Positions 1 through 64,000 of a stretch of DNA of 64,000 bases are shown here, one piece after another. The notes beneath the pieces are model-generated. The model had not been told where the DNA came from. It saw nothing but the letters and a program-made list of their open reading frames with translations, and ran no database searches. The first letter of the stretch is position 1. Each line of letters begins with the position of its first letter. The DNA comes from Parcubacteria group bacterium (GTDB lineage Bacteria > Patescibacteriota > Minisyncoccia > Moranbacterales > UBA9337). The stretch is taken from NCBI GenBank assembly GCA_041662245.1, contig JBAZSW010000001.1:11714-75713 (forward strand), in the 5' to 3' direction. The position numbers were made by a program, and so were the translations under genes.

Positions 1-2610
1 CTGTGCCCATATCTCCATTTGCTGGGACAAACTCAAATTTTTATGCGACCACTTTTGCTTCCAATAATGTTCGTCATAGTGTCACTAATACTGCCACTAA
101 TGCCATGAATTTTTATTATTCTTTTCAAAATATTCAAACTTATACAGGAGCCAACACTATTTTAGTTAATTATGAAGGAGCTTATGTGAGTGCCACCACT
201 TTAACTTACAACTTAGCTATTTACAATTTCAACTCTAGCGGTTGGGAAGATCTGCACACGGGAGCGATTACCGCCAGTGCTACCAGCACCGATCAAGTTA
301 ATCAATTTGCTAAAAACAATGTAACCTTAACTGACTATATTTCTAGTGGAGAAGTGAGAATTAGAATTTATTCAACCGTTACCGGTACTCAAACCTTTCA
401 ATCTGATATGATTGCCATTACGGTGGGTTCGACTAATACGGATGTCACTCAAAGCGAAACCTCTTTTGGCCAAGAAACAGGGAGTACTACCGCTACCAAT
501 ACTCGTGATTTAGATGTGTTAACTACATCGACTGCTGGTAATACTTGGCAACATGCTACTTGTTTAAATAATGCGATTGCCGGAGCTTGTACGGCCGTCA
601 CTTATCCTTATGCGACTGATTGGGCAGGAACTTGGGGAACCAATTACAGCGCTTCTGCCAATGTTTTCGTGCCTATTACAGTGCCTACTGATGCTTCGGT
701 CACCGGTATCAGATATGCTGCTAGATTTAGAAGTAATGTTACAACTAATGCTGTACAACTTGGAATCAAAGATTATTCCGGACAATTTGCAGGACCAACG
801 GTGGCTGGAGGTTGGACCGCTGTAGGTGCTACTAATGCTTTGACTACTTTTACTTTTACTGATGGAATTTACCAAGTTAATCCAGAAGACTATATTGATA
901 CTATTAATAATCGAGGCAATTTAAGATTAAGAACTTCTACTTCGACTGCTACGGCTACCGCTACTAGAGCTTGGGATTTTGCGTTTATGAGTATACGATG
1001 GATTAATGACACAGTACCGAGACCGACATCCCTCAGCCAATTCTCTCCTACTGACTATTTTTACAATGCTTCCACTACTACTATTAATGCCGCTTCAGCT
1101 ACTAGCTTAAGATCTCACCGCGGAGCTGTGGCTACTGATAACGTTTTCTTTTCTACTGCCAACATTGCCAACCAAGCTTTGGAAGTGGGGGTTAATTTGG
1201 GCAATGTATCTTTAAATGGAGCTAATAAAATAATAATTGCTTCTGAAACTGCTAATGTAACTACAGCCAGAAATTATTTTGTTCAAATTTGTGATTGGAG
1301 TTCTACAGTGGGAGTAAATAATGCAGCCGATTCCAATTGCACTGGAGGAGGTTGGAGAACGATTAATAATCCTCGCACTACAGCTCTATCTAATGTCTCT
1401 GACGCTACTTATACTTATGAAGTTTTTAATGGCTATTTTTATTCCGGTACTGCTCCCGGAACTAAAATTGATACTCCTTTAACCAACTTTGTTTCTTCGG
1501 GTAGTTTTAAAGTTAGATATTTAGGAGCCACCAATGCTTCAGCAATTACTTTTAATATTGATCGTGTTATGGTAGAAACAGCCATTGATCCTGTCTACTA
1601 TCCATCTTCTTCTGTGCCCATATCTCCATTTGCTGGGACAAACTCAAATTTTTATGCGACCACTTTTGCTTCCAATAATGTTCGTCATAGTGTCACTAAT
1701 ACTGCCACTAATGCCATGAATTTTTATTATTCTTTTCAAAATATTCAAACTTATACAGGAGCCAACACTATTTTAGTTAATTATGAAGGAGCTTATGTGA
1801 GTGCCACCACTTTAACTTACAACTTAGCTATTTACAATTTCAACTCTAGCGGTTGGGAAGATCTGCACACGGGAGCGATTACCGCCAGTGCTACCAGCAC
1901 CGATCAAGTTAATCAATTTGCTAAAAACAATGTAACCTTAACTGACTATATTTCTAGTGGAGAAGTGAGAATTAGAATTTATTCAACCGTTACCGGTACT
2001 CAAACCTTTCAATCTGATATGATTGCCATTACGGTGGGTTCGACTAATACGGATGTCACTCAAAGCGAAACCTCTTTTGGCCAAGAAACAGGGAGTACTA
2101 CCGCTACCAATACTCGTGATTTAGATGTGTTAACTACATCGACTGCTGGTAATACTTGGCAACATGCTACTTGTTTAAATAATGCGATTGCCGGAGCTTG
2201 TACGGCCGTCACTTATCCTTATGCGACTGATTGGGCAGGAACTTGGGGAACCAATTACAGCGCTTCTGCCAATGTTTTCGTGCCTATTACAGTGCCTACT
2301 GATGCTTCGGTCACCGGTATCAGATATGCTGCTAGATTTAGAAGTAATGTTACAACTAATGCTGTACAACTTGGAATCAAAGATTATTCCGGACAATTTG
2401 CAGGACCAACGGTGGCTGGAGGTTGGACCGCTGTAGGTGCTACTAATGCTTTGACTACTTTTACTTTTACTGATGGAATTTACCAAGTTAATCCAGAAGA
2501 CTATATTGATACTATTAATAATCGAGGCAATTTAAGATTAAGAACTTCTACTTCGACTGCTACGGCTACCGCTACTAGAGCTTGGGATTTTGCGTTTATG
2601 AGTATACGAT
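1..2610 (+). repeat. Tandem direct repeat inside the large surface-protein gene. nt 1-999 are identical to nt 1612-2610, period 1611 bp (537 aa).
   Basis: Identical strings at both ends and in the middle of the two copies were checked by eye. Shadow ORFs 564..875 and 2175..2486 (and 571..825 / 2182..2436) translate identically. Copy 1 may extend upstream of the window. Confidence 0.85.
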
Positions 2611-3602
2611 ATACTTATTTAAATGGAGGAATATCTCCTTCAATTACTGTTGATACGACAGGCACTCAAACAGCTACCATGAACATTCCTTCCAGCAATC
2701 AATCTGTAGGAGGAGCTTTTACTATGATTAGAAATTCTGGCTCCGCTAATGTTACCGGAATAACTATTACAGAAACAGGAACAGTAGTAGCTAACACTAA
2801 TTTAGCTAATGTAAAACTTTTTTACGACACGACTAATTGTACTTATGATGGAACGGAATCCCAATTTGGTAGTACCACCACTTTTAATGCTTCAGCTAAG
2901 GCTTCTTTTAGTGGGTCTGTTTCGGTGGGAACTTCTCAGGTTTGTTTTTATGCTATGTTAGATGTAGGTTCGGGAGCCAGTGGTGGAGAAACTCTCGAAA
3001 TTCAAATTGCTGATCCATCCACAGAAGTAACGGCTTCAGCAGGAACTGTTACTCCTGCTTCGGCTGTGTCAATTTCCGGAACTACAACTTTAAATGCGGG
3101 ATCATTGGGGGGAGATATAGTGGATGATGTTGGCAATACAGTAGCTAATCCTTCAGTATCTTTTTCTACGGGACTTTATAATTGGAGCAGTCAGCAATCC
3201 ACTGGAACACTAGGTATATCTACTCAAAAAATAAGAATTACTAATACCAGTGGAACACCTAGTTGGACACTTTCAATTGCGGCTGCTGCCAATACTAATC
3301 TTTGGACAAGTGGAGGAAACACTTATGATTTTAATGATACTGTTACTACAGGAAGACTGAATGTTGACCCCAGCGTGTCAACAATTACTCCTCAAGGCGG
3401 TTGTTCTACTACGGGACTAAGCAAGGGCTCTTCAACTTATTTTTCTCAAGGAACACAAGACTCAGTTAATCTAGTTGTGGCGGGAGGAACTGCTCAAACT
3501 AATTGTTATTGGGATATTACTGGTATTAGTATGACTCAAGATGTGCCAGCTTCTCAGCTAGTGGGTAGTTATGGGTTAAATATGGTTTTAACTGCTATTT
3601 GA
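3..3602 (+). CDS. Large Thr/Ser/Asn-rich secreted surface protein, 5'-truncated by the window edge. It contains a perfect tandem duplication and a C-terminal WxL-like domain.
   Basis: Single 1199-aa ORF running in from the window start. The C-terminal ~150 aa (about nt 3150-3602) is paralogous to the two downstream small proteins. It has an FxFxT...RIR...SWTLSIA first motif and a YWDITG...SYGLNMVLTAI terminal motif that resemble the two WxL motifs of Firmicutes WxL surface proteins. Confidence 0.6.
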   Translation: MPISPFAGTNSNFYATTFASNNVRHSVTNTATNAMNFYYSFQNIQTYTGANTILVNYEGAYVSATTLTYNLAIYNFNSSGWEDLHTGAITASATSTDQVNQFAKNNVTLTDYISSGEVRIRIYSTVTGTQTFQSDMIAITVGSTNTDVTQSETSFGQETGSTTATNTRDLDVLTTSTAGNTWQHATCLNNAIAGACTAVTYPYATDWAGTWGTNYSASANVFVPITVPTDASVTGIRYAARFRSNVTTNAVQLGIKDYSGQFAGPTVAGGWTAVGATNALTTFTFTDGIYQVNPEDYIDTINNRGNLRLRTSTSTATATATRAWDFAFMSIRWINDTVPRPTSLSQFSPTDYFYNASTTTINAASATSLRSHRGAVATDNVFFSTANIANQALEVGVNLGNVSLNGANKIIIASETANVTTARNYFVQICDWSSTVGVNNAADSNCTGGGWRTINNPRTTALSNVSDATYTYEVFNGYFYSGTAPGTKIDTPLTNFVSSGSFKVRYLGATNASAITFNIDRVMVETAIDPVYYPSSSVPISPFAGTNSNFYATTFASNNVRHSVTNTATNAMNFYYSFQNIQTYTGANTILVNYEGAYVSATTLTYNLAIYNFNSSGWEDLHTGAITASATSTDQVNQFAKNNVTLTDYISSGEVRIRIYSTVTGTQTFQSDMIAITVGSTNTDVTQSETSFGQETGSTTATNTRDLDVLTTSTAGNTWQHATCLNNAIAGACTAVTYPYATDWAGTWGTNYSASANVFVPITVPTDASVTGIRYAARFRSNVTTNAVQLGIKDYSGQFAGPTVAGGWTAVGATNALTTFTFTDGIYQVNPEDYIDTINNRGNLRLRTSTSTATATATRAWDFAFMSIRYTYLNGGISPSITVDTTGTQTATMNIPSSNQSVGGAFTMIRNSGSANVTGITITETGTVVANTNLANVKLFYDTTNCTYDGTESQFGSTTTFNASAKASFSGSVSVGTSQVCFYAMLDVGSGASGGETLEIQIADPSTEVTASAGTVTPASAVSISGTTTLNAGSLGGDIVDDVGNTVANPSVSFSTGLYNWSSQQSTGTLGISTQKIRITNTSGTPSWTLSIAAAANTNLWTSGGNTYDFNDTVTTGRLNVDPSVSTITPQGGCSTTGLSKGSSTYFSQGTQDSVNLVVAGGTAQTNCYWDITGISMTQDVPASQLVGSYGLNMVLTAI

Positions 3603-3659
3603 CTTTTTGGTTTAGATAGTGTATAATGAATCTGAGAAATAGTAACAGGGAAGCTTAAC

Positions 3660-3728
3660 GGGTGAAAATTCCTTTCTCTAAATCCTTATTTTTAGGGGGT
3701 TAGAGAGATGAATGTTCACCCTTTTTAG
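3660..3728 (+). terminator. Nested inverted repeats (gggtgaa...ctctaa...ttagag...ttcaccc) followed by a T-run. Putative intrinsic terminator or structured 3' element.
   Basis: Inverted repeats seen directly in the sequence, followed by tttttag. Confidence 0.4.
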
Positions 3729-3743
3729 TTTAAAAACAAAAAA

Positions 3744-4403
3744 ATGAAAACAAAAATAATCAATTTAATAGTTAAGAGAATCGGAGTTATTTCGATAATT
3801 GTTTTTAGTGTGATTGCCATTAGGGCTTCGGCTAGCAATCAATCTCAATTAAATCAATCTATTAGCGATGGGGTTAAAGCTATCGATATTGTAGATGCAG
3901 GTGGAACTACAGTAACGAGTCCTTCGGTTTCATTTACATCAGCTACTTTTTCTTTTACTACCCAAAATACTACAGGAACATTGGGTGTTTCAGCTCAAAG
4001 AATTCGTGTTTATAATCCCACTTCTACTGCTACTTGGACAGCCAGTATTGCTGGAAGCGCCCCGACTGCCACTTGGACGACAGGAAGTGCTTATTATGAT
4101 TTTAATGACGGCAATGGTGCCACTGATGGCGGAGATACTGATTCTTACGGAGGACAGTTATCTGTCGCTCCGGCAGGAGGAACTTTAGCGGGAGTATCGG
4201 GATGTGCAACGAGTAATGTTTCATTGGGATCCAACAGCGCTTTCGTGGAAACAACTACCAATAGTATAACTCTTGCCTCAGGTGCTGCAGGCGCCCCGAC
4301 TTACTGTCGCTGGGACGTAACTGATATCGGGCTTACTCAATCATTGCCTGCTTCTCAGACATCAGGTTCCTATGCCCTAAATCTTGTGTTATCGATAATT
4401 TAA
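3744..4403 (+). CDS. Small secreted WxL-like domain protein, paralog 1.
   Basis: N-terminal signal/TM (MKTKIINLIVKRIGVISIIVFSVIAIRASA). The body is paralogous to the C-terminus of the upstream giant protein: FSFTT...RIRVYNP...TWTASIAG, then CRWDVTDIGLTQSLP...SGSYALNLVLSII. Confidence 0.7.
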   Translation: MKTKIINLIVKRIGVISIIVFSVIAIRASASNQSQLNQSISDGVKAIDIVDAGGTTVTSPSVSFTSATFSFTTQNTTGTLGVSAQRIRVYNPTSTATWTASIAGSAPTATWTTGSAYYDFNDGNGATDGGDTDSYGGQLSVAPAGGTLAGVSGCATSNVSLGSNSAFVETTTNSITLASGAAGAPTYCRWDVTDIGLTQSLPASQTSGSYALNLVLSII

Positions 4404-4407
4404 AAAA

Positions 4408-5073
4408 ATGAAAATGAAAATAATTAATTTGTTAGCTAAACAGATAGGAACAGTTGCATTGATTGTTTTGGTTATGTTTGCTATTAAAACTTCAGCCAAT
4501 AATCAATCCCAATTAAATCAGTCAGTTAGCGATGGGGTTAAAGCTATCGATATTGTGGATGCGGGCGGAACTACAGTAGCGAGTCCTTCGGTTTCATTTA
4601 CATCAGCTACTTTTTCTTTTGCTACGCAAGATACTACAGGAACATTGGGTGTTTCGGCTGAAAGGATTCGTATTTTTAATCCTACGGCTACAGCTACTTG
4701 GACAGCCAGTATTGCCGGAAGCGCTACAACTGCTACTTGGACGACAGGAAGTGCTTATTATGATTTTAATGATGCTACTGGAAGTGGATATACTGATGGC
4801 GCAGATACCGATGTTTATGGAGGACAGTTAAATATAGCACCTGCAGGAGGAACTCTAGCGGGAGTATCCGGATGTGTGACAACCAACGTTTCCTTGGGGT
4901 CTAATAGTGCTTTTAGTGAAGGAAGTATAGATAGTATCACACTTGCTTCTGGAGCAGCAGGAGCGTCTACTTTTTGTCGATGGGATGTGACCAATATTGG
5001 CTTAACTCAAAAAATGCCCGCTTCACAAGTTTCAGGATCGTATGCTTTAAATCTGGTGCTATCAATAATTTAA
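4408..5073 (+). CDS. Small secreted WxL-like domain protein, paralog 2. Tandem duplicate of the previous gene.
   Basis: About 80% identical to the 3744..4403 product with the same motifs. It starts 5 nt after that gene's stop codon. Confidence 0.7.
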   Translation: MKMKIINLLAKQIGTVALIVLVMFAIKTSANNQSQLNQSVSDGVKAIDIVDAGGTTVASPSVSFTSATFSFATQDTTGTLGVSAERIRIFNPTATATWTASIAGSATTATWTTGSAYYDFNDATGSGYTDGADTDVYGGQLNIAPAGGTLAGVSGCVTTNVSLGSNSAFSEGSIDSITLASGAAGASTFCRWDVTNIGLTQKMPASQVSGSYALNLVLSII

Positions 5074-5106
5074 GCAAAATAAAATTTATATAAAAAAATA
5101 AAAAGT

Positions 5107-5134
5107 ATCCACGTTAGTTAGTGGATTTTTTTTA
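5107..5134 (+). terminator. Intrinsic terminator: atccac / gtggat stem followed by a T8 run.
   Basis: Hairpin plus U-run immediately after the second small WxL-like gene. Confidence 0.5.
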
Positions 5135-5200
5135 TTGGTGTGCTATAATTTAGGTAATTAAAAAACTGATTATTAAAAAATAAAATTGTAAAAATAAAAT

Positions 5201-7471
5201 ATGAAAACAAAAATATTATTGAGTAGTTTTTTTCTGCTACTTTTTTTTGGGTTTTTGATTCAACCTGCTCATGCTATTGAATACGGGCAAATGGGTGGTA
5301 AGCCGACTAATTTTGATCCCAATATTCCCGATAGTAAATCTTGGTTTATTTATAATTTAGATCTTGGAACAGAAAAAGAAGATTCTTTAACTGTGGCTAA
5401 CTTATTTAATGAACCATGGATAGCTGTAATTTATGCAGCAGATAGCATTAAGAGTTCCAGTGGTGGATTTGCCCTCAAACAGTTAACTGAGTCTAAAGAA
5501 GAAATGGGATCTTGGGTAAAATTTTATCCAGATCCAAAACCAGAATTTGCTAGTAAAATTTTTGAAGAGAAAAAAACTATCAATGAAGTGTGTAAGGTTA
5601 CTGATGAAGATTTGGAGAAAAAATATGAGTTTGATTCAGAAAAAATAACTAAAATCAGAGATTGGTGCAAGGGGAAAGAAATAGTAGAACTCGAAATGAA
5701 AGCAGGAGAAAAAAAGGATTTATTGTTTGTAATTAGTGTGCCTGCTAATGCTGAAGTGGGGGAGCATACGGGAGGAATTCTGATTCAAAAAAAAGCCAAG
5801 GATGAAACTGCTCAAAGCGATGGTTCCAAAGTAATGCTAACCACTCGAGTGGGAGTTAGAATTTACGAGACCGTACCAGGAAATATTATTAAAAGATTAG
5901 CTTTTTCTGATTTTAAAATTGTAAAAAATTTCGATGAATTTTATTTGCCTTGGAATAAACAGAAAAAAGAAAAATTCAAAGAATATATATTGTCATCTTC
6001 TATTAACAATAGTGGAAATGTAAGTACCAATTTTAGTGAAAATATAATTATTAAAAATTTAATTACTCAAAAAACAGAAAGAATTGACAATCGAGAGTTT
6101 CAAGTTTTGAGAAGTGATGATTTTATTTCGACTTTAGCTTGGAAAGCTCCTCGTTTAGCGTATCTTTCTTTTCAAAAAGAATATACCTATAAAGATAGTG
6201 CAGATAATGAACAAAAAATATCCACGGAGGCAATTTCTAAATGGTTTATCCCTTGGAGAGAAATGTTAATTATTTTGGTCATTGTTTTGATTATTTGGAT
6301 AAGCTATTTTTTCTGGAAGAGATACCAAGACAAACATTATGGAGGAGCAGGCTGGGAGGATTATGAAGTAGCAGAAGGAGAAACTGTGCAGTCGCTAATT
6401 AATAAATTTTCTATAGATTGGAAGACTTTTATTAAGACAAATAAACTGAAAGCCCCTTACATTTTAGAAGTAGGAAAAATTGTAAAAGTTCCTAAAACAG
6501 AAACAGAAAAGCCAGCAAAAATAGAACCAGACGTTCAAATCATTCCTGAGAATAAGTCCAATGATGCCGTAACAGATGAAGGTGTTGGAGAGGGCGAATT
6601 GTCAGATGAAGATATTTTAAATAGAACGGAGCTTTTTGATAGTGCTGTGGAAAACAAAAAAATAGAAAGTGTCAAGATAAGTGAGCCAGATAAAGATTCT
6701 TCCAAGAATGATATTATTGATAGCTCCCTTTTCTTCGATGATTTAGAAGATAGTCAGGCGGTTATCGTTCCTAATAAAGTGGAATCTTTATCTGTGAATG
6801 AATCCAAGAAAAAGGTTTCAAATGCTCAACCCCTCAGAAGAAGTACAGATATTCAAAAACCGAAAGTAGCAGTTGTCGAAGCTCCCGTTGCAGAAGTTAA
6901 GGAAAAGAGTGCAGAGGCGGTAGCCGTAGATGACATTATAACCATCGAGGCGGACAAAGATAATTCGACAAATTATTTAAAGTGGGTTCTCGTGGCTCTA
7001 TCTTTGATAATAATATTATTGCTGGGTATCGTGGGGTACCTTTTGGTGGGTAATAAAAAAGAGATTAAAGCACCTATCCAAACAGCAGAAGTTTCTAGCG
7101 AAAATAAAGAAGCTACTCCCCAAAAAGAAGATACTCTTAGTAAGGATAGTAATGAAAATGAACAAGTAGAGATTTTAAAGAATGATCCTTTAAAAATGGA
7201 GATCAAAATATTTAATGGCAGTGGAATTGCGGGAGCAGCTGGAAAAGTAAAAGATTTTTTGGTCAGCAAGAAATATGAGAATGTCGAAGCAGGAAATTAT
7301 TCGGGAGAAAACGTTGTGGGTTCAACAGTCTATTATAAGGAGGATGCTTTGAAAGATGAAGCTCAATGGATTGCCGATATTTTAAAGGGTAATAAACTAT
7401 TGACTGACACAAAATTAGCATCTTCAGATGAAGAAAAATCTGGAGACATCGTAATTATCATTGGAAAATAA
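5201..7471 (+). CDS. Multidomain envelope protein. Signal peptide, then a DUF916-like (CscA-like) extracellular domain, a TM helix, a LysM domain, a second TM helix and a C-terminal LytR_C-like domain.
   Basis: LysM: YEVAEGETVQSLINKFSIDWKTFIKTNKLKAPYILEVGKIVKVP. LytR_C: MEIKIFNGSGIAGAAGKVKDFLVSKKYENVEAGNYSGENVVGSTVYYKEDALKDEAQWIADIL. The N-terminal SWFIYNLDLGTEKEDSLTVANLFNE...VIYAADS and PANAEVGEHTGGILIQ...RVGVRIYE resemble the DUF916 pattern. TM helices at WREMLIILVIVLIIWISYFFW and WVLVALSLIIILLLGIVGYLLVG. Confidence 0.55.
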   Translation: MKTKILLSSFFLLLFFGFLIQPAHAIEYGQMGGKPTNFDPNIPDSKSWFIYNLDLGTEKEDSLTVANLFNEPWIAVIYAADSIKSSSGGFALKQLTESKEEMGSWVKFYPDPKPEFASKIFEEKKTINEVCKVTDEDLEKKYEFDSEKITKIRDWCKGKEIVELEMKAGEKKDLLFVISVPANAEVGEHTGGILIQKKAKDETAQSDGSKVMLTTRVGVRIYETVPGNIIKRLAFSDFKIVKNFDEFYLPWNKQKKEKFKEYILSSSINNSGNVSTNFSENIIIKNLITQKTERIDNREFQVLRSDDFISTLAWKAPRLAYLSFQKEYTYKDSADNEQKISTEAISKWFIPWREMLIILVIVLIIWISYFFWKRYQDKHYGGAGWEDYEVAEGETVQSLINKFSIDWKTFIKTNKLKAPYILEVGKIVKVPKTETEKPAKIEPDVQIIPENKSNDAVTDEGVGEGELSDEDILNRTELFDSAVENKKIESVKISEPDKDSSKNDIIDSSLFFDDLEDSQAVIVPNKVESLSVNESKKKVSNAQPLRRSTDIQKPKVAVVEAPVAEVKEKSAEAVAVDDIITIEADKDNSTNYLKWVLVALSLIIILLLGIVGYLLVGNKKEIKAPIQTAEVSSENKEATPQKEDTLSKDSNENEQVEILKNDPLKMEIKIFNGSGIAGAAGKVKDFLVSKKYENVEAGNYSGENVVGSTVYYKEDALKDEAQWIADILKGNKLLTDTKLASSDEEKSGDIVIIIGK

Positions 7472-7527
7472 TATTCTTTGGCGTATAGCGAAAGTAGTTT
7501 CAAAAAATATAGATAAATTTTAAAAAA

Positions 7528-7893
7528 ATGCGGGTGAACTTTTTTTTAAAAATAATTTGGGTGATTATTCTATTTGTTAGTTTACAAATTATCTCAATTA
7601 ATAAAGTTGTGGCGAATAATCTGAGTTGTTCTCAGAGTATTTTACCTGTGAAATTTATTTATATGTCTAGACAGGGAGGGATAGACAATATTTGGAGTAA
7701 TGTAGGCCAGTCGGATGACATTTATGTAATCAAATTTTTTAATGAAAAAAAAGAGGAACTTCCTACTAGTAGAAATTTATTTTCTCAATATGTTTTGGGT
7801 TCTCAGAAAGACATTGTTGAGAAAAACAAAACCCAAGAAATTAGATTTTCTAGCAGAGATAATTTTTTGGAGGAAATTAGAACTATTGTTTGA
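7528..7893 (+). CDS. Hypothetical small secreted protein.
   Basis: ORF with an N-terminal hydrophobic segment. No recognisable family. Confidence 0.4.
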   Translation: MRVNFFLKIIWVIILFVSLQIISINKVVANNLSCSQSILPVKFIYMSRQGGIDNIWSNVGQSDDIYVIKFFNEKKEELPTSRNLFSQYVLGSQKDIVEKNKTQEIRFSSRDNFLEEIRTIV

Positions 7894-7910
7894 GATCAGA
7901 TTTGCTTTTA

Positions 7911-7941
7911 AAAAACCATCTTTTTAGTAAAGATGGTTTTT
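7911..7941. terminator. Bidirectional intrinsic terminator: 13-bp stem aaaaaccatcttt / aaagatggttttt.
   Basis: Perfect hairpin flanked by A-run and T-run, between convergent genes. Confidence 0.6.
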
Positions 7942-7959
7942 TAAATTAGTAAGTGGCAA

Positions 7960-10900
7960 TTACTTTTTTTCTTTAATAAAAGTAATAAATAATACCGGCA
8001 CCAAAAACAAAGTTAAAAATGAAGATAACACAAGACCAAAGATAACGGCGCTCCCAAGAGCTCGCCACATTTCGTTAGAGAGAGTGATGGGTATTATTCC
8101 AAAAATAGTGCAAATGGAAGTAACAAAGATTGCTTCTAATCTAGATTTTCCCGCATCAATTACTGAATCATAAAATGGAATATTACTTTTAATGTTAAGA
8201 TTTATTTTATCAATCAAAATAATAGCATTTTTAACTACGATTCCAAAGAGAGCTAAAATTCCAATTAATCCTGGAAAACTCAAGCTGATTCCAAAGATGG
8301 CTAATCCGAGGAATGTCCCAATAAGAGCAAGGGGTAAAGTCACCAAGACGATAGCAGATTTTTTGAAAGAATTAAATTGGATAATCATTGTGGAAAAGAT
8401 TAAGATACCTGCAATAATCATTGCTCGCAATATGGAGGCAACCGACTCGGCATTTTGTTCATTTTCTCCTCCGTAAGTAATAGTGTAACCTTCGGGCAAT
8501 TGATAGCTATCCTTTAATTTTTTTTGAAACTCAGCTAAGATCTGATTAGAATTAGTAGTTTTTTTTGCATCTGCAGTTAAAAGAACAACTCTTTTTTGAT
8601 CAATATGCTCAATTGATTCTACTGATGGCTTTAGCTCAATTTTGGCTACATCTTTAATATAGACTGGCTGACCTAATTTATTTAATATCTGTAAATTTTG
8701 AATTGACTCCAGAGAGGGTATTTTAGTTTCATCAAATTTTGCTACGATATCAATAGTTTTATTGCCAGAAATTATTTTGGAAACAGTCGTTCCTGAGATA
8801 GCCATTCTCAAAGTACTACCCACTAGAGAGGCGTTTAAGTTGTAAAGTTCCATCTTGGCCACATCAAGTTTAAAAGTGTATTCTGCCGGAGAGTCTTTTA
8901 GGGAAATGTCGCTGTTAATAGTCCCTGAAATTGAATCTAAAATGGGTTTCAAGTCAGAAGCAATTTTGTCTAGGGTCTGAAGATCATCGCCAATTATTTG
9001 GGCTTGGAAAGCTGCTCCGGAAGGCGGTCCCCCTGAAGGACTACTCACAGTAATCACTGCTTCTTGGATGCCTTTGATATCATTCCTTATTTCATCGGCT
9101 AATTCATAAGATTTTTTAGTTCTCTCTTTTTCAGAAACTAATTTTATCGTTATAGAAGCGGTATTAGAACTGCTTTTTGTTAAACCTATCCTATGACCAC
9201 CCAATCCCGGATTGCCTACCAATGTCGAAAAATTTTCTATTTCAGGATATTTATAGAGATTTTCCTCCACTCGTTGGATAATTTTATCGGATTGTTGTAA
9301 ATTGAGTCCAGAAGGTGCACGCATACTAACGTAAATTTCTTCACTGTCTGATGCAGTAAAAAATTCAGTTTTGACAATTCCAAAAAAGGGAAGTGCCATT
9401 GAAAAAATAAAAAGAATTAAAATAAAAGAAATAAAGGTCCAACGTGTCCTTTTTGTTTTGGTTATCTTTTTAAGATAATTTTCATAAATAGGCAAGACTT
9501 TGTCGAAATGAATAATTCCGTGAATTAACTTTTGGGAAAAGTCATTGGATTCTTGATTGCCTTGAGAAAGAAGTTTCTTTTTTATAAGTTCGTCATCTTT
9601 CCACTCCTGCTGTGCTAGTAAATCGTTTCTTTCTAAAATGTTTTGTCCTTTTTTAAAATACCAAAAGAGCATCCAAAAAATAATAGCAAGAAATATTATA
9701 GCAAAAATATATCCATAAATATTGTGTAAAGTGATGCTAAAAATTCCAAACAACAATAAAAGAGAAATAATTAAAAGGAAGAATTTTTTGGTCATTCGAA
9801 TTCTTTCCAGTACCGCTGCTAGAGGATGATTTATCATAAGAGCAATAAGTAAAGAAGAAACTAGCGTTACAGAAACCGTAATGGGGATTGATTTGATATA
9901 TTCCCCGATCATTCCGCTGGCCATAAGTAAAGGCAAAAAGGCCCAAACGGTAGCTAGCGTTGTCGTGGTAAGTACAATTTTAAAATCGTTCAGTACCAAT
10001 AATACGGCTTCTTCGGGAGTGAATTTACCAGTTTTCATATATTGTTTGGTAGCGCTTACTACCACGATTGCGTCATCAACTAATAATCCTAACGCAAGTA
10101 GAAGAGAGAAAATTGAAAGAAAATTTAAAGATGTTCCCGTAGCTAACATCACGCCGAAAGTAGAGAAGAAAACTAGTGGAATAGCTAAGCCAGCCACAAA
10201 GGCTTCCTTGAGCCCTACCACCAAAAACAAAACGCCTACTACTAGAATTAGTGTAATGATAAAATCATGAGCCAATTGATCAAAGTCTTGTTTAATTAAA
10301 TCGGCTTGGTTTACAGTAGTAAAGTAACTAAATCCTTGGGGAAAATTTTTGATTTGATCTTCAATTATTGTTTTTGATTGACTGACGGTGTCAAGAATAG
10401 ATCCACCTGTTCTTTTTACAATTTGGATGCTAACTGCTTCTTGAGTTGGGTCTCCTTTATTAGAAAAACGAGAGATAACTGTTTTTTTGATAGCTTTTTC
10501 TTCTACTTTGGCAATATCTTTTAAATAAACTATAGAATTATTTTGTCCATGTAAGATAGGAATATTTCCTAGATCTTGAGCATTGTAAAAACGAGCATCA
10601 GTTCTGACGGGATAATCGTATTTTGTTCCTTCAAAATTTCCCGAAGGAATAGCTATATTAGTAGCTGAAACAATTTGGTTGGCTTGTTCTGGAGAAATAT
10701 TAAAAAATGACAATTTCTCAGGATCGTAAGAAATATCAAACTCTCGCTCATCTCCTCCAGAAATATTTACTTCACGAATATCAGATACTTTTTCTAATTC
10801 AGTCTGAATTTTTTCAGCGTATTCTCTAAGAACAAATCCATTATAAGGTCCGGTTAATTCAAAGGTGACAATAGGCGTATCATCTAAAGATATCTCCACC

Positions 10901-11388
10901 ACTTCTGGATCGTTGGCTTCAGAGGGGATGTCACTGCGAATAGTGGATAATTTATCGCGAAGTTTTCTGATAGATCCTTCTAGATCTTGCTTGGCATCGA
11001 ATTCAACAGTTACTGAGGAAAAAGAGTTGGTAGATTGAGAAGTAATTTTGTTTATCCCAGAAATTCCCGAAATATCTGTTTCAATTTTTTTGGTAACCAA
11101 TTCTTCTACATCAGCCGGAGAGGCTCCCGGATAGACAGCCGTGACTATGGCTGTAGGTATTTTTACTTCAGGGCTAGATTCGCGCGGAAGTTTTATATAA
11201 GAGTATATTCCCCAACCAGAAAGAAGCATTATCAACAAAACTACTACTCTAAAATTAACTATAAAAAAATTAAGCCAACCTTTAGTTAACTCTGGATTAA
11301 ATTTAAGTCTTTCTAAATAAGCCAAATCACTGGATTTAATTTGCTTTTCTTTCGGCTTATTGCTGCTTGAAGTGAATGTATTTTTCAT
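7960..11388 (-). CDS. RND-family efflux transporter permease (AcrB/MMPL-like).
   Basis: 1142-aa protein. Multiple TM clusters and AcrB-like periplasmic loop motifs (TAIVTAVYPGASPADVEELVTKKIE). Confidence 0.8.
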   Translation of the reverse strand: MKNTFTSSSNKPKEKQIKSSDLAYLERLKFNPELTKGWLNFFIVNFRVVVLLIMLLSGWGIYSYIKLPRESSPEVKIPTAIVTAVYPGASPADVEELVTKKIETDISGISGINKITSQSTNSFSSVTVEFDAKQDLEGSIRKLRDKLSTIRSDIPSEANDPEVVEISLDDTPIVTFELTGPYNGFVLREYAEKIQTELEKVSDIREVNISGGDEREFDISYDPEKLSFFNISPEQANQIVSATNIAIPSGNFEGTKYDYPVRTDARFYNAQDLGNIPILHGQNNSIVYLKDIAKVEEKAIKKTVISRFSNKGDPTQEAVSIQIVKRTGGSILDTVSQSKTIIEDQIKNFPQGFSYFTTVNQADLIKQDFDQLAHDFIITLILVVGVLFLVVGLKEAFVAGLAIPLVFFSTFGVMLATGTSLNFLSIFSLLLALGLLVDDAIVVVSATKQYMKTGKFTPEEAVLLVLNDFKIVLTTTTLATVWAFLPLLMASGMIGEYIKSIPITVSVTLVSSLLIALMINHPLAAVLERIRMTKKFFLLIISLLLLFGIFSITLHNIYGYIFAIIFLAIIFWMLFWYFKKGQNILERNDLLAQQEWKDDELIKKKLLSQGNQESNDFSQKLIHGIIHFDKVLPIYENYLKKITKTKRTRWTFISFILILFIFSMALPFFGIVKTEFFTASDSEEIYVSMRAPSGLNLQQSDKIIQRVEENLYKYPEIENFSTLVGNPGLGGHRIGLTKSSSNTASITIKLVSEKERTKKSYELADEIRNDIKGIQEAVITVSSPSGGPPSGAAFQAQIIGDDLQTLDKIASDLKPILDSISGTINSDISLKDSPAEYTFKLDVAKMELYNLNASLVGSTLRMAISGTTVSKIISGNKTIDIVAKFDETKIPSLESIQNLQILNKLGQPVYIKDVAKIELKPSVESIEHIDQKRVVLLTADAKKTTNSNQILAEFQKKLKDSYQLPEGYTITYGGENEQNAESVASILRAMIIAGILIFSTMIIQFNSFKKSAIVLVTLPLALIGTFLGLAIFGISLSFPGLIGILALFGIVVKNAIILIDKINLNIKSNIPFYDSVIDAGKSRLEAIFVTSICTIFGIIPITLSNEMWRALGSAVIFGLVLSSFLTLFLVPVLFITFIKEKK

Positions 11389-11418
11389 TGAACTTGAATT
11401 AAGATTAAGGGAGATTAA

Positions 11419-12492
11419 TTATTTGTTTTTTACAGTAACTTTATCTCCATCTTGAAGTAGTTTATTGCCCTCTAAAATGATTTGAGTTTCAGCTGTAATA
11501 TCGGTTTTAATTTCAGCCATTTCTCCATCAACTCTAACAATTTTCACGCTCACTTTTTGTGCTTGATTATTTTTATTTATGAATATAAAACTTTCATTTT
11601 GTCCAATAGTAATAGCCGAAAGAGGCAATATCAAATTTCCAGCTGTTTGCGGAGAATAGTTGAAATCAAAAGTTACTGTTACTACAGAGCCAATAATTAG
11701 AGGTTTTTTATCATTGGGCATTGCTTCAATGAGGAATCTTTTGGTAGTTTCGTCCGCTTGAGGAGCTATTTTGGTTACTTTTCCTTCGATAGTGACATCG
11801 TTTTCAGTTATAAAAATGTCCGAACCAATTTTCAAATTAGCCACTTCATTTTTGTCTACGAAAAATTGGACTTTAGTTAAATCGGTTTTGGATAGTGTAG
11901 CTAATGTTTGTCCAAGATTAACAGAATCTCCTTGAGAAATATATTTTTGAATAATAGTTCCGGTTATAGGGGCGGTAAGTAGTTGATTGTCCAGTGATCC
12001 ATTTAGGGCATTTTGAGCAGCGATTAGGTTTATTTTAGCTATTTCTCTGGTCTTTTTATTAGCGTAAGATTGAGTCTTTTGATAGTTTTCTTTAGCTAAC
12101 TTGTAGCTTTTTTCGGCAGATTGAACTGCTGACTCTAGAGCTTGAATTTGTCCACTTCTCAAGCCATTCTCTCCAACAGTAGAATTATTACCACGAGAGT
12201 CAATGGTGATTATATTTTGCCCCAGATAGACCTTTTTGCCTAAATCAAAGTTGAGCTTGGTGATAGTTCCGCTGGCAGTAGCGATAATATTGACCTGTTG
12301 GTCGCTGGCGATAATGGCAGGGTATCGGATACTCTTTTTAAAAGTAGCGCTATCCTTGACACTTTGGGTGGTGATATTAATAGGATTTTTGGTGATAGCA
12401 TCTTCAACAACAGTTTTCTTTTGCGAAAATCTAAAAGCCAAAGTGACAATAACTAAAATAATTATAAAAGAAGCGAATAACTTTAATTTCAT
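11419..12492 (-). CDS. Efflux RND/HlyD-family periplasmic adaptor subunit.
   Basis: N-terminal TM, coiled-coil region and beta-barrel/lipoyl-like segments. Immediately upstream of the RND permease in the same orientation. Confidence 0.75.
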   Translation of the reverse strand: MKLKLFASFIIILVIVTLAFRFSQKKTVVEDAITKNPINITTQSVKDSATFKKSIRYPAIIASDQQVNIIATASGTITKLNFDLGKKVYLGQNIITIDSRGNNSTVGENGLRSGQIQALESAVQSAEKSYKLAKENYQKTQSYANKKTREIAKINLIAAQNALNGSLDNQLLTAPITGTIIQKYISQGDSVNLGQTLATLSKTDLTKVQFFVDKNEVANLKIGSDIFITENDVTIEGKVTKIAPQADETTKRFLIEAMPNDKKPLIIGSVVTVTFDFNYSPQTAGNLILPLSAITIGQNESFIFINKNNQAQKVSVKIVRVDGEMAEIKTDITAETQIILEGNKLLQDGDKVTVKNK

Positions 12493-12511
12493 ACATTTTT
12501 AGATTAGATAA

Positions 12512-12976
12512 TTATTTATTAAAGATTTCTTTTAGTTTAGAATCTTCCTCTTCTAGAAAAATTATTAATTTTTGCATAAATTTTATGTGGCCAGAAATTT
12601 CTTTTCTAGAAAAATATTTTTCTTTGGACAGATGAAATTTTTTAATTTTTTGCATAGCTTCTTTAACCTTGCTTTCCCCTAGCGAAGTTATTTTTAAAAA
12701 AGTTTCTCTCCCATCTTTATTATTTTCATTCTTTATCCTAATAATGAAACCATTCCTCTCTAAGATAGCCAGTCTTTGGCTAATATTAGACTTGGATTTA
12801 CCGGTTAGCCGTATTAATTCCTTGGCAGTAGTGGTTTTCTTGCTATTTACATAACCAAGAACTCGCATAGAGGATAGCGACATATTCATAGGGCCAAAAA
12901 TATATTTATTGGCCATGGATTCAATTTTTTCTCCGATAAAGATAAAATCTTCAGAGGGAATTTTTATACATGGCAT
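12512..12976 (-). CDS. MarR-family winged-helix transcriptional regulator.
   Basis: TTAKELIRLTGKSKSNISQRLAILERNGFIIR helix-turn-helix. Heads the adaptor-RND operon. Confidence 0.7.
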   Translation of the reverse strand: MPCIKIPSEDFIFIGEKIESMANKYIFGPMNMSLSSMRVLGYVNSKKTTTAKELIRLTGKSKSNISQRLAILERNGFIIRIKNENNKDGRETFLKITSLGESKVKEAMQKIKKFHLSKEKYFSRKEISGHIKFMQKLIIFLEEEDSKLKEIFNK

Positions 12977-13169
12977 AACTAAAGTAGTTTATCAGTAAAC
13001 TATCTGTATGTCAATAATTAATTGATTTACATAGAGAAGAATCAATAAGTTACTAGCAACTGTTTGATTAAATTAACAAAATTTTTCCTAAGCAAGTGTT
13101 ACGTAATTTAATTTTACTTAAATCTTATCCTATATTACAATTAATAAACAAGACGAGTTTTTTAATTTT

Positions 13170-14366
13170 ATGCAATACTCAGTTTCAAAAAAACTAAAAG
13201 TTTCTTTAATAATCCTATTGGGAATAGTGGTGGTCTTAGGGTTGGTATTAATTTTTAAAAAAATATCTGATAATAAGAAGGCTCAAGACAAAATTATTTT
13301 TGAAAATAAAGGGGATGAGTATTGGGAAGACGATTCTAAATTAAGATCTCTTTTGCCAATAGATAGTTTTACTCCCCCGCCTCCTCCTCCCAAGATGGAA
13401 AAGATGAAGACTGCTGGTTGCGTGGCAGATGGGGTATTGAATGATTATACTTCTGGCACTGATGGATTGATAAAGCTTATCAATCGATCAAACTGTTATT
13501 ATTTGCATCGTGCCATTGAAACTTGGTTGGAACCGCCTGATTTTAAAGAAATCACTAAAAATATTCAAAAAATTCAAAAAGTGGATATTGTTTATGGGAT
13601 GTTTATTGCTGAAGCTATTGATACTAAAGCGAATTATTACTATGATACGGGCGGTAGAGATTTTGATTTTGATAAAATGTGTCGAGATGGAAGTAAAAAT
13701 TTCTGGGGGGAGCATACGTGTAAGCCCACTTTATCCAAAAAAGAATATCAGCGATATGTATTAAATATTACCAAAAAAGCCATGGATCTAGGCGTGCAAA
13801 GTTTTATGTTTGGAGAGGTTTTTTATCAGGACTATGTTTCTGATCCATCAATTGGAACAGTAATGGAAAAGATGAGAAAATATGCTGCTCTAAAGGGGAT
13901 GAAAATTGTGATTGGAGCTCAGACGAATGATATTGAGGATGAAAGCTATTTAAGGCAGTTTGATTTTATTGAAGGCGGAGTAGGTCTAAATTCTAATGGT
14001 ACGATTGAAGACGGTCCTTGCTATTCAAGGTGGTATAAACAAGAAGGTGATTGGTGCTGGGCACTTCTTTGGCATGATAGATTTGCCAAAAAAGCCAATA
14101 ATGTTTTTACTCACTTGGACTGGAGTGGCAAAAGAGGAGATGATATGAGTACTTTTGCTTTAATGAGTCAAAATGAACGTGCTCGTACCCTTAAATATCT
14201 AGATGATTATTTCACCAAGAGAAATGTCGGCTTTCTGATGCCGATTTCCGCAATTCTTCCTAAAGATAATGGAGGATGCCACGGGCGATCGGAAAGATTT
14301 TATTCGGCTGATAATAAATATTCTTGTAAAGATGAGGACGCAATAAATAGCTTGTTGGAGCAGTAG
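13170..14366 (+). CDS. Hypothetical membrane-anchored extracytoplasmic protein with a poly-Pro linker.
   Basis: N-terminal TM, PPPPPPK linker, Cys-containing globular domain. No recognisable family. Confidence 0.45.
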   Translation: MQYSVSKKLKVSLIILLGIVVVLGLVLIFKKISDNKKAQDKIIFENKGDEYWEDDSKLRSLLPIDSFTPPPPPPKMEKMKTAGCVADGVLNDYTSGTDGLIKLINRSNCYYLHRAIETWLEPPDFKEITKNIQKIQKVDIVYGMFIAEAIDTKANYYYDTGGRDFDFDKMCRDGSKNFWGEHTCKPTLSKKEYQRYVLNITKKAMDLGVQSFMFGEVFYQDYVSDPSIGTVMEKMRKYAALKGMKIVIGAQTNDIEDESYLRQFDFIEGGVGLNSNGTIEDGPCYSRWYKQEGDWCWALLWHDRFAKKANNVFTHLDWSGKRGDDMSTFALMSQNERARTLKYLDDYFTKRNVGFLMPISAILPKDNGGCHGRSERFYSADNKYSCKDEDAINSLLEQ

Positions 14367-14460
14367 CGTAGCTATTTCAAAAATTTTATGCAATATTAAA
14401 AAACTATTATATTTTGTTTGAATCCCAAGGGGCTACTAACTAAAAGCTAATGACTTACAT

Positions 14461-15243
14461 ATGAATATTATTGAAATTGAAAGTAAAGATAATAAGAAGA
14501 TAAAAGAATTAAACAAATTAAAGTTAAAGAAATATCGTCAGAAGTCAGGATTGTTTGTAGTGGAGAATTGGAAGATAATCCAAGATGCCTTTCGGAGTGA
14601 TATTTGCTTTAAGGAAGTCTTTTTAACTAAGGATTTTTTAAATAGAAACAAGGAGGAGTTGGCAGATACTCTTGGTGAGAACGGAAGCGTTTTTCTGGTG
14701 GCAGATAGTATTGGCAAAAATTTTTCTTCCTTAGAATCACCTCAAGGAATTTGGGCTATTTATGAAATAAGAGAAAAGCAAATTGATTTCAAAAAGGATA
14801 TTATTTATCTCAATGGTATTAATGATCCGGGAAATTTGGGTACAATTTTAAGAAGTAGCTTAGCTTTTGGATTAGAAAACATTGTTTTGGATGAGAAATG
14901 TGTAGATATCTATAATCCAAAGGTTATTCAGGCCGCTAAAGATGCTATATTTAAATTAAATCTAGCTTTTGATAAAAATAAAGAAATCATCAGAAAAATT
15001 AAAGAAAAAGATATTAAAGTTTATATAACCAGTGTTAAACAAGGGGAAAATTCTTCTGATATTTTTAGCTCTGATGAAAAAAAATGTATCGTACTGGGGA
15101 GCGAAAGTCATGGAGTAGAGGAATTTTTAGAAAAAGAGGCGGATAAATTTATTAATATAAAAACTACATCCAAGATAGAATCTTTAAACGTAGCTATTAG
15201 TGCAGGAATAATTTTTTATGAACTATTCAAGCAACGAAAGTAG
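14461..15243 (+). CDS. TrmH/SpoU-family RNA 2'-O-methyltransferase.
   Basis: NDPGNLGTILRSSLAFGLENIVL SpoU motif and the C-terminal VAISAGIIFYE motif. Confidence 0.75.
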   Translation: MNIIEIESKDNKKIKELNKLKLKKYRQKSGLFVVENWKIIQDAFRSDICFKEVFLTKDFLNRNKEELADTLGENGSVFLVADSIGKNFSSLESPQGIWAIYEIREKQIDFKKDIIYLNGINDPGNLGTILRSSLAFGLENIVLDEKCVDIYNPKVIQAAKDAIFKLNLAFDKNKEIIRKIKEKDIKVYITSVKQGENSSDIFSSDEKKCIVLGSESHGVEEFLEKEADKFINIKTTSKIESLNVAISAGIIFYELFKQRK

Positions 15244-15254
15244 ATTTTGAAAAC

Positions 15255-16106
15255 TTAAAAGAGAACGGAAAAAATAACGATAAATAAAATTAGATTTACT
15301 AAGGAGTGTTTGTGATAAAAATCTTTGGAGCCGATACTTTTTAAAACGATATCTTTGGAAATAATCAAAATTGCAATTAAGGCGATAGTCCAAATTACTT
15401 TATTGGATTGCTCGTGAGCTATTTTAAATAATGATTGGTAGTCAGAAGAGGAGGTTTTTTCTTTCGAAGATGGATTATTGTTTTTAGTTTGGACGCCCAA
15501 GATGTAGCTGTTCTTTTTATTAGAAAGAGAGCTTAGGGAATTAGAAAATATTTTGTTCTCAGGAGTGCCAAAAACTGTAACTGTGATATTAGATTTTTTA
15601 CCATTAATCATTCCACTTCCAGTTGCAATTCCAATTTCGCTAAAGTTAGAGTTGAGGATATTTTTTTTATGAGTGGGACTGGCCATCCAAGCCTCTTGCT
15701 CTTCTTGGGCATCTTCATAATTTATTGCTAAATTTTCTCCAGCATATTTGTAAAAATAATTATTTTTATCAAACCAATACCAAGGAGTTGTCCCGCTAGG
15801 GGAAGTATGAGAAAAGTAATGATTTGCTATCATGTCATTAGCTTTGGATTGAGCTACTTTTTTTAAGGTAGAGTTCTCATTTAAGGGAAATAAATTATTT
15901 TGAGTACGACTAGTATTAATTAGATTTATTACATTTTGGGAATTTATTTCTTGAGCGTAAGCGGTATTTGAATAAAATAAAGAAAGTAAAACTCCCGTGC
16001 TTATAAAAAGCCCCAGTCGGATAATATCTAGTTTTGCAATTGTATTTGTCATAAAAATCAAATAAAAAAGCCGTTCCACCCATTTATCCTGCCTTTTTAG
16101 GGGCAA
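15255..16106 (-). CDS. CAP (SCP/PR-1-like) domain protein with a C-terminal TM anchor.
   Basis: HYFSHTSPSGTTPWYW...GENLAINYEDAQEEQEAWMASPTHKKNIL...ITVTVFG. The true start may be the internal Met (MTNTIAKL). Confidence 0.65.
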   Translation of the reverse strand: MPLKRQDKWVERLFYLIFMTNTIAKLDIIRLGLFISTGVLLSLFYSNTAYAQEINSQNVINLINTSRTQNNLFPLNENSTLKKVAQSKANDMIANHYFSHTSPSGTTPWYWFDKNNYFYKYAGENLAINYEDAQEEQEAWMASPTHKKNILNSNFSEIGIATGSGMINGKKSNITVTVFGTPENKIFSNSLSSLSNKKNSYILGVQTKNNNPSSKEKTSSSDYQSLFKIAHEQSNKVIWTIALIAILIISKDIVLKSIGSKDFYHKHSLVNLILFIVIFSVLF

Positions 16107-16368
16107 AAATGCGAAACGACGCTAATTTCTTAACTTTTCCTAATTCATTATTACAACTTGATTATAGCACAAAACATAGAAAAAATCAAGTAAATATGGA
16201 TGTGTCTTAATGCTGATGCTCTTTTAAAATCGAAAAATATGTGCTAGAATAAATGGGTTAAGTACTCAGGCCTTTAACTGAGGGTTGAGTTGGCAAATAT
16301 AAAGTATTACTAAAATAACAATAAATTTTCTAATAAGATTTACGTATCTGTATTTTTATGATGCGTAA

Positions 16369-18414
<2,046 letters not shown>

Positions 18415-18515
18415 TCTATAAATTTCAAAATTCCAATTTCAAATTTCAAATGAATTTTAAATGACTGAAATTCAAAACGAAAAACTTCTCAATAGAATGG
18501 GGAGTTTTTTTAAAA

Positions 18516-18815
18516 TTATTTTAGCCAGTTTATAATTCTAATATTATTTTTCTCCATCAAAACGACAACGTATGTTCCGCACCAAGATCCCAGCGCTAGA
18601 GGGATTATGTATAAAAAATTATTAACATAATTGATAACGCCAAAAGCCAAGAGAAAATGCATTACAAATCCAGTATTTGCAGAAGCAAAGGGCTTTTTCT
18701 TAATTACTGAATAGGTGTAATAGGCATATAGTCCATCAATGATAAAATATGAAAAAAATATTACCCCCGCAAGCGCAAAATTAAAAATTTTCCAATGATT
18801 AATTAGATTATCCAT
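18516..18815 (-). CDS. Small integral membrane protein (about 99 aa).
   Basis: The track ORF was trimmed to the internal Met (MDNLINHW...) because the longer form overlaps the tRNA-Gly gene. Three predicted TM helices. Confidence 0.45.
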   Translation of the reverse strand: MDNLINHWKIFNFALAGVIFFSYFIIDGLYAYYTYSVIKKKPFASANTGFVMHFLLAFGVINYVNNFLYIIPLALGSWCGTYVVVLMEKNNIRIINWLK

Positions 18816-18891
18816 AATATACACATTATACCTAGTTATAATTATCTTAGCCAGCAATAAAAAACAAGACCCTTCATAGTCTTGTTTTCTT

Positions 18892-18914
18892 ATCTGAGCG
18901 GGTGAAAGAAATCC
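18892..18914 (-). repeat. Degenerate copy of the tRNA-Gly 3' end (about 22 nt, same orientation as the gene), preceded by a terminator-like hairpin.
   Basis: atctgagcgggtgaaagaaatcc compared with the tRNA's atctgagcgggtgaagggaatcg. Each copy is preceded by an aaaacaNNN...hairpin. Confidence 0.6.
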
Positions 18915-19016
18915 TTTTCCTCCGTCATTCGGCGTGCCTCTCGGCACATGTCTCATTTCCTCTTCCAAAGCCTGGGTTTTTAAAAATGCAAAACTGTTTG
19001 CTTTTTTAAAATACTC

Positions 19017-19036
19017 TTCGATTCCCTTCACGCCCA
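19017..19036 (+). repeat. Inverted-orientation copy of the tRNA-Gly T-arm and acceptor 3' segment.
   Basis: ttcgattcccttcacgccc on the + strand matches the tRNA's TTCGATTCCCTTCACCCGC. Confidence 0.55.
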
Positions 19037-19085
19037 AAAATAAAACAAAACTGTGCGAAAAGCACAGTTCTGTTTTATTAATCTG

Positions 19086-19158
19086 AGCGGGTGAAGGGAA
19101 TCGAACCCTCGTCCTCAGCTTGGAAGGCTGATATAATAAGCCACTATACGACACCCGC
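19086..19158 (-). tRNA. tRNA-Gly (anticodon UCC).
   Basis: Cloverleaf folded by hand. Acceptor GCGGGTG/CACCCGC, anticodon stem TCAGC/GCTGA with loop CTTCCAA, T-loop TTCGATT, discriminator U. CCA is not encoded. Confidence 0.85.
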
Positions 19159-19397
19159 TTACGCTACGCTTCAGCGAGGCAAAGCCCGCTTTTGTTATAT
19201 TCTTATGTGTACCTTTAGTATTATAGACAAAAATAAAAATTTGTCCAGTTTTTAAATTGAGAATAGAAAAAAATATTTTAAAGTTAATCTTGAAAAAATA
19301 TTGACTTACTGTTTAGAATATGTCAAAATGAACAGTTGTCAAAATCAATGATGATAACTGTGGAAATTATCTAAGAGTACTTTAAAAGGAGAATAAC

Positions 19398-20588
19398 ATG
19401 CGTAAAAATACAGATACTCAAGAAAAACGGCGGCAACTTGTAAAAATGCTTTATGAGAGTGGAATTTCAATGGCATGGATCGCAGACTGGCTTGGAATAA
19501 ACGCACGTACTGTTTGCAATGATGTCTTAAGGGATAAAATGGTTGCTTTTCAGGGCAAAAAGAAGAAAGAGATCTGGGTTAATGTTTTAGGGAAATATGT
19601 CTCACTTTTCAATAGTGAAGATGTACTTCAAAAAGAGGTGAGTCTTCTTATGGCTGAATGGTTAAATATTAGTCGTATGGATGGAACATTCAAAATTCTT
19701 GATGGTGTCGCTCTTTTCTTGAATCATCCTCAAATTTCAGATCAAGAGAAAGGTTTTCTTGATTTGATCTGGATGCTTAGAGGAAAAGTAGATGTCAAAC
19801 ATCCAGCCAAAGAAGTTTGGGAAGAATATCTCGAGCGGGAACTTTTTCACAAAAAAAAGGTTACTCCAGGATGTACTTATTACGATTTTCTCGGCTATGA
19901 ATCGGGTCCAAAAAATTTGGAAGAATTGATTAGCGGATTCTATCAATTCTGGGCAAATACTCAGCGTCAGAATATTGGAGCGGATTGGACAGATAACCGG
20001 CATGTGAGTGAAGTATTTGATGAAATGTTGGGAACACTAGAATTTCGTCGTGATGAGCAGGTGCTGAGAAAATTATTTGGCATTGGTTGCAAATCATGTA
20101 GTCAAAAAGAAACGGCTAAAGAGTTGGGCATCAACAGTCCTCAGCGAATCGTGCCTATTAAGAAAAGAGCTTTGAGTCAGTTGCGCTTTTCTCCTGAAAA
20201 ACGTAAATTAGAAAAGCTGTATTATTTGCCGGAAAAAACAGTAGACCCAGAAAAAGTGATTGTTGCATTGCGGGCGGAGGTAGCGGAGCTTAAAAGAGAT
20301 ATAAATTGTTCCAAAGAAAAAATTGTCCAAAAAGAAATCTTTGAAAGTCTTTGTTATCGAAGCATTGAGGAGCTTGAATTATCAATTCGATCACTTAATT
20401 GTTGCAGAAATAATGATATTAATCTGATCGGAGAGTTAGTTCAATGCACTGAAGTGCAACTATTGAAAATGAAGAATTTCGGGCGTAAATCATTGCATGA
20501 AATTAAGGCTATTCTTGCAGAAAAAGGTTTAGCGCTTGGGATGAAAATTGAACATTGGCCCGATGAAGAAACGTTTCGGGAGATGTAG
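19398..20588 (+). CDS. DNA-binding protein combining an N-terminal transposase-like HTH, a sigma-70 region-4-like HTH and a C-terminal RNA polymerase alpha-subunit CTD-like domain.
   Basis: The C-terminus [68 protein letters not shown] aligns residue-by-residue with the E. coli RpoA CTD ([66 protein letters not shown]). The middle [40 protein letters not shown] resembles sigma region 4.2. The N-terminus [29 protein letters not shown] is a transposase-like HTH. Good SD (aaaaggag) upstream. Confidence 0.7.
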
Positions 20589-20712
20589 ATATGAAGTTAG
20601 ACTGAATTTTTTTCTTGTTCAAATAACCGTCGAGTAGCTATTCAGTTAGTTCGGCGGTTTTTTTAATATTGACTGCTTAATATTTGACCTATATTATAGA
20701 TAAGTAATGTTT

Positions 20713-20785
20713 GGGCCATTAGCTCATCTGGTAGAGTGCTCCCATGGCATGGGAGAGGTGGCCGGTTCGAGTCCGGCATGGTCCA
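20713..20785 (+). tRNA. tRNA-Ala (anticodon GGC).
   Basis: GGGCCAT acceptor with the G3:U70 identity pair, anticodon stem CTCCC/GGGAG with loop ATGGCAT, T-loop TTCGAGT, discriminator A. CCA is not encoded. Confidence 0.85.
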
Positions 20786-20902
20786 CTGTCCGTAGGAAAT
20801 TTCCAAATCCCAATTTCCAAACAAATATTAAATATCAAATTCCAAATTTAAAAAATAATTCGTTAATGCGTTAACTCGTTAATTAAATAATAAATCAAAA
20901 AT

Positions 20903-21421
20903 ATGAAAACAAATATTTTAATCGCAATTTTATTGGTAGTGGGAGGAATTTTTGTTTATAAATATGTTAATAATTGGGATATTAATTTAGATTCTGGCAA
21001 AGAGGAATCTCAAAATGTTAAAGAGGAAGTAAAAAAAATAGCTAAAGAAGAAAAAACTAATTCACAAGTAAATAATAATGGTAATCAAAAAAATATGGAT
21101 CTAAAAATCGAAACTACCCAAGAGGGAACAGGGGATAGAAAAACAAAAGCAGGAGATGCAATTTCAGTTCACTATACTGGAAAGCTAGCTGACGGAACCA
21201 AATTTGATTCTAGTGTAGATAGGGGAACCCCTTTTGAATTTACAATTGGACAGGGGATGGTTATCGCTGGTTGGGAGAAAGGACTGCTTGATATGAAAGT
21301 GGGAGAAAAAAGAATTTTGACTATTCCTGCCGACATGGGTTATGGAGCCCAAGGAGCAGGCGGAGTAATCCCGCCCAATGCTACATTAATCTTTGAGGTG
21401 GAGCTTGTAGGAATTAAGTAA
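20903..21421 (+). CDS. FKBP-type peptidyl-prolyl cis-trans isomerase with an N-terminal TM anchor.
   Basis: [60 protein letters not shown]...LIFEVELV. Confidence 0.85.
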
Positions 21422-21461
21422 AAAATAGTTTATAAAGTTTGTAAAGTATTGAAAAATATTT

Positions 21462-21490
21462 TTTGACTTGTGTCAAAAAATATGCTATAC
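21462..21490 (+). promoter_or_regulatory. Near-consensus sigma-70-type promoter: TTGACT, 17-nt spacer, TATACT.
   Basis: Seen directly in the sequence. It is followed by a GC-containing hairpin and a T-run near 21517-21545. Confidence 0.4.
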
Positions 21491-21684
21491 TTAAAGAGTT
21501 AAAAAAACGGGTGTGCCATAAAAAGCCCCGTTTTTTATTTATTTGGAAAAGAATCTAATAAATGTTATACTTTAGTAAAATAACTTGTAACTTAATCTAG
21601 ATTAAATAGCCCAATGCTATAATTTTAGCAGTTTATTCTGTCAGATTGTGGCAACCTAAGCTATTTTATGTGGGAACAAGAAAA

Positions 21685-21978
21685 ATGAAAACAAAAAAAG
21701 AAGAAACGGGGAATGCTTGGAAGGATATGACTCAAGTTTTTGTGTCTAATATCTTGGCTAAAGTAGGGGATAATATTTCTACAAAAATTCAGAATTGGTT
21801 TAACGATATAAAAAGGAGGACTATGGGAGCCTTACTTTCAGTGATAGGTTTGATTTTTGTCTTAGTCTGTTTTTCTCTGTACATTAATACTTTCGTCAGT
21901 GAATCAGCTAACTGGGTAGGTTATGGAGTAGTGGGGATATTGATATTGAGCGCAGGATATTTGTTAAGTAAAAAATAA
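21685..21978 (+). CDS. Hypothetical small membrane protein with two C-terminal TM helices.
   Basis: The track ORF was trimmed to the Met at 21685. LLSVIGLIFVLVCFSLYINTF and VGYGVVGILILSAGYLL are hydrophobic helices. Confidence 0.4.
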   Translation: MKTKKEETGNAWKDMTQVFVSNILAKVGDNISTKIQNWFNDIKRRTMGALLSVIGLIFVLVCFSLYINTFVSESANWVGYGVVGILILSAGYLLSKK

Positions 21979-22032
21979 TTAATTATTAATTTATCTTTTG
22001 TTAAAATAAGGATTTAACAGAGACAAATAAAA

Positions 22033-22317
22033 ATGGATACAAAAGAAGTAAATAAGGAGTTGAAAAAAGAAGTGAAAAAAGTAAAAAAAGTGGTAAACGC
22101 CAATATAGCGAAAGCTAAAGAAACAGGAGCAATGTTAGAAGGCGTAGCAATGAAAGAGTTAAAAAAGATTGAAAAAGAATTAGAATCAACTTCCAAAAAA
22201 GTCGGAATTTACATAAAGAAGAATCCAGAGAAGGCAGCGATGATTGCTGCTGGAATTGGTGCCGCTTTAGGAACAGTGGCTGGATTATTTATGGGAGGTA
22301 CAAAGAAAAAAAAATAA
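22033..22317 (+). CDS. DUF883 (ElaB/YqjD-like) C-tail-anchored small protein.
   Basis: Lys/Glu-rich helical N-terminus and the C-terminal AAMIAAGIGAALGTVAGLFMGG anchor, typical of ElaB/YqjD. Confidence 0.5.
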   Translation: MDTKEVNKELKKEVKKVKKVVNANIAKAKETGAMLEGVAMKELKKIEKELESTSKKVGIYIKKNPEKAAMIAAGIGAALGTVAGLFMGGTKKKK

Positions 22318-22388
22318 TATTCCTCAATGTAATAAAGGAAGTGGCCATAAAATAATTTGGTCACTTTTTGTTTTTGAGAAATGATGTT

Positions 22389-22459
22389 AAAGTCATCAAG
22401 TTAAAAGTCATTGGTCAATGCCCATCAAATGCTGGCTGATTGCGATTGACTGGTGACTT
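22389..22459. repeat. Structured interspersed repeat, family W copy 1 (arms aagtcatc / gatgactt with an internal gatggctgattgc), upstream of uvrB.
   Basis: Shares agtcatcaagtYaaaagtcatYgg ... atgSctgattgcKat.gact with the element at 54591-54660. Confidence 0.6.
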
Positions 22460-22540
22460 GCTGGATAGTTATTTTATGTTATGTTGAAATTTTAGAAAAA
22501 ATGTGGTACTATTTTTTGAAGCTTGCTATAATATTTTTTT

Positions 22541-24499
22541 ATGCCATTTAAAATAAATTCAAAATTTAAGCCTGCGGGAGATCAGCCCCAAGCTATCGAG
22601 AAACTGACGCAGGGAATCAAAAGGGGAAAGAAATTTCAAACGCTTTTGGGTGTGACAGGAAGTGGTAAGACTTTTACTATTGCTAATTTGATTGAAAGAA
22701 TTCAAAAGCCAACGCTAGTAATTGCGCCCAATAAAACTTTAGCTGCTCAATTAACTCAAGAATTTCGAGCTTTTTTCCCCAACAACGCCGTAGAATATTT
22801 TGTTTCTTATTATGATTATTATCAACCCGAGGCTTATATAAGTTCTACTGATACATATATTGAAAAAGAAACTCAGATTAACGACGAAATTGATAAGTTA
22901 AGGCATAGTGCGACAGCTTCAGTCTTATCTCGCAAAGATGTAATTGTGGTAGCAAGCGTTTCTTGTATCTATGGTTTAGGTAGTCCTGCTAGATATGAAG
23001 AAATTACTTTAACCTTAAAAAAGGGTGGTTCATTTACACGTGAAGAAGCGATAAAAGGTTTAATCGGAATGTATTATATGCGCAGTGATATCCTCGAGCG
23101 TGGAAAGTTTCGAGTAATTGGAGAGACAATTGAAATAGTTTCTCCCGGCAGAGAAGTTATCGTCAGAGTGGAGATTGCTAATGACAAAATTCAAAGCATT
23201 TCTGAGAGGGATATGCTTACTCAGGAAAAGATGAGTGATTTAGAAAAAGTGATGATTTTTCCGGCTAAACATTTTGTGATGCCCGAAGAAATAATGGGAG
23301 ACGTTCTAAAAGAAATTGAGAGTGAGATGAAAAAAAGAGTGGCCTATTTCGAGAAAAAAGGAAATATTTTGGAAGCCCAGAGGATTGAAAAAAGAACTAA
23401 ATATGATATTGAGATGATGCGTGAAGTGGGGTATTGCAGTGGAATAGAAAATTATTCCCGTTATCTCAGTGAGCGAAAAGCCGGTGAATCTCCTTATACT
23501 CTAATAGATTATTTTGGGAAAGATTTTCTGATGGTAATTGATGAATCTCATGTCACTATTCCGCAAATTGGAGGAATGTATTTTGGCGATAGATCTAGAA
23601 AAGCTAATCTGGTAGAAAATGGTTTTCGTCTTCCGAGTGCGATGGATAATCGACCATTAAAGTTTACCGAATTTGAAAATAGGATCAATCAAGCTATTCT
23701 GGTGAGTGCTACCCCCTCTAAATACGAAAAAGCTAATTCACCGACAGTGGTAGAACAAATTATCCGTCCTACAGGATTGATTGATCCAGAATTAATTGTA
23801 AGAAGTGCCAAAACCCAAGTCAAAGATGTACTAGAAGAAATAAAAACTGTTTCGGCGCGCGGGGAAAGAATTTTAATTACTACGCTGACAAAAAAACAAT
23901 CCGAAAATTTAGCTGAGTTTCTTAAAGAAAATAAAATTAAATCTAATTACCTTCATTCCGGCGTGGATACCCTAGATAGAATTAAAACTTTGGAAGATTT
24001 GCGACGCGGAAAATTCGATGTATTGGTGGGAGTTAATCTTTTGCGGGAAGGCTTGGATTTGCCGGAAGTTTCTTTGGTGGCAATTTTTGATGCGGATAAA
24101 GAAGGCTTTTTGCGTAGTGAAACATCGCTTATCCAAACTATCGGTCGAGCCGCTCGAAACGTGATGGGGCGGGTGATTCTTTACGCAGATAATATTACTG
24201 GTTCGATGGAAAGGGCGATTCGAGAAACGGAACGAAGACGCACAATTCAAAGAGCTTATAATAAAAAACATCATATCACTCCTAAAACAATTAAGAAAAA
24301 AATTCAATCTATTGTGGACCATGAAATTAATCCAGTCTTATCTAGCGATTTTGTCAGATTGGAAACCTTGGAAGATATTAATGGCTATATAAAACAAAAA
24401 GAAAAAGAAATGAAAGAAGCAGCTAAAAATTTAGAATTCGAGCGAGCGTCAATTATCAGGGACGAAGTTTACGAATTAAGAAAGTTGCGAGTTAAATAA
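22541..24499 (+). CDS. uvrB: Excinuclease ABC subunit B.
   Basis: The N-terminus MPFKINSKFKPAGDQPQAIEKL matches E. coli UvrB. Walker A GVTGSGKT, helicase motifs, C-terminal UVR domain. Confidence 0.92.
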   Translation: MPFKINSKFKPAGDQPQAIEKLTQGIKRGKKFQTLLGVTGSGKTFTIANLIERIQKPTLVIAPNKTLAAQLTQEFRAFFPNNAVEYFVSYYDYYQPEAYISSTDTYIEKETQINDEIDKLRHSATASVLSRKDVIVVASVSCIYGLGSPARYEEITLTLKKGGSFTREEAIKGLIGMYYMRSDILERGKFRVIGETIEIVSPGREVIVRVEIANDKIQSISERDMLTQEKMSDLEKVMIFPAKHFVMPEEIMGDVLKEIESEMKKRVAYFEKKGNILEAQRIEKRTKYDIEMMREVGYCSGIENYSRYLSERKAGESPYTLIDYFGKDFLMVIDESHVTIPQIGGMYFGDRSRKANLVENGFRLPSAMDNRPLKFTEFENRINQAILVSATPSKYEKANSPTVVEQIIRPTGLIDPELIVRSAKTQVKDVLEEIKTVSARGERILITTLTKKQSENLAEFLKENKIKSNYLHSGVDTLDRIKTLEDLRRGKFDVLVGVNLLREGLDLPEVSLVAIFDADKEGFLRSETSLIQTIGRAARNVMGRVILYADNITGSMERAIRETERRRTIQRAYNKKHHITPKTIKKKIQSIVDHEINPVLSSDFVRLETLEDINGYIKQKEKEMKEAAKNLEFERASIIRDEVYELRKLRVK

Positions 24500-24509
24500 G
24501 TGAAATATT

Positions 24510-24870
24510 ATATTATCCGTGCGAGCGAAGCCCAGTTATTCCGCAAACCGAAATTTTACGGGGTGAAAAAGCTAGTGTTATTAGAGATGAGATTTATGAA
24601 TTGAGAAAGATCTCCAAATAAATTTTGAATTTAAAATTTTGAATTTTAATTCAATTTTTAATGTTATAATATTTAATATTTCCTCCTCTCCATCTTTGTG
24701 CTCAAAGGGGGAGATGTCCAGCAGGACAGAGGGGGTTGTTTCCAGTATTCAATGCTCATTTAATATTCAATGATACAATGTTTGATAGGTATGTCATTTC
24801 GACCGAATAAATTTATGCCTGTCATGTTGAATAACATGGTAATCATAAATTTATGCATGGAGAAATCTTA
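24510..24870. repeat. Composite inverted-repeat arm A. It holds a partial U, V (ctcaaagggggagatgtccag) and a full U in reverse (atgtcatttcgaccgaata...gcataaatttatgc).
   Basis: The reverse complement of 24790-24862 aligns with 27261-27332. The V motif is present in the opposite orientation to arm B. Confidence 0.65.
24565..24621 (+). pseudogene. Remnant duplicate of the uvrB 3' end (UVR-domain tail), out of frame and downstream of the real stop.
   Basis: Translates to EKASVIRDEIYELRKISK*, compared with the genuine C-terminus EFERASIIRDEVYELRKLRVK*. It is separated from the uvrB stop by 66 bp carrying a partial family-U repeat. Confidence 0.6.
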
Positions 24871-24952
24871 AGTTTTCAATTGTAGGCAGTTTTGATGGAA
24901 CCATGATTGATAGTATAATAGCCACATTGATATAATAATTCTTATAAAATTT

Positions 24953-25558
24953 ATGAAAGCAGTTGTCTTTGATTTTGATGGTGTAATCCATGATACCTAT
25001 GAATTAGCTTATCAGATAAATGTTGAAATTTTAGGAGGATCTTTGACTCGAGAACAGCATAGAGATTTTTTTAATGGAAACATGTTTGAGCGGGTGATAG
25101 TAGATAAGGAAAAAGAAAAGATAGAAAGTGAAAATTTTTATAAGTTGCAAAATGAAGCATTTAAACATCTTGAAATAGATGAGAATATTAGAAAAAATTT
25201 AGAAAAATTATCTAAAAAATATTCTTTGTTTATAATTTCATCTAATCAGGAAAAAGCCTTAAATAGCTATTTTAAAAATAACAAATTTACACATATTTTT
25301 AAAGAAATACTAGGGTCAGAAACACATCAATCAAAGGTTGAAAAATTTAAGTATTTGTTTGAAAAATATGCCTTGGTTGCTGATGATTGTATTTTTGTTA
25401 CAGATACTCTGGGAGATATTTTGGAAGGAAACAAAGTCGGCGTAAAAACAATTGCAGTTGATTTTGGTTTTCATAAAAGAGATCGGCTTGAAAAAGGTAA
25501 ACCGTTTAAGATAGTTTCTAGCTTTGATGAAATAATAGAAATAATATCGAAGCTGTAA
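24953..25558 (+). CDS. HAD-superfamily hydrolase.
   Basis: Motif I VVFDFDGVIHDT plus downstream HAD motifs (SSNQ; DD near the C-terminus). Confidence 0.75.
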   Translation: MKAVVFDFDGVIHDTYELAYQINVEILGGSLTREQHRDFFNGNMFERVIVDKEKEKIESENFYKLQNEAFKHLEIDENIRKNLEKLSKKYSLFIISSNQEKALNSYFKNNKFTHIFKEILGSETHQSKVEKFKYLFEKYALVADDCIFVTDTLGDILEGNKVGVKTIAVDFGFHKRDRLEKGKPFKIVSSFDEIIEIISKL

Positions 25559-25597
25559 TCCGGGGAATAAATTTTAAAAATAATTAATAAAAAATAT

Positions 25598-26047
25598 ATG
25601 GAAATAAGATCAAAATTGGATTTTCCGGCTGGAGCACTGACCAATTTTGCTCCACATGCTTTTGAAATTGATGATGTAAAATGTGCTTCTATGGAAGGGT
25701 TTTTGCAATCCTTAATAATAGATGACGAGAAAATTCAAAAAGAAATTTGTCAGTTAGTGGGAATTGAAGCCAAAAACTGGGGGATTGCACAAGATGCTGT
25801 TTGGCAAGAAACCCAATGCTTATGGTGGAAAGGCGAGAAATATGATCGCCACGGAAAAGAATATCAGGAGCTTCTTGATAGAGCTTATGCAGAACTTTTC
25901 AAAAACGAAAATTTTAGAAAAGCTCTCTTGGCAACGGGAGATGAAATTTTAACGCATTCAATTGGACACGCTGACCCATATGAAACAATTCTTACTGAGA
26001 AAGAATTTTGCGATAGGTTGATGGAATTGAGAAAAAGAGCAAAGTAA
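25598..26047 (+). CDS. NADAR (YbiA-like, DUF1768) family protein.
   Basis: LTNFAPHAFEIDDVKCASMEGFLQSL, FRKALLATGDEILTHS and DRLMELRKRA align with E. coli YbiA (FSNFAAWPI...SEHYFQAQKF; LRALLLATAPAKLVEHT; LLMELREQL). Confidence 0.75.
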   Translation: MEIRSKLDFPAGALTNFAPHAFEIDDVKCASMEGFLQSLIIDDEKIQKEICQLVGIEAKNWGIAQDAVWQETQCLWWKGEKYDRHGKEYQELLDRAYAELFKNENFRKALLATGDEILTHSIGHADPYETILTEKEFCDRLMELRKRAK

Positions 26048-26174
26048 ATTTCAAATTTTGAATTTCGGTTCAATTTTTAATATTTAATCTAGTATAAATT
26101 CTATTTCTTTTTTAGCAATAAAATTTAAACGGCTACCCATTGGATTTCAACAGGTAGCCGTTTCAGTAAGAAAA

Positions 26175-26534
26175 CTATTTGGTTTCTGATTGGATGAGTT
26201 GGCAGACCTCCTCTTTAAATATCAACCATCGCATAAATATAGGGCTTACATGTTCCGTCCACCATTGTGCTGCGTCAGGGCTTTTTTCTTTCAATATTTG
26301 TATGGCGATAGATGTTTCAACGGGATATCCATTTGGATTTTCCGCTTTACCACCGAGTACCCCCATTGCAATCGTATGAGTTGGCAAGTTCTCTGCAACT
26401 GGCATGACGAGTCCGATCCATGCTTTTCTTACCCACTCAGGTGCTTGACCGGGGGGAACATCAATAATTTTTTTCTTGTGCCACGGTGTACCTCCTATTG
26501 TTTGTTTGTGAGGGACTATTCCTTCTAAAAACAC
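26175..26534 (-). CDS. Hypothetical protein in a GC-richer segment (roughly 45% GC by eye).
   Basis: 119-aa ORF with a GTG start and protein-like composition. The overlapping + strand ORFs are Cys/Trp-rich and look spurious. Confidence 0.4.
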   Translation of the reverse strand: MFLEGIVPHKQTIGGTPWHKKKIIDVPPGQAPEWVRKAWIGLVMPVAENLPTHTIAMGVLGGKAENPNGYPVETSIAIQILKEKSPDAAQWWTEHVSPIFMRWLIFKEEVCQLIQSETK

Positions 26535-26590
26535 TCTTTAATCTTTTGAAATAGTATAAAGTCTAAACTGTAATTTTGCAAATTATTATT

Positions 26591-26648
26591 TTTTTTCAAA
26601 GAGTGTCACTTTTGTCCACGTGGACAAAAGTGACACTAATTTTTTTTG
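26591..26648. terminator. 36-bp perfect palindrome (AGTGTCACTTTTGTCCAC|GTGGACAAAAGTGACACT) flanked by T6 and T8 runs. Likely a bidirectional terminator, possibly an operator.
   Basis: Perfect dyad at 26602-26637 seen directly in the sequence. Confidence 0.55.
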
Positions 26649-26985
26649 AAATAGATTTTTATTGCTTTTTGTTTTTGGATATGTTTAGATAGGGTTAGCT
26701 ATTTTTATAAAGTTTTTTTGGTGATTCGGCTATAGTAGAATACTCTAACTAAGAAGGAGGGTGTTTTAATGAAAAAAATCTTGCATTATGCATCATATCA
26801 ATTTTGTTGACTGCTGGCGGAGGGTTGATAGTGGGACTGAGTGACCAAGATGCTCTTGGTGTAGTTCTTGTTGTAGCGGGTTTTGCAGGTATATTTTTTT
26901 CTTTCTATAGAGAATATTGGAGAATGGCATATGATGAATCTGATGAAATGTCCCAAGAAATCGATTCATAAGGAGGAAAGTGCTT

Positions 26986-27153
26986 ATGTGCTGGAGAGAT
27001 AATATCAGCAGAGCAAGAATGTGCTCACTTTGCGGTCAAGAATATTATGGAGATCTCGGGCATAGAAATTGCCCAGCTCTCGAGAAGGAAGAAGAGCCAG
27101 AGGAAAAAGTTATCAAACTTAATAAAGATTTCTGGAGGGAATTCTACGAGTGA
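26986..27153 (+). CDS. Hypothetical 55-aa Cys-containing (CxxC...C) small protein.
   Basis: Strong SD aggagg 9 nt upstream of the ATG. MCWRDNISRARMCSLCGQEYYGDLGHRNCP. GC-richer segment. An alternative-frame track ORF 27047..27229 has no SD. Confidence 0.3.
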   Translation: MCWRDNISRARMCSLCGQEYYGDLGHRNCPALEKEEEPEEKVIKLNKDFWREFYE

Positions 27154-27249
27154 TGAAAAATTGTGGCATTCATTTGCCCTGGTGGAAAGAGTTTTGCGCT
27201 CACCATTGGGGCATTTTTTTATTTTATAATTTATAAATTTTAAATTCTA

Positions 27250-27600
27250 GATCTCTCCACGCATAAATTTCCGAGTACCCCAGTTATTCAACGGGGCACG
27301 CAGAAATTTATTTGGTCGAGATGACATATTTTTTAATATGGGTAATTGAAACTAACCCTCTCTATTTTTTGGACATTTCCCCCTTTGAAAAGGGGGAGAG
27401 GGGAAACTTATTGAATATTGCAACATTGAAAATTGATTGGAAATTGGGATTTGGGATTTGGAAATTGCTTAAAGGGTGACATTTCTAAGAAAATGGTATA
27501 ATATAGGTAGACGATAATAGTTGATTGTCATTGCGAATTAGCTAGATTTCTCCACTCCTATTTTTTTGAGTACAAAAAATTATCCGGTCGAAATGACATA
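27250..27600. repeat. Composite inverted-repeat arm B. It holds a full U in forward orientation, V in reverse (ttggacatttccccctttgaaaaggggga) and a partial U in forward orientation (ggtcgaaatgacata).
   Basis: See arm A. The motif ggtcgaRatgacata appears at 27314 and 27584, and its reverse complement at 24797. Confidence 0.65.
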
Positions 27601-27660
27601 GTGAGTAAGGGCGAGATGATAGAGCATAAAGTCGAGATGACAAACGATAATGTTAAATAT

Positions 27661-30492
27661 ATGAAAGATAGAATTTTTGTAAAAGGAGCTAGAGAACACA
27701 ATCTAAAAAATATTGATCTCGAAATTCCTAGAAATAAATTAATAGTTTTTACAGGGCTTAGCGGTAGTGGCAAGAGTACCTTGGCTTTTGATACGATTTT
27801 CGCTGAAGGACAAAGAAGATATTTAGAAAGTCTTTCTAGCTACGCTCGCCAATTTTTAGGTCAAATGGATAAGCCGGATGTGGATTATATTGAAGGACTT
27901 AGTCCAGCTATTTCTATTGACCAAAAATCAGTTTCTCGCAATCCTCGTTCAACGGTGGGAACTATTACCGAAATTCATGATTATTTGCGTTTGCTTTATG
28001 CTAAAATAGGAATTCCTCATTGTCCAGAATGTGGGCGAGAAATTAGCAAAATGTCGATTGATGAGATTGTCGATCGAGCTATTGAGAATGGAGCTAATAA
28101 AGAAATAGAAATTATGGCTCCTATTGTGCGAAGTCGTAAAGGTGAATATAGTACACTTTTGGAAGATATGTATAAAAGTGGATATTCCACTGCCAGAGTT
28201 AACGGTAAAATGATAAAATTAATTAATTGGAAAGAAATAAAATTAGCTCGTTACAAAAAACATAACATTGACATTGTAGTTGATAAATTAAAAATAAATG
28301 ATGATAATCTGAGTCGAATCTTCGAGGGAGTTGAAAGAGCTTTAAAAATTGCCAAGGGAATTGTGATGATCAAGAATGGGAAAAAAGAAAGTTCTTTTAA
28401 TCAAAATTTAGCTTGTCCGGTGCATGAAATAGAATTTCCCGAGTTGGAACCTCGGTTGTTTTCTTTCAATTCTCCTTTTGGGGCTTGCGAAGCTTGTGAG
28501 GGATTAGGAACAAAAAAGGAGTTAGATGAAAAATTGATTATTCCCGACAGAAACAAAACCATCGGTGAGGGGGGTATTTTACCTTGGAGTTATAAGTCTA
28601 ACAATTATTTAGGGACAATAATGCGCGCGGTAACTAATTATTATCACATTGCCGAAAATAAAAGACTTAAAGATTTAAGCAAAAGTGATTTGGATACATT
28701 GCTTTATGGCAGCGAAGAGCAGGATTTGATTAGCGTAAAATATCATTTTCGTACAGGGGTACGGGAATATTTTATGACTTGGAAAGGAATTGTCGGTTGG
28801 ATGGAAGACAGATATAAAAAAACTACTTCGGAGGCAGTCAGGAATGATATTGAAAAGTACATGAGTCAAAACCCTTGTTCTACTTGCAAGGGGAGTCGTT
28901 ATAAAAAAGAAGTGCTTCTAGTAAAAGTGGGAAAGAAAAATATCGATGAAATTTCTCATGAAAATATTTTAGATGCGCTAAATTTTTTTAAAAATTTAAA
29001 ATTAAATAAAAAAGAAGAACTTATCGGAAGTCGGATTGTGCAAGAAATTATCAACCGGCTAACTTTTTTAAATGATGTGGGTCTAAATTACATTACTCTT
29101 TCTCGTGGAGCCAAAACTTTAAGCGGAGGAGAATCTCAAAGAATTAGATTAGCTTCCCAAATTGGCTCGCAATTAGTGGGTGTCTTGTATATCCTTGATG
29201 AACCATCAATCGGTTTACATGCTCGCGATAACGCTAGACTTTTAGAAACTCTAAAAAATTTAAAAAGATTAGGGAATACCGTAATTGCCATTGAGCACGA
29301 TGAAGAAACGATGCGAGGAGCGGATTATTTGGTCGATATCGGTCCAGGAGCAGGTAAGCATGGAGGAGAAATTGTCGCAGCGGGAACTCCCGAAGAAGTG
29401 ATGAAAAGTAAGAAATCCATTACAGCACAATATTTGAATGGGACTAATAAAATTGAGATTCCTCATATTAGAAGGAAAGCTTGGGGTAAAAAAAGTATTA
29501 TTTTAAAGGGAGCTAGAGAAAATAATTTAAAAAATCTTAATGTAGAGTTTCCTCTCAATGTCTTTACTTGTGTGACAGGAGTTTCGGGAAGTGGTAAATC
29601 CACTTTAGTTAAGGATACTCTCTACAAAGCACTTTCTAATAAATTACATAAAACTCTAGAAATTCCTGGCACGCATCAAGAAATAATCGGAGCTCACAAT
29701 ATTGATAAGATAATAATGGTTGATCAGGCACCGATTGGACGAACCCCTCGTTCTAATCCTGCGACATACACAGGATTGTTTACTTTTATTCGTGATTTAT
29801 TTGCTACAACTCGCGATGCTAAAGCTCGGGGTTATAATCCGGGAAGATTTTCTTTTAATGTTAGTGGCGGACGTTGTGATAATTGTAAAGGTGAAGGATT
29901 TTTAAAAATTGAAATGCAATTTATGCCAGATGTTTATCTGCCCTGCGATGTGTGTAAAGGAAAAAGATATAATCGAGAAACTTTGGAAGTAAAATATAAA
30001 GGAAAAAATATTTCAGAAGTTTTAGCAATGACTGTCAGTGAGGCATTAGAATTTTTTGAAAATTTTACGATTATTTCCGATAAGTTAAGAGTTTTAGACG
30101 AAGTAGGGTTGGGCTATATCGAACTGGGGCAAAGTGCCACTACTCTAAGTGGAGGAGAAGCTCAAAGAGTAAAGCTGGCTACGGAACTTTCACGTCGTTC
30201 TAGCGGACATAATATTTATATTTTAGACGAACCGACCACGGGACTTCATTTTGAAGATATTAAAAAATTATTGGATATTCTCAATCGTTTGGTGGATGCC
30301 GGCAACACTGTAATTGTAATTGAACACAATATGGATATGATTAAATCGGCGGATTGGCTTATTGATCTCGGCCCTGAAGGAGGAGAGAATGGGGGAAAAA
30401 TTATCGTGACGGGTACGCCTGAAGAAGTAGCCAGATGGCATAAAGAAAGTTATACAGGGAAATATTTGAGAAAAGCTTTAGGGCTTAGATGA
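27661..30492 (+). CDS. uvrA: Excinuclease ABC subunit A.
   Basis: Start chosen at MKDRIFVKGAREHNLKNIDLEIPRNKLIVFTGLSGSGKSTLAFDTIFAEGQRRYLESLSSYARQFL by homology to the E. coli N-terminus. The track ORF begins at GTG 27601, and ATGs at 27616 and 27637 are also possible. Two ABC ATPase modules and zinc-finger Cys clusters. Confidence 0.92.
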   Translation: MKDRIFVKGAREHNLKNIDLEIPRNKLIVFTGLSGSGKSTLAFDTIFAEGQRRYLESLSSYARQFLGQMDKPDVDYIEGLSPAISIDQKSVSRNPRSTVGTITEIHDYLRLLYAKIGIPHCPECGREISKMSIDEIVDRAIENGANKEIEIMAPIVRSRKGEYSTLLEDMYKSGYSTARVNGKMIKLINWKEIKLARYKKHNIDIVVDKLKINDDNLSRIFEGVERALKIAKGIVMIKNGKKESSFNQNLACPVHEIEFPELEPRLFSFNSPFGACEACEGLGTKKELDEKLIIPDRNKTIGEGGILPWSYKSNNYLGTIMRAVTNYYHIAENKRLKDLSKSDLDTLLYGSEEQDLISVKYHFRTGVREYFMTWKGIVGWMEDRYKKTTSEAVRNDIEKYMSQNPCSTCKGSRYKKEVLLVKVGKKNIDEISHENILDALNFFKNLKLNKKEELIGSRIVQEIINRLTFLNDVGLNYITLSRGAKTLSGGESQRIRLASQIGSQLVGVLYILDEPSIGLHARDNARLLETLKNLKRLGNTVIAIEHDEETMRGADYLVDIGPGAGKHGGEIVAAGTPEEVMKSKKSITAQYLNGTNKIEIPHIRRKAWGKKSIILKGARENNLKNLNVEFPLNVFTCVTGVSGSGKSTLVKDTLYKALSNKLHKTLEIPGTHQEIIGAHNIDKIIMVDQAPIGRTPRSNPATYTGLFTFIRDLFATTRDAKARGYNPGRFSFNVSGGRCDNCKGEGFLKIEMQFMPDVYLPCDVCKGKRYNRETLEVKYKGKNISEVLAMTVSEALEFFENFTIISDKLRVLDEVGLGYIELGQSATTLSGGEAQRVKLATELSRRSSGHNIYILDEPTTGLHFEDIKKLLDILNRLVDAGNTVIVIEHNMDMIKSADWLIDLGPEGGENGGKIIVTGTPEEVARWHKESYTGKYLRKALGLR

Positions 30493-30578
30493 TAAACTTA
30501 AAAAGTGATTAAAATTAAATACTAAAAAATAAAAAAGATTCCTGATATTACGGGGAATCTTTTTTGAGTTTTTTAAAC

Positions 30579-31187
30579 TCAAGTTTTTATTTTTTGGAAG
30601 TCACTTATGGAGAATGCAACTCCGCTGGTCTTGTAGTGGTGAATTGCCATCCCAAGGGCATAGTTTCGAGAGGCATCAAAATTTGGAAATGTTGCCTTTT
30701 GGCATAGGAATTTTTTAAATGTAACATTCTCGTAGCAATATATTTTTTCAAAAACAGCATTGCCACAGTCAAACTCTCCGATGGTCGAAACGCTAAAGTA
30801 AATATCCTTAAAAAAGGCATTTTCACAATTAAATTTTTTGATGGTTGCACCATTGAATTGAAACCTGCTATTGAATTTGGCATTTCCACAATAGAATCCG
30901 CCAAACAAGCTAATGCTGTCTCCCAAAGAGAACCAATCGTCGAATTTTGCATCATCGCAATAAAAACCTCCTTTAAATCTGGCGTAGAAACAGCTGAAAT
31001 GTTTTTTGAACGTAGCGTCACCACAATGAAAGTCATTCTTAAAAGTTCCCCTGCCAAGAGAAATGTCTCGGGTAAAAGTTTTTTTGGGAAGAACAATTTT
31101 TCCTTTAACGATGTACTCGCCAAAAATTTGGAAATTGCCGTTCTTGTACAAATGTTCGATAAATTTTGCAACGGTTATGGTTTTCAT
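30579..31187 (-). CDS. Pentapeptide-repeat-like (beta-helical) protein.
   Basis: About 10-residue periodicity of xFxCxxAxFx: ATFKKHFSCFYARFKGGFYCDDAKFDDWFSLGDSISLFGGFYCGNAKFNS.... Confidence 0.5.
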   Translation of the reverse strand: MKTITVAKFIEHLYKNGNFQIFGEYIVKGKIVLPKKTFTRDISLGRGTFKNDFHCGDATFKKHFSCFYARFKGGFYCDDAKFDDWFSLGDSISLFGGFYCGNAKFNSRFQFNGATIKKFNCENAFFKDIYFSVSTIGEFDCGNAVFEKIYCYENVTFKKFLCQKATFPNFDASRNYALGMAIHHYKTSGVAFSISDFQKIKT

Positions 31188-31372
31188 CTCTTCCTCCAGT
31201 TGATTTTTAAAAAAAGTACTACATCAATCCACCATAGAACTGACTGTATATTATAACTTATTTTTAGAACATGTCAATTCATTCATACTTGGGATCCTGA
31301 GCTTAATAGACCATTTTAAAACTTGAATTTAGAATTCAATTTGAAACTTTTAATTTAGCCTTTAAAATTAAT

Positions 31373-32356
31373 CTAATTTTTTATTTCCTCCATCTTAACA
31401 TTGGCTATGCCTTGACCGAGTGAGGCTATTTTTTCAAAAGCGACTTTATCTAGATCAATAATTCGACCAGCGCCAAACGGACCGCGATCATTAATTTTTA
31501 CTATGACTGATTTACCATTATCTTTGTTGGTTACTTTGACATAACTGCCCATGGGAAGCCAAGGATTGGCAGCTGACATTGTGCCTGTATAAGCATACCA
31601 ACTAGCTTGACCAGTGTGAGATGTGCCTAATTTTACATAGGTTCCTTGCGTAACAACTTTATTAATTGGTTCTTTAGTAACGACAGTTTCTTTTATTTTA
31701 CGGCTAACCTCTTTATTATCATGGTAGGCTACTTCATAACGAATTTCTTTAGTTCCTTTTTCTCCCGCTACTTCTACTTTTTTAGTTCGCCAGCTGAGTT
31801 TATCGTCTTCTTTTTCAATAGTTTTGAAATCGATATCTTTTTTGACGATTTCTTCCTTGATTTCTACTCGGGTAATTTTTATCTCTTCGTTATTATAGGC
31901 TAAGGTTTTTCTTTCAGGTTTAATGAGGTCTTCTTCGCGGATGTCTAGATTGTTTTCAATAATTATTTCACCTACAGTTTTTCTAAAGCCAAAAATTTCT
32001 TTCTGCTCTTTATCTACCGAAATAATTAATTTTTTGGCTCTTTGTATCTCAACAACATTTCCGGGGAAAAGAATGTTTGACCTATCAGGAAAAACTAAGT
32101 CTTTCTCGTTTAAAGTTATTTTTTCGGTATTTAAAAATTCCTCTATTGTGAGAGCGTTGGTTTGAAATTTATTTTCAAAGTTGTTATCGTTTAGAATAAT
32201 ATTTTTCTCTCCACTGGCGATACCCAAAACTCGTTTATCTTTAAAGAAGAAAGTTTTCCCGACAAAAAAGGTCCCCCCCATCAAGAGGAATATGAGAAAA
32301 TATTTAAATTTAGATTGCCTATGTTTTTGTGTCATCATTGTATAGTCATCAGCCAT
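31373..32356 (-). CDS. Cell-wall-binding protein of the YabE/RpfB type: TM anchor, DUF348/G5-like region, and an RlpA-like double-psi beta-barrel (3D) domain.
   Basis: C-terminus GQASWYAYTGTMSAANPWLPMGSYVKVTNKDNGKSVIVKINDRGPFGAGRIIDLDKVAFEKIA is an RlpA/3D signature. A G5-like segment lies upstream. Confidence 0.7.
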   Translation of the reverse strand: MADDYTMMTQKHRQSKFKYFLIFLLMGGTFFVGKTFFFKDKRVLGIASGEKNIILNDNNFENKFQTNALTIEEFLNTEKITLNEKDLVFPDRSNILFPGNVVEIQRAKKLIISVDKEQKEIFGFRKTVGEIIIENNLDIREEDLIKPERKTLAYNNEEIKITRVEIKEEIVKKDIDFKTIEKEDDKLSWRTKKVEVAGEKGTKEIRYEVAYHDNKEVSRKIKETVVTKEPINKVVTQGTYVKLGTSHTGQASWYAYTGTMSAANPWLPMGSYVKVTNKDNGKSVIVKINDRGPFGAGRIIDLDKVAFEKIASLGQGIANVKMEEIKN

Positions 32357-32572
32357 ATTTTTAATCTCGTGGCCTTATCTATTAAATTATAACAGATTAA
32401 TCCTCACTTTAGCACTATTTGAGAGTTTTTGCACGGATATAATTGCATAAGTGTCCGTATTTGCTATTTTTATCTTAAAGGTTTTATTGTTATAATAACC
32501 CATGAGATGATGGTTGTTGGAATATTAGAAAATTATCATTTAAATAAAATAAAAATTATTAATTTGTAATCT

Positions 32573-33847
32573 ATGAAAAAATTAATTCCTCAAAGTTTTA
32601 AAAATATTTATCATCTGTGCCAAGCTGTCTGGGCTAACATTTGCTTTGGTTTTCCAAGCAGAAAAATAAAGATTATTGGGATAACTGGCACTAACGGCAA
32701 AACTACCACAACTCAATTGGTGACTAAAATTTTAGAGGAAGCGGGATATAAAGTGGCGATGGCTTCGACAATTAATTTTAAATTAGCCGATGAAGAATGG
32801 ATAAATAAAACTAAATTTACTACCCTGTCAGCTTGGCAGGTGCAAAAATTTATTAAAAAAGCAGTAGATAAAAAATGTGATTATTTAGTTTTGGAAACAT
32901 CTTCTCATTCTCTAGATCAATATCGAGTGTGGGGAGTGGATTATGATGGGGCTGTCATAACTAATGTAACTAGAGAACATTTGGATTACCATAAGACAAT
33001 GGAGGTTTATAGAGAGGCCAAATTAAAATTATTTCAAAAATCCAAAAGAATTATAATTAATTTGGATATGGAAAACCCTCAAGAATTTTATAATTTTCAG
33101 GGTAAAGAAATGATTTATGGTTACACTACCAAAAATGAAATTGTAGATAAGGAAAACTTGGTGGTGATTAGAGCTAAAAATATTGAAATGTTTACTAAGT
33201 CCTCTACTTTTAAAGTAGATGATGATGAGTTTGTTTTAAATTTGCCAGGAAAATTTAATATCGAGAATGCCTTAGCGGCAATTTGTGTGGGAATTGTTGA
33301 AGGAATAGATAACAAGATAATTAAAAAAGCTCTAGAAAAAATTGCTAATATTTCAGGGAGAATGGAGTATATTGCCAATGACAAGGATCTCAACATCGTT
33401 GTAGATTATGCGGTCACTCCTGATTCATTGGAAAAACTCTATGATTTGGTTAAAACGATTAATAAAGACAATAAAAAAGTTATTGCAGTTTTTGGTTCTT
33501 GCGGAGAGAGGGATAGAGGAAAAAGACCAATAATGGGAGAAATTGTTTCTAAAAATGCAGATATTGTCATTGTAACTAACGAAGATCCTTATAACGAAAA
33601 CCCAATGCAGATAATAGATGAAGTAGCTAGCGGGATAAAAAATAAAATAGAAGGCAAGGATTTTTATAAAATATTCGATAGACGAGAGGCTATTAATAAA
33701 TCCTTGAATTTGGCCAATCAAGGTGATTTTGTGATTGTAACAGGTAAGGGCGCTGAAGAAACGATGGCAATCGGAGAAAAAAGAATTCCATGGAATGACA
33801 AACAAGTGATTTTGGAAGAATTAAAAAATATTAAAATTGTTGATTAA
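32573..33847 (+). CDS. murE: Mur ligase family protein, MurE-like (UDP-N-acetylmuramoyl-tripeptide synthetase). Short form.
   Basis: P-loop IIGITGTNGKTTTTQLV, and DYAVTPDSLEKLYDLV matching the MurE DYAHTPDALEKAL motif. At 424 aa it is shorter than the canonical protein. Confidence 0.6.
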   Translation: MKKLIPQSFKNIYHLCQAVWANICFGFPSRKIKIIGITGTNGKTTTTQLVTKILEEAGYKVAMASTINFKLADEEWINKTKFTTLSAWQVQKFIKKAVDKKCDYLVLETSSHSLDQYRVWGVDYDGAVITNVTREHLDYHKTMEVYREAKLKLFQKSKRIIINLDMENPQEFYNFQGKEMIYGYTTKNEIVDKENLVVIRAKNIEMFTKSSTFKVDDDEFVLNLPGKFNIENALAAICVGIVEGIDNKIIKKALEKIANISGRMEYIANDKDLNIVVDYAVTPDSLEKLYDLVKTINKDNKKVIAVFGSCGERDRGKRPIMGEIVSKNADIVIVTNEDPYNENPMQIIDEVASGIKNKIEGKDFYKIFDRREAINKSLNLANQGDFVIVTGKGAEETMAIGEKRIPWNDKQVILEELKNIKIVD

Positions 33848-34047
33848 CGCTAGATGGGTCAGAATAATTATGTTGAATTTAAAAACTCGGTTTTTTCCGA
33901 GTTTTTTTGATGCGATATGTGGAATTTGTGTTTAATTCTAATTTTTTTTCTTGACTTTTAGTTTTATGATTGCTAGTTTTAAAGTAGTTTTTTAAGAAGA
34001 ATGGGATTTTTCTGCGTTTAGTATAAAAATATTATAGGGAGGGTTAA

Positions 34048-34626
34048 ATGAAAAAAGAGATATTCGATGCCAAGGGAAGAATTAAGAGAGAATTTTCGGG
34101 GAATGTGATTGTCTATTTAAGCTCTCTTACCAAACAAGGAAATCAAAAAGGAGTGGGGGATGCTTTTGAGATCAGTAGCGGGTCAGTTAGCCAGATGAAA
34201 GTGGAAGCGGGTCGTATGTACATAGGTAGAAAACATCTGGAAAAATTTGCACAAAAAATTGGCGTAAGTATCGAAGAGCTTATTGAAGACATAACTAACA
34301 ATTTGTTTTTGTCACCAACTCAAGAATGTCCCAGAAAAAATAATAAAAGAAATAAGTGCAACAAACATGAGGTGTGGAATATCGCGCTAGTAGATAGAGA
34401 GCCCTTTTTGGCTAGCTTAAAAAAGTCGATAGGTGGATTTGATGTCGAATCCTCATTCATAATGGAACTTAACAAAAATCCCATTTGGGTAGGAATTAAC
34501 AATGTGGCTAAGTTTGATCAAACGGGACTTTTCCCGTCTTGGTGGCTTGGGCTCATCAAAGACAAAGAAGTGAGACAGAGAGTTGTTAGTTGCTTTCAAT
34601 GTTGTCTCAAAAATAATGTACGATAA
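34048..34626 (+). CDS. Hypothetical protein with an XRE-like helix-turn-helix and a Cys-rich C-terminus.
   Basis: ISSGSVSQMKVEAGRMYIGRKHLEKFAQKIGVSIEEL resembles Cro/C1-type HTH. C-terminal CPRKNNKRNKCNKHE...CFQCC. Confidence 0.4.
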   Translation: MKKEIFDAKGRIKREFSGNVIVYLSSLTKQGNQKGVGDAFEISSGSVSQMKVEAGRMYIGRKHLEKFAQKIGVSIEELIEDITNNLFLSPTQECPRKNNKRNKCNKHEVWNIALVDREPFLASLKKSIGGFDVESSFIMELNKNPIWVGINNVAKFDQTGLFPSWWLGLIKDKEVRQRVVSCFQCCLKNNVR

Positions 34627-34768
34627 TAGTCATGAAGATAAACTCGGTAGCCATAAGCCAATGGTTGCCGAGTTTTTTAAAATATAAATTATTTCTGCTG
34701 ATAATTAAATTTGACTTTGTGCTGTCGAAGGTATATTATTTAATGTTGTAAAATTAATTTCAAATGAT

Positions 34769-35284
34769 ATGTCTCTAGAGTCAATAGAAAAACATATTCA
34801 AAAAATTGGGAGAAAGAGATCTGATCTGTTTATCCAATCTTTGCAATTTATCGTTGGATATCAAAGAAATTTTCATATTTACTATTTGGTGGCAATATTT
34901 GTGTCCCTAACTGTGATAATGGCAGATATTACCCTGTTTTTCAGTTTTGAATCTAATCTCTTTGTTAAAATAAGTTTATTTTTCACAACTGTTTCTTTTT
35001 TATTTTCTCTAATTAATTATCTTAATTCTTTAGAAAGAAGTGCTGAAAAAATGGGTGATATTTTTGATAACTTAGATTTTGAATATAAGCAGGAAGCCAA
35101 AATTTTAAGTGATTTTTTTGGAGGGAAAATAGTTGAAAAAGATGTACGAGATTTTTATTTAAGCAGTAAGATAGTTGTAGATAAAAAATATTTTAGCAAT
35201 AACTATGAGATCATCTGGCGTTGGATAAATTTAATCTTGATAGCGTTAGCTGTAATATTTATGCTTTTTAATTTTATCGAATAA
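34769..35284 (+). CDS. Hypothetical membrane protein.
   Basis: Three or four predicted TM helices. No recognisable family. Confidence 0.4.
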   Translation: MSLESIEKHIQKIGRKRSDLFIQSLQFIVGYQRNFHIYYLVAIFVSLTVIMADITLFFSFESNLFVKISLFFTTVSFLFSLINYLNSLERSAEKMGDIFDNLDFEYKQEAKILSDFFGGKIVEKDVRDFYLSSKIVVDKKYFSNNYEIIWRWINLILIALAVIFMLFNFIE

Positions 35285-35330
35285 AAAACTCCTTAGATTT
35301 TAAGGAATTTTTGTTATGGTAGAGTATCTC

Positions 35331-35777
35331 CTAGAGTATCTTAATTAGAAAAATTGTAAATGTGAATCCCACAATTCCTCCGGCAATCACTTCGCTCATG
35401 CGGTGGCCCATCCTTTCTTTCAATTCGGGATATTTTTCATTGTCCATTTCAAGTTTGTTTTTAATGAAATTGAGATACTCGCTGTGGGTTCCCATGTAAA
35501 CTCTCAGTCGGGTAGCGTCATCGACTACAATAATGGCCATAATCACCGCCAGAGCAAAAGCTCCTGAAGTTATGCCTGCATAATGTCCGATGGAAGTAAC
35601 CATCGAAGTCATCAGGGCAGTATGAACACTGGGCATATGACCATAGCTCATAGCATGTTTTTTAGTATAAGCAAAATCTCTATTGTGGTTAAAATAAAAT
35701 ATGAGAAATTTCAAAACTCGGGTGAGAAGTAATACGACTAAAGGTATGATAAAAATATTATATTGTCCGAAAGGCAT
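35331..35777 (-). CDS. Divergent PAP2 family protein (DUF212).
   Basis: GHMPSVHTALMTSM and RMGHRMSEVIAGGIVG match the DUF212 GMPSSHSA and GHTPxEVxAG motifs. Confidence 0.65.
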   Translation of the reverse strand: MPFGQYNIFIIPLVVLLLTRVLKFLIFYFNHNRDFAYTKKHAMSYGHMPSVHTALMTSMVTSIGHYAGITSGAFALAVIMAIIVVDDATRLRVYMGTHSEYLNFIKNKLEMDNEKYPELKERMGHRMSEVIAGGIVGFTFTIFLIKIL

Positions 35778-35940
35778 ATTTTTTATTTTTTAGAGCTTAA
35801 TGCTTAAATCATAGCATAAATTAGCAAATTATAAAAATTAAACTTGCTGATAGTTATAGAAGTGATATAATTAAAGGGGTAATTAATAAATGATGAATAT
35901 TTTTATTTCTTTGAATAAATAAAAATAAACATAAAAAAGT

Positions 35941-36504
35941 ATGATAATTTTAGTGATTTTGCTGGTGATTATTGCGATAGGGGTTATTTGGGTCATCTCT
36001 ATCTATAATGGTTTAATTAAGCTAAAAAATAGAGTGGATGAGGCTTGGAGCGATATTGATGTGCAATTGAAAAGAAGATATGATTTGATTCCCAATCTAG
36101 TGAATACCGTAAAAGGTTATGCAGCTCATGAAAGCGGCACTTTTGAAAAGGTTACTGAAGCTCGAAATAAAGCTATGCAAGCTCAAGCTACAGGAGATGC
36201 TAAATCTCAAGCTGAGGCGGAGAATATGCTTTCAGGAACATTGAAATCAATTTTTGCATTAGCAGAGAATTATCCTGAATTGAAAGCTAATCAAAACTTT
36301 TTAGAGTTGCAGAGAGAGTTGAGTGATACAGAAGATAAAATTCAAGCTTCTCGAAGATTTTACAATGGTAATGTGCGTGATTTCAATATTAAAATTGAAC
36401 TTTTCCCCAATAATGTTTTTGCGGGAATGTTAAACTTTACAAAAAGAGAATTTTTTGAAGTAGCGAATGAATCAGAAAAAGAAGCTGTTAAAGTAGAATT
36501 TTAG
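35941..36504 (+). CDS. lemA: LemA family protein.
   Basis: N-terminal TM plus IYNGLIKLKNRVDEAWSDIDVQLKRRYDLIPNLVNTVKGYAAHE...TEARN. Confidence 0.8.
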   Translation: MIILVILLVIIAIGVIWVISIYNGLIKLKNRVDEAWSDIDVQLKRRYDLIPNLVNTVKGYAAHESGTFEKVTEARNKAMQAQATGDAKSQAEAENMLSGTLKSIFALAENYPELKANQNFLELQRELSDTEDKIQASRRFYNGNVRDFNIKIELFPNNVFAGMLNFTKREFFEVANESEKEAVKVEF

Positions 36505-36615
36505 GATTTCTTTATTAATTACGAATTTTTACAAATATACAAAATATTAAAGGGTTTGTAATGCTTATAAAGTAGCAAGTATTATTCATAATTCTTAATT
36601 CATCCTATCAACGCT

Positions 36616-37509
36616 ATGTCCACTTTATATACACAAGCTGATAAAAATAAACGATTAACTTGGATTTACATTTCAGGTTTTTTGGTTTTTGTAATTGGAG
36701 TGGGTTATGTTTTTGCTGGAGCAATAGGCAATAGCTGGATTTTATACGGAGCAGTAATTTTTTCTATTTTGATGAGCTTTGGCTCATATTGGTGGAGTGA
36801 TAAGATCGTATTGGGAATGAGTGGAGCCAAGGAAGTCACTCACGAAAATGCCAAAGAAGTTTTTCATTTAGTAGAAAATCTTTGTATTACGGCTGGTTTG
36901 CCTGTCCCCAAAATTTATATTATTGAAGATAGCGCTCCCAATGCTTTTGCGACAGGTAGAGACCCTGAGCATGGTGTAATTTGCTTTACTACAGGAATAA
37001 TCGCCAAACTGGAAAAGGCCGAGCTGGAAGGAGTAATCGCTCATGAATTATCCCATATCGGCAATCGAGATATTTTACTTTCTACGGTGGTAGTTGTTTT
37101 AGTTGGATTTGTAACACTTCTTGCTGATTGGTTTCGACATTGGGCTTTTTGGGGAGGTAGAGGAAATAACAATAATGAAGGCGGACAGTTAAGATTAATT
37201 TTAATAATATTGGCTGTGATTCTTTCAATTTTAGCTCCTTTTGCAGCGATGTTGATGCAATTAGCCATTTCTCGAAAAAGAGAATTTTTAGCTGATGCTG
37301 ATGGAGCATTACTTACCCGTTATCCCGAAGGATTAGCAAGAGCACTGGAAAAAATATCGGCTGATAGTGAACCATTAGAAGCAGCGAATCGTGCTACAGC
37401 TCACCTTTATATCGCTAATCCTTTTAAAGGAAAAAAGGTTTCCAAATTATTTATGACCCATCCACCAATAACAGAGAGGGTGGCAAGATTAAGAGATTTA
37501 AATATTTAA
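36616..37509 (+). CDS. htpX: Protease HtpX (M48 zinc metalloprotease).
   Basis: HELSHIGNRD (HExxH), four TM helices, C-terminal FMTHPPITERVARL. Confidence 0.85.
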   Translation: MSTLYTQADKNKRLTWIYISGFLVFVIGVGYVFAGAIGNSWILYGAVIFSILMSFGSYWWSDKIVLGMSGAKEVTHENAKEVFHLVENLCITAGLPVPKIYIIEDSAPNAFATGRDPEHGVICFTTGIIAKLEKAELEGVIAHELSHIGNRDILLSTVVVVLVGFVTLLADWFRHWAFWGGRGNNNNEGGQLRLILIILAVILSILAPFAAMLMQLAISRKREFLADADGALLTRYPEGLARALEKISADSEPLEAANRATAHLYIANPFKGKKVSKLFMTHPPITERVARLRDLNI

Positions 37510-37513
37510 AAAT

Positions 37514-38017
37514 ATGATTGAAAATGAACTAATTTTTACTACTCCAGATAGATTGCCTCGAGATAGATTCGTTTTTCCGGAAGTGTTGGTGGGGATATTT
37601 AAGGATAATGATGCAATTGTAGAGGCGATAGAAACTGAAATAAGGAAAAGAATTCAAGAAAGTACAATTAATAATTTTACCAGTGAGGTTGTTTTGAAAA
37701 ACGTTATAGGACCATTTTTTATTGATCTAAATAATGAAGAAAAAAAGATTTTATTGAGCATAGTTGATGAAATAAAGGATAAAAAAATAGAAAAAGAAGA
37801 AAAAGATATTTCCAACAAGGCTGTTCCTAAAAAGACATTATCTAATAATGATTTGCAAGAGGCTATTGCTGGTGCAACTAATTTTTTAAGTGAAGAAGCT
37901 AAAAGGGCAGGAAATGTTTCCGAGGTTAAGCGCACTTTTAAGGGCAGTATAATCTTTGATGGGGATCATGCTGGTCACGAAAGAGATATTGCAGAGATTG
38001 ATGATATAGAAGATTAA
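37514..38017 (+). CDS. Hypothetical acidic protein.
   Basis: ORF starts 5 nt after the htpX stop. No recognisable family. Confidence 0.4.
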   Translation: MIENELIFTTPDRLPRDRFVFPEVLVGIFKDNDAIVEAIETEIRKRIQESTINNFTSEVVLKNVIGPFFIDLNNEEKKILLSIVDEIKDKKIEKEEKDISNKAVPKKTLSNNDLQEAIAGATNFLSEEAKRAGNVSEVKRTFKGSIIFDGDHAGHERDIAEIDDIED

Positions 38018-38039
38018 TTCTTTTTTAAGAAGAATCCGT

Positions 38040-38474
38040 ATGAGTTTTGGAAATTTTAATCCTCCCAAAAATTGTAGCAAATATTATTGGACCAGACACA
38101 GTATCGGAAAAATGATGCAATATGGACTTAGTGCTCAGAGGGTTACTCGGGTAATCAGAAGTTTTCAACGAATAGAAGAAGGAATTGCTAAAAATACTGT
38201 TGCTGTAATGCAACCCAATTCGATTAAGATAGACAAAGAAGGTAAAAAGAAGTGGAGTCAGGAGATTTGGGTGATGTACCAAAAATCAGTTAAAAATTCA
38301 AAGTGCAAAATTAAAAGTGATAATAAAGATAACAAAGAAATTTCGAATTTGAAGCAAATCATTTTTGGGAGTAATCAATTGAAAATAATAAGTGTTTGGC
38401 GGTACCCTGGAGTGAGTCCAAAAAATAATCCAATCCCGAGTGAAATTTTGGATGAAATTGAGGAATTATTATAA
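38040..38474 (+). CDS. Hypothetical protein with a DUF4258-like N-terminal segment.
   Basis: YWTRHSIGKMMQYGLSAQRVTRVI resembles the DUF4258 pattern [ST]xHAxxRMxxRGISxxxVxxxI. Weak call. Confidence 0.35.
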   Translation: MSFGNFNPPKNCSKYYWTRHSIGKMMQYGLSAQRVTRVIRSFQRIEEGIAKNTVAVMQPNSIKIDKEGKKKWSQEIWVMYQKSVKNSKCKIKSDNKDNKEISNLKQIIFGSNQLKIISVWRYPGVSPKNNPIPSEILDEIEELL

Positions 38475-38520
38475 TTTTATATTCAAACAAAAAACAGCTC
38501 AAAAGCTGTTTTTTTAAATG

Positions 38521-38592
38521 TAGCCCTAAGGGGAATCGAACCCCTGTTTACAGGATGAAAACCTGCTGTCCTAACCACTAGACGATAGGGCC
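38521..38592 (-). tRNA. tRNA-Glu (anticodon UUC).
   Basis: GGCCCTATCGTCTAGTGGTTAGGAC... anticodon stem GCAGG/CCTGT with loop TTTTCAT, T-loop TTCGATT. Glu-type D-arm. Confidence 0.8.
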
Positions 38593-38870
38593 ATAAAACA
38601 AAAAGAAATAATATTGATTTGAAGAATAATCTCTAAAATACTAAACAAATCAAAATATCATTTCAACGAATATTATAATATCATTTAAATTAATTTTAAT
38701 CAAGTCCTTTCTATTTTTTGGTTTTTAAAGATTGAAAATTGATTAAAAATTCTAAATTTAAAATTAGAGAGACTTTTTCATCTTCTTGCTTTTTAGTTAA
38801 AAATAGTGTATAATGATTCTAGGTAAATAAACGGGTGTAAATTCCCGTTTTTTATATTTTAAGCCTAAAT

Positions 38871-39530
38871 ATGGATAAAATAAGCCAAAAATACAACAAA
38901 ATAAAGGAAAAGGTTGCCAAATCCAGTATTGGTTGTGTTGATTTTTGTGATCAGAAGTTTAAGAATATAGTTGATTTTGAAAAAAATCATCTAAAGAATA
39001 CTTTATTAGTTATTTTGGTAACTTTTCTATCTATTTTTACTTATTTATCAATTAAATCATTAGATAATATTCAATATTCAACAGCGGAAATTAAGACAGC
39101 CAGTTTACCTAAAAGAAATATTGAGTTGGAAAATAGAATCAAAAAAGCAACGGCTGGTTTTCCTATTGAAAACATGACACGTCTTATCGCCAAAGAGGAC
39201 GAACAGACAGCCGCTTTTATTGTGGCGATTGCCAAAAAGGAAAGTAACTGGGGAAAGAGAACTCCCAAACTTAACGGTGAAGAATGCAATAATCTTTGGG
39301 GATTTCGTCAAAAAAGAGAGAGAATGGGAAGCGGGGGGCATACTTGTTTTAATAATCAGGAGGAGGCAGTGGAATCTGTGGCAGCTAGAATAAATGAATT
39401 AATTGATGCAGGTATCGATACTCCAGAAAAAATGGTAGTTTGGAAGTGTGGCTATAGTTGTGACGGGCAAAATGAAGAGAGTGTAAATAAATGGATTGCT
39501 GATGTTAAATATTATTATAATAAATTTTAA
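38871..39530 (+). CDS. Membrane-anchored glucosaminidase-domain (FlgJ-like muramidase) protein.
   Basis: IAKKESNWGKRTPKLNGEECNNLWGFRQK...FNNQEEAVESVAARINELI matches the Glucosaminidase-domain pattern ESGWGKS...NNLFGIK...F.S..ES..DY..LL. Confidence 0.55.
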   Translation: MDKISQKYNKIKEKVAKSSIGCVDFCDQKFKNIVDFEKNHLKNTLLVILVTFLSIFTYLSIKSLDNIQYSTAEIKTASLPKRNIELENRIKKATAGFPIENMTRLIAKEDEQTAAFIVAIAKKESNWGKRTPKLNGEECNNLWGFRQKRERMGSGGHTCFNNQEEAVESVAARINELIDAGIDTPEKMVVWKCGYSCDGQNEESVNKWIADVKYYYNKF

Positions 39531-39543
39531 TTCTAACAAAAAA

Positions 39544-40536
39544 ATGAAAAATAAAATAGAATATTTTCAAATAATAAAAGATGCAATGAACTTGACCAAA
39601 GAAAATAAATTTCTTTGGTGGTTTGGTCTTTTGTCTATGTTTGGGGGGATGAGCGGATCTTTTAGCTATAATTTTCCCAATAACTCGTCTAAAGATAAAA
39701 ATTTTGATGAAATGGCTTATATGAATATAGTAAGAAAAGCCTCTTTCTATTGGGAGCATTATCAGGAGTGGATAATACTCGGGATAATTTTACTGGCAAT
39801 TATCTTTATTGGCTTATATTTTCTAGGAATAATCGGAAGAGGAGCCTTGATTGATTCAACTTTTAAGATTAATAAAAAAGAAAATGTAAATTTTTCTTCG
39901 GGCTTTAAGAGGGGGATATATTTTTTTAAAAGGTTATTTTTAGTAGATATGTTATTTTTTATTGCCCTGATAGTCTCAATGTTCATATTGATCTTCCCGA
40001 TAGTAAGACTTTTTATATTAAAATCTTACAGTATTGCTTTTTCTATGGGATTAGTTGCTTTTATGCTATTAATCTCAATTTTTATTTTATTCTTTTATTT
40101 AAAAAAATATACGCAGATGTATATAATCAGCAGTGATTTGAATATTGCAAATTCTATAAAATTGTCTTATCGACTTTTTGAAAAAAATATTAAAGAAAGT
40201 TTTATTATGAGTTTGGTTGTGGTGGCAGTTAATATGGTTATCAGTATGGGATTATTTTTTGCGTTGCTAGTGGCTATTATCCCCATTGGAGTTTTAGGGG
40301 CAATCATCTATGGATTAGTCGGGAAATTATTGTTGATTATCTTTGCCTGCTTGTTTTTTTTGATATTAATAGGCGGATTGATTTTTGTTAGTTCAATTTT
40401 AAATGTGTTTTTCCAATCAATCTGGGTATTGTTTTTTGTTGAAATTGCCAAACAAAAAGAGATTGATGGCAGTTTGCTAGCTGAAAATAATCCAATTGAA
40501 TTGATAAATAAAAAAGAAATTGAATCGAGCGTATAG
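39544..40536 (+). CDS. Hypothetical polytopic membrane protein.
   Basis: Start moved to MKNKIEY to avoid overlap with the upstream gene. At least six TM helices. Confidence 0.45.
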   Translation: MKNKIEYFQIIKDAMNLTKENKFLWWFGLLSMFGGMSGSFSYNFPNNSSKDKNFDEMAYMNIVRKASFYWEHYQEWIILGIILLAIIFIGLYFLGIIGRGALIDSTFKINKKENVNFSSGFKRGIYFFKRLFLVDMLFFIALIVSMFILIFPIVRLFILKSYSIAFSMGLVAFMLLISIFILFFYLKKYTQMYIISSDLNIANSIKLSYRLFEKNIKESFIMSLVVVAVNMVISMGLFFALLVAIIPIGVLGAIIYGLVGKLLLIIFACLFFLILIGGLIFVSSILNVFFQSIWVLFFVEIAKQKEIDGSLLAENNPIELINKKEIESSV

Positions 40537-40617
40537 AATAATGTAAATTAAAATAAATTTTAAAAAATCGTCTAAATATAAAAGACGATTTTTTTATAGA
40601 AAAAAATATGGATAAAA

Positions 40618-41607
40618 TTAATCACAGGTGGAGTTGGATGAGGTTCCGAGAGTTCCTAATCCTGAATTGCCGTTTTTAGTGTTCCCGCTAGAACTGTAAT
40701 TATTTAATTGGTCTTTTAGGCTACTTGAAGACGAATCACATGTATTACTGCTGCTACTTCCACTATTCTTTCTAGCATTACCAATCCCTTGTTTTATGAC
40801 ATTGGAGGCGATTTTTCCGACCACTATTCCTGCTATTTCACCGATATTTCTGGCATTAGCAATGGCGTCATTATCCACGGTATTAGCAGCTACTGTTAAT
40901 CCCTCGATAGTTGATCCGGGAGTAATAACTGTTCCATCATCAGATTTTTTAGCCTTAAATCCACTATAAGCTTGAGCTTGATCGGAAGCTATTTTTTCTT
41001 CTTCGGCTAATTTGTCCATATAAATAGCCTCAGCTTGCAACTCATAGGCAATGGGATTGTTATTGAGTTGCCAAAAAGCATCATAGGCTGCCCAATTGCC
41101 ATCATCAAACATGCTAGCAGCGTCAGAGGCGTATTCTTCATAATCAGATTGCAATTCAGTGTAGTCGGGAGATTCAGTTAAATATTTAGCTCCCTCAGAT
41201 CGCCATTCAGAATAAGAAGAACTACTGCCAGAACTGCTAGTATAAGAACCGCTAGATTGACCTCGATTGGTGAGAGTAAAAAAATCATTCATGTAGAGAT
41301 TTGTATTTTGAGTGGGAGTTTGAAAAAGATAATCTGCCCAATCTTGAACGTAAAGAGCCTCTTCTTGGGCATTTCCTCCCACGAGTCCGTTAATGGTTTC
41401 ACTAATAGTATTAATAGCTTCTTTTTTGAGGGCGCCAATAATAGCTGCTCTAATTTGAATCCACATTTCATTTAGCATTGTTCGCATGAAAGCGTTACCA
41501 ATGTCTGGCCAAGCCACATAAGCTTGAGCCTTATAGCTAGGAACAAAAGAAATAATAGAAACTAAGAGAAGTGTGTGAAATATTATTTTTTTTAATTTGT
41601 TACTCAT
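40618..41607 (-). CDS. Hypothetical secreted Ser-rich protein.
   Basis: Signal peptide. Ser/Asn-rich C-terminus ending in CD. Operon partner of the gene at 41604. Confidence 0.45.
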   Translation of the reverse strand: MSNKLKKIIFHTLLLVSIISFVPSYKAQAYVAWPDIGNAFMRTMLNEMWIQIRAAIIGALKKEAINTISETINGLVGGNAQEEALYVQDWADYLFQTPTQNTNLYMNDFFTLTNRGQSSGSYTSSSGSSSSYSEWRSEGAKYLTESPDYTELQSDYEEYASDAASMFDDGNWAAYDAFWQLNNNPIAYELQAEAIYMDKLAEEEKIASDQAQAYSGFKAKKSDDGTVITPGSTIEGLTVAANTVDNDAIANARNIGEIAGIVVGKIASNVIKQGIGNARKNSGSSSSNTCDSSSSSLKDQLNNYSSSGNTKNGNSGLGTLGTSSNSTCD

Positions 41608-42611
41608 AGATTAGTAGTTTGTTCTGCCACGAAATTAGTTAGACCTAATTTTTCTAATTCAGTTTCTGTTTCACTTAAATAATCATTGCCTAAAACCATT
41701 AAATTTTCGACTTCAGAAAAGCTGACAATGGAAGCGATGGGGTCATTATTATCTACTTTTACTTTTTCCTTAAGAGATATGGCATAATTAGCTAGTTGCA
41801 GTCCTTTTTTATGTATTTCTAGCATATCTGCAGGAACTTCCAGTTCATTTAATTTTTCTAGCATAGCGCTTCCTCTGTCGGCTAAATCTGTAAAATAGTT
41901 GAGTCCTGAACCATCATCTGAGGAAATGATAGAAGGTATCTTTTTCATTATTTCATCAGAAAATTCTTGAATAGCTTCTTTAGAGTTTACGGAATGGGGA
42001 AGATTATTAGCCATTATGTAAAAAACAGCAGAAAGATACTCTTGATTGTCCTCCTTCAATAATCTTGCTTGTTTGTCTTTTCCATATCCAGAATAATTCT
42101 GAACCTTCATTATTATAGTAGAATCATCAATTTTTGGTAAATCGCTAAAAGAAATATGGCTAGAAATTTTTTCTTCAATTAAATTGTTAATACTATTTAC
42201 ATCAATTCCCTTGGATGAGTCGCTAGAAGAAACCATAGAAGCGATTTGATCGGATATTTCTTCGGTTAAATTTTTTGTTCCCGACAAAGAAGTTTTTAAA
42301 TTGGAATCAGTCGTCAAAGTCGATGTTGCTCCTGTTGTTAATTTATCTCCTGGGGCTGGTTTTGCTGGATCATAGCCACTTTTGACTTCGGCGCCATCAG
42401 AATATCCATCTCCATCAGTATCAGGTTTTTGAGCATCTGTTTTATAGATGATTTCATCTTTGTTGCTTAAACCATCTTGATCAGAATCAAGAAAAATGCT
42501 TTTATCGGTAGAATTTTCTTGTGCTACTAGAGAATAGGAAAAACTAGAAATTAAAAGCAAGAAAAAAACCAAGAAAGTTATTTTTATTTTTTTTACTTTC
42601 ATTAGATGCAT
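41604..42611 (-). CDS. Hypothetical secreted protein with thrombospondin-type-3-like DxDxDG calcium-binding repeats.
   Basis: DSDQDGLSNKDE...DTDGDGYSDGAEVKSGYDP. Signal peptide present. Confidence 0.45.
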   Translation of the reverse strand: MHLMKVKKIKITFLVFFLLLISSFSYSLVAQENSTDKSIFLDSDQDGLSNKDEIIYKTDAQKPDTDGDGYSDGAEVKSGYDPAKPAPGDKLTTGATSTLTTDSNLKTSLSGTKNLTEEISDQIASMVSSSDSSKGIDVNSINNLIEEKISSHISFSDLPKIDDSTIIMKVQNYSGYGKDKQARLLKEDNQEYLSAVFYIMANNLPHSVNSKEAIQEFSDEIMKKIPSIISSDDGSGLNYFTDLADRGSAMLEKLNELEVPADMLEIHKKGLQLANYAISLKEKVKVDNNDPIASIVSFSEVENLMVLGNDYLSETETELEKLGLTNFVAEQTTNL

Positions 42612-42746
42612 AATTCTATTTTGTTTTTTTATTTAAATTTAAAGCACAATCTCATAAAAAAATTATAGCATAAAAACACTTGATTTGACAACAGCTTTAA
42701 TGGTATTCTTTTTATTGATTGAGAGTTTTTATTAACCAATAATCCA

Positions 42747-44381
42747 ATGGCGATATTTCTAGCTAATTTAGTTAAAAGGATTGAAGATTCAAACACTTCT
42801 TTTTATCTTTGGGTATTTTCCTTTTTGGGAATTATTGCTTTGCGGGTCTTGATGGAAAATTGGTTAGGGGGAATGATCAATAGAACCGGAGATTATTTTT
42901 TTCATCATGTTTCTTATACGTTTGTTTTTTTTCTATTATCTTATCTAATTTTTTTAGTGTTGATAATAAAAAATTTAAAGATTGAGATTAAGAAAGCGTC
43001 CAACGTGTTGCTTTGGGGGTATTTAATTATAATATTCCCACCACTGATTGATTTTATTCTATTGAGAGATCGGGCTTACTTAAGTTTTTATGGAATTTAT
43101 GGATTGGCGGAGATGCCCAAGCGATTTGTTACCTTTTTTGGTGATAGCCCAGATTTCGGTATTACTTATGGAGTTCGATTTGAAATTGCAGTAACCGTGC
43201 TAGCCTTGCTTGTCTATGGGTATTTAAAAACAAAAAGTCCAGTAAAAGCACTTTCGCTAGCTCTTCAATCGTATGTAATTTTATTTATTTTAGGGACATT
43301 TCCATCTTGGGTAACTATCATCAGTCAAGGTTTTTCAAAGGGATTTATGCAGATAGGGGATTTGGAAATAGTGAAATTGTTTTTTACTTCAGCTCGCTTA
43401 TTTTCTCGAGAAACAGGCACTTATTTGAATGCCTTGAGTATTAAGCTATCTCTTATTTATGCAACAATGTTGGCAGGATTAATTATTGGAGGATTATTCT
43501 TGTCTTATAGAGATAAATTTGTAGTTTTTTTAAAAAATTCTCGCCCAGTTCAAATAATTTATCATTTGGGATTGCTCTTGCTCGGGGGTGTTTTGGGAAT
43601 TATTTTTACTAAATTCAATTGGGATTTTAATATTTTTAATTTCTTTGGTTTTTTGAACATAAGTATTGCAGTTATCTTGGCGTGGTTAGCTTCGGTGGTA
43701 TTTAATGATATTTATGATGAAAGAATAGATTTGGTCACTAATCCTAGGCGTCCTTTGGCAGTTAAGGATTTCTCGCAAACTGAATATGTTACAATCGGAG
43801 TTGTTCTTTTTGTTTTTTCTATTTTTTATGCCACCTTGGTAAACCCCAAGGTAGCTTTTTTATTGATTGCTTATCAATTGCTAGCTTGGGTTTACTCTGC
43901 TTGGCCTTTTCGATTAAAACGTTTTCCCTTAGTAGCAACACTAATTAGTGCATTGGCGTCTTTGCTAATAATATTTTCAGGATTTATTTTAGTTAGTCCT
44001 GCAGAAGATATCTTGGAATTTCCTAAAAGAATTTTTTGGTTAGTGTTGATTGCTTTAATTTTTTCTCTGCCCATTAAGGATTTAAAGGATATTAAGGGAG
44101 ATAAATTGGATAAAGTAAATACTATCCCTGTAATTTTTGGTGAATATTGGGGAAAAATTATTATTGGAAGTGGAATTTTTATGTCTTATTTTTTGAGTGT
44201 TGTCTTTCTAAACGAATATGCTCTGACATTTTGGGCTATTGTCGTCGGAGGGGCGTCTTTTGGAGTAGTAGTTTTTTCTGGAAGAAATAAAAGAATAAAT
44301 AACTATAATTTAATCTGGTGGATTTTAGGATTGGTAGTTATTTACTTGCTTATTATGATTAAGATTATTTTTTTAAGATAG
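42747..44381 (+). CDS. Fusion of an uncharacterised roughly 300-aa polytopic membrane domain to a UbiA-family prenyltransferase domain.
   Basis: First Asp-rich motif NDIYDERID. Second motif KDLKDIKGDKLDKVNTIPVIFG. Hydrophobic throughout. Confidence 0.6.
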   Translation: MAIFLANLVKRIEDSNTSFYLWVFSFLGIIALRVLMENWLGGMINRTGDYFFHHVSYTFVFFLLSYLIFLVLIIKNLKIEIKKASNVLLWGYLIIIFPPLIDFILLRDRAYLSFYGIYGLAEMPKRFVTFFGDSPDFGITYGVRFEIAVTVLALLVYGYLKTKSPVKALSLALQSYVILFILGTFPSWVTIISQGFSKGFMQIGDLEIVKLFFTSARLFSRETGTYLNALSIKLSLIYATMLAGLIIGGLFLSYRDKFVVFLKNSRPVQIIYHLGLLLLGGVLGIIFTKFNWDFNIFNFFGFLNISIAVILAWLASVVFNDIYDERIDLVTNPRRPLAVKDFSQTEYVTIGVVLFVFSIFYATLVNPKVAFLLIAYQLLAWVYSAWPFRLKRFPLVATLISALASLLIIFSGFILVSPAEDILEFPKRIFWLVLIALIFSLPIKDLKDIKGDKLDKVNTIPVIFGEYWGKIIIGSGIFMSYFLSVVFLNEYALTFWAIVVGGASFGVVVFSGRNKRINNYNLIWWILGLVVIYLLIMIKIIFLR

Positions 44382-45161
44382 AGTTTCTTTAAATAAAATG
44401 GAAAGTTCTTGCCACTTAGATATGGAAAGTTCCTGAGCCCTGATGCCAATGGGCAAATTAGCAGAAATGAGAATTTTTTCCACTTCTTTTTTATCAATAT
44501 GGAAACTATTAGCAAGATTATTGAGTAATGTCTTTCTGCGAGCGCAAAATCCCGCCTTTACTATTTTGAAAAATTGTTTATCTTCTGGGGGATTATTTTT
44601 TTTGATGTTAAATATTCTGATTACACTACTATCTACTTTGGGTGGGGGATTGAAATTATCTTTAGTAACATCAAAAAGAATTTCTGCTTGGGCATAATAT
44701 TGAACGGAATTTGATAGTTTGCTCATTTTTCCTAAAGGAGCAGTAATTCTTTGAGCGACCTCCTTTTGAATCATTAAAATTATCTCATCGGGCTGAATGC
44801 TGGTTTCTAAAAATAAGCGAATGATTTTAGAGGTTATATAGTAAGGAATGTTGGCAATCAGTTTGTAGTTTTTAATATGGTGATCTTTTATGAGTTGTGG
44901 CAAATTTATTTTTAGAATATCTTCAAATATTATTTTTAAATTTTCTTGGTTGGCGAACTTTTCTTTTAAAGGATTTTTTAATTTATCGTCTAGCTCAATA
45001 GCGATGACCTGGGAGGCATTTTCACATAATTTTTCAGTTAAGGCTCCTTCTCCTGGGCCAATTTCCAAAACGACGTCAGTATTTTTTAGATGGGCTGAGA
45101 TTATTATATCGTCAACAATAGCAGGATTGTTTAAGAAATGTTGTCCTAAATAACGAGGCAT
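44373..45161 (-). CDS. rsmA: 16S rRNA (adenine1518/1519-N6)-dimethyltransferase.
   Basis: MPRYLGQHFLNNPAIVDDII...VLEIGPGEGALT. Confidence 0.88.
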   Translation of the reverse strand: MPRYLGQHFLNNPAIVDDIIISAHLKNTDVVLEIGPGEGALTEKLCENASQVIAIELDDKLKNPLKEKFANQENLKIIFEDILKINLPQLIKDHHIKNYKLIANIPYYITSKIIRLFLETSIQPDEIILMIQKEVAQRITAPLGKMSKLSNSVQYYAQAEILFDVTKDNFNPPPKVDSSVIRIFNIKKNNPPEDKQFFKIVKAGFCARRKTLLNNLANSFHIDKKEVEKILISANLPIGIRAQELSISKWQELSILFKETLS

Positions 45162-45313
45162 ATTTTCTTTAAATAAGAATTAGTTTATATTGGAAGGTTA
45201 CAGAATAGAAAAGAGGTTGTCAAATTATAAACTGGCATTAAATTTAGAGGTTTAGTTTGGCATTTATTGTTTTTGGCAGTATAATGACTTTGTATAGTTA
45301 AGTTTTAAATTAT

Positions 45314-46138
45314 TTGATTAAATTGATGAATAGAGGAAAAAAGAGGATAATTATAATTTGTATCTATTTACTGATTTTTAGTATTTTTGGAGCTTTGATT
45401 TATTATATTTTGGAACCAGATCCTACTTGTAGTGATGGGAAGAAGAACCAATCAGAGGAGGATATTGATTGTGGAGGAGTATGCACCCCTTGTAAGAGAG
45501 AAATTAAAGCTAAAGAGTTAAAGGTAAATGAAAAGTATTTTGTCTATGGAAGTAGAGATCAATTTGATGTAATGGCAGGAATTACTAATCCCAATGATAA
45601 ATATGGGGCAGTTGGGTTTGATTATGAATTTCAATTATTGGATCAATCGGGAGCTGTTTTGGCTAAAAAAGAGGGGACAAATTTTATTTTACCAGGTGAA
45701 AGCAAATTCATAATAGAGTTAAATTTGTATTCTTCAATTAATCCTTATTCTTTAAAATTCGAAATAAAAAATATTAAATGGGATGAATTTTTGGAGTATG
45801 AGGAGCCCAAATTAAACATATACGAAAAAAATTATAGCGAAGATCCTGAGAAGAATATTGTCACAGGTTTATTGAGGAATGAAAGTTATTTTGATTTCAA
45901 TTCAATCGAGATCGCGATAGTTTTGAGAGATGAAGGAGGTAAGCCAGTCGCACTAGGAAAGAATGAGATGCGGACAATTAAATCTCAAGAGGAGAGAGAT
46001 TTCAAATTAATCTGGCCTTATAAATTTGGAAAAAATGTAGAAAGTGTCGATATTAAAGCGGAAGCGAATGTTTTTGATTCAGATAACTTTATTAAAAAAT
46101 ATCTGCCCAATAGAAAGTTTCAAGATTATACTTATTAG
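45314..46138 (+). CDS. Hypothetical membrane-anchored protein with a Cys-rich N-terminal segment.
   Basis: TM, then CSDGKKNQSEEDIDCGGVCTPC, then a beta-rich body. Confidence 0.4.
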   Translation: MIKLMNRGKKRIIIICIYLLIFSIFGALIYYILEPDPTCSDGKKNQSEEDIDCGGVCTPCKREIKAKELKVNEKYFVYGSRDQFDVMAGITNPNDKYGAVGFDYEFQLLDQSGAVLAKKEGTNFILPGESKFIIELNLYSSINPYSLKFEIKNIKWDEFLEYEEPKLNIYEKNYSEDPEKNIVTGLLRNESYFDFNSIEIAIVLRDEGGKPVALGKNEMRTIKSQEERDFKLIWPYKFGKNVESVDIKAEANVFDSDNFIKKYLPNRKFQDYTY

Positions 46139-46190
46139 CGGGACAGTTGCAAGAAAAATAAAAAATACTCTATATGATATAGAGTATTTT

Positions 46191-47342
46191 TTATTTTAAA
46201 TTAGCATAAAGTCGGTAGACAGAATAATTAAATTTACTTATTAAATTTGCTATTTCATCTTTTTTCAGAGGTCTTTCTTTAATGGTTTCTATGGTACTTA
46301 TTTTTTCCAAATAGGATTGAATCATTTTTTCGAAGGAAGAATTTTCAACGTCGATATCTTTATATTTATTCAATTCCATGGTGAGAAGCGCGGATAGATC
46401 TAAGATATCTGTTTTTATTTTTAATTTTCTAATTTCTTTTTGAATGAAATCTAGTCGAGATAAATTATCGAGCACTTTATCGCAGTATTGAATTGATTCT
46501 AGAGGCCAAGCAGATTCATTATTTTCATTTCTTTTAAAGTTGTTGGGACTCCAATTATAAGCAGTTAATATTTTTTTGCGAGCTTGATTTATCTGCCCAA
46601 GCTCAAATGCTTGCTTGCCTATCTCAAAATTGTTAAATAATTCTGCGAAATAAAGTTTACCGAAAGCTTTGCCCAAGTCCTTATTTTGTTTAATCAGAGT
46701 CATGAGTTCGGCAACGTTATTTTCTGAAAGCTCTTTGGCCGAAGGTCCTTCAAATTTTATGGTTTCATTATTTTTTAATATGTTTAAATACCTTATGACT
46801 TCTTTGACAGTGATAGGTTTAACTTGCATTATTCCAATAGCCCCCGCTTGAGATTCGGCATCTTTTTCTAAATTAGATTCTTGAATTTGAACTGCCAAAA
46901 ATAAGTTTTCAGAAAATAATTTTTTGGGCAAAAACTTGTCTTTTTTAAGAAGTTCATGAGCTCTTATTTGAACCTCTTGGGCAAGGAGTTGCATTTGAGG
47001 AGAAGCTTCTTTTTTCTCTGGCATTTTTTCATTTTCTTGTTTTTGATCATTTTCTTTGGGCTTGTCTTCATCATTAAAAAGAGATTTAATATGGTTTAAT
47101 ATCCTTGGAACAATGTTTGTTTTTTCGCTTACTTCTTTGGGAAAAGTTGAATCAAGAGCTAAAATAGCCGCTCCAACAAGGAATTTGCGTCGGCTATGAT
47201 TAATATTTTCTTTATAATTTTTTTCAGAAAGTGGATTCTTGAGATTTCTTCTTGAATTTAAAGGGGCGTTTGGGGAAACGTTAAGGTCGGGATGAAATAT
47301 TTTTATTTCTTCGATATTTTTCATTTGATAGATATTGAACAC
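46191..47342 (-). CDS. Lytic transglycosylase (SLT) domain protein.
   Basis: ESQAGAIGIMQVKPITVKEV SLT motif. SRRKFLVGAAILAL resembles a twin-arginine signal. Confidence 0.6.
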   Translation of the reverse strand: MFNIYQMKNIEEIKIFHPDLNVSPNAPLNSRRNLKNPLSEKNYKENINHSRRKFLVGAAILALDSTFPKEVSEKTNIVPRILNHIKSLFNDEDKPKENDQKQENEKMPEKKEASPQMQLLAQEVQIRAHELLKKDKFLPKKLFSENLFLAVQIQESNLEKDAESQAGAIGIMQVKPITVKEVIRYLNILKNNETIKFEGPSAKELSENNVAELMTLIKQNKDLGKAFGKLYFAELFNNFEIGKQAFELGQINQARKKILTAYNWSPNNFKRNENNESAWPLESIQYCDKVLDNLSRLDFIQKEIRKLKIKTDILDLSALLTMELNKYKDIDVENSSFEKMIQSYLEKISTIETIKERPLKKDEIANLISKFNYSVYRLYANLK

Positions 47343-47507
47343 ATGAAGTATCTGTAATTTAATTTTAACAGATTATCAGAAGAGTTTCAAAGTTTACGAA
47401 AGGTTTATTCAAAAGAAATGCTTCGGAATAATTTTATGTTTTTTAAGCTTGATTTTGGCTGTGTTTAGTGTAAACTGGAGTAGCTATTTAATTTATAATT
47501 TTTTTGT

Positions 47508-47801
47508 ATGGATATCAATTTTCTTATTTTAGTGGTTGTTTATTTAGCCATTAATGTAGCGTCTTTTTTAATCATGATGGTTGATAAAATCAAGTCGAGA
47601 AAAAACAATGTGGATAGAATTTCGGAAGGAGCCTTGTTTTTTATGGCCACTGCTTTTGGCAGTATTGGGGTTTATTTGGGAATGTTTATGTTTCATCATA
47701 AAACTAGAAAATGGAATTTTATTATCGGAATTCCTCTTTTGATGTTACAAAATATCGTATTTCTTTCAGTGGTGTATAATTTGTTGAATTCTTTGCGGTA
47801 A
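47508..47801 (+). CDS. DUF1294 membrane protein.
   Basis: MVDKIKSRKN...RISEGALFFMATAFGSIGVYLGMFMFHHKTRKWNF. Confidence 0.6.
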   Translation: MDINFLILVVVYLAINVASFLIMMVDKIKSRKNNVDRISEGALFFMATAFGSIGVYLGMFMFHHKTRKWNFIIGIPLLMLQNIVFLSVVYNLLNSLR

Positions 47802-47920
47802 ATATAGTCAATTTGAGTTTTTGAAATAAATAGGATAATATTAGGTTGAAGCTAAACAAAAGGAATTTTGTCAGTTTTTTAATTTCAAATAAAAAATTAG
47901 TTAAAATTACAAAAAAGTTT

Positions 47921-49189
47921 ATGAATTACAAAAAAACAATTTTAGATAATGGACTGAGGATAATCACTGCGCCTATGAAAGACACTCAGACAGCCACGGT
48001 AATGATAATGGTTGGAGTAGGATCAAGATATGAGGAGAATTATGAGAGAGGGCTTTCTCATTTTATTGAACATATGATGTTTAAGGGAACTCAAAAAAGA
48101 CCTAATACTCAGGTTATCGCCAATGAATTGGATGCTATTGGGGGAGAATTTAATGCCTTTACAGGGAAAACCGGCACGGCTTATTATGCTAAAAGTGACG
48201 CTAAACACCTAGCTACAACTCTAGATGTAATATCGGATATGTATCTTAATTCAAAATTTGAATCTAGGGAAATAAATAAGGAAAGAGGAACAATCCTTCA
48301 GGAATTGAATATGTATGAAGACATGCCGATGCGGAGCGTGGAGGATGTCTTTGAAGGACTTCTGTATGGAGATCAAAAATTGGGTAGAGAAATTATTGGG
48401 ACCAAAGAAACTATTCAAAACGTAAAGAGAGATAATTTTATTAAATATCGAGAAAGGTTTTATTTGGCTAATGACACTGTGATTTGTGTGGCAGGGAAGA
48501 TTGATGAAGACAAGGTTATTGAAAAAATAAAAAAATATTTTTCTCAGATGAATCGAGGAATAAAACCAGAATTTGAAAAAGTTATCGAAAAACAAGTGGG
48601 CTCACAAATAAAAATAAAGAACAAAAAAACCGATCAAACTCATTTGGTTTTGGGGGTACGGGCTTATGATGATGATCACAAGGATAAGTATGTTTTAAAT
48701 CTGCTTTCTATAATTCTAGGAGGAAATATGAGTAGCCGACTTTTCATCAATGTTAGAGAGAAACAAGGATTATCTTATTATATCCATACTGACAGTGAGG
48801 CTTATCAGGACGCGGGTTATCTAGCGACGTTTGCAGGAGTGGAGCATAAAAACTTAATCAAAACAATAAAAACAATTTTAAAGGAGTATCGTAAAATATC
48901 TTCCAAGAAGGTTTCTGAAGTTGAGCTAAAAAAGGCCAAGGATTTCATTAAAGGAAAATCGGTGATGGGTTTGGAGTCATCTAACTCAGTGGCTTCTTTC
49001 TTAGTGGGGCAAGAAGTAATTAAAAATAAAATATTAACTCCCAAAGATATTTTTAAAAAAATTGACGAAGTGACCGCAGCCGATATTTTGAGGGTGGCAA
49101 AAGATATTTTTGTTAATGATAAATTGAACTTGGCGGTAACTGGTCCGCATAAAAAGTCTAAAGAATTAGAAGAAATGTTAAAATTTTAG
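47921..49189 (+). CDS. M16-family (pitrilysin/insulinase-like) zinc peptidase.
   Basis: Start moved to MNYKKTILDNGLRIIT. GLSHFIEHMMFKGT inverted zinc motif (HxxEH). Confidence 0.8.
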   Translation: MNYKKTILDNGLRIITAPMKDTQTATVMIMVGVGSRYEENYERGLSHFIEHMMFKGTQKRPNTQVIANELDAIGGEFNAFTGKTGTAYYAKSDAKHLATTLDVISDMYLNSKFESREINKERGTILQELNMYEDMPMRSVEDVFEGLLYGDQKLGREIIGTKETIQNVKRDNFIKYRERFYLANDTVICVAGKIDEDKVIEKIKKYFSQMNRGIKPEFEKVIEKQVGSQIKIKNKKTDQTHLVLGVRAYDDDHKDKYVLNLLSIILGGNMSSRLFINVREKQGLSYYIHTDSEAYQDAGYLATFAGVEHKNLIKTIKTILKEYRKISSKKVSEVELKKAKDFIKGKSVMGLESSNSVASFLVGQEVIKNKILTPKDIFKKIDEVTAADILRVAKDIFVNDKLNLAVTGPHKKSKELEEMLKF

Positions 49190-49246
49190 GCAAGGATTGA
49201 ATCAATTTTCAAATAGGAGGTAATCTCATAAAAACTATTCAAAAAT

Positions 49247-50266
49247 ATGGAAAATAAATTATGGGGATCATCGACGGAAATAATTTTTAAGATTATGGCT
49301 ATTGCCTTAGGGTTGTGGTTTCTTTATCTTATTAGGGACGTTTTAGTATTATTTTTTGTGGCTATTATCGTAATGGCAGCCATTGACCCTTTGGTAAGTT
49401 GGTTTAAACTAAAGATAAAAATTCCTCGAATTATGGGGGTTTTGATAATTTATCTTTTTTTAATTTCAATTTTAGTAGCGATTATTTCTTTTATTATCCC
49501 AGCCTTATCAGGTCAATTTAGAGATTTTTTAATAGCCCTACCTAGCTATTTTCAAAAAGTTGATTATTTTCTAAGAGGCGTTTCTCTTTATGGACAATCT
49601 TATGGATTCGATTTAAATCTAGGAAAAATAAGCGAAAATTTTGGAGAAAGTTCTTTCAATATTTTTTCTACCACAGTAGGTTTTTTTAGTGGTTTGATTT
49701 CTTTTGTGGTGGTTTTTTCGATGGCTTTTTATATGTCTATTCATGAAGATGGAATGGAAAATTTTTTAGATTCAGTAACGCCCGAAAGATACAAATTAAC
49801 AGTAATAAAAATTGCCAAGAGAATAAAGAATAGAATCGGGCGTTGGATGAGCGGACAATTAGTATTGATGTTAACTATTTTCTTGCTGGACTATGCTATC
49901 CTTTATTTCTTGGGAGTTCCTTATGCTTTATTTATAGCGATGATTAGCGGATTTTTGGAAATCATTCCTTATATTGGACCAACTATTGCTGTTTCTTTAG
50001 CGACTCTGATTACTGTATTAGTTTCTCCTGTTAAAGCTATTTTTGTTTTAGTTTTCTATGTTATCGTGCATCAAATTGAAAGTAATATCATTTTTCCTCA
50101 GATAATGAAAAAAGCCGTAGGGCTAAATCCTTTGGCAGTAATACTCTCAATGTTAATTGGTTTAAAGTTGGCAGGGGTAGCAGGAGCAATTTTAGCGGTG
50201 CCTGTGGCGACTGCTGTAGGTGTAGTAGCCAAGGAGCTAATGAAAAAAAATAATGTTAAAATTTAG
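49247..50266 (+). CDS. AI-2E family transporter (PerM/UPF0118).
   Basis: Eight TM helices with the GFLEIIPYIGPTIA motif. Confidence 0.7.
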   Translation: MENKLWGSSTEIIFKIMAIALGLWFLYLIRDVLVLFFVAIIVMAAIDPLVSWFKLKIKIPRIMGVLIIYLFLISILVAIISFIIPALSGQFRDFLIALPSYFQKVDYFLRGVSLYGQSYGFDLNLGKISENFGESSFNIFSTTVGFFSGLISFVVVFSMAFYMSIHEDGMENFLDSVTPERYKLTVIKIAKRIKNRIGRWMSGQLVLMLTIFLLDYAILYFLGVPYALFIAMISGFLEIIPYIGPTIAVSLATLITVLVSPVKAIFVLVFYVIVHQIESNIIFPQIMKKAVGLNPLAVILSMLIGLKLAGVAGAILAVPVATAVGVVAKELMKKNNVKI

Positions 50267-50287
50267 CTTTTTCTGATTAACTTTTTT

Positions 50288-50989
50288 TTAGAGCCTGTCA
50301 GGATAATCCGAAAATATTCCATCTACCCCGATATCTTTTAGGTGTTGGATTTCCTTTTTTTGGTTTACTGTGTAAACAAAAATTTTTATTTTTTCTTTGT
50401 GAGCCATCGCTACTATTTTTTGATTAACTATTTTTTTGTGGATGTTTATAGAAAAAGAATTTATTTTTTTGGCGAAATGAAGGTGTTTTTTAAAAATAAA
50501 AGGAAATCTTTTTATCCAAAGAGAATATGGTCGCAAGGGGTTGATTAAAAATCCTATTTTTATTTGGGGTAAATATTGGATAAATTTTTCCAGCTCTTTT
50601 TTGCTAAAGGAAGATATTAGAAAATCATTTCGATGCCATTTTTTATTATCTATATAATTTTTTACTATTTTTGCTACGGGTTCAGCAGTATTTTTGCCTT
50701 TTAATTCAATGTTTATTTTGGCTTTTCGATTTATCAAATCGAGAACATTTTCTAAAGTAGGAATTTTTATTTTTTTTAAATCAGCATAATTTTGTTTAAT
50801 AACTTGATCCTTTCTTTTGTTTATCTTTTTAGTGTCTTTATTGTGGATGACGACTACTTCTTTGGACTTGCAAATATGAGCATCAAGTTCTATCATATCA
50901 ACATTGAGTTCCAACGCTTTTTTAAATGATTCTAGCGTATTCTCAGTGGCATATCCTGCAGCGCCACGGTGACCAATTTTATAAAACAT
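50288..50989 (-). CDS. Glycerophosphodiester phosphodiesterase family protein.
   Basis: MFYKIGHRGAAGYATENTLESFKKALELNVDMIELDAHI GDPD N-terminal motif. Confidence 0.75.
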   Translation of the reverse strand: MFYKIGHRGAAGYATENTLESFKKALELNVDMIELDAHICKSKEVVVIHNKDTKKINKRKDQVIKQNYADLKKIKIPTLENVLDLINRKAKINIELKGKNTAEPVAKIVKNYIDNKKWHRNDFLISSFSKKELEKFIQYLPQIKIGFLINPLRPYSLWIKRFPFIFKKHLHFAKKINSFSINIHKKIVNQKIVAMAHKEKIKIFVYTVNQKKEIQHLKDIGVDGIFSDYPDRL

Positions 50990-51022
50990 ATCTTATAGTA
51001 TATAAATAATAAATTTAATAAT

Positions 51023-51700
51023 ATGAAAACTTTGATAAAAAGTACCTTGTATATTGTAGCTACTCCTATTGGAAATTTAGAAGATATCACTTTGCGAGCC
51101 TTAGAAGTGCTAAAAAATGTCAATTTAATTATTTGCGAAGACACTCGGGTTACAATAAAACTTTTAGATAGATATGAAATCAAAACACCCAGCTTATCTT
51201 ATCATCAACATAGTAAAATTAAAAGGATTAATGAGATTGTAGAAAGATTAAAAAAAGAGGAGAGTATCGCTTTAGTAACAGATGCGGGTACCCCCGGGAT
51301 AAGTGATCCTGGAAATATTTTAGTAGCTGAAGCAATAAAAAATAATATTATGGTGAGTCCTATCCCTGGAGCTTCTGCTATTGGAGCGCTGATTAGTGTG
51401 GCTGGAATAGACATGCAAAAATTTACTTTTTTAGGTTTTCCTCCTCATAAAAAGGGACGTCAAACTTTTTTTAAAGAGGCTTTAGCTCAGAAATATCCAG
51501 TTATTTATTATGATTCTCCGCATCGACTTTTAAAAAATTTAGAATTATTAAAAGAATTAGGATATGTTAAAAATATTATTGTAGGGAGGGAGTTAACTAA
51601 AATGTTTGAAGAAATAATACGAGGAAGTGTCGATGAAATAATCGAATATTTTAATCGCAAAGAAAAAATTAAGGGGGAGTTGGTAGTGATTTTGGGATAA
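51023..51700 (+). CDS. rsmI: 16S rRNA (cytidine1402-2'-O)-methyltransferase.
   Basis: LYIVATPIGNLEDITLRALEVLKNVNLIICEDTRVT tetrapyrrole-methylase fold, RsmI signature. Confidence 0.8.
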   Translation: MKTLIKSTLYIVATPIGNLEDITLRALEVLKNVNLIICEDTRVTIKLLDRYEIKTPSLSYHQHSKIKRINEIVERLKKEESIALVTDAGTPGISDPGNILVAEAIKNNIMVSPIPGASAIGALISVAGIDMQKFTFLGFPPHKKGRQTFFKEALAQKYPVIYYDSPHRLLKNLELLKELGYVKNIIVGRELTKMFEEIIRGSVDEIIEYFNRKEKIKGELVVILG

Positions 51701-51826
51701 GTTGCATATTTAGTTGAAGATGGTATATTTTATTTGTTTGAAATTTATATAAGAATCAGTTATTTAAAACGAATCATTTTAAAAATTAAATGAGTTTTGT
51801 CTAAAATAAACATAAGGGAGGTCAGC

Positions 51827-52033
51827 ATGCGCCTGTTCACTGTTGGAGAAAGGTGGGGACCACTTTCGTGTGAATATCCCAACTGTCAAAGAAAAAATGC
51901 TTTCACTATTGTTTTATCTGATGAAGAAAGTAATCTTCTCCCAGAAAAAACAGGTTTAACTGCACTCAGGTTTATTATTAGCAACAGATTTGGATTGGTT
52001 GTTTGTGATGAACACATTAGGTCTGTGACATAG
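51827..52033 (+). CDS. Hypothetical small Cys/His protein, possibly zinc-binding.
   Basis: Start moved to the Met with strong SD (aagggagg). CEYPNC...CDEH. Confidence 0.4.
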   Translation: MRLFTVGERWGPLSCEYPNCQRKNAFTIVLSDEESNLLPEKTGLTALRFIISNRFGLVVCDEHIRSVT

Positions 52034-52150
52034 AACGATTAGAAGGATAGAGAAAATTTTTCTCTATCCTTCTTGTATTTATTAGCTTAACTTAAAACAA
52101 ATAAAAAATCCCGCGATTGGAATTTTTTATTTCTACATAAAAAATGATTT

Positions 52151-52543
52151 TTAATATCTAAAGTTTACTTTAATATCCATTTTTTTCCCTTCAAAAAACT
52201 TTTTGGCGAATTGAGCAGTTTTATAGGGTGGATAAGGTTTGCAACTGAATACATCTAAATAGATAGCATTGGAATTATTGGCAAAATGTCCCGAGATAAG
52301 AGAAGTTTCTATTAACTGAGTCATAGAGAACCCTGATACGCGAGGATCTTCTCCGAAATTTACTACGACAGTTTCACCAAAAGTTTTCATTTCGATTAGC
52401 CCACAGAGTTCTTTTACAAATCGTTTTATTTCTCTCGCACTTCTCAATGTCTGGGGATTACAATGATATAAATCAATACAGGTGCTCATTCCCCAAGGAT
52501 TTTCTTTCTTGTATTTTTGGACTATTTGTTGGTCTTTGGTCAT
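52151..52543 (-). CDS. speH: S-adenosylmethionine decarboxylase proenzyme (SpeH type).
   Basis: FGETVVVNFGE...SLISGHFANNSNAIYLDVFSCK matches the AdoMetDC class 1b ES/HxSxHTxPE...VDVFxCG pattern. Confidence 0.7.
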   Translation of the reverse strand: MTKDQQIVQKYKKENPWGMSTCIDLYHCNPQTLRSAREIKRFVKELCGLIEMKTFGETVVVNFGEDPRVSGFSMTQLIETSLISGHFANNSNAIYLDVFSCKPYPPYKTAQFAKKFFEGKKMDIKVNFRY

Positions 52544-52734
52544 TTTGTGTTTGGTTATTTGAGTTTAAAAAATAAACTCAAATTTTTAAAATAAATGATT
52601 AAACAATCTTATTATAGGAGATGCTTAAAATTATGCAAGAGTCTCAACTTTGTTATTTCTTAAAATGATATTAAGTAGTAATCTTTTATTTATTTGACAT
52701 ATTTTTTATAAAGTATATACTCAAAGCATGAAAA

Positions 52735-52884
52735 TAGTTTATCAATCAAATCCAGCCAATAAAAACAATAACCGTCTTGGGCGGCCTTGTTTCTAATTGC
52801 TTAGAGGAATTGATAAATAAAAGAAACCGGTCGCCTAAAATAAGGCGATTTTGTTTTTTAAGTGAACAACAAAGGAGGCATTAA
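52735..52884 (+). promoter_or_regulatory. Conserved structured leader, copy 1: antiterminator-like GGCGG segment, terminator hairpin TCGCCT/AGGCGA, then T-run and SD.
   Basis: About 75% identical to the leader at 53215-53373. The terminator stem is kept by a G·U wobble in copy 2 (AGGTGA in place of AGGCGA). Confidence 0.55.
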
Positions 52885-53094
52885 ATGGCTTATTATACGG
52901 GAAGTATATGGGGAGTTATTTTAAACGCAGGTGGGGAACCAATTAATTGGGGAGAAATAATCGGTATTGTCGGAGAAGATTTCTTTTTGTTTGAAAGTTT
53001 TGGACAATACCCAAAATCATTGGTTCGTAAATTCAATTCTCCTAGCGATGCCATGCGTGAATTTGAAAAAATATCAGATTCAAAAAGGGCCTAA
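52885..53094 (+). CDS. Small protein (69 aa), member of a tandem paralog pair behind the conserved leader.
   Basis: Strong SD aaaggagg. Shares a W.V..N..GE motif with the 53374 product. Confidence 0.55.
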   Translation: MAYYTGSIWGVILNAGGEPINWGEIIGIVGEDFFLFESFGQYPKSLVRKFNSPSDAMREFEKISDSKRA

Positions 53095-53214
53095 ACTATG
53101 AAGAATAATATAGATTGGCCAATAAGAGGCGAAATGCTAAAAGCATTTCGCCTCAATAATTATTAGTATAAAATTTTTTAAAATTGACATAGTTTTATAA
53201 TGATATACAATGGA

Positions 53215-53373
53215 GATATGAAAAAAGTTTATCAATTAAATCTAAATAATAATAACAATAACCGCCTCGGGCGATTTTGTTTCTAATTATTTCAGATAAA
53301 ATTGATAGATAAAAGAAACCAAGTCGCCTGAAACAAGGTGATTTTTTTGTTCTTAAAAAGTGAGGGAATAATT
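53215..53373 (+). promoter_or_regulatory. Conserved structured leader, copy 2.
   Basis: See copy 1. Terminator TCGCCTgaaacAAGGTGA followed by a T7 run. Confidence 0.55.
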
Positions 53374-53571
53374 ATGCCAAATGAAACAAATGAGAAATGG
53401 TTGGTGGCTTTTAATGAGAATGGAGAAATTGTATTTTGCGGGCCAGCTAATTCGGAAAAAGTGTACGAGATTAGAACGAAGTTTGTTGTAGTCGAATGGG
53501 AGAAAGAACTTGCTGTTGGTTTTAATAATAAAAGGATATCCTCTCCCTCGAGTGCTGGATTGCCATTCTAG
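53374..53571 (+). CDS. Small protein (65 aa), paralog of the 52885 product.
   Basis: SD gagggaa. MPNETNEKWLVAFNENGEIVFCG. Confidence 0.5.
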   Translation: MPNETNEKWLVAFNENGEIVFCGPANSEKVYEIRTKFVVVEWEKELAVGFNNKRISSPSSAGLPF

Positions 53572-53693
53572 AAAAAAGTTCAAAATACCCGAGATGAAAA
53601 AATTTCATCTCGGGTAAAATGTTTTTTTGAGTATAAAAATAAAAAGATAGAACGATTGCATCCTACCTTTTTTAGAGTAACGCTTGAAATTAG

Positions 53694-53921
53694 TTAAGTC
53701 GAGAGATACTTCAGAAGAGTTGAATTTTCTTCAAACGCTTTGTTGCATTTGGTACATTTCTTGTTGAATCTTCCACCAAAAAGTCTTTCGAAGTTCGCAC
53801 TGTTGCATTGAGGACATTTATTCAATTCAATAAATTTCCAATTTTTTTCTGACGGGGAATCTTGGACATTAATTTTTCCTAGATCTTTGATGGGTAACGT
53901 AACAATTAATTTCGCAACCAT
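53694..53921 (-). CDS. Small zinc-ribbon protein.
   Basis: CPQCNS...CTKCNK pairs of CxxC. Confidence 0.45.
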   Translation of the reverse strand: MVAKLIVTLPIKDLGKINVQDSPSEKNWKFIELNKCPQCNSANFERLFGGRFNKKCTKCNKAFEENSTLLKYLST

Positions 53922-53949
53922 ATTAATTACTCCTATTAGATGAAAGATT

Positions 53950-54141
53950 TTAGTTTAGGGATTTTCCGCAATCAGGACAAAATAAATGTTTTCCTTCAAG
54001 CTTGTAACCAAGATGGAGATAAAGACATCTATGGTTTGTCCGTAAATTTGGGTTAACTATTTTTCCGCAACTGGTGCAATGTCTGCTACATGGAAAAGCT
54101 CTGATACAGTCTAAACATTTTTTTGTAGTTTTTTCTTCCAT
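53950..54141 (-). CDS. Small zinc-ribbon protein.
   Basis: CLDC...CTSCGK...CPDCGK. Confidence 0.45.
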   Translation of the reverse strand: MEEKTTKKCLDCIRAFPCSRHCTSCGKIVNPNLRTNHRCLYLHLGYKLEGKHLFCPDCGKSLN

Positions 54142-54264
54142 AAAGAACCTCTCTGTAGTGAGAATGACTTTGGAATAAAATTATTTAATATAGAACTTTT
54201 TATAGTATAATAATAAAAATAAATAAAAAGCAAGCTCTTTAGGCTTGCTCATAAAAGACTTAGA

Positions 54265-54519
54265 CTAGAAAGGCATTTTCAGATCTCCCGATTTCATTTC
54301 TTTTTGCATTTTCTTTTGGACATTTTGCATAGCGCTATTTATGGATTTGAGAATATTTTTTTCTAAGTCGCTAGAAGTACGAGCTTGGTCGCTGATTTGA
54401 ACGCTTAATATTTTCATCGCACCATTAACAGTAACTTTAATTCCTTTGTAATCTTCAGTAGAATTAATGCCATCGAGCATTTTTTTCATCTGGTAAAGTT
54501 GTTTCATTTTGTCTAGCAT
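54265..54519 (-). CDS. ybaB: Nucleoid-associated protein YbaB/EbfC.
   Basis: MLDKMKQLYQMKKMLDGI...GIKVTVNGAMKILSVQI...MQNVQKKMQKEM. Confidence 0.75.
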   Translation of the reverse strand: MLDKMKQLYQMKKMLDGINSTEDYKGIKVTVNGAMKILSVQISDQARTSSDLEKNILKSINSAMQNVQKKMQKEMKSGDLKMPF

Positions 54520-54590
54520 AATGTATATTTTTAAAAATTAAAACATTTTGATTATAGCATTGTTAGCCAATTTTTCAAGGAAAATACCTT

Positions 54591-54660
54591 AGCCATCAGT
54601 CATCAAGTCAAAAGTCATCGGGTTATCGAAATTAAGTGATGGCTGATTGCTGATGACTTA
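54591..54660. repeat. Structured interspersed repeat, family W copy 2, upstream of the ABC-F gene.
   Basis: See 22389-22459. The element has its own inverted-repeat arms. Confidence 0.6.
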
Positions 54661-54817
54661 ATATTTTAAAATTTATAAAATCTATGATTGCTAGTTGCCG
54701 ATCACAAGGCACTGGTTACAAATCAATATTTGCATAAGTTAACTTTTTGTGTTACAATTTGTTCTCGGGTAAAATAATGTGCTATAAAAGATATTAAATT
54801 AATTTTAGAAAAAATAT

Positions 54818-56269
54818 ATGGCTAACGATGATGTTGTAATAAGATTTAGTGACGTTTCTTTTGAATATGAAAATGGAAAGAAAATTTTAGATGAAGCTTC
54901 TTTTGCTCTTAGAAGAGGGATGAAAGTGGCTCTCATGGGACAAAATGGAGCAGGCAAAACCAGTCTTTTTAATTTAATAATGGGGGTTAATAAACCTTCT
55001 AGCGGAAATATTTTTATCAAAGAAGGACAAACCATTGCTTGTTCTCAACAAGTGCTTCCTAGGGAGCAACTTAAACTAAAAATAAGAGAATTTTTTGCTC
55101 TTTATTTTAAGGGGGAAGATTATGAATTGGATAAAAAAATAAAAGAAGTAATGGAAGCAGTTAATGTTGCTTTGCCAATGGATAAGCCCTTAAGCGCTTT
55201 TTCTGGCGGTCAGCAGGCGAGACTCTTGATGGCTTCGGCTTTAATTCAAAATCCAGATATTTTAATGTTGGATGAGCCAACTAATAATTTGGATTATGAT
55301 GGAATTGGACATTTGATGACATTTTTGATGGCTTATGAAAAAACTTGTATCGTAATTTCTCATGATGCGGACTTTCTCAATATGTTTACAGATGGAGTAA
55401 TCTATTTGGATATTTTCAAGCACAAAATTGATCAATTTGTGGGGGATTATTATGTAGTAGTGGAAGAAATTAAGGCTCAGATAGAAAAAGAAATCAGAAA
55501 GAATGCTCAATATGAAAAAAGAATTCGAGACAATAAAGAGAAGATGAATTATTTTGCCAATAAAGGAGGTAAGATGCGTATTATCGCTAAAAAAATGCGC
55601 GATGAAATAGAACAAATGGAAGAGGATAAGGTAGATGTGCGCAGGGAAGATAAAACTATTCGCAAATTTACTATCCCTGCTCAACCGGACGTAGTGGGGA
55701 ATATAATTACGATTACATCTGTGTCAGTAATGAAGAATCATCAACCAATAGAAAAAAAAGTAGAAATAATTTTAAAGAAAAAGGAACATCTTCTTTTGAA
55801 AGGTCCTAATGGAATTGGAAAAACTACTTTATTGGAGAGATTGGCAAAAAATGATACCAAAGGAGCTAGAATCTTGGAAGGAATCAGGGTGGGCTATTAT
55901 CGTCAAGATTTTTCTACTTTAGATTTTGAAGAAACTGTATATAATACTTTGATGAATGCTATGCAAAAACAAGAGGAAGAAAAAATGCGCAGTGTAGCCA
56001 GCGGTTTTCTTATCGGAAATAGTATAATGTATTCTAAAATTGGCAGTCTTTCAGAGGGACAAAAGGGATTAGTAGCTTTTGCGCAGTTAGTCCTTCAGGA
56101 ACCGGGACTTTTAATTTTGGATGAACCAACTAATCATATTAACTTTCGTCATATTCCTATAATTGCCCAAGCACTTAAAAGCTATCAAGGAGCAATGATT
56201 GTCGTAAGCCATGTGGATGAATTTGTCAGTCAAATTGGGATTAATGAAGAACTGGATCTGGCCAAATAA
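54818..56269 (+). CDS. ABC-F family ATPase (tandem ABC domains, no TMD). Translation-factor type.
   Basis: Two Walker A sites (GQNGAGKTSL and GPNGIGKTTL), two LSGGQ-like signatures, and an inter-domain charged linker. Confidence 0.8.
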   Translation: MANDDVVIRFSDVSFEYENGKKILDEASFALRRGMKVALMGQNGAGKTSLFNLIMGVNKPSSGNIFIKEGQTIACSQQVLPREQLKLKIREFFALYFKGEDYELDKKIKEVMEAVNVALPMDKPLSAFSGGQQARLLMASALIQNPDILMLDEPTNNLDYDGIGHLMTFLMAYEKTCIVISHDADFLNMFTDGVIYLDIFKHKIDQFVGDYYVVVEEIKAQIEKEIRKNAQYEKRIRDNKEKMNYFANKGGKMRIIAKKMRDEIEQMEEDKVDVRREDKTIRKFTIPAQPDVVGNIITITSVSVMKNHQPIEKKVEIILKKKEHLLLKGPNGIGKTTLLERLAKNDTKGARILEGIRVGYYRQDFSTLDFEETVYNTLMNAMQKQEEEKMRSVASGFLIGNSIMYSKIGSLSEGQKGLVAFAQLVLQEPGLLILDEPTNHINFRHIPIIAQALKSYQGAMIVVSHVDEFVSQIGINEELDLAK

Positions 56270-56429
56270 TTTTGAATTTCTAATTTTGAATGAATTTTTA
56301 ATTGATTAATGTTTCAATTAAATATTAGCTAGAGGATGAGGCACATTTATAAATCTATATTAAGGCTTTATTTTAAATTATTTAAAAATTCGAAATTTAA
56401 AATTCGAAATTAAACTTGAATAGTGTTTT

Positions 56430-57743
56430 ATGTTAGATAATAAAATAAAATTACAGTTAAAAAAACTTCCCGCCACCCCTGGTATTTACATCTTTAAAAA
56501 TAAAGCTGGAGAGATTATTTATGTGGGCAAAGCAACTAGCTTAAAAAATAGGGTGGGTTCGTATTTCTTAAATAAAAATAGGCAGGAATTTGTGCGACCG
56601 ATTGAGAGAATGATTGTGCAAGTAGGAAAAATAAAAACGATTGAAACTGAAACTGTTTTAGAGGCTTTGATTTTGGAAGCTAATCTTATCAAAAAATATC
56701 AGCCTAAGTATAATGTAGACGGCAAAGATGACAAGTCTTTTGCTTATTTTGTCATTACAAAGGAGGACTTTCCAAGAGTATTAATATTAAGGGAAACTGA
56801 TTTGCAAAAAAGTCATCAGTCATCAGTAACTAGTCATCAGAAAAATAAAAATCAAGAAGTGGATAAAAAAATACAAGCTACTAGTTACAAGCTACTAGCT
56901 ACTAACATATTCGGTCCTTACACTTCTGCTGTCCAGATGCAAATTGCTCTAAAAATTATTCGTAAAATTTTTCCTTTTCATAGTCGAAATGAAAAAAGTG
57001 AGAAGGGATGTCTTGAATTTCAAATTGGACTTTGCCCTGGGCCTTATGATGGAGCAATTTCCAAAATTGATTACCGAAAAAACATAAAAAGTATCAAAAT
57101 GATATTGGCGGGAAAGAAAAAGAATCTTTTAAAATCATTAGAGAGAGAAATGCAAAAGTATTCCCAAGAGGAAAAATTTGAAAAAGCTCAAGAAACAAAA
57201 AATAAAATTTTTGCCCTAAGACATATTCAAGAAATTGCCCTTTTGGGCAGTGAAAATAAACCCAATATCTCGAAAAATTTAAGAATAGAAGCGTATGATA
57301 TTTCTAATATTTCAGGTGAATTTGCAGTGGGTTCAATGGTGGTTTTTGAAGGTGAAAAATCAAACAAATCTCAGTATCGAAAATTTAAAATTAAAACTGT
57401 TATCGGCTCAAATGATACCGCGATGATGCAAGAAGTTCTTTTGCGAAGGCTGAAAAATAATTGGAAATTGCCAAATCTAATAATTCTTGATGGAGGAAGA
57501 GGGCATTTGAATATGGGGATAAAAATCTTAGGAGAAAATGGCTTCAATATTCCTATTGTTGGAGTAGCCAAGGGGGTAGAAAGAAAAAAAATAGAAGTGG
57601 TGGGTGAAGATAATATCAAAAATAAAAAAATAAAAGCTATTCTGGCGGATAAAAAATTATTAAAAAGAATCACTGATGAAGCTCATCGCTTTGCTATTAC
57701 TTATCATAAAAAAATTAGAGATAAGGAGCTGGTGTTTAAATAG
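56430..57743 (+). CDS. uvrC: Excinuclease ABC subunit C. Short form lacking the C-terminal (HhH)2, with a repeat-derived in-frame insertion.
   Basis: GIY-YIG (PGIYIFKNKAGEIIYVGKATSLKNRVGSYF), UVR domain (EKFEKAQETKNKIFALRHIQE) and the endonuclease domain, but it ends at 437 aa. nt 56808-56910 encode KSHQSSVTSHQKNKNQ... from agtcatcag and agctactag repeats. Confidence 0.8.
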   Translation: MLDNKIKLQLKKLPATPGIYIFKNKAGEIIYVGKATSLKNRVGSYFLNKNRQEFVRPIERMIVQVGKIKTIETETVLEALILEANLIKKYQPKYNVDGKDDKSFAYFVITKEDFPRVLILRETDLQKSHQSSVTSHQKNKNQEVDKKIQATSYKLLATNIFGPYTSAVQMQIALKIIRKIFPFHSRNEKSEKGCLEFQIGLCPGPYDGAISKIDYRKNIKSIKMILAGKKKNLLKSLEREMQKYSQEEKFEKAQETKNKIFALRHIQEIALLGSENKPNISKNLRIEAYDISNISGEFAVGSMVVFEGEKSNKSQYRKFKIKTVIGSNDTAMMQEVLLRRLKNNWKLPNLIILDGGRGHLNMGIKILGENGFNIPIVGVAKGVERKKIEVVGEDNIKNKKIKAILADKKLLKRITDEAHRFAITYHKKIRDKELVFK

Positions 57744-57794
57744 AGGCTAAATTTATCTGTTTTGTATATAAAAAACCAGTATTTAAGCCAAAAG

Positions 57795-57826
57795 AAGCCA
57801 TTTTCGTTTGACAAAATGGCTTTTTG
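57795..57826 (+). terminator. Intrinsic terminator: aagccatttt / aaaatggctt stem followed by a T-run.
   Basis: Perfect 10-bp stem with an 8-nt loop after uvrC. Confidence 0.65.
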
Positions 57827-58050
57827 GGTGCACAATGTCGAGTTAGTACATTAAAATGAAAAATTGTAAATTTGTCATAGCAGAAAGGATTCTACTTATA
57901 ATGTTTAGGGTTTCAATTTCCCATTAATGATCCAGTCCCTCTTCAGATATGATGCAAGAATTTTTTCTGCTATGGCAAAATCGCGATAGTGAGACTTAAG
58001 AAAGCAGTAAAAATAATTTTATTTGGCACAAGTGCCAAAAGGAGGAAAAT

Positions 58051-58755
58051 ATGGCTACTTATTCAGAAGAACAGATATATAAATTGATGGAAAGTCTGGA
58101 AGTGAAGAACGTAACATCTGATGAAGTTGAAAAGCTCATCCAACTTAATGATTATGTAGGATTATGCGGAGTTCTCAATGGCACGCATAAGATCGTGCCA
58201 GTTGATAATGCAATAGGACAGGAAAGTTTAAAAGTTTATCTCCGCGATCTGTTGTATCCGGATGAGACTATAGAGCTTGGACCAGATGATGGCACCCGAA
58301 TGCTGTTTGATGCTAAGGATTCGTTTGAGGCTGGCACAGAATTTGGATTTGTGAATTGGAAGAAGCATTCTGAAAAGTACAAGATTAGGGTTCGGGTTAC
58401 TGAAATATTTGAGGATGGCACGTTTCCCCAGATATTCGGTTCGTTGTTTCGCGCTTCTCCTGATGAGTTTAAAGGTTTTAGGGAGTTCGTCAAGGAGCAT
58501 CGTCAAGATTTGCGAAAATTCTGTGTAGGGCAAGGCCAAATCGAAGAGTTTGCGACAAGGTATCACGATAAACTCAGGAGAGATGACTGCGGCACATTTT
58601 TTCTACTTGAAAATGAAGATGAGGGCGAGTTTGTCGTTGTTGACTTACGCCTTCTTCCAAGTGCTATGCTTGGGGTGGACATGATTAGACTTGGCTTTTC
58701 TCGCGTTTGGAATGCCAGGTTTCTCCATCGTCTGGTGCTTCCACAAGTGGAATAA
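58051..58755 (+). CDS. Hypothetical protein in a GC-richer island.
   Basis: 234-aa ORF with a good SD (aaaaggagg). Visibly higher GC than the neighbours. Flanked by long non-coding stretches of about 300 and 530 bp. Confidence 0.5.
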   Translation: MATYSEEQIYKLMESLEVKNVTSDEVEKLIQLNDYVGLCGVLNGTHKIVPVDNAIGQESLKVYLRDLLYPDETIELGPDDGTRMLFDAKDSFEAGTEFGFVNWKKHSEKYKIRVRVTEIFEDGTFPQIFGSLFRASPDEFKGFREFVKEHRQDLRKFCVGQGQIEEFATRYHDKLRRDDCGTFFLLENEDEGEFVVVDLRLLPSAMLGVDMIRLGFSRVWNARFLHRLVLPQVE

Positions 58756-58774
58756 CCCAAAGATTTTGCGTTTT

Positions 58775-58819
58775 AATCCCTTTGATTCTTTATTATTTTG
58801 AATCAAGGGGATTTTTTTG
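58775..58819 (+). terminator. Intrinsic terminator: aatccctttgattc / gaatcaaggggatt 14-bp stem followed by a T7 run.
   Basis: Seen directly in the sequence. Confidence 0.65.
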
Positions 58820-58959
58820 TACAACAACACGATCTCGGAAAAACTAACACAGACGAGGCGATACTTCGTTTGTATATTATGTTACGCTAAGATAAAAACT
58901 CTTGACAAAAACTGATGATTTGCTACTTTAAACTACTAGTTTAGAATTGAAAAAAGCTT

Positions 58960-59095
58960 AAAAAATTCTATCTGTAGTTTGAAAATAGGTATCCTCCTTA
59001 ATTCCTATGAGTAAATAAAAAGTATCCGATTTCTATCTATTAGAAAGAGGATATGCTCTACAGATAGAGTTTCTTGGGCTTTTTTTAACACTACA
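58960..59095 (+). ncRNA. Candidate structured small RNA. The long-range inverted repeat ttctatctgtag ... ctacagataga encloses internal stems and ends in gggcttttttt.
   Basis: Inverted repeats and a U-tail in a 530-bp non-coding stretch. The sense strand is uncertain. Confidence 0.3.
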
Positions 59096-59284
59096 AATTA
59101 CAAATCTGGTACAAATATACGAATTGAGGAATTTAAGATTTTAGGAATTTGAGAAGCTAGGATCTGAAGATTGCTATGTTGTTTTAATGCTTTTATGTTT
59201 ATTTGTTTCAATGATTAGTGTTAACATCCATCATTTTATATGCTATTATATCAATAATAAAGCTAACTCTAATCTTAAAATAAT

Positions 59285-60343
59285 ATGCAAATAAAAAATC
59301 TCAATGTTTATTTTTTTATTTTGATTTTACTGGGTATCACAGGGATAACGTACTTTTTATTCCAACCATTTTTGTCTGCTATTATAATGGCAGCTGTGAT
59401 AGCTGTTACTTTTCATGCACCCTATCAATATTTGTTAAAGAAAATCAAACACCCCCATGTCAGCTCTCTGCTGACTTGTCTTTTGGTTTTATTTGTAATT
59501 GTTTTGCCAGTATTTTTGATAATGGGTCTTATGTCCAGCGAAATCAATGACGCTTATCAAAAAATAGTATCTGAGGATAATTTCTATCAAAATCATGTTG
59601 TCAACTATTTGGATGTTTTTAAAAATTCTAAATTTTCCAAGGCAATTAATTTAAATAATTTTTTTGATCAAAATCAAATAAATAAATCAGTAGAACAAAT
59701 CAGCAGTGGATTTCTATCTCTTCTTCAGACAGTCTATCAAAATGTGGTAGGGTTAGTTATCTGGATTTTTGTGATGTTTTTTACTTTGTATTATTTTTTG
59801 GTAGAAAACAAAACTATTATAAAAAAGATAATGTATCTCAGTCCTCTTAAAGACGAATATGAGGTGGCTTTAACGGATAATTTTTCTTCAATGGTGGCGG
59901 CAACCTTGAAAGGGACACTGGTCGTGGGAGTAGTTCAGGGTATTTTAGGGGGATTAATGTTTGCTGTTGCAGGTATTCCATCTTTTATAATTTGGGGAAT
60001 TGTTATGATACTTTTTTCTGTTATCCCTGCAGTCGGGTCAGGATTAATATGGGTACCAATGGGAATTATTATGTTATTTGGAGGGCATATTTGGCAAGGA
60101 ATTTTTATTTTTATATTTGGAAGTTTAGTTATTTCTACTATTGATAATATTTTAAGAACGAAATTGGTTGGTAGGGATACAGCTATCCACCCTCTCTTAG
60201 TTTTCTTTGCTACCTTAGGAGGCATTATGTCTTTTGGAATATTAGGTTTTATAATTGGTCCTGTAATTATGGCGCTTTTTCTGACTCTTTGGGATATTTA
60301 TGGAAAGGAATTCGGCGTCCAATTAAAGAAATATAATGCTTGA
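59285..60343 (+). CDS. AI-2E family transporter (second paralog).
   Basis: Polytopic, with the VIPAVGSGLIWVPMGIIMLFGG motif. Confidence 0.7.
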   Translation: MQIKNLNVYFFILILLGITGITYFLFQPFLSAIIMAAVIAVTFHAPYQYLLKKIKHPHVSSLLTCLLVLFVIVLPVFLIMGLMSSEINDAYQKIVSEDNFYQNHVVNYLDVFKNSKFSKAINLNNFFDQNQINKSVEQISSGFLSLLQTVYQNVVGLVIWIFVMFFTLYYFLVENKTIIKKIMYLSPLKDEYEVALTDNFSSMVAATLKGTLVVGVVQGILGGLMFAVAGIPSFIIWGIVMILFSVIPAVGSGLIWVPMGIIMLFGGHIWQGIFIFIFGSLVISTIDNILRTKLVGRDTAIHPLLVFFATLGGIMSFGILGFIIGPVIMALFLTLWDIYGKEFGVQLKKYNA

Positions 60344-61172
60344 GCTTTACCAAAATTTACCCGAAAAATTAAATCCGGTATTTTTTTCTGTGGGATCTTT
60401 TTCGATCTATTGGTATTCAATAATGTATTTAGTGGGTTTTGCGGTAGTTAGCGGGTTATTGTATTGGCGAGTTTATAAAAAAGAAACGAATATTATTTGG
60501 GATGATATTTTTGATTTATTGCTAAGCTCTTTTTTGGGAGCAATTATTGGAGGAAGGATTGGCTACGTTATCTTCTATAATTTTATATACTTTTTGACTA
60601 ATCCAATAGAAATAATATTCCCTTTTGCCGAAAATGGGCAGTTTACCGGAATTTATGGAATGAGTTATCATGGAGGAGTACTGGGATTTATTTTGGTAGC
60701 TTATTTCTTTTGCAAGAAGCGAAAAATAAATTTTTGGAAAATAACCGATTTTATTTTACCAGCTATACCTGCAGGATATTTTTTTGGACGAGTGGGCAAT
60801 TTTTTAAATGGAGAGTTATATGGGAGATCGACTACATATCCATGGGGGATGAATTTTGGCGATGGATTTTTGCGTCATCCTTCACAATTGTATGAAGCTT
60901 TTTTTGAGGGAATCTTTCTCTTTGTAATCTTGTGGCTACTACGAAATAAAATGGATAAAAAAAACGGAATGATTACAGGATTGTATGTTTTTGGTTATGG
61001 AACGATAAGATTTATTATTGAGTTTTTCCGCGAGCCGGATATTCAAGTTGGTTTATTTTTTAATCTTTTGACGATGGGACAAATGCTTTGTTTGATTATG
61101 ATAGGAGTGGGGATATATTTGGTAATTAAAAATTTAGATAATATAGGAATATGGAAAACAAGAAAAAATTAA
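60336..61172 (+). CDS. lgt: Prolipoprotein diacylglyceryl transferase.
   Basis: FSVGSFSIYWYSIMYLVGF, GGRIGYVIFYN and GRVGNFLNGELYGR are Lgt signatures. Confidence 0.85.
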   Translation: MLELYQNLPEKLNPVFFSVGSFSIYWYSIMYLVGFAVVSGLLYWRVYKKETNIIWDDIFDLLLSSFLGAIIGGRIGYVIFYNFIYFLTNPIEIIFPFAENGQFTGIYGMSYHGGVLGFILVAYFFCKKRKINFWKITDFILPAIPAGYFFGRVGNFLNGELYGRSTTYPWGMNFGDGFLRHPSQLYEAFFEGIFLFVILWLLRNKMDKKNGMITGLYVFGYGTIRFIIEFFREPDIQVGLFFNLLTMGQMLCLIMIGVGIYLVIKNLDNIGIWKTRKN

Positions 61173-62194
61173 TTATTGAATTAAACAAAAAACATTCAGA
61201 AATGTTTCAAGCTCAACGTTTGGAGCGAGAATTATATTTATCCAAGCATCCCACCAATGTAATGGTATTTAAATGTATGGATGGTCGGATTCATATGCCC
61301 ACAGTGACACGTACGCCGCTAGGAATTATGAAACCTTTTCGAAATATTGGAGGAAGATTTGATTTGGGCTGGCCACTTCTTAATGAATCATTTGATCAAA
61401 GTATTAAGAAAGCGGTAGCTAAAGGAAATCGTACGTTAGTATTGGTTACTTATCATTATTCACAAGGAGATGAGAATCGTGGTTGCGCGGGGTTTCATTA
61501 TAATTGCGAGGATTCAAAAAGATTTACTGAGAATTTTCGCAGGCAAATTTTGCGAACTTATGGAGAAAATAATGGAGTAGTTTTTCCTATATTGGTGGGA
61601 TTAGAAACTGACAAGGACGCCTTGATTTTTCATGGAGATAAAGGGAAGATATTAGATGTTTCTACCATTGCTGATGATTCAAAGAAAAATCTAGTTTCTT
61701 TGTTTCATAAAATTTATCCCTTGATGCCAGAAAGAATTTTGGAAGATTTAATTCCGCTTGTGGCGGGAAATATAAAGCGTATTGCAGAAACTAAAAGTAA
61801 AGGCAAACCACTGGATCAACTGGTGCATGGTGAATGGGTATTGGCAGTTGGCAAGGGTTTTGATTGGTTACATACTCCCAATATGGCTCTAATTGTGGGA
61901 CCCTATGATCCCAATATCGGAGAACCAATTAATACCGCCGCTGGAATAATCAAATCGAACCTAGAGGCTGCGGGAGCGCAACATCGGCATGGTTCCTCTG
62001 CAGGAATGGTGCTACTTTCATCAGCAGTTTATGCAGATCCAGCTGAAAAAACTAGAGCCAAAGAGAGGACTCTTTATATGAGCAGGCTATCGCGGGAAAT
62101 AATAGAGAAAAATTATCCAGAGATGCTTAATCAAATGCATTCTATGGCGGTAGTGCTTAATGCTTTTACAATGGAAATGGAGATTGTGGAGTAA
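61151..62194 (+). CDS. Hypothetical protein upstream of the NuoB-like gene.
   Basis: 347-aa ORF. It contains a CMDGRI (CxDxR) motif but no beta-carbonic-anhydrase HxxC. FHKIYPLMPERIL weakly recalls the NuoC HPxLRRIL motif. Unassigned. Confidence 0.4.
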   Translation: MENKKKLIIELNKKHSEMFQAQRLERELYLSKHPTNVMVFKCMDGRIHMPTVTRTPLGIMKPFRNIGGRFDLGWPLLNESFDQSIKKAVAKGNRTLVLVTYHYSQGDENRGCAGFHYNCEDSKRFTENFRRQILRTYGENNGVVFPILVGLETDKDALIFHGDKGKILDVSTIADDSKKNLVSLFHKIYPLMPERILEDLIPLVAGNIKRIAETKSKGKPLDQLVHGEWVLAVGKGFDWLHTPNMALIVGPYDPNIGEPINTAAGIIKSNLEAAGAQHRHGSSAGMVLLSSAVYADPAEKTRAKERTLYMSRLSREIIEKNYPEMLNQMHSMAVVLNAFTMEMEIVE

Positions 62195-62422
62195 TCTCAA
62201 ATAAATCTTGCTTGTAATTTTTTAAGTAGTTGATTGTCGGTTGCAAGTTATTGCTAACTGTCCGAATTTGACAGATATTTTTAGTAGGAGTAATATTATT
62301 TTTGTGAATGATGTATTTTTTAAATTACAAAAACTTTTAAATTTTTTCGGTTGAGTCCGTTTTTTTATTTTTTAAAATTTAATAAGAATCATTTCTCTTA
62401 TTGAAAGTTTATAAAAATTTGT

Positions 62423-62953
62423 ATGAAAATTTTTTCATTAATGAAGGTTTTGCTATGGCAAAAAAATGTTACCCAAAATAAAAATGATTTTTTTTACTTG
62501 GAAAAAGATGGAGATTTCGAGAAAATTGGGGCAGAGGTTCATGCTATCGTAAAAGAGCTTTATAAGGGACGATCCTTGAGAATCAGAGCAATTGATGCCG
62601 GATCAACTAATGCAGAAGAGATAGAACTAACTGCTTTGAGCAATGCCTATTATGATATTGATCGTTTCGGTTTAAGTTTTGTAGCGTCACCTCGACATGC
62701 CGATATGCTTTTTATAACAGGTCCTGTAACTAGAAATTTAGAGCAAGCACTTCGAACAACTTATGAAGCCACTCCGAAGCCTTGCATTGTTGTGGCTGTC
62801 GGAGACGGAGCTTGTACGGGAGGAATTTGGAAAGATTCTTATGCAATAGTAGGGGCAGTAGAAGATGTAATCCCTGTGCATATCCATATTCCTGGGGATC
62901 CACCAACTCCCGTTGAAATTTTAAAAGGAGTACTAAATGTTTTAAAAAATTAG
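62423..62953 (+). CDS. NuoB / hydrogenase-small-subunit-like protein with degenerate Fe-S ligands.
   Basis: Aligns to the NuoB core: YYDIDRFGLSFVASPRHADMLFITGPVTRNLEQALRTTYEATPKPCIVVAVGDGACTGGIW.DSYAIVGAVEDVIPVHIHIPGDPPTPVE. The CC pair is replaced (AGSTN) and PGCPP becomes PGDPP. Only the GAC cysteine is retained. Confidence 0.7.
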   Translation: MKIFSLMKVLLWQKNVTQNKNDFFYLEKDGDFEKIGAEVHAIVKELYKGRSLRIRAIDAGSTNAEEIELTALSNAYYDIDRFGLSFVASPRHADMLFITGPVTRNLEQALRTTYEATPKPCIVVAVGDGACTGGIWKDSYAIVGAVEDVIPVHIHIPGDPPTPVEILKGVLNVLKN

Positions 62954-63040
62954 AATTTACACGTTTAAATAATATTTTTTAGAAACTGGAAATATATAAA
63001 TTTAAGCAAGTAAATTGCAAAAATATAAAATAACGATTAT

Positions 63041-64000
63041 ATGTTAGAACAAATAATTACTTATAGTATTGGGATTTATTTTTTTAGTCTTTTTTTATCA
63101 GGACTGCTATCTTTTAGCGGCAAATCATTTAAATTGGCTACTTGGCTATTTGTTTTTTCAAACATTATTGGATTTTTTTCAGGGATAATCTATTTTTTAA
63201 ATTTTTTCCCTAAAAGAATTACCTTTCTTCATCTTGATTGGTTTTTAAATTTTGCTCCACAATTAAATTTGCTTTCTGCGATTTTTTTCATTTTATTAAG
63301 TATCGTTTCTGCTATAGTGGGTGTCTATAGTGTTAGGTACTTAGAATTATATAAAAAATCATATAACCCAAGAATAGTTCAATTTTTAATGTCCTTTTTT
63401 GTTTTGGGAATGCAGGGGGTTTTTATTTCCAATAATTCTTTTGCTTTTCTGTTTTTTTGGGAAGTAATGTCAATTGCTTCTTTCTTTTTAGTTTTATCAG
63501 ATAGAACTCAAGAATCTGTTCGAGCAGCTTTTATTTATTTTATAATGACACATTTGGGAGCATCCGCAATATTAGGAGGATTTTTGATTTTAGGAAATGG
63601 ATCTATTTTATTTGATTTAAATAATATCCAAAGTGCTTCATCAAATTTATCTTATGAAAAGATATGTTTAGTTTTTTTATTGTTTGCTTTCGGTTTTGGC
63701 TCAAAGGCAGGCTTGGTGCCTTTTCATGTTTGGCTTCCCGAAGCTCATCCTCAGGCTCCTAGTAATATTTCCGCTCTCATGAGTGGTTTAATGCTCAAGG
63801 TAGCTGTGTATGGATTTGTTTTTATTGTCATTGGACTGGCCAATATCCCTAGTTGGTTGGGATTAGTTATCGTTTTCTTAGGATTGCTTTCTTCTATGAC
63901 AGGAGTGCTGTATGCCACTATGGAAAGAGATATCAAGAGAGCTTTTGCTTATAGCAGTATCGAAAATATGGGAATTGTTTTTACTATGTTAGGATTGGCT
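63041..64000 (+). CDS. Complex I NuoL/M/N / Mrp MnhA / HyfB-type antiporter-like membrane subunit. 3'-truncated by the window edge; absent from the ORF track.
   Basis: Translated by hand: MLEQIITYS...GLVPFHVWLPEAHPQAPSNISALMSGLMLKVAVYGF... The PFHxWLPxAxxxP..xSAL motif is typical of the family. No stop codon before the window end. Confidence 0.7.
   Translation, partial: MLEQIITYSIGIYFFSLFLSGLLSFSGKSFKLATWLFVFSNIIGFFSGIIYFLNFFPKRITFLHLDWFLNFAPQLNLLSAIFFILLSIVSAIVGVYSVRYLELYKKSYNPRIVQFLMSFFVLGMQGVFISNNSFAFLFFWEVMSIASFFLVLSDRTQESVRAAFIYFIMTHLGASAILGGFLILGNGSILFDLNNIQSASSNLSYEKICLVFLLFAFGFGSKAGLVPFHVWLPEAHPQAPSNISALMSGLMLKVAVYGFVFIVIGLANIPSWLGLVIVFLGLLSSMTGVLYATMERDIKRAFAYSSIENMGIVFTMLGLA

Follow-up and report, generated by a model that had tools for sequence, protein, structure and literature searches.

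The window, a stretch of 64,000 nucleotides from a Parcubacteria group bacterium (CPR) with a tiny genome, contains at its 3' end the beginning of what is, judging from the sequences, a five-gene energy-converting hydrogenase-related (Ehr) complex of the Hyf/FHL type without any cofactor site, with a gene for a CsoSCA2-type carbonic anhydrase (CA) upstream. We propose, with a probability of roughly 45%, that Ehr complexes of this CPR type are redox-independent ion translocators that share a proton/bicarbonate circuit with a cytoplasmic CA and the F1Fo ATPase. A CPR clade of Ehr has been reported previously, with the CPR sequences placed in an Ehr subclade (Jaffe et al. 2020, PMC7304191). As in the complexes described there, the locus encodes a NuoD/group 4 [NiFe]-type large subunit devoid of the NiFe cysteines, along with small, NuoH-like and Mrp/NuoL-like subunits; the CPR type differs in that it also lacks the [4Fe-4S] ligands of the small subunit and a ferredoxin-like subunit.

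Organization of the locus

The original prediction had recognized an Ehr-like module with a NuoL/HyfB-type antiporter gene running off the window, and both points hold: the antiporter gene starts at 63041, and a 13-kb contig (L001), whose overlap of 4,962 bases with the window is identical (window coordinate = L001 + 59038), shows HyfB-, HyfC/E-, HyfF- and HyfG-like genes, including a large subunit without NiFe cysteines (Table 1). Extension onto this contig, which had been proposed as a check, recovered the NuoD/H-like subunits, and a canonical nuo operon is absent. The five genes are arranged in the order HyfI-HyfB-HyfC/E fusion-HyfF-HyfG(NuoCD), with intergenic gaps of -4 to 145 bp, and are followed by a convergent RluD-like gene; the NuoA, E, F, G, I and J components of the complex I core set are missing among them.

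Table 1. Features of the Ehr locus (window coordinates unless marked L001)
Feature	Coordinates	Strand	Basis or remark
CsoSCA2-type beta-carbonic anhydrase gene, 347 aa (predicted)	61151-62194	+	Pfam, profile, AF2, Foldseek
AT-rich spacer, 228 bp, between CA gene and Ehr operon	62195-62422	.	consensus scan
Ehr small subunit (HyfI/HycG/MbhJ/NuoB fold), 176 aa	62423-62953	+	Pfam, alignments, AF2
HyfB/HycC/NuoL-type antiporter-like subunit, 5' part (320 of 664 codons)	63041-64000	+	gene runs past window end
HyfC+HyfE fusion (NuoH-like + NuoK-like)	L001 5994-7592		on identical contig
HyfF-like antiporter subunit	L001 7617-9092		on identical contig
NuoC+D/HyfG-like large subunit	L001 9238-10797		on identical contig

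The stretch that separates the CA gene from the small subunit gene measures 117-355 bp across orthologous loci. In the window, it matches no Rfam family at E<=1 and its predicted RNA fold is no better than that of shuffled sequences (z -1.6), and a consensus scan picks up a weak hairpin with a T-run at 62258-62274 and a promoter-like TTGACA-17-TAATAT at 62268-62296. The Ehr operon is possibly transcribed from a promoter of its own.

A small subunit without [4Fe-4S] ligands

The NuoB-like 20-kDa subunit fold originally assigned to the 176-aa protein is borne out by matches to Pfam Oxidored_q6 (E 2.3e-23), Pyrococcus furiosus MbhJ (E 2.6e-26), Escherichia coli HycG (E 1.7e-25) and many complex I PSST/NuoB chains, and by an AF2 model (pLDDT 85) that superposes on HycG and MbhJ (TM 0.82 and rmsd 2.2 Å for MbhJ). 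In proper alignments with MbhJ, HycG and PSST, which the original prediction had called for, the [4Fe-4S] ligands are indeed missing, with Cys at 0 of the 4 columns: the CxxC pair is replaced by T62 and E65 (62606-62617), the third column holds G129, and the PGCPP Cys has become D159 (PGDPP; 62897-62899), the last substitution exactly as predicted. The claim that one of the four Cys is kept was right about the depletion but not about a retained ligand because the residue counted, C131, lies off-column, 2 residues past the third ligand position. Similarly, the reading of the first motif as CC becoming ST captured the loss of the ligands but used the complex I motif and was shifted by one or two residues; the conclusion is unaffected.

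The protein contains only 2 Cys, C121 and C131, with no CxxC and no Cys at all in residues 1-120. Thus, it has neither the four-Cys ligation of the proximal [4Fe-4S] cluster that characterizes group 4 [NiFe]-hydrogenases nor the tandem-Cys motif that NuoB of complex I uses for cluster N2. The same holds for the 120 closest orthologs, where the first motif is TNAE, SNAE or TNGE, with Cys in none; PG-D-PP is present in 100 of these (17 were unmatched by the search pattern), and C131 is swapped (GAID) in 14, so that it is not universal. The original prediction had taken missing Fe-S ligands in a NuoB-like subunit for the hallmark of Ehr, a view that does not stand: Ehr is defined in the literature by a large subunit that has lost its NiFe ligands (PMC7304191, among others), and most Ehr small subunits sampled retain all four Cys (CxxC...C...PGCPP). 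From the sequences compared, the Cys-free small subunit goes one step beyond this and occurs in the CPR clade and in a few other lineages.

The large and membrane subunits

The large subunit (Pfam domains PF00329 and PF00346) is most similar to HycE (E 1.3e-67), followed by MbhL (E 2.5e-40) and Nqo4 (E 1.3e-36), and all four NiFe cysteines are gone (RLSGDASASH and NLSYSGNDL versus RVCGICGFAH and DPCYSCTD in HycE). This loss is common to the CPR orthologs, and many metagenomic Ehr large subunits have the same RxSGD/NLSYSG signature. The motifs of the former NiFe pocket (RxSGD, NKSLNLSYSGxDL) are invariant from CPR through Betaproteobacteria and, together with the conservation of the small/large-subunit stub, hint at some specific chemistry or partner at this site.

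The membrane subunits are named HyfB, HyfF and HyfE by NCBIfam. The HyfB-like protein belongs to PF00361 and matches HycC (E 2.8e-47) and the NCBIfam hydrogenase 4 subunit B (E 1.9e-137); of its conserved residues, the Glu of TM5 (WEVMS) and the Lys of TM7 and TM8 (GSKAGLVPFHVWLP; LMLKV) fall within the window, and the TM12 Lys (HALFKT) follows just past the window end. As read from the sequences, membrane-buried Glu/Lys residues are kept in both antiporter-like subunits (L and M), and the NuoK-like part has two Glu; the roles of the corresponding residues are established for complex I.

For every subunit, the best sequence and structure matches are to E. coli Hyf and formate hydrogenlyase HycBCDEFG (PDB 7Z0S), but the NiFe site, the proximal cluster, HycF/HyfH, HyfA, HyfD, FdhF and nearby maturation genes are all missing, and HyfC and HyfE are fused in the CPR locus. 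The locus has in common with the Mrp Na+/H+ antiporter, and with the Mrp-like part of MBH (PDB 6CFW, 7QRU, 6Z16), PF00361 subunits with conserved Glu/Lys residues, a NuoK/MrpC-like segment and the proposed redox-independent mode; unlike Mrp, it lacks an MrpB homolog and has NuoH-, NuoB- and NuoCD-like subunits. Of the Mrp set, only MrpA/D-like (PF00361) and MrpC/NuoK-like (PF00420) parts are present, whereas MrpE, F and G, which bona fide Mrp antiporters require, are absent. A simple antiporter would need no NuoH, small or large subunit, yet the stub is strongly conserved.

No ferredoxin-like subunit (HycF/HyfH/NuoI, 2x[4Fe-4S]) was found among the called genes of the operon, the gaps between which are too small for an extra gene, and none of the five Ehr proteins contains a CxxC. 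Without NiFe ligands, [4Fe-4S] ligands and a ferredoxin-like subunit, there is no visible electron path, and CPR-type Ehr, as far as its sequences tell, cannot produce or use H2. It is therefore highly improbable that the complex is still a redox enzyme that reduces an acceptor and pumps ions with electrons fed by an unlinked partner such as formate dehydrogenase or ferredoxin. Formate dehydrogenase-Ehr complexes have been hypothesised in the literature for Margulisbacteria and Saganbacteria, and Betaproteobacterial relatives keep the four small-subunit Cys, but the CPR clade lacks all these redox traits, and 15 CPR-type Ehr neighbourhoods contain no redox genes.

All five Ehr genes are under strong purifying selection, with dN/dS of 0.04-0.10, which equals or falls below the 0.09-0.11 of flanking housekeeping genes; among the five, the small subunit shows the strongest conservation (0.04-0.06 versus orthologs). 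These selection data already contradict the notion of a laterally acquired hydrogenase remnant that is being lost and has no present function. Such decay would fit the patchy distribution of CPR Ehr (Jaffe et al. 2020, PMC7304191) and the variable presence among close relatives, as in one locus (L003) with the same flanks (AI-2E, Lgt, CsoSCA2 ... RluD-like) and a Na+/Ca2+-exchanger-family gene where the Ehr operon would be. Nevertheless, it is hardly credible given five intact ORFs, at least 120 ortholog clusters with 68-100% identity and constant length, a gene order conserved across Moran-, Uhr- and Falkowbacteria, and the invariant former active-site motifs.

The upstream gene encodes a predicted carbonic anhydrase

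The 347-aa ORF upstream of the operon had been suspected to be a further diverged subunit, but Pfam, profile and Foldseek comparisons all identify it instead as a CsoSCA2-type beta-CA with a predicted intact zinc site. It matches CsoSCA_cat (PF20686) above the cutoff (E 3.1e-5), and its family profile retrieves CsoSCA 2FGY (E 2.8e-9) with the ligands aligned. The top Foldseek matches of the AF2 model (pLDDT 93.9) are the CsoSCA structures 9G4T, 8THM and 2FGY (E ~1e-16, TM 0.7, ~370 columns), from which a pair of one active and one defunct beta-CA domain is evident. The zinc ligands are C42 (61274-61276), H102 (61454-61456) and C112 (61484-61486), the Asp44/Arg46 dyad is present, and H226 (61826-61828) occupies the position of the His proposed to shuttle protons in CsoSCA; all six residues are invariant across 69 homologs. 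In the AF2 model, a short N-terminus of ~40 aa with two helices (2-21 and 23-32) replaces the 144-aa N-domain of CsoSCA. The protein has no membrane helices and no match to DabA (PF10070), and the genes called on L001, which reaches from ~1.9 kb before the CA gene to 10 kb beyond it, include no carboxysome families.

CsoSCA2 is the name given to non-carboxysomal homologs of CsoSCA, which occur in Moran-, Falkow-, Uhr- and Magasanikbacteria (PMC9164163); the 347-aa ORF agrees with these in its domain pair, catalytic residues, short two-helix N-terminus and taxa, and we found no differences at the protein level. The gene is highly constrained (dN/dS 0.016-0.04), to the same extent in close relatives without Ehr (0.03-0.04).

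Association with ATP synthase and carbonic anhydrase genes

We compared 15 CPR-type Ehr loci with a Cys-free small subunit. A complete atpIBEFHAGDC operon lies directly upstream on the same strand in 11 of these, and a CA gene abuts Ehr in 10 (CsoSCA2 in nine and a gamma-CA in one), the remaining five having no CA nearby. The gamma-CA directly follows the Ehr genes in an Uhrbacteria locus (NCBIfam CcmM gamma-CA domain E 1.6e-46, carbonic anhydrase E 1.4e-36). Neither Ehr-atp nor Ehr-CA synteny is mentioned by Jaffe et al. (2020, PMC7304191) or in the CsoSCA2 section of PMC9164163, which is also silent on DabA operons and SulP as neighbours; the association of CPR-type Ehr with atp and CA genes is apparently unreported.

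The elements of this cluster also occur in other combinations. At least nine CPR loci have atp-CsoSCA2 without Ehr. In two of the CPR-type Ehr loci (L164 and L166), the CA follows the Ehr genes rather than atp. Betaproteobacteria have CsoSCA2-Ehr without atp and with different gene order and orientation, and two metagenome loci (L089/L090) show the order Ehr, SulP-family transporter (PF00916), CsoSCA2. Beyond Ehr, CsoSCA2 is widespread: it stands at the end of DabA operons of Nitrosomonas and others (DabA PF10070 E 3.3e-240 and four PF00361 subunits) and adjoins SulP in Nitrospira; true DabA is found beside CsoSCA2 in proteobacterial loci only. When the nearest large-subunit homologs, whatever their kind, are considered, only two of the 80 metagenomic loci that contain them have CsoSCA2 within 10 kb, which makes the CA link lineage-specific. 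The Na+-binding signature known from c subunits is missing in those of the adjacent ATP synthases, and nothing thus points to a Na+ economy.

Proposed function of CPR-type Ehr

A redox-independent ion-translocating role, as originally suggested, is the most reasonable reading of a complex with no cofactor sites. In the proposed circuit, Ehr would translocate H+ (or H+/cation), using or converting the proton-motive force (pmf), with protons passing through the HyfB/HyfF-like subunits and the NuoH/K-like "E-channel" linking these to the small/large-subunit stub, where the remodelled former active site (RxSGD, NKSLNLSYSGxDL) might act as a non-redox gate or a ligand site. In a fermenter that lacks a respiratory chain, the pmf would probably be made by the ATPase through ATP hydrolysis, and the CA would quickly supply or remove H+ and HCO3-. 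The CA would be a metabolic partner and not an obligate subunit, so that any CA class would suffice; the displacement of CsoSCA2 by a non-orthologous gamma-CA suggests that CA activity, rather than one specific interface, is what matters. Several points count against this reading: no atp operon is near the locus in this window, the Ehr promoter is possibly separate, the conserved stub would be superfluous in a simple antiporter, MrpE, F and G are missing, the c subunits show no Na+ signature, and the CA link is confined to certain lineages.

The same neighbourhoods could be explained, albeit with rather low probability, by a CO2 pump in which the CA docks on the cofactor-less Ehr and the pmf made by the ATPase drives one-way CO2 hydration, like in DabA-DabB and the cyanobacterial NDH-1MS with CupA; this would be a third, independent complex-I-derived machine for CO2 uptake. 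In those two systems, too, the gene for a CA-type protein neighbours those of proton-conducting NuoL-type subunits, which sets a precedent for such coupling, and the closest structural relative of DabA is CsoSCA. The frequent CA adjacency, including the loci where the CA follows Ehr instead of atp, points in this direction, as do its independent occurrence in Betaproteobacteria and beside SulP, the inorganic-carbon systems (DabA operons, SulP) among the other recurrent partners of CsoSCA2, and the strong conservation of a peripheral stub without cofactors. However, the same complex would have to accept two structurally unrelated CA classes, five of the 15 loci have no nearby CA, and CsoSCA2 is common, and equally constrained, without Ehr. 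Unlike DabA (PF10070) and CupA, the CA here is a short soluble protein (PF20686) connected to Ehr by gene adjacency alone; it keeps the putative proton-shuttle His, where the vectorial DabA has Leu, and resembles an ordinary, freely reversible CsoSCA-type enzyme. The Nitrosomonas operons already have DabA, and hence CsoSCA2 is not the vectorial enzyme there. Moreover, we know of no obvious need for bicarbonate accumulation in CPR fermenters. A vectorial CO2-hydration or proton/bicarbonate machine, if real, would be the first function for Ehr complexes and would explain the retention in CPR of the ATP synthase-CA-Ehr supercluster, with the pmf coming from the co-encoded F1Fo ATPase.

In plant and protist mitochondria, a gamma-CA domain is physically attached to complex I, which is a full redox enzyme, whereas here the complex is predicted to be cofactor-less and the connection is one of genomic adjacency, with a gamma-CA after Ehr in one CPR locus.

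Gene content and extent of the operon

Three ORFs of the same orientation fill positions 61151-64000 of the window (see table), and the remainder of the locus was recovered in L001, a contig of 13,076 bp that was found by an exact-protein look-up (window coordinate = L001 + 59038) and is identical to the window at all 4,962 overlapping bases. The closest relatives of the window proteins are from Moranbacteria. Extension of the contig ruled out a canonical nuo operon 3' of the window, because L001 carries just five Hyf-type genes, which form an energy-converting hydrogenase-related (Ehr) operon. The NuoL/MnhA/HyfB-type antiporter subunit that the original prediction placed 3' of the small subunit is confirmed by its Pfam and NCBIfam matches. 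The intergenic gaps within the five-gene block measure only 87, -4, 24 and 145 bp, so that no additional subunit is hidden there, and no gene for a HycF/NuoI-type subunit is present in the L001 operon.

The spacer between the first ORF and the small-subunit gene produced no Rfam match, hence no riboswitch or structured RNA was found in it, and its predicted fold is no better than that of shuffled sequences; the sole Rfam match within 57000-64000 is a chance CRISPR-DR hit (E 0.71) inside the first ORF. Further upstream, a 234-aa ORF located 5' of the AI-2E and Lgt genes is bordered by non-coding stretches of ~300 and ~530 bp.

Coordinates and assignments of the genes and regions discussed (L001 genes in their order on the contig)
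Feature	Sequence	Coordinates	Strand	Size	Match or remark
AI-2E-family transporter	L001
Lgt	L001
CsoSCA2	window, L001	61151-62194 (window)	+	347 aa	CsoSCA_cat
Ehr small subunit	window, L001	62423-62953 (window)	+	176 aa	PF01058
HyfB-like subunit	window, L001	from 63041 (window), continues beyond window end	+	664 aa	PF00361; NCBIfam hydrogenase-4 subunit B, E 1.9e-137
NuoH-NuoK fusion	L001			532 aa	PF00146 + PF00420; C-terminal part NCBIfam HyfE, E 2.4e-15
HyfF-like subunit	L001			491 aa	PF00361; NCBIfam hydrogenase-4 subunit F, E 9.1e-106
Ehr large subunit	L001			519 aa	NuoC+NuoD, PF00329/PF00346
Small convergent ORF	L001
RluD-like gene	L001
Upstream ORF	window	58051-58755	+	234 aa	no significant Pfam family (best E 0.1)
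Region between common flanks	L003	5086-8577			Ehr operon absent
Region between common flanks	L001	2113-12052			Ehr operon present
Region between common flanks	L163	2070-11639			Ehr operon present
Protein between atpC and small subunit	L166	8722-9939		405 aa	CSDGR and HEEC motifs
Protein 3' of large subunit	L165	17239-17796		185 aa	C-x-D and H-x-P-C motifs
Protein 3' of large subunit	L168	14877-15455		192 aa	C-x-D and H-x-P-C motifs
DabA-CsoSCA2 operon	L030	487-11020		six genes
SulP/CsoSCA2 pair	L034	8072-11032			PF00916
SulP/CsoSCA2 pair	L089	12694-15765			PF00916
Cys-poor Ehr	L092	3851-4778
Cys-poor Ehr	L117	1269-13725

An Ehr complex without cofactor sites

The small subunit matches MbhJ (E 2.6e-26), HycG (E 1.7e-25) and complex I PSST/NuoB (about 1e-22), and, as an AF2 model (pLDDT 85.3), can be superposed on both HycG and MbhJ. 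In the MbhJ/HycG/PSST alignments, the CxxC columns of hydrogenases are occupied by T62 and E65 and the third ligand column by G129, whereas PGCPP reads PGD159PP; C131, the sole Cys in the vicinity, is offset by two residues, and the entire protein contains two Cys and no CxxC motif. The original prediction correctly recognized the fold and the loss of Cys but counted one ligand as retained; given that Cys is kept at none of the four ligand columns, the observation is stronger than initially stated. Cys is absent from the first ligand motif throughout the 120 nearest ortholog clusters (Moran-, Falkow-, Uhr- and Parcubacteria; 68-100% identity), PGDPP is the usual form of the last motif, and C131 is substituted in 14 of the clusters.

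HycE is the closest match to the large subunit (E 1.3e-67), which has RLSGDASASH and NLSYSGNDL in place of the HycE motifs RVCGICGFAH and DPCYSCTD and retains none of the four NiFe ligands. In the literature consulted, Ehr complexes are defined by the loss of these ligands, and Ehr large subunits from CPR that lack the NiFe cysteines have been described as monophyletic (Jaffe et al. 2020; PMC7304191); the Ehr assignment is therefore right but in itself not new. The loss of Fe-S ligands from the small subunit, by contrast, is not the Ehr hallmark it was originally taken to be. In a sample of 80 metagenome loci encoding the nearest large-subunit homologs, most small subunits keep their Cys, and only eight loci have Cys-poor ones, each with the small-subunit gene in first position. 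Betaproteobacterial Ehr share the RxSGD/NLSYSG large-subunit motifs, but their small subunits retain GSCNGCELE, GDCGC and PGCPP. The type found in Parcubacteria and their relatives (hereafter CPR type) has thus gone one step further, to zero cofactor sites.

Nei-Gojobori comparison with the orthologous loci L163 and L162 gave dN/dS values, rough because dS is saturated, of 0.04-0.06 for the small subunit, 0.09 for the large subunit and 0.07-0.11 for the membrane subunits, against 0.11 and 0.09 for the flanking AI-2E and Lgt genes. Large-subunit residues R223, S225, G226, D227 and N507-L519, in the former active-site region, are invariant between CPR and Betaproteobacteria at ~35% overall identity. 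As read from the sequences, the HyfB-like and HyfF-like subunits both retain Glu in TM5 and Lys in TM7 and TM12, the HyfB-like subunit also retains the Lys in TM8, and the NuoK-like segment has kept two membrane Glu; the functions of the transmembrane Glu and Lys of antiporter-like subunits are well established for complex I. With no electron path in the complex, persistent redox activity is very improbable, and the low dN/dS together with the invariant former active-site residues makes a decaying relic hardly credible at all. Thus, the CPR complex lacks NiFe, Fe-S and a ferredoxin subunit, yet is as constrained as housekeeping genes, and its function must therefore rest on the ion-translocating and coupling machinery alone, making it the cleanest natural 'redox-dead' version of the complex-I/hydrogenase scaffold among the widespread Ehr complexes.

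The upstream gene encodes a predicted carbonic anhydrase

The 347-aa ORF was originally considered a possible further diverged subunit, an assignment overturned by Pfam, profile and structural matches to the carbonic anhydrase (CA) CsoSCA. The CsoSCA_cat match is above the cutoff, a 69-sequence family profile retrieves CsoSCA (2FGY; E 2.8e-9), and the AF2 model (pLDDT 93.9) matches CsoSCA structures (E about 1e-16, TM 0.7). In the 2FGY profile alignment, the zinc ligands and the dyad of CsoSCA fall on C42-x-D44-x-R46, H102 and C112, and its proposed proton-shuttle His falls on H226. The protein is CsoSCA2, the compact variant of CsoSCA and a predicted non-carboxysomal CA. A 2022 study described this family as broadly distributed, with members in several CPR phyla (PMC9164163); we found >2,000 homolog clusters, and the family is represented in at least 583 species genomes. 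Its dN/dS in loci without Ehr (0.03-0.04) indicates constraint equal to that in loci with Ehr.

Genomic neighborhoods of Ehr and CsoSCA2

The scan of the 80 metagenome loci, combined with nine contig look-ups, yielded 15 CPR-type Ehr loci. F1Fo ATP synthase (atp) genes adjoin Ehr in 11 of these and a CA gene in 10, in the arrangements atp-CsoSCA2-Ehr (L012, L014, L015, L167), atp-Ehr (L082, L083, L165, L168, L169), atp-Ehr-gamma-CA (L164), atp-X-Ehr-CsoSCA2 (L166) and, as in the window, Lgt-CsoSCA2-Ehr (L001, L163, L008, L009); no ATP synthase genes are present anywhere in the 64-kb window. The gamma-CA of L164 was recognized by its matches to the CcmM gamma-CA domain (E 1.6e-46) and to an NCBIfam carbonic anhydrase model (E 1.4e-36), and shows, by eye, three His with Cam-type gamma-CA spacing. 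Two other Cys-poor Ehr lineages (L092 and L117) likewise abut atp operons. A general Ehr-CA link can be ruled out because CsoSCA2 lies within 10 kb of Ehr in only 2 of the 80 metagenome loci, with SulP between them in both; such a link is largely confined to the CPR type and some Proteobacteria. Both Ehr and the CA belong to described families. New here are the absence of every cofactor site and a conserved supercluster of atp, CA and Ehr genes, an association that we did not find in the literature searched.

Three proteins were considered as hidden CAs and rejected, with empty Pfam and NCBIfam searches and hhalign probabilities against CsoSCA2 below 2%: the L166 protein, with its beta-CA-like motifs, and the conserved L165 and L168 proteins (27% identical, E 3e-17), encoded directly 3' of the large subunit in atp-Ehr loci without a CA gene.

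In L003, where the CA is 86% identical, the flanks are as in the window and a Na_Ca_ex-family gene occupies the position of Ehr, which marks the operon as accessory. The order in L163 is CsoSCA2-Ehr-Na_Ca_ex, and the window genome has CsoSCA2-Ehr and no exchanger. The three loci display a clean presence/absence of the 7.4-kb Ehr operon.

A CA-centered survey of 80 genome loci revealed four recurrent contexts. In the first, CsoSCA2 precedes Ehr in loci of the Moranbacteria type (L008, L009, L012, L014, L015) or is convergent with an Ehr operon in Thiobacillus, Sulfuricella and related loci (L048, L049, L055, L068, L072). The second, found in many CPR loci, places CsoSCA2 immediately 3' of the atpC gene of a full F1Fo operon. 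In the third, in Nitrosomonas, Thiodiazotropha and others, it ends an operon that encodes four PF00361 proteins besides DabA (PF10070, E 3.3e-240); in the fourth, in Nitrospira and others, it adjoins SulP.

Unlike the usual atpC-CsoSCA2 junction, CsoSCA2 in the CPR loci L021 and L024 directly follows atpB-E-F-H (clusters 5, 8, 6, 12) with no atpA-G-D-C in between, which may mean that the atp operon is split there or may stem from the assembly. The operon of Nitrosomonas oligotropha (L030) comprises a NuoM-like PF00361 protein, a 1103-aa DabA, three more PF00361 proteins and CsoSCA2, often with a SulP gene 3' of it, and its layout recurs in L031-L037, L042-L047, L050, L056-L058, L063, L065, L069, L079 and L081; with four antiporter-like subunits and an extra soluble CA, this system is far larger than the DabAB/DabABC of 2026 preprints. 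The SulP/CsoSCA2 pairs (L034, L038, L041 and L052 from Nitrospira; L089 and L090) are followed by sigma-54 response regulators, and in L089 and L090 directly follow an Ehr large and small subunit pair.

Proposed function

The complex has kept its ion-translocation and coupling residues, its genes are under strong selection, and the genomes show a three-way link among ATP synthase, CA and Ehr. We tentatively favor (probability roughly 0.45) a redox-independent translocator of H+, or of H+ and a cation, within a proton/bicarbonate circuit, in line with the ion-translocating module originally proposed: NiFe, Fe-S and a ferredoxin subunit are all missing and the transmembrane residues are kept. 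In such a circuit, an H+-coupled ATPase would generate pmf and the cytoplasmic CA would provide or remove H+ and HCO3-. Acid-secreting animal cells, in which cytosolic CA feeds protons to H+-ATPases, offer an analogy. Na+-coupled ATP synthases carry a Q...E-S/T signature in the c subunit. In seven atp operons linked to Ehr, this signature is absent from the c subunit, which eliminates a Na+-coupled enzyme as a pointer to Na+/H+ antiport.

The main rival, a vectorial CA resembling the DAB and Cup systems, draws support from the independent CA-Ehr adjacencies, the other inorganic-carbon partners of CsoSCA2 and the strong, otherwise unexplained conservation of the peripheral stub. We nevertheless regard it as unlikely, because the replacement of CsoSCA2 by a gamma-CA suggests that CA activity rather than one specific interface matters, and because CsoSCA2 keeps the shuttle His, as expected of an ordinary reversible CA. 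The tight synteny of Ehr with the F1Fo operon and with CAs of two unrelated classes provides a testable hypothesis for the function of Ehr and for pmf and pH management in CPR without respiratory chains, and the CsoSCA2 family gains ATP synthase, Ehr, DabA operons and SulP as conserved partners.

Cys-poor small subunits are also encoded in other Ehr lineages (L092, L117, L095, L098, L099, L101), whose large subunits are 38-43% identical and whose small-subunit gene always comes first. The ligand replacements in these proteins are acidic or polar (GSDNACEQE, GDDAIDGG, PGNPP/PGDPP), and such consistent Cys-to-Asp/Glu/Asn swaps might replace the cluster by a cation site or a network of salt bridges.
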